Positions 1 to 64,000 of a stretch of DNA of 64,000 nt are shown here, one piece after another. The notes beneath the pieces are model-generated. The model saw only the letters and a list, made by a program, of their open reading frames with translations. It had not been told where the DNA came from and did no database searches. Position numbers and translations under genes: made by a program. The stretch comes from Paraspadella gotoi (lineage: Eukaryota; Animalia; Chaetognatha). The first letter of the stretch is position 1, and the number at the start of each line of letters is the position of its first letter. The stretch covers positions 3,747,494 through 3,811,493 of the forward strand of contig CM119265.1 of assembly GCA_051294375.1 (NCBI GenBank), in the 5' to 3' direction.

Positions 1-559
1 GTCATGAGCTCGAGAGACCCAGAGGAAATTTCGGCAGCAGATTTTCTTCTGTCAATTAGTCGCCGCATTTCTGAGAAATGGGGGCGGGTTCGACGGCCGG
101 GTCGGGTGAGGTCGGGAGGCGTCGAGTTTGTAAGGTAAGTTAAATTTGCGTAGAAGAGTTTAAGACGAGATTTTTTTGGACGAGTTTAATTTCACCTTAA
201 TCGAATTTTGTGTCTTTTTCAGCATCGTTGCACTCAAGTATTTATTTGCCTTTCTTTGTTATAATATTATTGAAAAAAGAAAATTCGATATTACAATTNN
301 NNNNNNNNNNNNNNNNNNNNNNNNNNNNNNNNNNNNNNNNNNNNNNNNNNNNNNNNNNNNNNNNNNNNNNNNNNNNNNNNNNNNNNNNNNNNNNNNNNNN
401 NNNNNNNNNNNNNNNNNNNNNNNNNNNNNNNNNNNNNNNNNNNNNNNNNNNNNNNNNNNNNNNNNNNNNNNNNNNNNNNNNNNNNNNNNNNNNNNNNNNN
501 NNNNNNNNNNNNNNNNNNNNNNNNNNNNNNNNNNNNNNNNNNNNNNNNNNNNNNNNNTC

Positions 560-847
560 GCCTCCAAGTCGTCGTCGTCATTGTCGTCGTCGTTGTCGTC
601 CTCATCCTTGCCTTCTTCATCCTCATCGTCTTAATCGTCGTCGTCTTCGTCGTCATCGCTGTCATCATCTTTGTTGTCGGCGTCTTCAACGTCATCGTCG
701 TCATTGTCGTCGTCGTCTTCGTCTTCCTTTGCATCGTCATCATTGTCAACTTAGTCGTCGTCTCCATCGTCGTCGTCTACTTCATATTCGTCGTCTTCAT
801 TGTCATCATCCACGTCATCTTCGTCATCATCGACATCGTATTCCTCT

Positions 848-885
<38 letters not shown>

Positions 886-890
886 TTCTT
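560..890. repeat. (TCG/TCA)n trinucleotide low-complexity tract
   Basis: Direct observation; explains the poly-S/R/T/D ORFs. Confidence 0.85.
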
Positions 891-1129
891 CGGTCGGCGC
901 ACGGAATAGACGTAAGCGACGTCAAGGGAACCGAGACCCAAAAAATTGCAAATAAGGAATTTTCTTCTTTTTTTTTCCTCAAAAGAAAACGAGTTTTCTA
1001 ATTTGAGGTAAAAATAGAAAATTAAACAGATCTTAAAAAAAAAACAAGAAAAAAAAAACTTTCTTGGCTTCGAGGGAAAATTTAGAAAGTTTTTCTTTTG
1101 TGTATTTGTTTTTTTACAATTTGAATGTT

Positions 1130-3870
<2,741 letters not shown>

Positions 3871-5523
3871 TAGTTATTTTTAGTGTAAGTATGGTAATGT
3901 ATTGTGTTGTTAGAAAGTAAGAATTAAAAGTTTGTAAGTTTGTGTATATAGAAAGACTCGTGGTTATGTAAAAGAAAGAAAAAGAAAGAGACAGCAGGGA
4001 AAAAAGAAAGAAAAAGTATGTAAAACGGTGATACAATGTTGTTGTATTATATACAAAGGTGGACCAAAAAGGTTTGAAAAAGTGAAAAAAAAAAGTTGGA
4101 ATTAAGTTAAAGAAGTGAAAAGTGCACAAAACGGTGAGAACAAACACATGCCTAGGGCGTGAACACAAGTGGAAAAGTGGGGAAAAGTGGAAATACCTGT
4201 GCAACAAATGCGTGCAAGATAAAGTGTGAATCGAGTGGAAGAGGAAAAACAGCCGAGTTGCCGTCGGGAAACACGTAGACGAAAAGTGAGAAACGATAGA
4301 AGAACGGTGGAAAAAGTTTGAAAACGCGCCGTGAAAAAAAAGTGAAAGTCGAAAAAGTGCCGAAAAAGAGCAAAAGTTGAGAAAAAAAAGAACTCAGTAC
4401 CAAAAGGTGAAAAAGTATGAAAAGTGAAAGTAGAACAAAAGCAACGAGAAAAAACCGTGAAAAAGTGGACAAAGTGGAAAAGTAGAAAAAGTTACAGCAA
4501 AAGTAGAAAGTGAAAAAGTTGAAAAGTGGAAAAACGTGAAAAACGAAAGAAAAAGGTTTTTCGAAAAAGTTTTTAGGTTGATGAACGAAAGTGAAAAAAG
4601 GTTGAAAAAACCGTGAAAAAAGTGGAAAACCTCGTGAAAAAAGTGAAAAATCATCGTCCGGAAAACAGTGGAAAGTCTGAAAACAGTAGCAAAAGTCTAG
4701 AAAACGTGAAAACATGTGAAAAGAAAGTGAAAAAAAGTGGAAGAAAAGGTAAGAAACAATGCCTTCGCCTGAACATTTAGAAAAAAGGTTTGAAAAAGTG
4801 AAACAGCTGAGGGAAAAGTGGGGAAAGTGGAAAACGTGAAAAAGTGGACGGAAAAGTAAAAAAGTGGCGACAAAGTTGTGAATAAGTGGAAAAAGTGAAA
4901 AAGTAGTGGGAAAAGTGAAAAAAACGTGAAAGACGTGAAAATTGAAAAAAGTTGAAAACAGTGAAGAAGTGTGGAAAACGGTTGAAAAAAGTGAAAAAGT
5001 GACACAAAAGTGAAAGAAGTGAAAAAAGTGAAAAAGTGGAAAAAGTGGAAAAAGTGAAAAAAAAGTGAAAACAACTCCGTGAAAAAGTGTAAAAGTGAAA
5101 AAAGGTAGAAAAGTTGAAAAAGTCGAAAGTTATGGANNNNNNNNNNNNNNNNNNNNNNNNNTTCGACCTGGAGAGGAAAAAAAAAGTTGAAATTCTAATC
5201 TCGGGTTCGAATCCCATCGACGACGATTTTTTTTAACGGCGACTCGTTAAGAAGGAGAGGCGTGGCTTCGGTTTTTTCGGTTGTTTTCTTTTGTGTTTTG
5301 TTTTTGTATTGTTTACTTTTAGATATTCTCTTTTGCAATTTGTTTTTTTTTTNNNNNNNNNNNNNNNNNNNNNNNNNNNNNNNNNNNNNNNNNNNNNNNN
5401 NNNNNNNNNNNNNNNNNNNNNNNNNNNNNNNNNNNNNNNNNNNNNNNNNNNNNNNNNNNNNNNNNNNNNNNNNNNNNNNNNNNNNNNNNNNNNNNNNNNN
5501 NNNNNNNNNNNNNNNNNNNNNNN

Positions 5524-5554
<31 letters not shown>

Positions 5555-6497
5555 CCTGACCCGCGGTCCTCTTTTTTCCCGCGTTGACCTTTTGTTCGCA
5601 TTTTCTTTCTCGAGGGAAAACAAGAAAAAAAGAAGTAAACATTTTNNNNNNNNNNNNNNNNAGAATTTTGTTCTAAGTTGTAATACAATTTATACAAAGA
5701 TTTCTCTGCCGGAAAAGACGAAATTAAAATTTGAAAATATTACGATGATGAATAATTTAAACTTTTAAAAATAGGGAGAGAGAGAGAGAGAGAGAGAGAG
5801 AGTGAGAGAGAGAGGATGATAAGGACTGATGAATGAAAATAGAAATAGACATTTTGAATATAAATTATTAGAAAACGATGAATAATAGAAATAAAAACGA
5901 TGAATAGCAAATGAATAGAAATGAACAGTAAATGTGTCAGTAAAAAAAAATTGAAATTGTTTCAAAAAATATATGAATAGAACATAATGAATAGAAATAG
6001 AACGAATAACAAATAGAAAATGAATATATATGAATAGAAAATGACGAAAATGGGAAGCGACGCAAATGGCCGACCCATGGGGGGGGGGGACAGAGAAGGG
6101 CGGCGAGAGACCCGAGGGCGCCACCTTTGGATGGGAGACCGCGCCGTTTTGAAGAGAGAGGGCGCCGAGATTCCGCGCCGCTCTGGGGCGTCGAGTCGAC
6201 CCCTTTACGACGCCCTAGTCGTTGGCGTCTGCGGCGGCGGCGGCGGCGTCCAGCGCAACGATTTTTTTTTATGGCGGCGCCACATCTTTTTTCAAATGTT
6301 CAGAGTCAAGTGAACTTCGACCAGAAAATGTCGTCGTTGTCGTCGTCGTTGTCTTCATCGTCTTCGTGATCGTCGCTTTCGTCATCGTCGTCATCATCAT
6401 ATTCCTTGTCGTCTTCATCGTCGTCGTCGTCGTCGTCTAACCGAGATTTTTCGTTCTACTCACGTGACTTTTTTTCGTTGGTCATGCAAATTACCTG

Positions 6498-6585
<88 letters not shown>
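6498..6585. repeat. Perfect (GAC)n microsatellite
   Basis: About 29 uninterrupted units. Confidence 0.95.
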
Positions 6586-7474
6586 TACTTAAAGTCAGTC
6601 ACCGAAGACTCCGGTTATTTTTTCGAAGGAAAAAAATATTTCTTCGTCTTCTCCGTTTGTCTCTTGGACAAAGAAAAGTGAGGACAACGATGTGGGACAA
6701 AGAACGACGACGACAACAACAACAACAACAGCGGCACCTACTTCCGGCTTAAGCTTTGACCGTCATTTAAATAATGACGGAGTCATTATGACGTTCTCTC
6801 TCGTGACGACAACGACGACGACGACGACGACGTCTATGATGATGATGATGATGACGATGATGATTATACGTAACGTCGAATACCCCGAGGGTATTTTGAG
6901 TAGAATGGAGTGTCAATTTAGTTTAGGCAATCAATATTTGGTCTGTGTGAAATAACGACGAAAACAACAACAACAACAACAACAACAACGACGACGACGA
7001 CGAGGATGTCCCCCACCACCAAATTAAATCCAACCCCCCCTCGGTCACCGACCCCGAGTCACTTTAACGACGGAAGAAATTTTCTCCTCTGAAGCCTGAG
7101 GCCACTTGGGTCGCACCCACTCCTACTCCATCCCATCCTACTAAAGGTAAGGACATCTCACTCTATCCACAACCCTCAACATCCATCGCCCAAAGCCCGA
7201 ACCTCACACTCACGTTCACATTTAAGCAGTTTTTTTTTAATTTGGCCTGTCAGTCAATATTTAATATTAATATATAAGTATATTGATAATAATTATTTCT
7301 TGTTAATTTAATATTTTCTTGAGGTATATAATGGATTCGGAAAAGACGCGGAATCATGTATTCCGTTCTCGGTTGCGTTGACTCAAATATGCAAATTTGA
7401 TTTTGAAGCGTCGCCAGTGATGACCGCAGGGCAAAGTGGAAAAAGGGGAGAGAGAGAGGGAGAGAGAGAGAGAG

Positions 7475-7507
<33 letters not shown>

Positions 7508-7563
7508 AGGGAGAAGAGAGAGATAGAAAGAAAGAGAAGAGAGACGAGAGAGAGAGAGAGAGA

Positions 7564-7638
<75 letters not shown>

Positions 7639-8189
7639 AGGAGAAGAGAGAGAGAGACGAGAGAGAAGAGAGGATAAAGCAGAAGATATAAAGATGAAGT
7701 TAAGAAGAAGTTAGAGAAGGAGGTGAGGAGAGAAAAGGAAGGAAAGAAGAAGAGAAGTTTAAACGGACAACTGGAGACAGAAGAGACAGAAAAATTGAAA
7801 ACGAGAACAAATAAGATGAACCAGCGAGCAAAGAATATCATTTGTCTTTATTTTGGTCAAATAACTAAATTTAAATCGAAAATAACAAATTTAAATAGTA
7901 TATTTGTTATTTCATTAGCGGTTCGTCTTAACCGATTCGCGAGGGCGTCTTTTTCAATTGTTGAAAAAACTATTATTATTATTATTATTATAAATTATTA
8001 TATTTCACAAACAAAAATCATGCACGAAATCGAGGGTTCACGTAAACAAAAGGAGCCAACATTTGTTGACTTTTTTCAGTATCACATTTTTAATCTCACA
8101 GTTTATTTAATTTATTGTCTTTTTTTTAATCAATTGAAAAAAATAAGAGAGTGATATGTTGTAAGATCCGTTGCCTGTGAAAAAAGAGA

Positions 8190-8269
<80 letters not shown>

Positions 8270-8376
8270 GCTCTCTCTCTCTCCATCATTAAACGCCCAC
8301 ACATCTCAACACTTTGTACTCCGATTCATCTTTAGACCTCATCTTTATTTTTTTTACTTCACTTTTCGCCGCCGCC

Positions 8377-8408
<32 letters not shown>

Positions 8409-9314
8409 CGCCGCCGCCGCGCCGCCGCCGCCGCCGCCGCCACCGCTGACGATCCAACTCAATCTCTCGGGATTCTGCTTTGGCCAAAAAAAAACTACGA
8501 AGGTCCCGAAAATTGAAATAAAAAAAATCTCCCATTTTTATTTTTGCTCCTGATGTTTGGATGATAATGAATTTCGGTATTTTACGACCTTTTGAAAAAA
8601 AAAAGGATTTTTGAACAAAGAATTTATATTCTTTTTTAGGATTCATATAAGAAACGATTATATTTACTAAAAATTAGAAGCCAATGGGATCATCGCATCT
8701 CTTTTAGCGACTTTTATCAAATAATGAACAATTTTCCCCACTTTTTTTTCACCCTGATCCTATTTGCGGCTTGTTTGTGGGCGTCGTCGTCGTCGTCATC
8801 GTCGTCGTCGTCGTCGCCAACAAGCGATTGTTGTGAACTATTAGTGAAAGTCAATCATTAGTCTAATGGAGTCGTTCTCTGCTTGGACTTTGTCGGTCCG
8901 TCTCTCTCTATGTCTGTGTGTCCTTCCCCCACCTTTGCACGGGTTCTTTTCTCTGTCATGATGTTTTTAGTAATTTTCACCGTTTTGGGGCAGAGAATGA
9001 GAGAGAAAGAAAGAGAGACAGAGAGAGAGAGAAAAAAAGAAAATTAAAAATAAACATCGAGATTTTCAAAGAGCTAGCTTATTATTAAATGACTAAATAA
9101 CTGATAATTGATTGCACCAATTTCATAATATATAAACAATATATGAAAAAAACTCCTCATTATCAACCGTATGTTTTTTTCTATTAGTAATTCCTACTCT
9201 TTTCGCCCTCTTTTCCCTCCTCCTCCTCCTCCTCCTCCTTATCTCCTCATCCTCAGACCCGAAATCTGGAATTTTTAGTTCCGCCGAGTTTGTTCCAAAT
9301 GATCCACGACTTTT

Positions 9315-10175
9315 CCGCGCCTCTAAATCTTCCTCTTCTTCGGTCTCTCCTTTTAAATCTTCCTCTCCTTCCCTCTCTCCTTTTTAAATCTTCCTCTCCT
9401 TCCATCTCTCTTTTTAAATCTCTCTCTCCTTTCATCTCTCTTTTTAAATCTTTCTCTCCTTCCATCTCTCTTTTTAAATCTTCCTCTCCCTCTGCTCCTC
9501 CCTTTAAATCTTCCCCTCCTTCTCTCACTTCTTTTAAATCTTTCTCTCCTTCCATCTCTCTTTTTAAATCTTCCTTTTCTTCCCTCTCTCCTTTTTAAAT
9601 CTTCCTCTTATTCCCTATCTCCTTTTTAAATCTTCCTCTCTTTCCTTCTCTCTTTTAAAATCTTCCTCTTCTTCTGTCTCTCCATGGTAAAACTTCCTTT
9701 TCTTTGATCCATCTTTGTTCTTAAATCTTTCTCTCCTTCCCTCTCGCCTTTTAAATATTCCTCTACTTCCGTTTCTCTTTTTAAATCTGCCTCTTATTCA
9801 GCTTGTTCCTTTATATCTTCCTCTCCTTTGCTCTCTCCATTTTTAAATCTTTCTCTCTTTTCTTCTCTCCTTTAAAATCTTCCTCTCCTTACTTTAAATC
9901 TTCTTCTTCCCTGTCTCCTCTTAAATCTTCCTATTGATCTGCTCCTTCCTTTAAATCTACCTCTTTTTCCGTCTCTCTTTTTAAATCTTCATCTTCTTCC
10001 GCTTCTTCCTTTAAATCTTCCTCTCCTTCCCTGTCTCCTATTAAATCATCCTCTCCATATGCTCCTTACTTTAAATCTTCCTCTCCTTCCATCTTTCTTT
10101 TTAAATCTTCCTCTTGTTCCGCCTTTCTTTTTAAAATCATCCTCTCCATCTCTCTCTCTTTTTAAATCTTCTCTC
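9315..10175. repeat. 30-31-bp minisatellite (consensus ~TTTTAAATCTTCCTCTCCTTCCATCTCTCT), roughly 28 units
   Basis: TAAATC recurs every 30-31 nt (9324, 9354, ~9386, 9415, 9445, 9475, 9505, 9535...). Confidence 0.9.
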
Positions 10176-10414
10176 TTCTAATTAATTTACTAATTAGCAA
10201 AACCTTGTATGAACTTGGTACAACCAATGAAACTGATACGTTATTGCGGCGCCTTTTCCCAACTTTGATAACAATTAACTCAACTGGGCCCAGATCTCTG
10301 AATAATTTCAGTTAATCTAAGGCCCTTCATTAAGGCGCAAGCCATTTAATCTTGTCTCATTACCTCATCCTTCCTCTTTCTCACTAACCTATTCTTTACC
10401 CAATCCCTACCGTC

Positions 10415-13400
10415 TCCCTCATTTGTCGTTTTTTCTTACCTCTTTGTCTTTCCTTCATTCCTATAAATCCTTAACTAAAGGACGAGATGATATAATATGA
10501 CATTCTTTATTGTGAAAATATAGCATAATAATAGAGGACGAGTCTGATATTGTCTGTTGTTAGGTTTCTGTCTATTGTCCGTTCTCAACTTTACCCATTC
10601 GAAATCATATGGTTCCAACTCCGCGCGTCGAGAACCTTCAACCCAGCGAACAACTTAAGCATCCCTAAACGGTCAACGTTATAAGGTGAGTTCAAAGTTC
10701 GGTTCGGATCATTCAGGTCAGGTCGCGGCGCTCTTTGGTCAGTTTTGTGGCGTTCAATTACCGACGTTTCTGGAGCGAAGCAACAATTGGCTTCCGGCTG
10801 GTAGATGTTCAGAATGATGAGGGGAGAGAGAGAGAGAGACTGAGTGAGGTATGAAGAGAACGAGAGAGAGAGAGAGAGAATCTTCACACGATATTCGTTA
10901 GTTATCAACTGAAAAAATCCAAATAAGCGATAATATTTTTAAGACAAGCGAAGCGTTTTTTTTGTTTATATGGTATGTATGTCAAATTATATTAGCGCAG
11001 AATTATTTTTTCTTTGTTGAGACCCAAAACTATCGGAGCACATAAGTTAAAATCTGTCGAAATAGGCTAATATCCTTAGATAAAGTTAATAAATAAGACC
11101 CACAGTTTCAATCTGTGATCATGACGGCGTAATATCAGACAAGACGAAAAATATTGGCTCGCCTAAATTCGGGAATTACATCCAGGAGAATATGGAACAC
11201 CTTACGGAGGCTCAGCAGTGAACGAACCGAAACACAGACACGATCACGATCAACGACCGACCGACCGACCGAGCACCGAGCCGCGACCGACCCGAAACGA
11301 ACGAGCAACGACACGAACGACACGAACAGTTACGATACGACACGAAAACCGAAACGACACGAACGAACGGGAGACGAGACCGACCAACGCGTACCGACAG
11401 AACGAACGAACGAACCGAACGGTATTACGAAACGATACACGAACGAAACGAGAACGACGAACGAACGGAACGAAACGAGATTACGAACGAACCGAACGAA
11501 CGATCATACGAACCGAGCACGAACGAACGAACCGAACGATTACGATCCATAACGAACGACGTGACGGGACGGAGTGAATGACAATAGGAATTAAATAATG
11601 GGAAGAAGGAGCGGAATCGAATGAAGCAACGCATGGCCGGACGGACGGACGAAACGACAATAGAAACGAACCAAACAATAATCATGAGATAACGAACGAG
11701 AGAACCACGAACAATGCCCGACTAATAAAATATACGAACAACACTATTTGCAAAAAAACGACAACCTAGACTATCTGATCAACAAGGAAAGGACCTATAT
11801 AGACTTACCCAATTAAACTTGACCCACCCAATTCCTTCTGCTAAAAGGTGCGCTACATGGTCCGCCAATGTCGCGACTCGCGAAAGGAATTTCAACATCG
11901 AATGCCAGAAAACAGAACCGGACGGTTAGTATGTCCTTTCTGTCCTGCACCGAAGGCTGTAGGAGGAATCAACACTGCGGACTGGGACTGGCGCGAGCAT
12001 AACAGGGAAGAGATGGAGGAGAGTGAAGAGAAGCGAGAACCGACGTGATGTGGAGGGGGAGGAGGGAGCGGAAAGAAGGGTAAGAGAAAGAGAGACGAGA
12101 GAGCAGAGAGAGAGAGAGCGTAGACCTGAGAGAGAAGAAAGAGAGATGAGAAGTAGAAGAGACGATGAGAGAGATCTCGAGATCGAGATGAGAGAGAGGA
12201 GAGGAGAGAGAGAGCGCAACATGATCATCTCCCCTTCTCCCTGCCATTCAGCGGCACGACATCTCGCCAAAAACTACTTGCACCACCTACGTGGACCCGC
12301 GATTCCGTGTGTGACCCCGAGGACGAGACAGATGTCCCAACCCCATCGTCCACGCGAAGCGGCAAAGGATTTGTCCGCAGAATAACCCAACTCGGCATCG
12401 ATAGGTCAGAGTCCTTCGGTGGGTGCAGGGGGTACGCGGCGGTGAGGGTTCTGTAGCGGCCGGTGTATATAATCGCTCTCATAGAATTCTTTCAGAAAAT
12501 AATCCAATATTTTCTTTCTGCTGGCAAAACGGATGGAAAACTGTTACCTTTTGGTCTTATATTTCTTTTTAGTAATGTATTCTCTCTTTTTTCTTGATGT
12601 GGTACAATTAGCAAATTCTATTCCCTTTGCTTTTCCAATACCTAAAAATCGATTCGTACGAACTTTTATCTACCACGTTCACCAAAGTTTTCTTTGATCC
12701 GTTATATTTAATATTGGAGGATTCTCATTGGATCAACATCAATGCAGTAGGTCAATCTCCGCTCACTCCATCTCGTATTGATTCCTCCCCCCGCCCCCCC
12801 CTAATTAGAGACTGGCATCGAATCCTCCAGTCCTCCGACATGGATTACACACCCGACCATCATCCTCCGAGTGTCGGCCTTCGATTTCTACTCAAAGGTC
12901 ACCTCAATTTCAGTCATTTCTTACTCCACAACCATCGGCGGCTCAGGACCACATCTCCCACCCACACCCCAGGCCTCTTCGATCAACCCCTGCCACAACC
13001 TAAACCGCGGATGGCCTCGTCGACCCTACATGCTCTTCTGAGAAAGCAGCCGACCTCCTTCGGGTTGTTCCAACCGCTCGCCTGGTAACGGCTTGTTGCT
13101 ACTACTGTCAGAACATCAAAGTGCACGTGGCTGAAAAGGACAGGTCATCCAGGCCTTACGATGCCCCCGGGTGAGTTAGGGAAATGAATGAATGAATAAT
13201 GATAATGAATCGAATGAATGAATGAATTATAATGAGAAAATGTAAAATTTCGAAATAATAAATAATTATACATTAACGTAGTACATTTGAGTCAAAAGAT
13301 TAGAGAAATTAAAATGTCCACAATAACGGAAAATCTAAACAAATGGCTTCGGTTTGCACAAAGATATCAGGGTGTTCAAGGTTGTATACTAGTTTATACT

Positions 13401-16089
13401 GTTAACACTGGGTTATAAGAAAACCCGTAAATTTGATAGAGTAACGTTGATGGGATAAAGCAAGATAATTATGCTAAGAGTGATGTGGCGATTGAAGAAA
13501 TACGTTGAATGCGCCATACCAAATTAATCCGGTTATTTTCAACTCCCCCCCCATGACCCGTCTTTCAACTCCACTCACCTCCTGCAATCGCTATGCCGCC
13601 GGATCGACCAATCTCTCTCGCCCACAGCTGTCAGTTGCCCGCTCGTCCGTCTGCGGCCGGCATGGGCGCGCGAAACAATCGTGCAGAGGCAAGTGGCCGG
13701 GCACGTTCGGCGATATTCCGCCAAGTTTTCTCGGACAGGTTAAATGTTATATCATCATATAAATTTAATTTATATATCATATTCTTCTGTTATTACTAGC
13801 TTAAAATTGAATAAATTAATCTGGTGATGTCAAATCTCAAACACCGGTCTAATTGCTTAGTTTTGTTATTTGATTTCAATAATAACTTATTCGATTCGCT
13901 ACTTAATAATTGATTTGATCTGCCCTAGAACTAACTCTCCTTTCAATAAGCTGGTCCACTTTAAAAAACATTCCTTTATAATTAGATTTTAAAAATGTGC
14001 ATGTAATCGTGGTGATAAAATTATTAATACTGATTCTAACCACTTAATAAATATTTCAATCCACCCTATCTGACTCTCAGATCATCGAGGATCGAAAGGC
14101 CTGCATGCGACCCTGCGCCAGAACTTCATCAAATGCCCCTTTCATCATTCTCATCGATCCCGCTGGAGACAGAAGAACTGGGAGGGCGGAGGGGGAAGTG
14201 TGAAGGAGAAGGGGGAAGTGGTGTGAGAGGAGGAGGTGGAAGTGTGAGGAGAAGGATGGGCAAGTGTAGAAAATGGGAAGGTGTGATAGGAAAAGGGAAG
14301 GTTGAGAAAAATAGGGGGAGGTTCGAGAGAAGGGAAAGTTGTAAGATTTAAAGGGGATGTGGGAAAAGGAGAGGGAGGTTGTGGGGAGGAGGAAGGGGAG
14401 AGTGTGTGAGTAGCGGCAAAGTGTAGGAGAAGGACGGAAGTGTAGGGAAAGGGTGAGAGATGACTGGGGGTATGTTGTGAGAGGAGGAGAGAGTGTGAGG
14501 AAAGATTTGGGGAGGATGAACGAAGGAGGGGGGAGAGTGTGAGAGAATTGGTTGCAGTAAAATGGGGCAAGAGAGTAGAAGAGGGGAAATAAACAAATGG
14601 ATATTCCATCGTCTGGAATAGAATGCTTATTGTAATAATAATTATTATAAACTAGTGACGCAAATTGAACATGATAATCGAATAAAATTTATACTATTGA
14701 GAAGTACCAGTCAGTAACTCCTTGTTGACGTCGCTGAGATCAGAATCTTTCTCTTATTTAATTCTGTTTGCTGCACTGTCGACTTTGCCGCAAACCTCTG
14801 TTGCCATTTTTTCCAGATTTTCTCTTGAAAAATTTTGAAATGGAAAATTCTTTTTACTTAAGACGCAAATAATCCCCACCCACTAATAGACGACCCGACC
14901 GTCTCTTCCGCTTCTCATCTCTGGCCTTCACGATAGTCTCAAACCGTGGTCTTGGATACATTTGGGCGTGATGAAGCTTAGATCCCTTCGCTCATCTCCC
15001 TCCCTCCCTCTCTTTCTCTTACTCTCTCTATCTCTCTCTCTACTCTCTCCTCTCTCTCTCCTAAACCAAAAGTCCCAAAATTATCATTAAAATTTGGTTC
15101 ATGAATGATCTTTGCCTCCGTTTCCTAATTTGCGAAAAACCGCCCGATATACAGTGTTGAGACCGTTATATACGAGACAAACTAACCGCCTGACTTCACA
15201 CGCCGTACGGGCAGTGACGCCGCATGGTCCAAGTCTGAACGATTTGAGAACAATAATTAAATGAGCTGACCAAAAAATTTTTTTTATATACAATCAAAAA
15301 AAATAAATTAATTGACGGTCGTTGGAATGTTTTCAAAAACATTGTCGTATTGTCTTTTTTGCCGCGGGCATTGTATTGCACACTGATAAAAGCCATAGCT
15401 TTTCAACCATATTTTTCACTGGTCGATCGTCTGAACATGACAGTGGCTTATGTCTGATCTTCAATTCACCTGATTTTTAAGGTTTTTCATCCTATCAAAT
15501 TAAACCTATTTAATTTTTTTCAGGTAAGTAAAATAAAATTTTTGGAAGATTATGACGAATAGGCTTAAATTTTAAATTACTTTATGTATTTTTTCTTTTG
15601 ACGTAATGATGCATTCAGAAAATATTACATGATGTATTTCAATTATCTGACAATATCGTTAATAAATTTATTTGATAAAAGTAAGTTTAATAAAAATAAA
15701 CCAATAACAGTAACTACCCAAATCTGTACATTCTGCCAGAAGCATTATTATACTACAAATAAAAGTACTTCCAAAAATATTTTTGACTGATTATGTATTG
15801 AATGAGATTTAACATAATTATTCAAATAACTTTCTCTAAACCGCGCGAAGAAAACTGAGCAGGTTGCTTTTGTTTCATCAAAAAAGCATAATATCAAAGA
15901 TTTCAAAACAATTAATTAATTATCGTCTAAAAGCTAAGAGAGAGTATTAATACTAATATCTATCAGATTTATAAATCATTAAGAGCTTTAGGAGTAATAT
16001 TTTTTTAAAATTTTGTCTCGAAATAGGGGTCCCAATCCCCTGTATGCTCTCTCTCTCTTCTCTCTCTCTCTCTCTTCTCGTCTCTCTCT

Positions 16090-16121
<32 letters not shown>

Positions 16122-16750
16122 TCGCTCTCTCTCTCTTCTAACGCGCCCTGGAAAGAGGAAAAAATTCTTTGTTTTTGAATAAATTTGGTCTCTCTTCCTC
16201 TTTCCTCTCGCTCTCTTGCTCTCTCTCTTCTCTTCTCTTCTCTCTCTCTTCTCCTCTCTCTCTCTCTCTCTCTCTCTCCAGACTATTATTTAGATTTATT
16301 AATTTTCTTCCATTTTTCCTTTGTCAGAACTTTTAACCCGTTTTAATCTTCCTTCTTCTTTTTCCTCTCCCCTGTAAAAGAAACTATCTCTTCCCTACTT
16401 TTCTCAAAATATTCTTTTTTAAAAACTACACTAAAGTACGAATAACATAATATATAATTATACGTATATTATCTTTATTCCTACCGACCAATTTCACAAC
16501 TTATCATTCTAATATAATAAACCCTTATTCCCAATTTGCACCGAGCTTCAACTTACTTTCCCCCTCACCCCAAACCACTTAACACCCGACAACCCACCCC
16601 TATCCCCCCTAAAAAGGGGGTGAGGGGCGAGCGCTAACAGCCCCCAGGGATCCTCATGGTTTTTGGGGCGCGTCCGGGTTTTCTCCGCGAAAAAGAAGAC
16701 GAGAAAATATCTTGGGGCGAAAATTAATGTGATAGACTCCTCGGCTTCAT
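10415..16750 (+). repeat. Noisy inverted copy of 16857-19647 joined directly to 26179-29340; includes a degraded plus-strand copy of the nine-exon gene without the 6.5-kb insertion
   Basis: Block-by-block reverse-complement identity, for example 14066-14160 vs 19520-19620, 13100-13180 vs 27040-27120 and 16580-16750 vs 16857-17030. Dense small indels; symmetric about the 25-N gap at 16832-16856. Confidence 0.9.
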
Positions 16751-16772
16751 TTTACGGCGGAGAGAGAGAGAG

Positions 16773-16821
<49 letters not shown>

Positions 16822-18682
16822 GACGAGAGAGNNNNNNNNNNNNNNNNNNNNNNNNNATGAAGCCGAGGAGTCTATCACATTAATTTTCGCCCCAAATATT
16901 TTCTCGTCTTCTTTTCGCGCGAGAAACCCGGACGCGCCCCAAAAACCATGAGGATCCCTGGGGGCTGTTAGCCTCGCCCCCTCACCCCCTTTTTAGGGGG
17001 GATAGGGGTGGGTTGTCGGGTGTTAAGTGGTTTTGGGTGAGGGGGAAAGTAAGTTGAAGCTCGGGTGCAAATTGGAAATAAGGGTTTATTATCATTAGGA
17101 ATGAAAGTTGTGAAATTGGTCGGTAGGATAAAAGATAATATACGTATAATTATATGTATTATGTATATCGTACTTGAGTGTAGTTTTTAAAAAAGGATAT
17201 TTTGAGAAAAGAGGGAGAGAGATAGTTTAAATTTAAGGGGAGAGGAAAAGGAAGAGGAAATTAAAACGGGTTAAAAGTTCTGACAAAGAAAANNNNNNNN
17301 NNNNNNNNNNNNNNNNNNNNNNNNNNNNNNNNNNNNNNNNNNNNNNNNNNNNNNNNNNNNNNNNNNNNNNNNNNNNNNNNNNNNNNNNNNNNNNNNNNNN
17401 NNNNNNNNNNNNNNNNNNNNNNNNNNNNNNNNNNNNNNNNNNNNNNNNNNNNNNNNNNNNNNNNNNNNNNNNNNNNNNNNNNNNNNNNNNNNNNNNNNNN
17501 NNNNNNNNNNNNNNNNNNNNNNNNNNNNNNNNNATAGATATTAGTATAATACTCTCTCTTAGCTTTTAGACGAAAATTAAATTAAATTAAATTAAATTAA
17601 ATTAAATTGTTTTGAAATTCTTTGATATTATGCTTTTTTAGATGAAAAAAAGCAACTGCTCAGTTTTCTTCGCGCGGTTTAGAAGAAAATTATTTGAATA
17701 CTTATTGTTAAATCTCATTCAAATACATAACAGTCAAAAATATTTTTGGAAGTACTTATTTGTAGTATAATAATGCTTCTGGCAGAATGTATATGGTATT
17801 TTGGTTAAAAAAACTTTGAAGTAAGCAGGTAATATTTGGGTAAGTGACTGTTATGGTTTAATTTTTATTAAACTTACTTTTATCAATAAATTTATTAACG
17901 ATATTGTCAGATAATTGAATTAATCATGTAATATTTCTGAATGCATAATTAAAACGTCAAAAAGGTAAAAAATACATAAAGTATTTAACAATTTAAGCCT
18001 CTTCGTCATAATCTTCCTAAAATTTTATTTTATTTACCTGAAAAAAAAATTAAATAGGTTTAATTTGGATAGTNNNNNNNNNNNNNNNNNNNNNNNNNNN
18101 NNNNNNNNNNNNNNNNNNNNNNNNNNNNNNNNNNNNNNNNNNNNNNNNNNNNNNNNNNNNNNNNNNNNNNNNNNNNNNNNNNNNNNNNNNNNNNNNNNNN
18201 NNNNNNNNNNNNNNNNNNNNNNNNNNTGAAAAGTATGGCTTTTATCGTGTGCAATACAATGCCCGCTCAAAAAAACGACTAAATGTTTTGAAAACATCCA
18301 CAACGCCTTGTAGTTGCCTAAAATTTATTTTTTTTGATTGTATATAAAAAACTTTTGGCACCCATTTTATTATTGTATCTCAAATCGTTCAGACAGGACA
18401 GAACGTTAAGTTTTGTCNNNNNNNNNNNNNNNNNNNNNNNNNAATGTTTTGAAAACATTCCACAACGCCGAAAATTTATTTTTTTGATTGTATATAAAAA
18501 AAAATTTGGCAACTCCATTTTATTATTGTATCTCAAATCGTTCAGACAGGGCAGGACGTTAAGTTTTGTCTCGATATTAAGGTCTCAACCCTGTATATCG
18601 GGGTTCGTTTTTCGCAAAATTAGGAAACGGGAGGCAAAGATCATTCATAACCAGATTTTATGATAATTTTGGGACTTTGGTT

Positions 18683-18720
<38 letters not shown>

Positions 18721-19139
18721 GGAGAGGAGAGAGAGAGAGAGAGAGGAGAGTCTGCTTCATCAGCCATTCCACCACGGTTTGGAACATCGTGAGGCAGAGA
18801 TGAGAAGGGGAAAGAGACGGTCGGGGTTCGTCTATTAGTGGGTGGTATTTGCGTCTTAAGTAAAAGAATTTTCAAAATTTTCAGAGAAAATCTGAGAAAA
18901 AATGCAACAGAGGTTGCGGCAAAGTCGACGTGCAGCAACAAATTAAATAAGAGAAAGATTCTGATTCCAAGCGACGTCAACAAGAGTTACTGAGGTACTT
19001 CTCAATAATATAAATATTTATTCATTATCATTTCAAATTGCGTCATAGTTTATATAATTATTATCATAAGCATCTTATTCCAGACGATGGAATATCCATT
19101 TGTTAATTTCCCCTCTTCTCTCTCTTGCCCTTTACTCAA

Positions 19140-19500
19140 CCAATTCCTCTCACACTCTCCCCTCCTTCGTTCATACCTCCCCAATCTTTCCTCACACTCT
19201 CTCCTCCTCTCACACATACCCCATCCATCTCTCACCCTTTCCCACACTTCCGATCCTTCTCCTACACTTCTGCCGCCTCTCACACCTCTCCTTCCTCCTC
19301 CCACACTCCCCCTCCTTTTCCCACACATCCCCTTTAACTCTTACAACTTTCCTTCTCTTCGACCTCCCCTCATTTTTTCTCACACCTTCCCTTTTCCTAT
19401 CACACCTTCCATTCTTCTCACACTTGCCCATCCTTCTCCCACACTTCCACCTCCTCCTCTCACACTTCCCCCTTCTCCTCTCACACTTCCCCTCCGCCCT
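19140..19500. repeat. ~21-bp pyrimidine-rich minisatellite (CACACTTCCCCTCCTCCTCT-like) in the 3' UTR of the nine-exon gene; mirrored at 14185-14550
   Basis: Recurrent CACACTT/CACACTC units. Confidence 0.75.
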
Positions 19501-22500
19501 CCAGTTCTTCTTCTCCCAGCGGGAATTGATGAGAATGATGAAAGGGGCATTTGATGAAGTTCTGGCGCAGGGTCGCATGCAGGCCTTTCGATCCTCGATG
19601 ATCTGAGAGTCAGATAGGGTGGATTGAAATATTTATTAGAGTGGTTATGGAGATGGTTATCTAGCTAAGGTAGTTCTATTACAGATTACTCTACATCTTG
19701 GGAAAAGATCGTAATAAGGCAAGTATTTTAATGGACAGCTTAGAAAGTGATTAGGTACTCCTAGGCCAGACAATCAAATAGGATGCGAAGAGAGTAAGGT
19801 TTCTATGAAACTCCGAATAACGAGAGAGACTAAGCAACCGAGAGAGAGTCGAAGTTGAGAGAGTGAGTCCGATCTCCAAAGACTCTATCCTGATTCCGGG
19901 GATGAAAGAGGAGGGGACGACGAGGGAGGAGTAGGCGTTGAGAGGGGGAAGAGAAGGCCCGGGGGAGAGGAGTTCTGGCGTAAGGTGGAGCCCTATCTTG
20001 TGCCCCTCTCTTGTCCGGAGACGCCCACTTGGGTCTTTGAATGTCACAGTGGGCGTCGCCCTTGGTGTGGGTGTGGGAGTTGGTGGAGAGGTAGGGGCAG
20101 AGGCGGACGCCGGCCGGGTCAGGTGATTGGTGGTGGACGCGATGTTTGGGGCGGAGGGGATTGGTCGTCCTAGGTCCTCTAGAGTTGACGCTTTCATTTG
20201 GTTGGTGATGGACGTTGGCGCTGGTCAGAGAGGGCGAAACCGGAAGGCGCCTTGAGTCTCGTGATGGAACGGGCGGTAATCGCTGGTTCGGTAATCGGTT
20301 AATCAAAACGGTGGGAAGGCGGAAGGAATTGATTTTTTTGCCCTTGAGTCTTCAGGGGGTTGGCCTTTTTGGAGGGAGATGGAGGGTTAACAATAGTTTG
20401 GAGGGAGGGGAGAAGCACGCTACTTATAATCATCAAATTTTTTGGTCTTTTTTTTGGTTTTTTTTCTAAGAAACTCAAAAATAAAAGTCAACCCAATTTC
20501 TCTAAAGTATTTAACAAAAGAGGAGAACCACTGAGAGAAAATAAAAAATGCTGCTTGCTATCAATGAACAGATTATAAAACTAACAAGTAAAACCACTAT
20601 GAGATGCTGAAACACAATCTAAATATGAAACTAGAAAACGTTTCAGATAATTCAAATTTGTTTTTTTAAATTTCTAAATTCGAACTTAACGGAAAAGATG
20701 GCAAAAAAAGTGTATGTACCTCGCAATAAATCTTTACTTTGAAACTAAGAAATAAAATGCACTACGAAATGATAAACTCAGGATAAATTATTAAACTAGA
20801 AGACGCGTTTCAAAGAAAGTTTAAAAAACATTTTCAAAGTTGAAAGAAAAAATAGGAATTTAAAATCTGATAACTAATATATTTATTTTCTGTAATTTAG
20901 ACGGTAAAATAAGGAGAAAGGCAATCTATGAAAAGATACCCCATTTCAAAAAGCTGCCAGCTTTAACAGTCAGCAAAGAAAAAAAATTTGTAAAAAACCA
21001 AGCGCGCAGGGTTGCGGAAGTAAAGGGGGGAAGCAGTGAAAGGAAGAGCGCAAGAGATGCAATGAGAAGACGTTGGTCCCTTGGAGGTCGCTGCAGAATA
21101 ACCGCTATGAAAGATGTTGACGTTGATCGGGACGAACGTAAAAAGGCGGAGATTTTGCCGGAGAGTCGCGAGAGAGTTGAAGTCGGGTAGAGGTAATTTT
21201 TGTTTGTTTTTATTTTCATTGATTCGGGAGTCCGTATGAAGGGGAGAGAGAGCAGGAGAGCGTGGGGATGGAGGGGGGGAGGAGAGTAATGAGAGGAAAG
21301 ACCATCGCCAGTCGCCGGCGCCGAATCGTCGCCATCGTCATCATTCTTCGCCATCGCCGTTTCTATCGCCTGTCGCCGTCGCCATCGACCTAAGGGAGGA
21401 CTCAGAAAACCCATCTGGATAGTGAAATTGAGAATGGTTTTTTAAATATGTTATCGTGATAATTCTAAGCCGTTGACCTTTGTTTAACTTATTTAATACT
21501 GGGAATGAGTTTGACTAAATCATTGTATGGGGTTTATTTTAAAATAATTTGTGGTTGCTTTTGTTTTTAAATGAACATTCGCCATAGGAACAGGCAAAAA
21601 AAACGGAGTAAACTAAGTTTTGTTTTCATACACGTTAACTTAAATATTTTTTTATACTCAACAATACTTAATATAAGTGTGACTGTAGATTCCATGGATG
21701 ATGTTTGAACCAATTGACTCGTCTTTCGTTCCTGAATGAGTTTCCAGCAGGAGAAATAGCTGAAGCTAAGAGATTTAATCAGTGAAGGTTCAGGGATCTT
21801 TAGGGAATTAATTTCAATGAAAAATAAAAATATCAAATAACCGAAATTAATGATCAGAATTGATAAAAGGAAAGGAGGCAACGGAAACTAAGTTAATCCT
21901 GGAGTCGGAAGTAAATCAATAAGCGCAAAAGAGAAAAGATTTGCAAGACGCAACGTATAAATTGACATTGTTTGTGCAAAAAAAAAAAAAAAAAAAAAAA
22001 CTGGTTTCAGACAGAAGTAGAGCACTAGTTTTCAAGATAGTTGGTGGTGGGTTTAGAGAAGGGGGCAAGTCATTAATCATTAAACACCAGCCATACAGAA
22101 CTTAGAAGACGCTTTGAAAGGGTATGATTTGGAGTTTTGATTTTGTAAGATTTTTGGGTTTTTGTTTTGATTTTTTGAGTTTTCAGTCGTATTTTAAGAT
22201 CAGAAGGGTGAGGGGAGGCAATCCTCTGCGTTTAGTTACTTGGAGTGAATCATTGTGATTCATGCTCACCTATTTCTCTTTTTCCACCATCGGGTCTTGA
22301 CTTGTTATTATTTCAGCAGGAAGCCGTTTCTATGAATTTTGTAAATCCCACTTATAGGGTAGCGATGTCGCTTTTCATCAATCTTTATCCGGTAAGGCTT
22401 TCATTTCTTCCCTGATTTTCATAAACAAATTGCAAGTTTGTTTAACTTTTTGAACTTTGCGTTTCTGACATGGAAGGGTCCAGATAACCCTCCCTCACTC

Positions 22501-25500
22501 TTCTTGGTAAAGAAATGACATGGTTTTAGAATAATTTTAATAAATCTTCTGAGGCTCTGCCTGTTCTTTGCATTCCCTTGTTCATTATTTATGTATTTTG
22601 TTTAAAATATTTTATTTCTGGTTTTAAATGGCGCTGCAGTCACGATCAATAAAAGAGCTGGAGTTGAAAGCAATCTTGGCTGGCTTTTGAAGATGCTGTT
22701 TCCGGTTTAGAAATTGTTGGTATTTGATGTTTCCCTAGGTATTGATGTTGCTGTTGTTGTTAAGTTGCTGTTGTTGGTGCATGTATCCTTGCTGGAAAAG
22801 TTGACATCGTCATGGGAAACTAATGGGTGTAATGCCAAAGTTACGTTTTGTCGGTTTTAGCACAGGATGAATCATGAAGTGAGGAATGGTTGAAACCCAT
22901 TGCAGACGAAAACAACGACCATTAGGACCGACAATGCTTGGAGACCATGACGTGGCACAGACCATCTAAAACAAAGTCGATGGTTTGTAAGCAAATAATT
23001 TTCTTGTCATTAAAATGAAGATTCTTGAATTTGAAATCAGCGTGGGTTATTGAGTGGTCATTCCCGCAAAATGAGACAGGTCACAGATTGTAGATTGCGA
23101 GAGAGAGAAGAATTTGGTGTTTTTTACTTGGTTGGTGTTTCTTATGCGCGCATATTCTCCGAAACGGATTTTTGATTAGATGAAGAAATGTGTGCAGAAA
23201 AATGTTTTTTATTAGACTAGGCTGTTGTAGAGAGAGGGAGACAGGGAAGTTTCATTTTTATCATTTGTAGTCAAGTCGAGTCAGGCGGCGAGCAAAGTGA
23301 ACTTGGTTTGCTTGCCTTTCTGCTTAATTTTTCCTTTTTCTTTAAGTTCTCTCTTGACTTCATTAAGCTCCTGTTCTTTCTTGCCAGAAGTCATTACTGT
23401 TTTGTCAAATTTTATCTGAATTTGTGAAATCGTTCTCATTTTGATTTTCCAGTTTCTGACAGTTTTTCTTTAGTTTCTTTAGCTCTAGAGTTTATGTTGC
23501 TTAAAATTTCTGTTTGCTGTTTCAAATTTCGTCCCCTCTTTTTTCATGCTTTCCTTTAAGTTTCTAAAAATACATTCACTCCAGTTATCCATTCTGTTCT
23601 CATAATAGCATATTATCTTGTCTAATAAGTTATTATTCTAATTGCTGAAACCTCTTTGTTTATTACTTTGGAAACGACGTCTAGCCAAGCGAAGCTTCTT
23701 CCGAGAGTAGAGGTGGCAATGGACCGCAGGATTAAAGTTATCAAATCGGGAGTATTCATCATCCTATATTGAATGGTATTCCATTTTGGAAGAGACTTTC
23801 TTTATTTCCGAGAAAGGATAAAGAAACCAGAGAAAACGGGGAGAGGGAGTGAGAGGGGAGAGAAGAAGCTGAAAGAGAGGGAAGTTGAGAGAGAGAGGGT
23901 GGAGAGAGAGAGCAAGAGAGAGATAGAGGGAGAAGGGAGAGAGAAAGAGAGAGATGTGAGAGGATGAGCGGAGGCAAATCTTAGCCCCGGCGAGATTTTT
24001 CGAGGGAGAGGGATCGCAGTCGATTTTGGTTTTTTTTGTTTCCTCGCGATGCCAGTCACGTGACGACAGAAGTGTGCCAGCCCAGAAGGCCAAAAGAGAG
24101 ATTTTGACCGTGGAGAGAGAGAGGAAAAGAGTGAGAGGAGAGAAAGCGGAGGAAGGAGAGAGAGAAAGGAAGGTCTCTGGCCGGCGGTAGAAATAAGTCC
24201 GATAAAAAATTTGACTTAAAATTAAAATTAGTCAGAGAGCAAAATTCGAGAATAAAATCAAAATAAAATCCAAAAATAAATTTCAAGTTTAAATTGAGAT
24301 AATTTTAATTAAATTTAAAAATAAATTCAAAAAAGATTCGCAAATAGAGGGGAGAATGAGAGGGAGGGAGGGAGGGAGAGAGAGAAAGAGGGAGAAAGAG
24401 AAGAGAGAGAGAGAGACTGAGAAGAGAGAGAGAAAGAAGAGGAGCGAGTAGGAAGGAGAGAGACGGCGGTCATTATTTTTTTTCTGATGCAATGCCTAGA
24501 CACGTGACGACGTTGAAGCTTCAAAGCAAGGGGCAAGAGAGACAAATATTTTGACCGCGGGTGAGAGAGAGAGAGATAAACGTTCAGGAAAGGAGAGGGA
24601 GTGAAGAGAGGCGGGAAGAGACTCGTTGCAGCTGGCTCTTTCAAGTGAGGAATGGATGAGGAAGGAGAAGCGCCAAAGTAAAGGGAAGAAAGAAGACGGA
24701 GGACAGGAAGAAGAGCAAATGAAGAAAAAGGCGCAAAAAAAAAAAAAAAAAATTACGCTGAGATCGAGGATCGACTCACGGGTCCCAATAGCGCGCCGAA
24801 AGGAGGGTGTGCGTTACCAAAGGAATGTCAGTAAGGAAAGTGAGGAAAAGAAGATTGAATTGATTGTACAGATGTTGTATTAGATCGTAAGTTGATGAAA
24901 AGGATCGAGAAAGAGTCAAAGTAGTGAAATAGTGAAAAATCGAGTTGTGAGTTAATAATTGTGAAAGCAATAAAAATCGAAGGAGTTGAATTATTGTATA
25001 AAAAATTGAGTATAGTGCAGATGAAAAATGGTGAATTAATAAAAATACGAAAGGTGAGTTAAAATGGACAAAGTATGAAATGGAAATAGTGAGTGAAAAT
25101 AGTTGAAATTAAAAGGATTAGTGAGTTTAAGTAATGGCAACAGTAAAGAATTTACAGGATAAAATTAAAGTTGAAATAATGTGCGTGGGGTAGGACAGTG
25201 AGGCAATGTAAGTTAAATTAACAGGAAGCATAATAGAATAAAATCGAATTGAATTGAAGTATAGGGAGTAGTTAAAATAGTAAGAAAATTACTAATGGAA
25301 AAAATTCATTTATGGCCCGGTTATCTTGCCTAAAAGGGGGAAGATTACGATTTTATTATGTTTTATTATGTCCCGGGAGAAAATTTAAAGCTTAAAAAAA
25401 ATAAAAAAAAAAAAGGGTTTGGATTTAAAGTTTGGAAATTCCCCTTTTTACTGTTTTGGGTAAAGGTTTGAAAGGGATGAGTGCAGGTTCTTTGTTTTTC

Positions 25501-27997
25501 GTCTTTCTTTTTGGCGTTGAATTGAAGAAAATTTATTTTTCAAACGTTTTTGCGTGATGAGGAGAAAAAAAACTTTTTGTCCAAAATTATAGGTAGAGTT
25601 AAAAGTTGTTTGTTTATTTTTTTATTTTTTTTTATTTTTTTTATTTTAGCGCGATGAAAGATTAGAAGAAGAATTAGCGCATGAAAAAAATTTAGGTTTA
25701 GAAAGGATGGAAGAAAAAAAAATGTGGGGTGGGTTGGCCGAGGGTTTTGCCGGTAGCCAGTTAGTCGTAGAGCAGGGAAGCTTAATCCTGGGAGTTAACC
25801 TTGGGGGAGAGGGCCTTGCATTGGGCGTCACTGGAAGATGGGTATCTAGCTAAAGTAGGTACTATCTAGTCTCTCATCGGGAAAAAGGTATTAGGCAAGT
25901 ATGTAATGGTAATAGGGAAAACAGAATATAACAAAGGGTATCAAGGGTACATAAAAGCGGGGCAGAAGGGAGAGGGAAAGTTGCAGACCCCGCAGACCGA
26001 GAGGAGAAACCGAGAAGAGAGTCGAAGTATGAGAGAGTGAGTCCGATCTCCAGGACTCTATTCCGTTGACTCCGGAGAAGAGGAGGGGACGACGACGCGG
26101 TTAGGAGGAGGCGTTGAGAGGGGGAAGCAGAAGGCCCGGGGGAGAGAGAGGTTCTGGCAGTAAGGTGAAGCCTCTATCTGGTTAGAAATCAGTATTAATA
26201 TTTTTATCACCCACTGAATTACATCACATTTTAAAATCTAATTTAAAGGAATGTTTTTGTAAGTGGCCACTTATTAAGAGATGTTAGTACGAGGCAGATC
26301 AAATCAATTATTTAAGGCGAATCGAATAAGTTATTATGAGAATCAATAACAAACTAAGCAATTAGTCCGGTGTTTGAGATTTGACATCACAGATTAATTT
26401 ATTCAATTTTTAAAGCTAGTAATAACAGGAAGGAATATTAATAATAAATTAAATTTTATATGATGATATAAACATTTTACCTGTCCGAGAAAACTTGGCC
26501 GGAATATCGCCGAACGTGCCCGGCCACTTGCCCTGCACGATGTTTTCCGCCCCACCGGGCCCGAGACGGACGCGCGGGCAAGTGACGCTTGGAAGGTTTG
26601 ATCGGGCATAGGGATTGCAGGGAGGTGGGAAAGCTTTGGATCGGTGGGGGAGTTGAAAATAACCGAGTTAATTGATGGCGCATTCAACGTATTTCTATCA
26701 TTCTTACATCGCCACATCACCCTTACATAATTCTTGCTTTATCCCATCAACGTTACTTCAAATTTTACGGGTTTTCTTATAATCCAGTGTATAACTTAGT
26801 ATAAACATAGTATAAACACTTTGGACCCTGAATCTTTGTGCAAACCGAAGCCATTTGTTTAGATTTTCGTAGTTGTGGAATTTATAATTTTCTTCTATCA
26901 TCTTTGTTGTGGAACTGTAACAACAGTGTAACTGCAGCGTCCTCTAATGTACTACATTCGAAATTTTATTTTACGTACAAAAATTTTCCATTCATTCATT
27001 CATTCATTCATTCATTCATTCATTCATTCATTCATTTCCCCTAACTCACCCGGGGGCATCGTAGGCCTGGATGACCTGTCCTTTTCAGCCACGTGCACTT
27101 TGATGTTCTGACAGTCGTAGCAACAAGCGTTACCGGCGAGCGGTTGGAACAACTCGAAGGAGGTCGGCTGCTTCTCAGAGAGCATGTAGGGTCGACGAGG
27201 CCATCCGCGGTTTAGGTTGTGGCAGGGGTTGACGAAGGAGGCCTGGGGTTGTGGTGGGAGATGTGGGTCTGGAAGCGCCGATGGTTGTGGAGTAAATGAC
27301 TCGAAAATGAGGTGACCTTTGAGTAAATGGAAGGGCCGACACTCGGGAGGATATGGTCGGGATTGTAATCCATGTCGGGGACTGGAGGATTCGGATGCCA
27401 GTCTCTATAGGGGGGGCGGGGGGAGGAATCAATAGAGATGGATGAAGCGGATTGACTACTGCATTGATGTTGCACACAATAGATCCTCAAATGAATTAAA
27501 TAAAACGAATCAAACCTTTTTTTGTAAAAGTGGTTGAGATAAAAAAGTCGTACAATCGATTTTTAGGTATTGGAAAAGCAAAGGGAATAGAATTTGCTAA
27601 TTGTACAATATAAAGAGAAAGAGAGAAAACATTACTAAAAAAGAATATCAAGAATATCAAAACCGTCGTTTGCACAGAAGAAGAAAAATAATTTCATCGA
27701 GGTTATTAAAATTTCTGAAGAATTCTATGAGCGATTATATACACCGGCGATCAACACCCCCTAGCACCCCGGCGCTCAACACCCCCTAGCACCCCGGCGC
27801 TCAACACCCCCTTGCACCACCGAGGACTCTGACCTATCGATCCCCGAGTTGGGATTCGGCGGACAAATCCTTCCCTTCGCGTGGACGATGGGTTGGCATC
27901 GTCTCGTCTCGGGGTCACAACCGAATCGCTCCACGTAGGTGGTCAAGTAGTTTTGGCGAATGTCGTCCGCTGAATGGAGGGAGAAGGGGGGAATCAT

Positions 27998-28066
<69 letters not shown>

Positions 28067-28931
28067 CACCTTCTTTCCCTCCCTCCCTCCCTCCCTCCAC
28101 TCACGTCGGTTCTCTCTCTTCACTCTCTCCATCTCTTCCCTGTTATGCTCCGCCAGTCCCCAGTCGCAGTTGATTCTCCTACAGCCTTCGGTGCAACAGA
28201 AAGGACATCTACCGTCGGTTCTGTTTTCGCATTCGATGTTGAATCCTTTTTCCGAGTCGCGACATTTGCGGACCATGTAGCGCACCTTTTAGAGAAGGAT
28301 TGGGTGAGTCAGTTAATTGGGTAAGTCTATATAGGTCCTTTCCTTGTGATCAAAGTTGTCAGTTTTGCAAATAGTTCGTATATTTTATTAGTCCATTGTT
28401 CGTTTCTCTCGTTCGTTCTCTTTTTTTGGTTCGTTCTTTCGTTCGTCCGTCCGTCCGGCCATGCGTTGCTTCATTCGTTTCCTCCTTCTTCATTATTTAA
28501 TTCTATTGTCATTCACTCCGTCCGTCCACTCATTCATTCATTCATTCATTCGTTCGTTCGTTCGTTCGTTCGTTCGTTCGTTCGTTCGTTCGTTCGTTCG
28601 TTCGTTCGTTCGTTCGTTCGTTCACCTGAGCCTCCGTAGGTTTCCATATTCTCGGATGATTCCCGATTTGCGCCAAATATTTTTCGTCTTTCTGATATTC
28701 GCCGATCATGATCACAGATTGAACTGTGGGTCTTTATTTATTAACTTTACTATATATTAGCCTATCGACAATTAACTTATGTCTCCGATAGTTTGGGTCT
28801 CAACAAAAAAAAATAATGCTGCTAAATAATTTGACATACATACAATAAACGAAAAAAACCTTCGCTGTCTTAAAAATATTATCGGCTATTATGACTTTTT
28901 ACAGTTGATAACTAACGAATTCGTCGTGAAG

Positions 28932-28983
<52 letters not shown>

Positions 28984-29175
28984 CTCATCATTAACTGACA
29001 TCTACCAGCCGGAGCCAATTGTTGCTTCGCTCCAGAAACGTCGGTAATTGACCCACAAAACTGACCAAGCGCCGCGACCTGACCTGACCTGATCCGACCA
29101 CTTTGACTCACCTTAACTTACCTTTAGGGATCTTAAATTGTTCGCTGGTGAGGTTTCTTGACGGCGGTTGACCAT
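19481..29175 (-). CDS. Nine-exon gene for an uncharacterised Cys/Pro-rich protein (~367 aa). Exons 29175-29122, 29078-29000, 28723-28626, 28285-28105, 27969-27834, 27404-27317, 27242-27050, 26633-26481, 19602-19481.
   Basis: All eight junctions are GT-AG with matching phases, giving 1104 nt with no internal stop: MVNRRQETSPANNLRSLK-VAALGQFC..-QSVIMIGEYQKDEKYLAQIGNHPRIWKPTEAQ-VRYMVRKCRDSEKGFNIECENRTDGRCPFCCTEGCRRINCDW..-DDIRQNYLTTYVERFGCDP..-DWHPNPPVPDMDYNPDHILP..-ASFVNPCHNL..ACCYDCQ..-FPPPCNPY..GKWPGTFGDIP..-DHRGSKGLHATLRQNFIKCPFHHSH..EV*. The 43-nt first intron and the AAAG acceptor at 26634 are the weakest joins. Confidence 0.65.
19648..19997. repeat. Left terminal direct repeat of the 6.5-kb element
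   Basis: Shares TGG(A)AGATGG.TATCTAGCTAA.GTAG, GAGAGAGTGAGTCCGATCTCCA, GAGGAGGGGACGACGA and GAAGGCCCGGGGGAGAG..GTTCTGGC.TAAGGTG.AGCC with 25832-26178. Confidence 0.8.
22860..23720 (-). pseudogene. Frameshifted gag/ORF1-like coding region: coiled coil followed by a CCHC zinc-knuckle cluster
   Basis: Minus-strand fragments, joined across frameshifts, read approximately QTEILSNINSRAKETKEKLSE..ELNEVKRELKEK, then C..FCGNDHSITH, RLCFR....H.VSKHCRS..RCF.CNGF.HSSLHD. This resembles the triple knuckle of BEL/Pao gag. Confidence 0.55.
25832..26178. repeat. Right terminal direct repeat of the 6.5-kb element
   Basis: Same blocks as 19648-19997; the central ~90 bp differ. Confidence 0.8.
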
Positions 29176-29488
29176 TTTCGAGGGTAAAGTTAGAGACAAT
29201 AGAAGAAACCTACAAACAGACAAATAAGACTCGTCTCTATCTATTATCATTTTCAATAAAAATGTCATTATCATTTCTTTAGTTAAGGAATTATCGAATG
29301 AAGGAAAGACAAAGAGTAGAAAAAACGACAAAGGGGAAGAGAGAGATAGAGAGAGAAAGAGAATCTCTCACTCTCTCTCTCTGTTATGTCTCTTCAAAGA
29401 ACTATTTAATGCCTAATGGTCCGGTCAGCGCCGGCATAAAGACGGTTCAAAAGGAATGGAGCAAAGGTCAAGATCTCGACAAGATGAT

Positions 29489-29561
<73 letters not shown>

Positions 29562-30259
29562 CCGCCACTCTTGACGCCCCCAGACGAGTTCCGTCTCCCG
29601 CTTTCGCCCTTAATCCGACTCCACGCCTTCTTTACTATTCTCTCTCTCTCTCTCTTTCCCTCAGAGCGTCACTTTGCGTTCACTTCGGCCACCGTTACGC
29701 CCACTGCATCGTTCACCAAATCGTTCACACGCCCTCGGCATCATTCTATCGCCGGAGTCGTAGTAGTAGTAGTAGTAGTACTAGTAGTAGTCGTATTGTT
29801 CATTTGCTTGAAACATCGTTAACTGACATAGCGTTTAATCCATTTACTATTCTCACTAATCCTCAGCTGGTTCACAAACCACATGAAAATGAGATGGAAA
29901 GCTACAAATGGTATAAAAAGGATTAGCCACCTATCGGTTAAACAAAATAAGAGGCCGACGATAACCATTAAGAACAGTTAATGGTTATTGAAACACATCA
30001 GCTTCGAGAAACCGGTTCTGTTTTACACTCAACTTTAACAAAATTGGAAAAAGAAAACTCATTGTTCTTTTTTTTTTAAAAGTAAACAATGCCCTCACCG
30101 ACTCACCGTCTGTGATGGAAAAAAAAAACTCACCCGCGTCTCGTGCGAGTGAGTGAGAATGGTGAGACTCAACACTGTGAACAGGGTAATTATCCGGGAA
30201 AATGGCCTCTTCTTCTTCTTTCCCTTTCTTTCTTNNNNNNNNNNNNNNNNNNNNNNNNN

Positions 30260-31263
30260 GTACAAAATTTTCCATTCATTCATTCATTCATTCATTCATT
30301 CATTCATTCATTTCCCCTAACTCACCCGGGGGCATCGTAGCCTGGATGACCTGTCCTTTTTCAGCCACGTGCACTTTGATGTTCTGACAGTCGTAGCAAC
30401 AAGCGTTACCGCGAGCGGTTGGAACAACTCGAAGGAGGTCGGCTGCTTCGCAGAGAGCATGTAGGGTCGACGAGGCCCATCGCGTTTAGGTTGTGGCAGG
30501 GGTTGACGAAGGAGGCCTGGGGTTGTGTGGAGATGTGGTCTGGAAGCGCCGATGGTTGTGGAGTAAATGACTCGAAAATGAGGTGACCTTGAGTAAATGG
30601 AAGGGCCGACACTCGGGAGGATATGGTCGGGATTGTAATCCATGTCGGACTGGAGGATTCGGATGCCAGTCTCTATAGGGGGGGGGCGGGGGGAGGAATC
30701 AATAGAGATGGATGAAGAGGATTGACTACTGCATTGATGTTGCACACAATAGATCCTCAAATGAATTAAATAAAACGATCAAACCTTTTTTGTAAAAGTG
30801 GTTGAGATAAAAAAGTCGTACAATCGATTTTTAGGTATTGGAAAAGCCAAAGGGAATAGAATTTGCTAATTGTAACAATATAAGAGAAAGAGAGAAACTT
30901 TACTAAAAAAGAATATCAAGAATATCAAAACCGTCGTTTGCACAGAAAAGAAAAATAATTTCATCGAGGTATTAAAATTTCTGAAGAATTTCTATGAGCG
31001 ATTATATACACCGGCGATCAACACCCCCTAGCACCCCGGCGCTCAACACCCCCTAGCACCCCGGCGCTCAACACCCCCTTGCCCACCGAGGACTCTGACC
31101 TATCGATCCCGAGTTGGGATTCGGCGGACAAATCTTCCCTTCGCGTGACGATGGGTTGGCATCGTCTCGTCTCGGGTCACAACCGAATCGCTCCACGTAG
31201 GTGGTCAAGTAGTATTGGCGAATGTCGTCCGCTGAATGGAGGGAGAAGGGGGGAATCATTGCG

Positions 31264-31319
<56 letters not shown>

Positions 31320-32429
31320 CTCCTCTCTCTCTTTCTCTTACTTCTTTCCTCCCTCCCTCCTCCCTCCACTCACGTCGGTTCTCTCTCTTCACTCTCTCCA
31401 TCTCTTCCTGTTATGCTCCGCCAGTCCCAGTCGCAGTTGATTCTCCTACAGCCTTCGGTGCAACAGAAAGGACATCTACCGTCGGTTCTGTTTTCGCATT
31501 CGATGTTGAATCCTTTTTCGAGTCGCGACATTTGCGACCATGTAAGCGCACCTTTAGAGATAGGATTGGGTGAGTCAGTTAATTGTGTAAGTCTATATAG
31601 GTCCTTTCCTTGGATCAAGTTGTCAGTTTTGCAATACGTTCGTATATATTTATAGTCCATGTTCGTTTCTCTCGTTCGTTCTCTTTGTTTGGTTCGTTCT
31701 TTCGTTCGTCCGTCCGTCCGGCCATGCGTTGGCTTCATTCGTTTCTCTTCTTCATTATTTAATTCTATTGTCATTCACTCCGTCCGTCCGTCCGTCCGTT
31801 CCGTCCGTCCGTCCGCCGTCCGTCCGTCCGTCCTCCGTCCGTCCGTCCGTCCGTCCGTCCGTCCGTCCGTCGCGCCGTCGTCCGTCCGTCCGTCCGTCGT
31901 CCGTCCGTCCGTCCGTCCGTCCGTCCGTCCGTCCGTCCGTCCGTCCGTCCGTCCGTCCGTCCGTCCGTCCGTCCGTCCGTCCGTCCTGTCCCTCCGTCCG
32001 TCCGTCCGTCCGTCCGTCCGTCCGTCCGTCCGTCCGTCCGTCCGTCCGTCCGCCGTCCGTCCGTCCGTCCTCCGTCCGTCCGTACGTCCGTCCGTCCGTC
32101 CGTCCGTCCGTCCGTCCGTTCGTTCACCTGAGCCTCCGTAGGTTTCCATATTCTCGATGATTCCCGATTTGCGCCAAATATTTTCGTCTTTCTGATATTC
32201 GCCGCTCATGATCACAGATTGAACTGTGGTCTTATTTATTAACTTTACTATATATTAGCCTATCGACAATTAATTATGTCTCCGATAGTTTGGGTCTCAA
32301 CAAAAAAATAATAATGCTGCTAAATTAATTTGACATACATACAATAACGAAAAAAACCTTCGCTGGTCTTAAAAATATTATCGGCTATTATGACTTTTTA
32401 CAGTTGATACTAACGAATTCGTCGTGAAG

Positions 32430-32483
<54 letters not shown>

Positions 32484-32985
32484 CTCATCATTAACTGACA
32501 TCTACAGCCGGAGCCAATGTTGCTTCGCTCCAGAAACGTGGTAATTGACCCACAAACTGACCAATGCGCCGCGACCTGACCTGACCTGATCCCGACCAAC
32601 TTTGACTCACCTTAACTTACTTTAGGGATCTTAAATTGTTCGCTGGTGAGGTTCTTGACGGCGGTTGACCATTTTCGAGGGTAAAGTTAGAGACAATAGA
32701 AGAAACCTACAAACAGACAAATAAGACTCGTCTCTATCTATTATCATTTTCATAAAAAATGTCATTATCATTTCTTTAGTTAAGGAATTATCGAATGAAG
32801 AAAGACAAAGAGTGAAAAAACGACAAAGGGAAGAGAGAGATAGAGAGAGAAAGAGAATCTCTCACTCTCTCTCCTGGGTTTATGTCTCTTCAAAAGAACT
32901 ATTTAATGCCTAATGGTCCGGTCAAGCGCCGGCAATAAAGACGGTTTCAAAAGGAATGGAGCAAAGGTCAGATCTCGACCAAGAT

Positions 32986-33062
<77 letters not shown>

Positions 33063-33740
33063 CCGGCACTCTTGACGCCCCCAGACGAGTTCCGTCTCCC
33101 GCTTTCGCCCTATCCGACTCCACGTCTTCTACTATTTCTGTCTCTCTCTCTCTCTCTCTCCCTCTCTCTCTTTCCCTCAGAGCGTCACTTTGCGTTCACT
33201 TGGCCACGTTACGCCCCACTGCATCGTTCACCAAATCGTTCACACGCCTCGGCATCATTCTATCGCCGGAGTCGTAGTAGTAGTAGTAGTAGTACTAGTA
33301 GTAGTCGTATTGGTTCATTTGCTATGAAACATCGTTTACTGACATAGCGTTTAATCCATTTACTATTTCACTAATCCTCAGCTGGTCACAACCACATGAA
33401 AATGAGATGGAAAGCTAAAATGGTATAAAAAGGATTAGCCACCTATGGTTAACAAAAATAAGAGGCCGACGATAACCATTAAGAACAGTTAATGGTTATT
33501 GAAACACATCAGCTTCGAGGAAACCGGTTTTGTTTATACACTTCAACTTTAACAAAATTGGAAAAAGAAAACTCATTGTTCTTTTTTTTTTTAAAAGTAA
33601 ACAATCCCTCCCGACTCACCGTCTGTGATGGAAAAAAAAAAAAAACTCACCGCGTCTCGTGCGAGTGAGTGAGAATGGTGAGACTACACTGTGAACAGGG
33701 TAATTATCCGGGAAAATGGCCTCTTCTTCTTCTTTCCCTT
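30260..33740 (+). repeat. Tandem direct duplicate of 26975-30234, containing exons 1-7 of the nine-exon gene with indels
   Basis: Near-identical sequence restarts with GTACAAAATTTTCCATTCATTC immediately after the 25-N gap at 30235-30259. Confidence 0.9.
31778..32125. repeat. (TCCG)n tetranucleotide microsatellite
   Basis: About 85 units with interruptions, in the duplicated intron. Confidence 0.95.
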
Positions 33741-33779
33741 TCTTTCTTTCTTTCTTTCTTCTTTCCTTTCTTTCTTTCT

Positions 33780-33831
<52 letters not shown>

Positions 33832-33928
33832 TATCAATTTTGTTTTCCTTTTTTTATGTTTTTTCATTTTTTTAAATAAAAAAAAAAAACAACAGAAAGG
33901 AGACGAGGCTCTTTCTCCTCTCTCATCT

Positions 33929-34003
<75 letters not shown>

Positions 34004-34123
34004 GCAAGTCATGAAAATTTTCAGACTTTCATCCCTCTCTATCTCCCTCATTCTCTCACCCTCTCTCTCTCTCTGCCCCACCCTGCAGTCCCAAAAAGCC
34101 ATCAATCTCGACCCCCGACTCTC

Positions 34124-34182
<59 letters not shown>

Positions 34183-34283
34183 CGAAAGGGAAAGAAGAGA
34201 GAGTTTCTTTCATTTGTTGCATAAAATGCGATCATGACGAATTGATGATGTTGGAATGGGCTTTGGACGAGGGGCAATAATCG

Positions 34284-34325
<42 letters not shown>

Positions 34326-34917
34326 AAAAAAGAGGAGTCCAGCTATCCCTTTCTCAGTTTCTGTCTTCTTTGAGTTACAATCTCTCTCTGTCTCTCTCTC
34401 TCTTTCACTCTCTCTCTATATCCCTATCTTAATAACGAATACAATAACGAATACAATAACGAATAATGTATAGAATAAACGTAAAATATTGAGAATAGGA
34501 AATTGAGAATAGAATGAACAGTTTGGGTCAATTAAAAAAAAATTAACCCATAAAAATCCCCAGAGAGAGTCACAAAGCCAAAGCCAGATAGAGACAGAGA
34601 CATTTTTTTCACCTTCCCTTCTTTTTTCTCTCCCTCTCTCTCTCTTCCGCGGTCAGGGGTTCGGGGCCGCGAGAGCTTCATCCTCCTCGAACTCTCGTCC
34701 TCTGATTGGCTGATCGGACGAGGCTTCATTTTCGGCGTCTCTGATTGGNNNNNNNNNNNNNNNNNNNNNNNNNNNNNNNNNNNNNNNNNNNNNNNNNNNN
34801 NNNNNNNNNNNNNNNNNNNNNNNNNNNNNNNNNNNNNNNNNNNNNNNNNNNNNNNNNNNNNNNNNNNNNNNNNNNNNNNNNNNNNNNNNNNNNNNNNNNN
34901 NNNNNNNNNNNNNNNNN

Positions 34918-34952
<35 letters not shown>

Positions 34953-37900
34953 CACCGTCTCGCGTTGAGAAGAAGCAAATTGACTTTCTCGGAGTTGAAA
35001 AGGTGGAGTTCCTTTTTTTTTCTTTTCAGTTCCATCTCTATTTTCTCTATCTCTTTATTTTCTTTGTATTTAGAATAACATCGCCTAATAATTATTAAAC
35101 TTTTGTTATTCTGGATTTATTTATTATTACTCGGATTTGAGATTGTCATTTCGACAGCAGATCAACCGATGACTGTTACTTCATCCCTGAATGGTCAACT
35201 CAATGAGTCAATTCATACCTGATTGTCTCTGAACTTTGACAGAATGATTCGGAAATTGATTCGAAATAGAATTCAAGTCACATATGGACGTTTCACTCTC
35301 CGATAGAAAAACAGAAAGGGAAGCAGCAGTTTTAACTATCTTTATGTCATAATCTTATTTTCGGTTTATGAATAGATAAAACTGACGGTAAACAGATAAT
35401 ACTATCTAGGAAAAACGTATATCACATAATTCATTTATTCAATAAAAAGTATATAAAACATTGGTAAAACATTCTCGATGCCCTTCCTTAACATCGATTA
35501 CTGCCTACATTTGTCTGAGCATGTTCTAGTTTTTCTGTTTTCTACATCTTTAATGCAATTCTTTTCAGCCCCGATGTTGATGTTGAGTGTCTTTCCCCCC
35601 TTTTCTGAAAGCTATAATAGTACTTTTTTTAACTAAAAAAAGGTGCAAGGCCTTTAACATTGCTTAATTAAAAAAAATAAAAAAATAACTTTATTCAAAA
35701 TAAAAACAAATAATTAAATACCAAAAATAGTAGAAAACTAAATGATTTTTTTTGCTATTTTTTATTTGAAGTAACAATATTTTTTTGCCTGTAACTTCTA
35801 AATGATTTGTCCTACAAAAAATCATTTATTTTGCGCATGCCCAAGATTTTTGTAAAATGTAAGTGACTGACGGTGATGATAATGATTTCAAAAGAAAAGA
35901 ATGATTGTGAAGAAAATTTATTTTTACAGCTGCTCATTAAGTTTAGCTTACGGAAACTGATAAATGCTTTAAATTTAATAAGCTACTTATGATGTTGGAT
36001 GCATAGAATACTTTTACTGCTGAAACTATTTTCCAGCTGACTGTAGCCAATGTAAATGACTATCAAACCATCTGTGTCGGAGAGTGTATTAAAAATATTG
36101 TTTGAGCACTTAGCTCTAACCTAATTTATACCTTGTAGATTTCACTGGGCGAAACCATTTCGCTATCAAAAATAAGAATCAATCCAAATCACGAGATTTT
36201 AATAATCAGATTTCAATAATCAGAGCAGAACGTTAAAATGAGAGCTATCAAAAGAGAGAGCTCAAAGCTGTACACAATAATAATTTCAATGATTAGAATT
36301 CATTTCAAAATGTTACAAATATTTCATCAAGTTACCTAATGTTTCCTGGGAAATCTCCTAAAAGTTTAAAGTTTACTTGCCCTTTTAAACTTTTTTAAAA
36401 TTTAAATAAACCAATTTAAAACGACTTTCGACTTTTTAGAATACTACCAATAATTGGATCAGAAAGGCCTCGTCCAATCAGAATCAAGAACCAAATAATA
36501 ACCAATGAAATCATAGAACAGAGGACGAGTTTGAGAATTAAAGTTACTAACATTATTGGTGTTCTATATAAAACCGAATATGAATTTCGAAAATTAATAA
36601 AATATTTATAAACTATTTAACAATCTGCATATCCGAAACATTCTTTCAATTAAAACTTATAAAATACTTTTTTGTCGGATCTGCTTATCATCAGCTCCCG
36701 ACTCTATAATTCACTTAGTCAGTCCGTCGGTCCGCCCCCTCAATCTTATCGGGCATTCACTTATATAATGTCAGAACATCGAATTATGATAAATTATGCA
36801 TTGTGTACAGGAGGCTACAGGAGGAGTGCGAGGAGTCTGTATCTTCTGCACCAAAGCAGGCAAGAACAGACATTCGCCCACCTCACCGTCAGGTGAGAGG
36901 AGGGCCGTCGGCAGGCCTATCAGGCCAGAGGGATATTCGAGTGGCACTAGGCATTTTTCCTGGAGGATCCTTACCAGATCCTAAAATGTCTCACTCTACA
37001 ATCATATCCTCTCAGCCCATAACAAGCCAATGACCTGACCTTATCGCCAAAGTCCCACCTTTGCCTGGCCGGGGGGGGGGCAGCTCATTTTGAGCTCTTT
37101 TCTCAAATTAATTTCACTCACTCTTTACTTATCTATCCCTCATCACTTATGCTTCTATTTCATTTCCAACCTATAAGCTAATTTAGTTATTTATTTATTC
37201 TGTAACTATTAGTTTAACATTCAATTTTAAGTTTGCTAAATTATTTTCATTTTTCATTGTTGTACATTACCAAATGTAAAGATTTTTTTTCTCTCTCTAT
37301 CTCTCTCTCTCTCTCTCTCTCTTTACCTCAATTTAAAATTTCAACTGACTTTCTTCTTTCCTGTCCTTGCCTTCACCTGTCCTCACATCTGACCACTATC
37401 CCTTTCTCAATTCTTTGTTGGAAACTCTCCCTTACTTGTTCTAAAAAATTCGTTGAAACAAAACAAATAAATTGTTTTCCTCCCTAGATAAATTATGCAA
37501 AAAAAAAAAACGATGTCCGTCTGCCGGTCCGTCTGTCTGTGTCTGTCCGTCCGCCCCACCTTAGCAAAAAACTCCAATTGCTCGTGATTGGATGGATGGA
37601 TTGGAATGAAATTGTGTGTGGGTAGGGAAGTGTGTGATTGAGCTGGATATGAAGTTTCGATGGAATCGTGCGAGTGGTAATGGGTTTAAATGGAAAAACA
37701 AAAAAGATATATTTCACTATTTGAACGTCAATTACTCATGAGTGGATAATTAATTTATCGGTCAATTAATGACTTAATCAATTTATTTAATTATCTATTA
37801 TTTAATTATTCAATCAATCAATTTATTTATAAATTAAATAACTATTTAATCAGTCAATCAATCAATCAAGTGACGAAAAGACCTAAAAACAAATATTTTG

Positions 37901-37989
37901 TATCAAATTAATTAATTTATTAATTAAAGTCGTCAATGCTTTTGTCGTGGTTAGTGACGAAAAGACCTAAAAGCAAACATTTCAGATCA

Positions 37990-38147
37990 AATTAATTAAT
38001 TAATTGCCGAATTAATTAATTAAATTTAATTTTTTAATTAATAATTAACTAATTACCGATAATGATCGTGCTCAAATTTAATTAATTAATTATTAATTAA
38101 TTAATTAATTATTAATTAATTAATTAATTAATTAATTAATTAATTAG
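37990..38147. repeat. (TAAT/ATTA)n self-complementary AT tract
   Basis: ATTAATTAATT runs. Confidence 0.85.
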
Positions 38148-38934
38148 TGAAAAAATGATGCGAGTTAAAAAAAATGATGCGAGGAGAAAAAAACTGATGC
38201 AAGTTGGAAAAAAATTATGCAAGTTGAAAAAATAATAATAATTGTGAAGTCGTTTCTACTTCACGCCCGCAAATTCGCGAGTTCAAAACGTCGCCCGTTC
38301 CGTGTGGTTCGATGTGGGATCTTCGTAGTTAAAAATCTGAATATTTATCTGAATGTCGAGACAGATTTTGAAGGAAAAGACGAGATATTATTGCATAGTT
38401 ATTTTCACATACAAAGAGTCCCCGTAAAACTGTTATTTGGGACGGCACAACGTGTTTCTTAGTGAGCAAATCTAATAACTAAAGAAATGTCTCTATTTTC
38501 TCTCTCTCAACGACGACGGCCAAACAAAAGACCAGTAAAAATGCTCAACAGTCAGATAAAAGACCGGTCAAATACAACTCAGAGCAAAAACGTTTGATAG
38601 AGAGGGAAAATAGAATTGTGAGGTATAACATTTAACAATAATTGAAAAAAATTGTTTGTACTTTTTTTGTAATTATTTCTACTATAGTATTTATTTATTT
38701 ATTATTTATCTATTTATTTAGCTCTTTACCGCTTAATTATCGTGGGCAGATCCGACATTGTTTGTTCAAACTTGTTAAACCATTAAATAATGGCTCTGAA
38801 TACAGTTGTAAATCACATTGAATCAAAATATCAATAGTTAAAGGATATAAGTAATATGAAGTTAATGCTGGGGTGTTTTCTTTTACTGAAATACGATTTC
38901 ATGTGAGACCGTCGGAACTCATTTCTTTATCAAT

Positions 38935-41623
38935 TTAAACTGAACTTTCTTTTTCGGAAAACAACCAGGAAATAGAGCAGAGTGATAAGAGACTGCCCGC
39001 GTCAGAGCTTTCTTCCAACGAAAGAATTTCATTGTTCGATGCTTCCCCCTTATGTATGTCATCTTCCTCCTTCATTGTCCCCACTTCCAATCTCGTCCCG
39101 CTGCTCGAAACAAAGTTTTTAGGGTGACGAAGAACTTCACGCGCCTCCAAAACCCAACCGCTTTTTTCAATTCGTTCATTGAGGTGGTTAATTGTGGATT
39201 TCAATCGTTTCAATTCTTCCCGAGCATCGTAATCTTCGGGGGCATGCATCAACTTCTTTTGAATCCTTTTCAGCTTTCGCTCTTCCCGTAGTTTAAGTTG
39301 CTTCATTCTTTTTAATTCTACGCTGAAAGCCCTGAACTCATCCTCTGTTTTTGCCAGTACCCCAAAAATTTCGTTGAGACTGGATTCAAAGACTTCAACT
39401 ATCGCGTCCTCTGTGACAAAAGTCGTAGAAGCTCCTTCTTCGTGCACATCGAGGTACAGAGTGGTCAAGTTTGAGATCTCCTGCTTTTTCATTTCCATCT
39501 GCTCTTCGTAAGACTTAACACAGTTCTCGGGAAAGTTTTGAGCAAAGCATAAGTGTGCCATGTTTTTTCTCGCGAACCAGTACAGGTGCAGCAAGAACAA
39601 TGGGGTTTTTTGTAAAATTCCATTCAACAATTCCTTGGTTGTAGGTAAATGACCAAAATGTTCTATTAGTTGTTTCTCGTTTTTATTCCTGTGTAACAGC
39701 AGGTTTCGACAGTAGCGAAAATAGGAATCTAAAGAACAGGAGTACTTGGTGTTTTTGTAAATGGATTTAATGGCGTAGAATTTCCATTTTTTATCCAGCA
39801 GCATGTAGTAGGAGGCATTAAACTCATTAATTAAGGCTTCGGAAATCTTGGATAATTGGTCATTGAATGTATTTATGGCCGAGACAAGAGCATCAGTCTC
39901 TAAAAAGAATGGGTGTCTTTCCGCTTCTCGCATTGTTATCCTGTCCTTGGGGTTAAACTGCGTCATTGTCCGGAGGAGGTTTCTTGCCAACTCTGGAACC
40001 TCTAACTTCATGCATCGATTTTTCTTTTTCTTTTGGACATTGTTGAGACAATCGCTAAGCCCTGAAATATCCAGTAACTCACAAGCAACCAAGGCTGAGG
40101 AATATACATCTGCCATGACATAATCAACAGCATCTTTTTGTGATCCCGGCGTTCTTAATTTGATCAACTCCGGAGCCATGTACGCTTCCGTTGCCGCCCA
40201 GCTTGAAAAGTTAGAAAATTCATCTTGAACCATTTCTTTGGCAGAATCAAAGTCAGACAATTTTACAGCATAGGTTCCTTCCCTTGCCTGCAGGATACAA
40301 AAAAGAATATCATGTAAAAATTTAAATCTAGATTTAATATTCATAGATATTCGAAAATATATATTGAAATTTTGCAGGTAGGGTATTAATGATTATTTTT
40401 GTTTCAATTTTACCGTTGTTTTTAAAACAATAAAAAACCTTGTAAATAAAGGTACGTTGTTTATTAAAAAATTAAAAAGTGATGGAAAATATAAATATGC
40501 TTATAAACATGTCTTAAAATACATTTTTATATCAATAATGCTTTTACTAATCTTGTAATAAAATTTCAAGCAAAAACTATTTTTAATGATATCAATTTAT
40601 AATGACGAAAAACCCATCAAATTTTTTAAAGTAGCATTCTGCAACTAGTGCTCGGTACTTTCCTGCTTTTTTAAAAGCACATTGCTTGGTTTGATGTCTC
40701 GGTGAGCAACAATATTATGACATTCATCAACATTGGAATGGATGTAAGATACACCCTTAAAGAACTTCCTTGTCAACTCCTTGGTCGTAATGTTGTCCAG
40801 AACGTCATTCTTTACGTTTTTTGCTCAGAGTCTCAGGTCTCGTGATGTCGCGTAATGTCCCATCCGCCTTCTCAATGACCAAGATGAAGTCATTTCCTTT
40901 TGAAAAACTGGCATAAATTTTAATGATGGCTTCGTGTCTTCAAGGGATTTATGAATCTGAGCACATTTTAGGAGACGAGCAACTGCAGATTTGTCCGCGC
41001 ATCTAGTCACCTATAAAAAATTATTTATTGTAATATCTTTAGATAAAATACATTTTCAAAATTATTTTCATAAAATTCCTCGTAAATAGGGAGACAAAAA
41101 GAGTTAAGCTTTGAGCGAGGCTCAATATGTTAGCATTATTTATGTCATTATTAACATTTAGTGTTTAAAAATGAGATCTTTAAAATGGCTCATCATTCAT
41201 AAATCTTTGAAGCACATGATTGTTTAGTTATTGCTGTCACAAATGTTACAAAAATAATTCTGTAGAGAATTTTAGTCTGATATTGTACAATTGATTTTAT
41301 TAATTATCTATCATGCTTCCTTAATTTTTACTGATTAAACCTTCCATCAGACAAATAAACTAATAACAGTTATTTTTTTTGGATACATAAGAGAGAAAGA
41401 ATCCAGTTAATATCATATTTCCTGATATAAATATACTCTCCTAGTTTACACAATCATACATCACCTTTGTAACGACGTTTGTTCGACATCCACAGTTGTC
41501 CAAGGTCGCTGGATGCACAGAAACGTTGCCAAAACCCACACGGTACTTGTCGATTCTGGCACGAAGTGATTTGTCTATTTTAAGGCCGCTGAGCTCCTGT
41601 TTCCTCTTGCAGCAGCTGAACAT
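38935..41623 (-). CDS. Kinase-KEN (IRE1/RNase L-like) gene A. Three exons: 41623-41465, 41010-40663, 40287-38935. About 620 aa if exon 2 is corrected. Exon 2 is disrupted as assembled (possible pseudogene or sequencing error).
   Basis: ATG at 41623 (MFSCCKRKQ). Kinase motifs: GFGNVSV, VVTK, HRDIKPSNVLL, VKLSDFD, YMAPE, DVYSSAL, HPFF. These are followed by a KEN-like segment W..KYSCSLDSYFRYCRNLLLH..FGHLP..PLFLLHLY and a charged coiled-coil. Splice sites AAG|GTGATG, ttttttatag|GTG and tcctgcag|GCA are canonical. Two compensating frameshifts (~40940, ~40820) and a CAG|GAAAGT donor occur in exon 2. Confidence 0.85.
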
Positions 41624-42129
41624 TGCGCTTGAAGGGACGGGATATGGTAACAATAATTGACACAATCGAGGAAGGACAACATAGAATAAAAAAAAGTATG
41701 CAAAAACAATTTTTGACTTCAAAATTTAATTTAGAAAGGCTCGTGCTGGTTTTCCCGTTAATTCCTAAAACTGGTCTTTACGATGGAGATTTACTAAATA
41801 AACCTAGTAAACCGCGGAAATATAGATGTGGAGTTTTTAAGAGGATTTAAAACAAGAAAAAAAAATTGAAAAGCTTTCAAAAAAGTAATATTTTTTTTAG
41901 GCATTTGAATAAGTTAATTTTTTTTTCTCGAAAAATAGTCTCTTTTAAGCTGCTTCTCTGCTTTGCTGGAACTGCTCACAAGGACGGAACAGGTTGAAAA
42001 CTAGAAGTTCTCTCGAATAGATAATGGTAAAGTGACTGTTAGAGAATATGAAAATGAAAATAATTTTAAGATTTATCTAAAGAAGCATTTAAAAAATATT
42101 TCATTACTATATAAAATAATAAATTTAGT

Positions 42130-42370
42130 AATTTTTTTAATAGATTCTGAGGAGCTTTAAACGTTAGATAATAGTAATTATTACAACTTTTTAAAATTGT
42201 TTTGTTTTATTGATAACAATTTTTAAAAAAACTATAAAATTCAGCCAATGATGATGAAGATGATTTTTTAAGGTTTTTTATATTTTTAACCAATTTTTTG
42301 TAAAAGTTTTAAAAAATTATAGTATAAATTATAAGAATCCGTTCTAAAAAAAAATTAAAAAATATGTCAT
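42130..42370 (+). repeat. Dispersed AT-rich repeat; second copy at ~61390-61640
   Basis: Shared blocks GATTCTGA..GAGC.T.AAA.GTTA.A.AA, AAAAT...GATGATGA.GATGA.TTTT.A.GTTTTTTATATTTTT.AC and GTAAAA..TTTAAAAAA. Confidence 0.6.
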
Positions 42371-42742
42371 TTGTTATATATTAATATTTAAAAGCTTCAG
42401 CGTAACAACGCAATGAACTAATTCAAAATGTTGCATTGAAAAACGATTTAGTAGTAGAAGGTAAAAAAGAATTTTTTTGAGATGTTATAAAAAGTGTGCA
42501 ATTTTGGCCCTCCTTACTGCTCAAGTCTACTGAAAATTTAATGACCAAAAAAAGGCCGCCGTAATTGGGTTTTTTTTAACCGGTTAATGACTCAAAATTT
42601 GGCACTGGTTATCTATAAGAAAAAAATTAAAATAAAACAAAAAGAGACACAATTTTTTTTTATTTCTGTCCTTTTGAATAAACTTAAAAATCATGGGTTA
42701 TTTCATACAAAACAAAATTATTTTATTTGAAGCAACAAACTT

Positions 42743-45592
42743 TTATCCCGATTTGCTGGAGGTTGGATTCTGCCAAGAATAAAAAGAAGTCAAACTAAAA
42801 TAGGTCCCACTTTTTTCCTTGGGAGACTTTTCAGCCAACACTTCATTCTTTTTCTCAGCAACATCTTCCCGACCATTCACATTTATTGCATTAGGTTCAA
42901 TTTGTAATTGTTCTTTTGGAATATCATTGGATTCTATTGACTCCTCAACTGAATCTTCTTCTCTCTTGTCCACAATCAATGTTTCTTCCATCTCCCGTGT
43001 TCCCTCTTCTTTCTCTTCCGTGCCAACAAAGTGCCAACTTTGATTCTCTAATTGATTATCCTCACTTTCCCCAACCCCCGCCATAACGCTCTCTCTATTC
43101 ACTCCTTCATCAGCCAACGCACTCAACATTTTCTTATTTTGCTCTTGGATCTCTTTTTTGAGATCAGAATTCTCTCTCTCGATGGCTTCTCTTTCATCTT
43201 CTCTCAACAGACTCATGTTCTTTAGGTTTTCCTCCAATCGCCGTTTGGCCTTTTCCCTCCTTCTGGCAGCGAGGATCAAATCCCCCTCTGACTCTGGTTT
43301 CCAATCATCGTCCGGGTTTTCATCTAACGGTACAGACTCCGCTTGGTGGACAGGTTCTGAACTCAATTCGCTTGCATCGCTTTCATCTACTTCTTCCACA
43401 ATTTCCTCCGAGATGACTGAATTAAAAGTGACTTGTTTGACGGCGGTTTCGAGCTCTGTATCACTAGAAATTTTAAATTCTCCTTCATCAGCATTTTCCA
43501 AAAGATGCACCCTCTCCCAGAGATTTTCCATATCCTCCACCGCGCCCCGCTTGATTGCCATCTGCTCCTCATAAGCCTTGGCGCAGTTGAGCGGAAAATC
43601 TTGACAAAATTCTAGTTTGGGCAAGTAGCGCTTTGCAAACCAAAATATGTGAATGACCAGATTTTTGGTATTTCTCAAAACGTCTCGCAACAGCTTTTCC
43701 TTAGTTGGCAAGGAGCCATAATGACGATTTAATTCTTCGTCATTGGCAGGCACTATCAGATTTCGACAGTAGCGGATGTAGTCAACTAAAAACGGAGAGT
43801 ACTTTACTTTTTCATATATTTCCATAATGGCATATCTCTTCCATTTTTCTTGAAAAACCATGTAAAATGAGTTGTTTAATGTATTGACAATGTCCTCTCC
43901 GGTAGGATGGGATAAATCTAAATTGGAAATAGCCTCGTCAAACGTATCAAAGACTCTTATCAATAACTCGGTCTTCCAGAAAAACGGATGAGCCGATGAC
44001 TCCTGCATCGAGATCCTGAACTTTGGATCTAACTGAGTCATTGTCCAGATAAGATTTCTTTCCAACTCTTCCATGTCCTCGACCATTAATGATGATCTTT
44101 CACCTTTGCGTTGGTTAAAAATGATCTCGTGAGGATCACTGTGCCGCCCACAAAGATGGCGCTCGTTATGTGCAATCGAGACAAGCGCCTCAAAGGCAAC
44201 TAGACCAGCGGAGTAGACATCAGCCGCCTGGTGATCGAGTATCGTGGTTTCTATTTTCCGCAAGGGGCCCTCTAACTCGGGCGCTGTATATAGCGCGACC
44301 CTGTTGGCATGGCTGAAGATGAATGGCTCATCAGACTCTGTCCCTGAAGCGTATTCAAAGTCTGTCAGTTTGACGGCGTAACTTCCATCACGAAGCCGTT
44401 TCTTTAGCAGAACATTTGCCGGTTTGATGTTGCAGTGAGCGACGTCGTTGTCGTTTTTATCTCGATATGAATGAATTGATTCGAGGCATCGGAAAAACTC
44501 GTGGACGAGGAATTTCGGGGGCGTCGATGAGAGGAGCTCCTTGCTCAAAGTTTTCTGCGGAGGCAATTTCGGGCGAAGGACATCTTCAAGAGATCCTTCG
44601 GCGCGATCAAGAAGAAGAACAAAGTCTCGCCCGTCTTTTTTGAATCCAAAAACCTGGCGGGAAGAATGAATGACAAAAAGGTGGTTATGGACCATTGTAG
44701 ACTTTGGAGAGACTTTTAGAGACTTTATGAAATTGGTACAATCTTTAAAAAAGTATCCATTCATTTAATAAATAAGCTATCATGCCCCAGACTTTAAACA
44801 GGCTTTGCTGGGTTAAGGTTTCCATCCCTGTTACAAGATTATAACATATGTAGCAGGATAAAGATCAAGATTTTTTCACAGTCAAGTTTATTCACAAACT
44901 AGCTTCCCTAACAATGAAGTGATATATATTATTATAAATATGTTTTAATTGCATCGCAGATGGAATCGGATCCGCGACACGAGGACTCTCTGATTGGATG
45001 AATCATCATCGAAACGGACCAATGAGAAGACAGGCTTCCTGCCATCGGGAAACGAGCCCGCGTCGATGATCCGATTGCATTGTATAAATACTGGACCATT
45101 TCGTATTGAATCCAAATTTCAATCCAAATCTCAAATTCTGACACCGTCTTTGCTTGTGACTTTTCTGAAGAATAAAATCCACTTTCGGTTTCATGTTGAA
45201 ATCTCTGTCTACTTACTTAAATGTGGTGGCAGCGGTGGGATTCGAACCCACGGTATAAAAGGATGCTTCCCTCATATTGATTACACAAGTGACATCTATC
45301 AAATTCATGTATTAAGAGCATCTCCCGGTGAACATCACACCTTGATCACTCCCTCCTGATCATGCAATGAACGATGAAGGTCGGCGGATCGAATCCTGCG
45401 TCTAATCGTGACGGCGTTGCAGAATCGCGTCACCTTGGCGACTGCGTCCAGCGCCTCTCCGTCGTCCTTCAGCGTCGCCGGGTGGAGAGAGACGTTGCCG
45501 GCGTCGAGGGCGCGGTGTCGTCGACGCGCGTTTCCTCGGATTCGTCGATGGCGACGGAGAAGAGGCCGCCCGACAGATGGCGCGGCGGGAAT
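42743..45592 (-). CDS. Kinase-KEN gene B, predicted pseudokinase and pseudo-RNase. Exons 45592-45341 and 44653-42743; first exon/start codon not located.
   Basis: The upstream exon reads AGNVSLHPATL..AVAKVTRFC..LHRSLHDQEGVIK, splices at AAG|GTGTGA and joins in phase 0 at ccgccag|GTT (VFGFKKDG). Motifs: HCNIKPANVLL, VKLTDFE, YTAPE, DVYSAGL, HPFFW, KYSPFLVDYIRYCRNLIVP, YGSLP, then an acidic linker and coiled coil. It aligns colinearly with gene A. Confidence 0.85.
44757..44830 (+). repeat. Short dispersed repeat; related copies at ~60580-60625 and ~61855-61910
   Basis: ATTCATTTAATAAATAAGCTATC..ACTTT..ACAGGCTTTG is shared with 61856; AATAAGCTATC..TGGGTTAAGG.TTCCATC is shared with 60588. Confidence 0.6.
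44950..45252 (+). mobile_element. LTR-like remnant ending in a tRNA-Leu primer-binding-site-like sequence, inside an intron of gene B (antisense)
   Basis: 45224-45252 TGGTGGCAGCGGTGGGATTCGAACCCACG is the exact complement of the 3' end of eukaryotic tRNA-Leu including CCA. It is preceded in order by ATTGG/CCAAT boxes (44993, 45019), TATAAATA (45083) and AATAAA (45171). LTR boundaries are not resolved. Confidence 0.55.
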
Positions 45593-46025
45593 CTGGAAGG
45601 GGTAGTTGGAGGAGGGGGGGGATCGGTGGGGGGGGGCGATTTGATAGCATCGCGATTTAGAATTAAAAGAACGATACTTAGAATATCAATGTATTAAGCA
45701 TTTAAGGATAAATTTAAACAATTCTTTTATTTGTTGCAAATGAAAAGAGAAAAAAAAAACACTTATGCTAAATTTGTTATAAAAATTTTTTTTTTTTTTG
45801 CTCTTTTTTTTTTTTGGTTCGTATTGAATGGACTCTTGATCCTTTGGCCCGGAATCTAACAGTAACTCTCTTTTATTACTTAGTACTTAGTATTTAGTAC
45901 TACTCTCTTTTCTAACCAAATCTTTGATTGAATAGAAAACACAAAAACAGGTTTGAAGTGGATTAACGGTCGTTAAACTTTAAATGTTTAATATAGAAAA
46001 TAGTTAAAAAATGAGAGAGAAACAG

Positions 46026-46064
<39 letters not shown>

Positions 46065-46872
46065 TAAATTTTATTTTATATTTATTTACCTTTTCCAAAA
46101 AATCTTACAAAAAATCAGTTGAATTATTTTACCTAATTTATGTTCAGAACACGAGGTTATTCTTACCTGCCATGCTTGCGACGAAAATATTATAAAAAAA
46201 GTTTATTTTTTCAGTGTTTGTATATCGCTTGTGAAATTAGCTTTAAAGTGTGAGAGAATCGTAATTTTCAACGATAAAACCTGTTTTTATTGATTTGTTA
46301 AGTCGCTCAGGCAGGTAAATCTCGTTTAGAAGCAGCGGAAGATTCTAATTATTTTATTATTCTTTGATTAGTAATTAGCGTTTCTTCTTAGTTAACATTA
46401 ATTATATTGTAAGCGTTTGTACGCAAATTTTTCTTTAAACTATTTCAAATACAAGACAGACATTCCATTCGAATTATATATAACGAAATTTTAGTTTTCA
46501 GCATAAACCATTCGAAGGTCTTGTGTAAAATTAACTTTATCAAGGTGACTGGTTTAAAAAAAGCTTCTTTTTTTATTTCGACTCATCTTTAAATATGTAT
46601 AACCTTTCATGTACTGCGCTTTTGTTTTTATATATAAAAGTTGACGAAATAAAATGGAGCTGGGGCGCTCTAGCGGAAAAAAAGGCAGAACTGGGAAGAA
46701 AGTGTAATCTGATCGTAAATGTGTATCAACTTAAAATATATAATTAGAAACTTTTTATATAAAAAATAATGAGAAAATTCAAGAAATTAATTAAAAGTTT
46801 TCTTTTAATTATTAATTTCTTGAATTTTCTTAGAAAGAAAGAAAAAAAAAGAAAAAAAAGAAAGAAAAAAAA

Positions 46873-46908
<36 letters not shown>

Positions 46909-47971
46909 AACATAGAAATATAGAAACAGAAATAGAAAAAAAAATCAAATTCGCCATCACTTCCGCTCCGATCGTTTCGCTCCATTAACGTCGACGCCTC
47001 CTTGGCGTAGCGCCAACCAACCCTTTGCCCTTGGCGTTACGTCACGACGTATCTAGTAGTTAAGACAAGTTGTTGCGTTTCACTTGGGGAAAAGTTAATT
47101 ATGTTTTTAGGGATGATTTTTTTTGTGCGCCACCATGCGTTTTTTTTTGCCATGTGTGACGCACTTGGTTCTTGGTTTTACGCCACACATTTTTTATTTG
47201 CACCACGGGATCAGTTTTTACGCCACGCCGATTCTTTTTCTTTTTTTTTTGCGCCACGATGCTACTTTTTTTTCGCCGGCAGAGTGGGGAGCGAGTGGGG
47301 ACGAAGATTCGTTGTGCGCCCAAGAGGAAAATCTGTTAAAAACACGAAATCCGTGAAAAATGTCGAAAGATGTTTGGAGGGAGAAGAGAAGTGGAGGGGG
47401 GTGGGGGAGTGAGAAGGAAGGGGGAAAGGGGAGAAAAATTAGAGGAAGGAGGAATGGGAGGTATGTCAGGCAAAGGTGAAAGAAGAGATAAGCAGACGAG
47501 AAATGTGTAGTTAAAAATTAAAAAGTATATTCAAAACGATCGCTATTTGGTCACATTAAATCGGTACTACCGATATAAGATTTATCAATTCATTTAATAA
47601 ATAGACTAAATTGCCCCTAACTTTGGACATTCGTCAATCTTAAAATATTATGACATGACATGACATGACATGACATGTTTATGTCGTTTTAAGTCGTTTT
47701 CTTACCAAGTTTTGTCTTTAGTCGTAGTTTCGTTTGATTCTTATGTACATACTGACTAATGAATATACCATTTTGATTTGGAAAAAAAGGCATTGTGATT
47801 CCCCTTACAATTTAATTACCTAATGTATTAAATGGTTTCAAATCCACTAATTTTGATATAATTCTATTACTTTAACAACTGATATTCAGTCAAGAGATTT
47901 TTTTTCTCTTTTCAATTTTCTCCGCCTTCGACCTTTTTTTTTATTCCCATCTCTCTCACTCGGTCGGCTTG

Positions 47972-48109
<138 letters not shown>

Positions 48110-48270
48110 TGTGTCACCCCCTCTAGTTTGCATAGGGTAATTGAGATCAAGTCTCCTCCTAATTCCTTCATCTATTTCCCATTTTTCTTCAAAATCGCTG
48201 ACGTGTTTACGACATTTTGCTCCGTTTTTTTATTATTGTTGTTTTGTTTGTTTATTTTCTCGTTTGCGAT

Positions 48271-48403
<133 letters not shown>

Positions 48404-49882
48404 GAAGAGGGGAAGTGGGGGAGTGTGAAATAGAAATAGAAAAACGATCGCTATTTTTTAGCAAATATTTTTCAAAAAATTATGTTATTCCTAACATTTT
48501 CTACACTTTTCCCTGCTTTTTTATTTGCTTTCTTCTAACGTTTGGACTCTAATCAAAAAACAGGTAAGTCAATTTCAAAATATTTGATTTTGTTTATTTA
48601 CATAAAAACCATAGGCTAAGAACACCGATAAATAAATCACGTACTTGCAAAAATTAATACAATCGGAAACGCACGAAAAAGTAAAGAATTTGCAAAGAGA
48701 GAATGAGCGCACCTCTTTATGCAAATTAGAGAGAAACCGAGATTATACAACCGAAATAAAAACTCGAAAAAAAGATCTCTCCTCTCCAAAAAAAATAAAG
48801 ATAAAGAGATAAACAAGAAATGAAAAAAAGAAAAAGAAAGAAAGAAGAAAGAAAGAAAGAAAAAGTAGGAATGAATTATAATGAGCGTGAGGCAGATTCA
48901 CCTCCTGTCTCTTCGTCGACCAAGAATTCACTTCTCTTCACATCTTCACTTCACGACCACTCTGTCTCCCTCCTCTTCCTCCTCCTCCTCCTCCTCTTCC
49001 TCTTCCTGCTCCAAGCCCCGAACCATAGAAGGTTCATGAAGCCACGTGTATCGCACCATGACGTCTCTCCATCGACGGTGCACCATAAAAATCTCGCTCG
49101 TTCGTTCGTTCGGCCGTCGTCGTCGTCGTCGTCGTCGTCGCTCCAATGAAGACGTTTCTTTGATGCTACTCATTAAATGCAGATTGAGAAAATCTTAGGG
49201 AAAAACGACTTTGAGAAGAGAGAAAGAGAGAGATGGATNNNNNNNNNNNNNNNNNNNNNNNNNGACTGGCATAGAGAGAGAGAGAGAGGAAGGAGATGTG
49301 AATACGGAGATATGAAGATAGAGAGAGAGAGATGAAGAGAGAGACGATGAGAAGGAGAGAGAGTAGAGAGATGACTTTTGAATAATACTAAAATGGATTG
49401 TGTTTTTGTATTTTTATTTTTCATTTTCTGAAGATGCATCAAATCGGTAATTAGAAAATGAATAATATATAAGGGTTAAGATCTCCTTTCTTCTAACTTA
49501 TTTTCTTTTCTTCTTCTGTTCTTTCTTTCTTTCTTCTTTCTTTTCTTTCTTTCTTTCTTTCTTCTCTTTCTTTCTCTTCTTTTTTCTTTTCTTTCTTTCT
49601 TTTCACACAAAAGTAGAGAAAAAGAGATTAAGTGCGAGAAGATAAAAATCAGAAGAGAAAAAAAAGCAGAGAAAAACAAAATGGCCACAGCTCAGTCGAA
49701 AAAGAAATCAAATGAAAAGAAAAAAAAGAGGAAAAAAGGAAAGAAAGATTTAAAGGAAAAGGTAAAGATCTCTCTCTTTTTTTTTTAAAAATGGGATTTT
49801 TTTATTTTTTATTTTTTCATTTCGAAATGATCAAATCGGTAATTGAAAAGAAAAAAAGGAAGATTCTCTTTCTTTCTTTTTT

Positions 49883-49957
<75 letters not shown>

Positions 49958-50456
49958 CTCTGTTTACACAAAAGTAGAAAAAGAGAATTAAGTGAAGAAG
50001 ATAAAATCAGAAAGAGAAAAAAAAGAGAGAAAAAACAAAATGGCCACAGCTCAGTCGAAAAAGAAATCAAATGAAAAGAAAAAAAAGAGAAAAAAAAAGG
50101 AAAGAAAGATAAAGGAAAAAAGGAAGGAAAAAAGAAAGGAAAAGGAAAAAAGGAAAGAAAGATGAAGGAAAAAAGTGAGGGGAAAAAAGGGAGGAAAAAA
50201 AAGGAAAAAAGGAAAGAAAGATAAAGGAAAAAAGGGAGGAAAAAAGGAAAGAAAGATAATTAAAAAAGGGAGGAAAAAAGAAAGGAAAAGGAAAAAGAAA
50301 GAAAGATAAAGGGAAAAAAAAGGAAGGAAGTCGATGAGAAATGTTCGTTGGTTGATTTTCCAGGTGAATAAATATTTGATTGAAGACAAGGTCAAACGAA
50401 GAGCCGTGCGACACTAAAGCTAAAAGACATTCTCTCTCTCTCTCTCTCTCTCTCTC

Positions 50457-50492
<36 letters not shown>

Positions 50493-50689
50493 AGAGAGCG
50501 TCCGATTGTCGCCGTTAGATCAACACTTATGCCGCCATCAAAAAGAAAAACGATTAGATGCCGATGAAGATATCATTTATTCATTGAAGAGCACAGAGAG
50601 AGAGAGAGCACACAGAGAGAGAGAAGAGAGAGAGAGAAGAGAAGAGATGAGAGAGAGGAGCAGCAGAGAGAGAGAGAGAGAGAGAAGAG

Positions 50690-52255
50690 TCTCGGTCTAA
50701 CGGACGCAGTCGAAAGGAGCGCGGTGGCCAAGAGCATCGCGGTCGACAAAAGAAATGGAATAACGAGAAGCTTATCGCTTTCGCTCTTTTTTTTATGTCG
50801 ACTTATTCTTCTTTTTTCGTGTACTCGAACGAACCAAGAAAAAAAAGGAAATGCCGTCATAGATTACGAATTATAGAGCATAACGTAAAAAAAATACCGA
50901 GATGCTATTAAATTGATCAGATCTCTGGAGAAATTGGCCCCACGCGAAACATAAATTTTTTCCTGCAGGTCGATATTAAGAATTGTTTTAACAGTTACAG
51001 CAATGTTCTCGTCGTCGATCGTCACTGCAGTCCTTTGTTCCCGTCGTCGGTCTCGTCCTGTCGGACGTCGTCAACAGTTATCGTTATCGTGATCACAGTG
51101 ATGTGAAACGCGCTTTTTTTTACAAATTTTTTATTGTTTTGACTCAAAAGTTTATAAAAAATATTATTTTTAAAATGTATTCCAGACAGGCTTGTTTTTC
51201 TGGTCAATATCACTCTTATATCTTTATGCAAATAAATAAAATTTTAAAATAAACATAACTTGATTTTACCGAAGGGCTAGCTTATTGACATAACATTGAC
51301 TAACTCTACCATCACTTACAAACTAGTAAACTAGTTAATAATTCAACGATATATATCGCGAAATTGTCTTCATAGTCCTCCTCGGGGTGTATGATTGGTT
51401 CTGTAGTTTCGTCTATTACTACGCGTGAAATTGAGTCTTTGTCACACGTTGAGAGAGAGAGAGAGAAGGAAGAGAGAGATGAGAGAGAGAGAAGAGAGAG
51501 AGAGAGAAGAGAGAGAGAGAGGAGGAGAGGAGAGAGCNNNNNNNNNNNNNNNNNNNNNNNNNTCTCTCTAACGGTGAAAGAACAATTTCACGCGTAGAAA
51601 GACGAGATGACAATTTCGGATATATATCGTCGAATTATTAACTTGTTTTCTTAGTTTGTAAGTGATTGGTTAGTTTAGTTTAGTCAATAGTTTAGTTTAG
51701 TTTAGTCAATAGCTAGCCCTTCGTAAATGTCAAGTATGTTTATTTAAAATTTTATTTTAATTGCATAAAAGATACAAAGAGTGATTATTGACCGGAAAAA
51801 AGGCCTCCTGGAATACATTTTAAAAATATATATTTTTTAAAACTTTTGAGTCAAACAATAAAAATTTGAAAAAAACGCGTCACATCACTGGATCACGATA
51901 ACGATAACGTTGACGACGACGACGACGACGACGAAAAGGACGGCAGTGACGACGACGACAATTGCGAACGTTAAAATCCAATTCTTAAAATCGACCCAGG
52001 AAAAAATTTATGTTTCGTGGCCAATATTCTCCAGATCTATATCAATTTAACATCTCGGTATTTTTTTTACGTTATGCTCTATAATTCGAGCATGACGGCA
52101 TTTCCTTTTTTTTTGGTCGTCGATACAGAAAAAAGAAAATAAGTCGACATAAAAAAAAAGAGCGATAAGCGATAAGCTTCTCGTCATTCCATTTCTTTTT
52201 TTCGACCGCGATGGCTCTTGGCCACCGCGCTCCTTTCGACTGCGTCCTTGACCGA

Positions 52256-52290
<35 letters not shown>
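50690..52290. repeat. Inverted (mirror) duplication around the 25-N gap at 51538-51562
   Basis: 50690-51440 is the reverse complement of 51580-52260, for example GAGTCTCGGTC..GACGCAGTCGAAAGGAGCGCGGTGGCCAAGAGC vs GCTCTTGGCCACCGCGCTCCTTTCGACTGCGTCC..GACCGAGACTC. Confidence 0.85.
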
Positions 52291-53065
52291 NNNNNNNNNN
52301 NNNNNNNNNNNNNNNNNNNNNNNNNNNNNNNNNNNNNNNNNNNNNNNNNNNNNNNNNNNNNNNNNNNNNNNNNNNNNNNNNNNNNNNNNNNNNNNNNNNN
52401 NNNNNNNNNNNNNNNNNNNNNNNNNNNNNNNNNNNNNNNNNNNNNNNNNNNNNNNNNNNNNNNNNNNNNNNNNNNNNNNNNNNNNNNNNNNNNNNNNNNN
52501 NNNNNNNNNNNNNNNNNNNNNNNNNNNNNNNNNNNNNNNNNNNNNNNNNNNNNNNNNNNNNNNNNNNNNNNNNNNNNNAAGAGGCCGTCAACAGGCCGAC
52601 ATCAGGTTAAGCGTTAAGGGCGACACAGAATTTATCACAAAAAATGATGTTTTTGTGACATTTTTTCCCTTATTCGATGAGAAAAGAATAACGAATTCTG
52701 TCGGAAATTAAAAAACCATACGAATCAATACTTTATATTTTATATTTCTTTTTTGTAAAAAAAGGGGGAAAAAGGAATACGCAATACTTTTTTCACAGAT
52801 ATTAAAACTAAAGCTTACAAATATTGAGTTTGTGAGTCATTCACATCATATTATCATATTTTGTATCCTTATAAACAAAAAGAAAACAAATAACAAAAAC
52901 TTGATTGTGTTGAAAACATCGACAGACTGCTTATCCCCCCGTCTACAAACGACCTCACCCTTTCTCGTTTTGACCTGACCTGAACTCACCCAACACTGAA
53001 TCTGACCCGACCCCGAGCCAGGAAACCCATCTCCTTCTCCTCTTCCTCCTCGTCTCCTTACTCAC

Positions 53066-53174
53066 CCGAAACTCGACAGAGAGCGAGACAGAGTCATCAG
53101 CCTCCTCCTCTTCCCCTTCCCCTTCGCAGGTACTAATGCGCCGTTCACGCGCACTGCTCGCCTTTCCGTTGCCA

Positions 53175-53231
<57 letters not shown>

Positions 53232-53550
53232 TGTTCGAAGGCATTCGCTGTTTTTCATTTTTCGCCGTCGAAGGGCGAAAGGAAGTCGCCGGCCGCGAGA
53301 TCGCCGGAAGTTTCGCCAAAAATTCGTCGCAGATATTCGCCTCATCGTCGCCAAATGTTTTCACTTTGAATTCGTTCGATTTTTCGTCGTCGCTTTGATT
53401 TTTCACGATTGATCGATCGAGCGGACGCGATGACGTCGAAGGTCGCCTTGACAACCGAAACGCTACTTCGAACTCATCGCCATGACAACCGATCGCGTCC
53501 GTGGACTGACACCCTCGTTGACCTCTTTGGCCGGCGACGAGACGAAAGGG
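53066..53550 (-). CDS. Possible coding exon of an unknown protein (RPST/RPAT-rich), spanning a (CT)n tract
   Basis: Stop-free, GC-rich frame ..GDEFEVAFRLSRRPSTSSRP..DDEANICDEFLAKLPAISRPATSFRPSTAK.. ending at a GTGAGT donor at ~53065. No domain recognised. Confidence 0.3.
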
Positions 53551-53830
53551 TCAGAAGAGGTCAAATTGGGTGACAAGGGTTACGAAGATCACCAGATGGA
53601 AATCTCCAATTTAGATTTCGAAATTAAGTGATGTTATTCTCTTGGGGAAAGAGAATGACTTAATGATTCTTTTGTTATTGGCCATGAAAAATCAATACTG
53701 TTATTATCAGTTAAACGTTATGATAAGTATTTTCTTAGAAATTGTTTTCTTTTATTTTGGGTTAAAAATATTCCGAGAATAAAAACATTCAAGGACTCAA
53801 TTTAAGTTGTCAAACAAAAATGGCCGCAAT

Positions 53831-53935
<105 letters not shown>

Positions 53936-54604
53936 CTCTCTTTACCCCCTCCATCTCTTGGTTATTCATTTCTTCTGACCAAGAGACGCTTCCCGTTCAA
54001 AGCCAAAGGTCGAATCTTTATTGAAATTCGAAATCAAATAAAATTTAATAAAATTCGAAATTAAAAGAAATAAAAGGAAGAGGAGACATCGACAATTTCC
54101 TCTGCAACGCCAAGACTCGTTGCCGTCTGCAACGTTTCTTTCTCTTTGACCATTTCATCAACCATTTTGCAGAAGGAAAGTTTTTTTTTTTTTTTTCAAG
54201 AAAATGTTACATTTTTTTAAAGAGCGACGTAAAAAAAAAACAAATAAATGATTTGCTTAACAGCGATATAAATAAAATATAGAGCCGTAAATTAACAAGA
54301 TTATTTTAGTATTTGGAAAATTTATAAAATAAGAATTGCATTCTCGAATGAAATTTAACTCATAAAAAATATTAATAATAATTTTAATTCAAATCGATAT
54401 TTTTTTCCTCCACCTATTTAAACTTCCATATTTGGATCGCGATGGATGTAACCATTTTCTCGAGACATTTACGAGATGGAATCGTCTCCTCATTGGCGCC
54501 GAGTGGAACACCCACAACTCTTCTCGGGCGTCGCCGATTGTGGGAGACATTCGCGCCGGTTCGAACGACGCCGAGCCACGCCCAGGGTCGACATCACTTG
54601 GCGC

Positions 54605-56130
54605 GGCGCCCCCAAGTGTCTCAGACGTGGGACTCGATTCTTTGGCGCCGGTAGATTTAAGCGAGGAACATCCGATGCTGTAACCGATGCGACAGCAGAT
54701 GCAGCAGTGGATTCACGATCAGATTCAGCAGCAAGCAGTATGCGGTATGCAGGCTGCGGAAAAACCAGAAAAGTCCGACAACATTCTGCAATAAATTGAA
54801 ATTCGCATCAGATGCAGATAACAATTCAAATGACAATTCAAGTGACAATCCGGTGGAGATTGCTTTCATCGTCAAAATGAAAGAAACGTAAACAAAACGA
54901 TATTAACTAAAATTTCACAAACAGTTTAAAAGATACCTGGTACCAATAACTCCATCTTTCGGTTCCCGCCATTTTTCATTTCTGCCGCCATTGAAAACGC
55001 CGCAACCGACTTTTTGAATTCCTTGGCTCCAAGAACCTCCGGCTTCGTCAGCGCCGGTTTCTATCCTCAACGGCGCCGGCTTTCTCCCCTCGGCGTCATC
55101 CTTCCGGGCATTTTTCTTCTTTCCTTTCCTTTCCTCTATTCCTCCCCTTCTCCTCCGCTGGAAACGCCTTCTCTCCTCCTCTTCCTTTCCTTTTTTTTTC
55201 TCCGCCATCCCCGCCGGAGAAAAGGGAGGAACGGCGGGAAAGAAAAATGGGAGGAAGGAAAGAGAAGGAAAAGGGAGAAAGGGAGGAAAAGGAAGGAAGG
55301 GAGGAAAAGAAAAAGGGAGGAAGGGAGGAAAAGGAAAAAGGGAAGAGAAGNNNNNNNNNNNNNNNNNNNNNNNNNCCGCCCCCAATGTCTCAGACGGTGG
55401 GACTCCGATTCTTTGGCGCCGGTAGAATTTAAGCGAGAACATCCGTATGCTGTAACCGATGCGACAGCAGATGCAGCATGGATAATCAACGATCAGATTC
55501 AGCAGCAGCAAGCAGTATGCGGTATGAGGCTGCGAGAAAAACCAAAAAGTCCGACAACATTCTGCAATAAATTGAAAATTCGCATCAAGATTGCAGATAA
55601 CAATTCAAATGACAAATTCAGTGACAATCCGGTGGAGATTGCTTTCAATCGTCAAAAGGTGAAAAGAAACGTAAAACCAAAACGATATTAATAAAAATTT
55701 CACAAACGTTAAAAAGATCCTTGGTACCAATAACTCCATCTTTCGGTTCCCGCCATTTTTCATTTCTTGCCGCCATTGAAAAACGCCGCAACCGACTTTT
55801 TGAATTCCTTGGCTCCAAGAACCTCCGGCTTCGTCAGCGCCGGTTTCTATCCTCAACGGCGCCGGCTTTCTCCCCTCGGCGTCATCCTTCCGGGCATTTT
55901 TCTTCTTCTATTCCTTTTTCCTCTATTCCTCTCCCTTCTCCTCCGCTGGAAACGCCCTTCTCTCCTCCTCTTCCTTTCCTTTTTTTTTTATCTCTCGCCA
56001 TGCCCGCCGGAGAAAAGGGAGGAACGGCGGGAAAGAAAATGGGTAGGAAGGAAAGAGAAGGAAAAAGGGAGAAAGGGAGGAAAAGGAAGGAAGGAGGAAA
56101 AGAAAAAGGGAGGAAGGGAGGAAAAGGAAA
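54605..56130 (+). repeat. Tandem duplication across the 25-N gap at 55351-55375 (54605-55350 repeated from 55376)
   Basis: CGCCCCAA.TGTCTCAGACG.TGGGACTC..GATTCTTTGGCGCCGGTAGA.TTTAAGCGAG occurs at 54607 and 55377, and the sequence is colinear thereafter with indels. Confidence 0.85.
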
Positions 56131-56820
56131 AAGGGAAGAGAAGAAAAGGGAGGAAGGGAGGAAAAGGAAAAGAGGAGGAAGAGGAAAAGAAAAAGGGGAG
56201 AAAAGAAAAAGGGAAAAAGGGACGAAAAGGAAAGGAGGAAGGAGGAAAAGAAAAAGGGAAAAGAAGGAAAAGGGAGGATAGGAGGAAAGGGAAAAGGGAG
56301 GAAGGGAGGAAAAGGAAAAAGGGAAGAGAAGGAAAAGGGAAGGGAGGAAAAGGAAAAAGGAGGAAGGGAGGAAAGGAAAAGGGAAGAGAAGGAAAAAGAA
56401 AAGGGAGGAAGGGGAAGAAAAAGAAAAAAGGAAGAAGAAGAAAAAGGAGAAAGGAAGGAAAAGGAAAAGGGAGGAAGGAAGGAAAATGAAAAAGGGAAGA
56501 GAAGGAAAAAGGAGGAAGGAAGGAAAAGGAAAAAGGGGACAGAAGGAAAAGGGAGGAAGGGAGGAAAAGGAAAAGGAGGAAGGAAAAAAAAAGAATTGAG
56601 AAAGTAAAGGGAGTAAAGAAGAAGGGAAAGGAGGAAAGGCATAAAGGATCAGAGGGGAAACAAAGGAAAGGAAAGAAAAAAATGCAGTTGAGAGGAAAAT
56701 AGACAAAATGTAAGAAAGGAAAATAAAAGAAAGAGGAAAAAAGAACAAACGGAAGAAAAAAAGTAAAAAAAGGATAGAAAATAAAAGAAAGAAAGAAACT
56801 GATGAAAGAGGAAAGAGGAA
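56020..56820 (+). repeat. Polypurine GGAAAA/GGGAGGAA satellite
   Basis: ~800 bp almost exclusively A/G with repeated GGAAAAGG and GGGAGGAAGG units. Confidence 0.85.
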
Positions 56821-57718
56821 AATTACCGAAATATATAATTATTAACTGGAAACGAAAATTACTTTTTTTTTACATTGTTTAATCTATTTCCTAATTGAAG
56901 GGCACGCGCGGCGAATAAAAATATTATATTTTTTTGCGATAATTTACATTAATTCTTACTTTAAATATAACTTTTTCGTTGTTTTGCTCTCTCTCAAATC
57001 ATTGTCATTGTCGCCCAGAAATAAAAGAGATAATTATCCTCGGATAAACGAAATTCCGAAAGAAAACTTGAGTCTCGAAAACTAAAAGGATTTCAACGGT
57101 CGTCGACGAATTAAACTTCATTATTTTTTAACAAAACTCGAATTTCGTCTCAAAGACAGAATAGTCGGAAGCCAAGCGAAAGCAGCGATATCCTATGATA
57201 TCTGTGTTCGAGTAATCTCCCGATATCTGGTTCAAGCAAACCCTTGCAGCCCAATTGAACTCACAACGACATTAGATTCACCAGATTTCCGAACACAAAT
57301 TACTCACGATGATTTAAGACGACGATTGTGCTCGATGATTTTTTTTCGTATCCCACGCTACGCGAATACGAACCGGAACCAAAAGTGATACGTAGTACAG
57401 AGCTCTATTCGTCAGCGTATCGCGGCGACGTATCCGCGTTTATTTTCTCAACTTAGCGCTCAACGTATCGTAGATTCGCTTTCTCGCGCTTTCGTCGTAA
57501 TTCACGAAATCGTCCAAGCAGTACGCCTCAGCCGCCGCCGCCGCCGCCGCCGCCGCCGCTGCCGCAGCCGCGTACCGCATTGACGCCGCGGCGACGCCGG
57601 CGACAGAAACGCCCGAACAAACTCCGGCGCCGATTCAATAGGCGATCGTAAAACTGTTTCCATGACGATTTGTTGAAAGTGACTTCAGTGTAGAAACAAT
57701 CTCTTTGATTGGCCCTTT

Positions 57719-57759
<41 letters not shown>

Positions 57760-57767
57760 CCCCAGCC

Positions 57768-57968
57768 ATGGTGTGGAGCTGGGTATACGAGTCCCAACAC
57801 CACCCCGGCTCCGGTTCCACCCCCAGCGCTTGCTCCACCTCCACCCCTGGGGGCGGCCCTCCTTCCTCCTCCTCTCACGGGGGTGGCGGCGAAGGCAGCG
57901 CAGGAGCCCCGTCACCCCTGGGGCCTCTTCACCCTCATCACCACTCCCACCCATCAACTCACCACCCC

Positions 57969-58001
<33 letters not shown>

Positions 58002-58134
58002 GGGTGCGGACCCGGCACCGCCAACGGTTCCACCACTCCGGATCCGCAAACGTCGCCCGCGGCGCTGCAGTTTAACGTCAGCATGAATCTCGCCTTTCAA
58101 CACTCCAATCCCTTTGGAGATCCTGATTATTACG
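57768..58134 (+). CDS. His/Gly/Pro/Ser-rich coding exon, probably the N-terminal part of a developmental transcription factor; downstream exons not identified
   Basis: GCCATGG Kozak context. Reads MVWSWVYESQHHPG...poly-His...LQFNVSMNLAFQHSNPFGDPDYY then G|GTAGGT donor (phase 1). A CpG/GCC-rich region lies upstream (57350-57650). No DNA-binding domain is seen in the window. Confidence 0.65.
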
Positions 58135-58716
58135 GTAGGTGGAGTGACGGACCGGAGTGGTAGAGGACAATATGGAGAGCCTCGTTTTTCTGGAAATGCC
58201 TCGTTTAGATACAATGGCGTTTAACATATTTGTTTTTCTAAGTTATATCGTGCCTTTTCATGAAAATGATTTTTTTTTTTGACGTGAACATTTTTAATTC
58301 CTTTGAAAAAAGGAAAGTTCAGAATCAGATTAACAGGATAACTTTGGGTTTGGTCAAATTTGTGGAAACCCAGTTAGACAGTTTAAACAATAAAAGTTCT
58401 TCAATTTTCTTCAAATTCTTTAAATTACTTCAAATTTTAATCTTTAAAAAATACTAATTATAAAATACAATTTATAAACATTAATAATACAATCATAATC
58501 TTTAAAATAAAAAAAAATAGTTGACTCACGACTGTGACCCTGTGATCGACCTCACGTCGTCTCACCGTTCGATTCACATTTTTCGATTCACGTGGTTCCG
58601 TCGGCTTTATCACGTGACAAGACAAAGTAGACTAATTGTCTCACAGCATCGGATACATAAAGAGTATCGCCTCTCGTTTTCAATCTCTTTATCGCAGCAT
58701 GACTATCGCAGCTGAT

Positions 58717-58806
<90 letters not shown>

Positions 58807-59219
58807 TCCCTCTCTCTCTCTCTATCTCTCCAGGAGTCTTCTTTTGTAAATGAAAAGCGTGAGCCTCGCGGGGGTGAGATTGCAAAAAAAGAATGGAGGC
58901 TGCGAAGGGGGCGTCGGAGGTGTTGGCGGTGTTGCCTGCGGTGACGAGAGGTTTGAAGATAAAGAGGAAGAGGATGAGCGACTCATCCCGATACTCAAAG
59001 TCTCATTTAAACGTAGACTTAAGATGGCGTGAGTGGGCGGGGAAGCGTGAGAGGTAAGTGGCAAACGTGTGAAGAAGGGGAAAACATTGGTTAGTGGTAA
59101 ATGGCAGATGTGTGAGGAGGCGTGGATGCATGTGTGAGAGAAAATGGCGAATGGGTAAATGGCCCTTTGCAAGCTGTTGTAAGAGCGTTGAGAAATTGTC
59201 GTGATAAAATGCTATTCAA

Positions 59220-59346
<127 letters not shown>

Positions 59347-60848
59347 TCTCCCTCTCATATCTCCGGCGCCAACTGCTTCCACGCCCCCTTCGATTCGTGG
59401 CGCCATCTCCTTACTGGCGCCATCTCCTAACTGGCACCATCTCGTAACGCCGAAGAGAACAAGTTTTCTTTTGGAATCTCAAATATCTTTTTCTTGGTCC
59501 ATATAATCTCATTTGCATATTGTCGTAACTCATATCACGAAATCATATAATTTTTCCAGTTTTTTGGTTATGAAAAAACAGAGAGAATAACTATTTATAA
59601 ATGATTTTTAATCATTAGCATTTAAAAGGTCGAAAGATAATAAGATACCCCAAAGATTAGTTTTTACAGAATTGAATATCATGATTCATGAAAAGATTCA
59701 AGATTCAACGTAGAAAAATTCGCCCTCTGACACTTCTATTACGTAACAACGTGTCAAAAAAAAGCCTTAAATCATATTGAAACTTTATTTATATTATGTT
59801 TTTTTTCATTTCAAAGTGGAATTTTAGAAAGCCATATATTTCCCAAATTTTGCATCTCGAAAGTCGTCGTCGTCGTCGTCGTCGTCGTCTTAGCGTCGCC
59901 ATCGATATTCTCGAGTTACACAAATGAGTTACCTTAACGAGGATCGTTACGAGAGTTCTGGGGCAACGACGACGACGACGACGATGACGACGACGACAAA
60001 GATGACGAAGGAGCGATGCCTCGTTTAACTGAGGAGTGATGAATTGACCGACCGCAATGAAATGTAAGAAAGAGATAGAGAGAGAGAGAGAGCCTACGGT
60101 CTGGATACAAGTCTGGATGATTGAGACTGATTGAGAGCATGGGAGAGTCGAGAGAGAGAGAGAGAAGACGAATGAGAGGTGGATTTTTGGTTAAGTTATC
60201 GGTGATTAAGCTCTCCGCAGCCATAAAGAGATTAGTAACGCTAGATTCTTCATCGTACGAGGAGAACGAACGGAGATACTATTTAACATTATAAATCCGA
60301 TAATTCGGAGACAGTATGTTCATTTCTTCGTCTTGAAGTCGTGTATGGAGTGGGTCTAAAGAGCTGGGGGTGGGTTGATGGAGTGATGGGACGAATGTCG
60401 ACGATCTTGTCATGATTCTTTGTGAATGTGAATGTGAACGAAATTTCTCTTTTTCCTTTTTGCTCTTCTTTGTGAGTTCGTGCAGTTTACGAAACATTTC
60501 CAGTTGCTTTTGGATTAATTAAATATTAAGTTTTTGTCTCATGAAATTGGTGTACAACAAATATAAAAATTATATATTTATTCAATGAATAAGCTATCTT
60601 GTGGGTTAAGGGTTCCATCTGTCTTACGATAAAATATAATATCATTAATTAAAATTCTATGTTTCTTTTTTGTTGAATTGTTTCATTTTTTCTTTTTCAG
60701 TTTTAATTCCTCGCCTTCTCTTATTTCGTTACTTTTTTCCACAATTTGGTTTCAATCACTTAACGATCCTCTTTAAAATCTCTCTCTCTCTCTCTCTCTN
60801 NNNNNNNNNNNNNNNNNNNNNNNNCGATCCTCTTTTTTAAAATTCTCA

Positions 60849-60880
<32 letters not shown>

Positions 60881-61041
60881 CTTCTCTCTCTCTCTCTCCT
60901 TTCTCTCTCTCTCTCTCAGCCAAAGGAGCGCGTAACGTCGTCTGGGGCAAATCAGTTTTCCATATCAAGTTATCACCACGCGGCTGACAAAGCTTCCGCC
61001 CGTTCCCACATCCCCGATGGGAAGCCGACAGTGCTGGTCTC

Positions 61042-61081
<40 letters not shown>

Positions 61082-62286
61082 TTTGAAGAAGCGACAGGAA
61101 AATTCTTTCCTCAAAGTTTATCTCCATAAAATCACGAGAAAAGAAGAAGCTTGTGAAGGACGCGTCTTTTCGTGAACCGAAAATTCTGTCTCGAGATCTC
61201 CTCATTAAAATCCTAACTTAAGATAGCCAAAGCCGATGAAATTTAAATGCTAATGTATACAGCATTAAAATAATCTATCATGACCATATATTACGGTATT
61301 AAAATATTTTTTGTCAAAAATGCTTTCTTCTGAGGGTACTAGCCTAATTAAAAATATTATATTACTATATAGAGCAAAAATTTTTTTTTTAAATCTTAAA
61401 AAATTTTGATTGATTCTGATAGAGCATAAAAAGTTAAACAAGATTTATAATTACTGCTTTTAAAAATTCTTACGTTTTTTAAGTGAAAATATAAAAAAAA
61501 TGATAAAATCATCGAAAGATGATGATGATGATGATGAATTTTTATGTTTTTTTATATTTTTGACACACTTATCGTAAAAATATTTAAAAAAGAATTATAC
61601 TTTGTGTAGACAACTTTTTATGAGCTATTTGAATCTGGTCTTAAAATTTAAAAATTCTTAAAAAATTTTTGACCTTTCCTATCTATAAATAAATATTAAA
61701 AAAATAATTACTAGGGTCTAGAGCCATTTTAGAAACTTTTTGTCCATTGAAAGTATTCTTAAAAATGTCTAAATATTCGTTTGAGCATGTACTCACTCTA
61801 AATTTTTGACCCACCCCATTGAGTGCGGCTACCCCTACTTAAGATGAAATGGGAAATTCATTTAATAAATAAGCTATCTTACGCCTTACTTTGTACAGGC
61901 TTTGGCTATGGCTACATGATACTACACTAATTTTTATTAAATAAAAATACTTTTTTAAATGCACCCCTTGTTTGTTAGGCAGTCATTCCATATTTAGATT
62001 TAGTTTTAGTTTTAATTTTAGTTTTAATTTTAGTTTTAATTTTAGTTTTAATTTTAGTTTTCAAACCGCAGTCCTTTAAAATCTCTAACAATCGAAGGAT
62101 AATTATCACAACAGCCAATGTCAACCGTTGAAACAGCTTTCTCAATGTTTCCGATTACCCTCAACCCTGTATCGCCTCATATTTCACCGTCTCCCTCTGT
62201 ATCGCCCACCTAAAAAGGGCGTCCCCCTGCCAGGCACGACCGAGGAGTAATATGGGCGTGTGAGGAAGAAAAGACACTGTGTGCCT

Positions 62287-62371
<85 letters not shown>

Positions 62372-64000
62372 ATAGTTTCATGGGGCAATTAGCCTGTCTG
62401 GAGACAAAGGCGGGATTTTTGGGAGGAAGACAAGAAAATGTGACGGTTCTATGAAAGATGTTGTTGTTGTTGTTGTTGTTATTGCTTAAGTAGAAGTTTG
62501 CATCTTACACACTGAAATCTAAATTTCATTTTTTGATGTAGTATTTTCAGTATTTTCAGTATTTTCAGTATTTTCAGTATTTTCAGTATTATCAGTATTT
62601 TCAGCGTGGTTCTTTACTATCGTCGTTGTCGTCGACCATTTTAATGATTTATCTTCTTTGACTAACTTTTTAAACTTTTTAACGCTAACTGAGCAGTTGT
62701 GTTTGTGATGGAGTCACGTTGATCTACAGACTTACTTACTTCCTATAAACTGATTCACCCAACTACGCTCGGGCTAACAACGAGATAGAGAGAGAGNNNN
62801 NNNNNNNNNNNNNNNNNNNNNAAACGATGATCGAGAGCAGGAGAGAGAGAGAGAGAGAGAGAGAGAGACGAGACTACCGTGAGAGAGGAAGAGAGAGAGA
62901 TGATGAGAGAGAGAGAGTAGATCGTTATCCGCTTAATATTCATACTTTCACCCACTTTTTCGGTCTCACTATTCAACGAATGAATGTCTTCAATTCCTTT
63001 TCGTTATCATCTCCGAAACAAAAGGACCTAGAGTCCTGAAATAGAAAGAAAAAAAAGAAAAGAAAGAAAGAAAGAAAGAAAGAAGAAAGAAAGAGAAAGG
63101 AAAGGAGAAAGAAAAGAAAAGAAAAGAAAGAAAATAAGGAAAGAGGAGAAAGAAAGAAAGAAAAGAAAGAAAGAAAGAAAATAAGAAAGAAAGAGGAAAG
63201 AAAAAAAAACAAAAGGATGAGATTATTTTGTTTAAAGAAAGACAGAAGAAAGATATGGAAAGGATAAGAAAGAAAGAAAGAAAGAAAGAAGAAAGAAAGA
63301 AAAGAAAGGAAAAAAGAAAGAAGACAGAAAGAAAGAAAGAAAGAAGAAAGAAAGAATAAGATAGAAAGAAAACAAAAGGAGAGAAATATAGAAAAAGAAA
63401 GAAAGATACGTAAGAGAAAAAAAGAAAGAAGGCGAAAAAAGTTAAGAAAGAAACAGAGAGTAAAGACTCAGAGAAAGGAAAAAAAAAACCAAAATGTTTT
63501 TATTTCTCTTTCTTTTTTTCTTTTTTCTCCCTTTTGTCGCTCGACCGAATGGGTGGCGTTTTTTTTTTGTTATTCTAATGCGAAGATGAAATGATGAATT
63601 ACTTATCCATTGTTGTCGTCGTCGTCGTCGTCGTCGTCGTTCATTTTCACCTCCGTGGGTGTCGGGTGGGTTGGCGAGCAGGAGACGAGGGTCTCGGGGT
63701 GTGGAAAAGAGTCTTTTGGGTTTCAGGGTTGCGATAGAGGATTTTCTAATGTGCGTTGTGCGGTGTGGGATGGGTGCAGGGGTCCCGAAGTTAGGGTTCG
63801 AGACTTGCCTTTACAAAATATTATAGTCAAAAGTAAAATATTTATAAAGTTGTTTGTTTCTTATTTAACTCCATCAAAATCTAACAACATCATTTATTAA
63901 ACTCCATCACATTATTATTCGTTAATCACAGATCGACTCTTGTTCACTAGTTCCAGTAAAAGTGTTGAGAGAGGGTGATTCCATTGGTAGTGACAGGTCA

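Follow-up and report, generated by a model that had tools for sequence, protein, structure and literature searches.

The two minus-strand genes described here, B and, downstream of it, A, belong to a real family: an expanded kinase-KEN subfamily, distinct and sensor-less, some of whose members are natural pseudoenzymes. Our reading of the pair, which we hold at about even confidence, is that gene A, a spliced member of this undescribed, IRE1-derived family, is likely a latent cytosolic endoribonuclease, and that gene B, its tandem sister, has kept the fold but lost catalytic residues and is likely a brake or decoy. Both genes are set amongst microsatellites and high-copy repeats in the window (i.e. 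the whole stretch of DNA analysed, 64 kb), and no further family copy was found within these 64 kb.

The preliminary description of this DNA had read both products as a kinase followed by a KEN ribonuclease domain of the IRE1 type, and this architecture holds for both, for gene B by profile only. Pfam applied to the long open frames of A and B returned Pkinase and nothing else; the Pfam KEN model (PF06479, Ribonuc_2-5A) gave no match to either gene at E up to 1, and matches 10 of the 29 members of the family alignment, all below its gathering threshold (E up to 0.1; best 1.4e-4). Profiles of the family built without A and B recognise both genes, gene A scoring 258 bits for the kinase and 113 for the KEN domain, and gene B 234 and 117, respectively. 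When the 29-member family profile is compared with the PDB, chains containing the IRE1 kinase and RNase rank first (E 1e-26), and the family Tyr, Arg-Asn and His are aligned with those of yeast Ire1. Similarly, the top three clusters in the Atlas bear Pkinase plus Ribonuc_2-5A. A structural model of P0006, a full-length relative, reaches a pLDDT of 83.5 and is matched to IRE1 by Foldseek; its residues 5–447 superpose on IRE1 563–963 (Z 32.1, rmsd 3.0), and the family protein therefore begins at the start of the IRE1 kinase. For gene A itself, the KEN domain and tail modelled without the kinase (pLDDT 92.7) yield top Foldseek rows that are almost all IRE1, at E about 0.06, and Ire1 ranks first when 48,161 chains are compared, with a Z of 12.5 and an rmsd of 3.0 over 127 residues. 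RNase L is not present among the listed sequence and structure matches of the family and of the gene A models.

Across the family, the GxGxxG loop is absent throughout. The beta3 Lys is found in 18/20 rows, the alphaC Glu in 16/26, the HRD Asp in 37/40 and DFD in 36/40, whilst in the KEN domain the Arg-Asn pair occurs in 36/38 rows and the His in 40/41 rows regarded as genuine, gene B being the sole exception. Gene A keeps the beta3 Lys, HRD, Asn, DFD and the full KEN set of Tyr, Arg, Asn and His; its alphaC Glu is replaced by Gln, and the kinase is therefore atypical. The motifs HRDIKPSN, DFD and RNLLLH (the last at 39708) are present as previously quoted, and the claim that its catalytic motifs are intact stands for the KEN domain, but only in part for the kinase, given the missing GxGxxG loop and the alphaC Gln. 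Judged by motif, a putatively RNase-competent gene A is supported. Gene B displays Asp at the alphaC position, HCN for HRD, DFE, and Pro at the KEN His together with a 2-residue deletion (43765–43748). Its quoted motifs, HCNIKPAN (44437) and RNLIVP (43765), were likewise confirmed, alongside DFE at 44362, and both the HRD Asp and the KEN His are lost from an exon of 637 codons that is indeed open. The dead residues are the same in every sequencing contig covering those codons, with the KEN Pro seen in all four runs compared (X7, X1, X2 and X5). These features support a gene B product that is predicted to be catalytically dead with its fold kept, and that is apparently retained. Of the columns highly conserved in the family, gene B keeps 42/55 and gene A 43/55, the losses of B including catalytic ones; ten full-length relatives keep 44–53 of 53–56 such columns, placing A and B farther from the family consensus. 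Other dead variants occur in the family, affecting the kinase catalytic loop in P0017 and P0037, and the KEN Arg-Asn in P0044 and P0155.

Gene A begins with a coding exon of 53 codons (41465..41623, minus strand, as are all features of both genes), which runs from the probable start Met and encodes the N-lobe, including the beta3 Lys and, in the place of the Gly-loop, the RIDK segment of the family. Intron 1 (41011..41464) is of the GT-AG type. Exon 2 (40663..41010) harbours the alphaC position (Glu to Gln), the hinge and the HRD motif (at about 40704–40696), and is followed by intron 2 (40288..40662). Exon 3 (38935..40287) encodes DFD, the kinase C-lobe, the KEN domain (39508..39900, with the Tyr at 39744 and Arg-Asn-x3-His at 39708–39691), a C-terminal antiparallel helical hairpin (39106..39411) ending in the W-x-L-x-x-R motif of the family, an acidic tail and the stop codon.

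The stretch is present in nine public runs from three studies, of which the four named above were compared. None of the runs is recorded as RNA, and the RNA status of X7 is a guess, judged from its joints: it leaves most of both gene A introns uncovered and joins both (41006/41461, linking the 3′ end of exon 1 to exon 2, and 40286/40662), and therefore behaves as RNA. Its cover on exon 1 ends at 41528, short of the 5′ end. In the window sequence, two frameshifts interrupt the HRD exon of gene A, and GA stands at its donor, a pseudogene-like look that the preliminary description did not mention. Three single-base insertions in exon 2 bring the frame back; all three are found in X7, X1 and X2, and two of the three are among the differences listed for X5. 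Thus, broken as given, the gene is open after read correction, with a product of 620 codons, and the two frameshifts are assembly errors. The possibility that gene A is a pseudogene was rejected, since the other runs lack the frameshifts and splicing occurs at the unusual donor. For intron 2, only one of six possible registers ends in AG, leaving an exon that ends in CAG and an intron that starts with GAAAGT, and no difference at this donor is found among those listed for the DNA-like runs. A non-canonical GA-AG intron is thus the most likely reading, the donor otherwise agreeing with the consensus; an exonic AG before the GA is the context reported for such introns, which are described as frequent in Eurytemora and Oikopleura (PMC7072748).

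Two further observations concern this part of the window. Between 40408 and 42014, comparison with short-read contigs reveals many 1-letter indels, mostly in homopolymers and amounting to 15–27 gap letters per contig, and frameshifts elsewhere in the assembly therefore deserve distrust. In addition, one X5 contig contains 41119–41231 and 40511–40553 in reverse, joined to 40656–40873 in forward orientation, which may be a rearranged allele, an extra partial copy or an assembly chimera.

Gene B has a different layout. Its coding exon 1 (45341..45650) encodes the N-lobe, with the beta3 Lys kept and Asp at the alphaC position; the candidate ATG at 45650 leads into a Pro-rich leader, and the exon, which probably runs beyond 45592, contains one apparent frameshift. 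Contigs of X7 and X2 each carry one extra letter in this exon, and the frameshift is probably an assembly error. The GT-AG intron (44654..45340) is full of high-copy repeats, and exon 2 (42743..44653; 637 codons including the stop) encodes the pseudokinase, the KEN domain, an acidic tail and the stop codon. X7 covers 42683–44553, passing the stop into the 3′ UTR, and a second stretch, 45339–45585, where its contig halts at 45339 with 45 loose letters; this is consistent with splicing of the intron, the joint itself not being among those listed. Over the 3′ half of the gene (42683–43591), a polymorphic deletion leaves the contigs of X7 and X1, but not the X2 and X5 pieces, 6 letters short of the window sequence.

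With regard to relatives, a word search with the gene B core returned one at E 1e-61, and a full HMMER search 127 matches, 20 of them at E up to 1e-30. The family comprises about 50 sequences; 55 proteins were used as family rows, many of which are fragments, and one (P0051) has a foreign tail. All derive solely from unannotated ENA assemblies, as seen for ten of ten clusters looked up and for 20/20 family matches of the profile search. A viral or prokaryotic origin was considered and rejected, as scans of viral and JGI metagenome contigs gave generic kinases only among the matches listed (best 80 bits). Further kinase-KEN-like proteins, in which the N-terminal module is swapped or lacking, were also encountered (P0040, P0049, P0059, P0063, P0069, P0087 and P0090); we take their N-terminal arrangements to be death-fold-like, LRR plus a membrane helix, TPR-like with two kinases, tandem kinases, and bare.

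In a tree of 33 of the 45 rows (LG+G4; the 12 omitted were long, gappy or redundant, and there was no RNase L sequence in it), a branch with 100/99 support separates the family from the canonical IRE1-like rows. Its interior is star-like, and the earlier view of it as a distinct, expanded clade is upheld. Genes A and B pair as sisters at 98/89, their branches measuring 0.72 and 0.74, and tandem duplication therefore explains their adjacency. The two are 39% identical over 300 residues of the C-lobe-to-KEN part, and share none of their intron positions (those of A follow beta3 and the catalytic loop; that of B lies in beta4), which suggests fast intron turnover or retroposition.

Between A and B, pS is 0.85, and hence saturated, against a pN of 0.38, indicating long-term constraint on the pair. 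Whether this constraint extends to the present bears on the strongest alternative to our reading, namely that A is functional and B (perhaps A too) is a relaxed duplicate heading for loss in the course of gene birth and death, with no regulatory role, which we regard as unlikely. Such a fate would accord with the allelic coding differences, of which, among those listed, 22/27 are non-synonymous and 5 synonymous (one is probably the window's own, and one at 45590, where the frame is unclear, was left out); as the neutral share is about 0.79, present-day polymorphism shows no purifying selection. It would also accord with the two catalytic-loop changes of gene B, each a single transition and consistent with CpG decay, with the loss of the family hairpin from this gene, and with the X5 contig carrying a rearranged copy of the gene A exon 2 region. 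Recent decay, however, fits poorly: under a crude model, three catalytic losses without a stop codon in gene B have a joint probability of about 0.001 at most given recent neutrality, such that 636 open codons alongside several targeted catalytic losses are not readily expected. Nor is the branch of gene B longer than that of A, and the gene is covered by the RNA-like run. Moreover, the complete list of differences between gene B and X7 places 2 in the kinase-KEN core and 8 in the tail (p 3e-4). Selection today could be either relaxed or diversifying.

The C-terminal regions of the two genes agree only in part with the preliminary description, in which both carried a coiled coil. For gene A this is borne out, its tail being predicted as a long antiparallel helical hairpin that scores 35.8 bits against the family tail profile (relatives, 47–114); gene B gave no match to the hairpin profile and has instead an acidic tail of about 270 aa. 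A structure search with the gene A hairpin retrieved generic helical-hairpin matches only (Z 8.7–10.1), so that an ESCRT-III- or SMC-like label was dropped as non-specific, and the Atlas yielded no usable match to it. Pairing of A with B through a coiled coil is weakened because gene B is without the family hairpin. That the two form a dedicated effector and regulator module, joined by their C-terminal coiled coils, is consequently a distinctly improbable reading, even with the genes adjacent, on the same strand and both covered by X7, with dead variants recurring elsewhere in the family, and with a short, charged, helical-looking stretch in the tail of gene B; beyond the missing hairpin, their status as sisters already accounts for the adjacency.

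To our knowledge, IRE1 and RNase L are the only kinase-KEN proteins understood mechanistically, and both rely on an N-terminal sensor. Like IRE1/ERN1 (yeast Ire1, human IRE1alpha; PDB 2rio, 3fbv, 4z7h, 6w3c), the family has a kinase directly followed by KEN (whole-module Z about 32), and gene A possesses the KEN Tyr, Arg, Asn and His along with HRD and the beta3 Lys. Unlike IRE1, it has no luminal domain or transmembrane helix, its Gly-loop is replaced and DFD stands for DFG; it also has an added C-terminal hairpin, forms a separate clade and is multi-copy with dead members. With RNase L, the family shares a cytosolic kinase-like plus KEN core in which the kinase domain is likely a scaffold, and, in gene A and 36/40 rows, Asp in place of the DFG Gly (Asp505 in RNase L as described in PMC4718504), gene B having DFE. 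It differs in being without ankyrin repeats, and hence without an evident 2-5A site, in keeping HRD in most members and in its C-terminal hairpin.

Kinase-KEN proteins beyond these two are already on record. Homologues of RNase L and IRE1 have been sorted into ten clades, mostly of kinase plus RNase, and RNase L is inferred to have acquired its ankyrins on a bare kinase-RNase ancestor (Chu et al. 2023, PMC10400998); a lumen-less plant IRE1 is known in IRE1C of Arabidopsis (PMC6883098). The clades other than IRE1 and RNase L, and IRE1C, resemble the present family in combining kinase and KEN whilst having neither the lumenal sensor of IRE1 nor the ankyrins of RNase L, and sensor-swapped forms also occur amongst the matches obtained here; therefore the family is not the categorically new third class that had been suggested. 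What sets it apart is the hairpin, the RIDK segment and the pseudoenzymes, which go unmentioned in the main-text or abstract descriptions of those proteins, although the published clades may include it. A literature search, with few subscription papers within reach, found no description of a hairpin-bearing kinase-KEN family. Solo KEN domains expanded in Oikopleura and monocots are a further parallel, as lineage-specific expansions of a KEN RNase that are predicted to be defensive, but there the kinase is absent, whereas the present family keeps kinase and KEN and has a new tail (PMC3710099). It is from the expansion pattern only that we infer a role in defence or stress. The family might instead have no part in defence and act as an RNase of the RIDD type in housekeeping or development, or as a scaffold that senses nucleotides, for which lumen-less IRE1C, at work in gametogenesis (PMC6883098), provides a precedent; this we hold to be less probable again, as the star-like radiation, the many divergent paralogues and the repeated inactivation resemble conflict systems, and expanded KEN families have been predicted to be defensive (PMC3710099).

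The absence of an N-terminal sensor, noted previously for gene A, extends to the family, which starts at the kinase. In 14 of the 15 relatives with an N-terminus, the Met lies 15–28 residues ahead of the RIDK segment, and in gene A at 22; these starts are machine-called on short contigs, such that single ones may be wrong, but their convergence is strong. No segment resembling a transmembrane helix is found in either gene, with maximal 19-residue hydropathies of 1.27 for A and 1.47 for B, versus 2.6–2.7 in two IRE1 matches. The start of gene A (41600–41623, minus strand) encodes a pair of Cys ahead of basic residues, whilst P0017 begins Met-Gly-Ser; both may be lipid anchors, and neither is conserved in the family. 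Least probable of all is that exons farther upstream supply a domain of the ankyrin, luminal or membrane kind, or that B and A share one transcript, making an ordinary or fused sensor-bearing protein: read cover stops short of the 5′ ends of both transcripts, and a pyrimidine-rich, acceptor-like stretch lies just before the gene A ATG, in a frame that stays open as far as 41725 and includes a run of moderate hydrophobicity (1.87), but relatives converge on a start just ahead of the kinase, 0/60 upstream minus-strand frames (filtered) match any Pfam domain, the X7 contig passes the gene B stop into a 3′ UTR, and no long fused family member was found among proteins of 1142–3260 aa, which is weak evidence.

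Returning to the reading of gene A as a latent endoribonuclease, its kinase-like domain, with Gln at alphaC, DFD and no Gly-loop, would hold Mg-nucleotide but serve mainly as a dimerisation scaffold, as suggested by the biochemistry of IRE1 and RNase L; in the latter, a cation is contacted by the Asp that replaces the DFG Gly, in a domain described as an ATP-binding scaffold (PMC4718504). By analogy with Ire1, the monomer would be inactive and RNA would be cut after dimerisation. Ire1 has catalytic residues Y1043/R1056/N1057/H1061, with a centre in each protomer and an RNA-binding surface that needs two (PMC3149027). With no N-terminal sensor present, the conserved hairpin would be the best candidate for the trigger, standing in for the sensor by joining protomers, alone or on a trigger protein, upon which back-to-back KEN domains would cleave single-stranded RNA. 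Gene B, in turn, may contact A by its kinase/KEN face, not by a hairpin, or may soak up antagonists. Given that it has lost both nucleotide-site residues and the hairpin, a brake or decoy appears its most likely role, a dominant-negative suppression of the kind proposed for IRE1beta towards IRE1alpha (PMC8528705) being one parallel; His-dead Ire1, however, is reported to activate wild-type Ire1 in trans (PMC3149027), and gene B could therefore stimulate A instead of braking it. More broadly, and tentatively, an animal lineage may have independently evolved an RNase L-like defence from IRE1, with a hairpin switch instead of ankyrins and 2-5A, RIDK at the nucleotide site instead of a Gly-loop, and dozens of paralogues, amongst which repeatedly inactivated copies such as B would tune active ones or act as decoys for pathogen antagonists.

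Members that are naturally kinase-dead, RNase-dead or doubly dead would permit a test of RNase switching in the absence of a sensor, and the family as a whole a test of whether non-vertebrates possess an immune arm akin to RNase L. The family would escape annotation pipelines, as the Pfam KEN model is silent and gene A looks like a pseudogene in this assembly.

Finally, the repeats surrounding the genes merit brief description. Very high-copy interspersed repeats at 38654–38776, 41981–42500 and 44748–45250 flank both genes and fill the gene B intron. ARAGORN and Rfam found no tRNA genes or Rfam matches in the 64-kb window, including near 45230–45250, where a motif resembling a tRNA B-box presumably hints at a SINE fragment. 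Elsewhere, a multi-kb repeat is present in several diverged copies, at 11700–13800, 26400–28300 and 30300–31700, which contain similar decayed open frames and possibly represent one transposon family.
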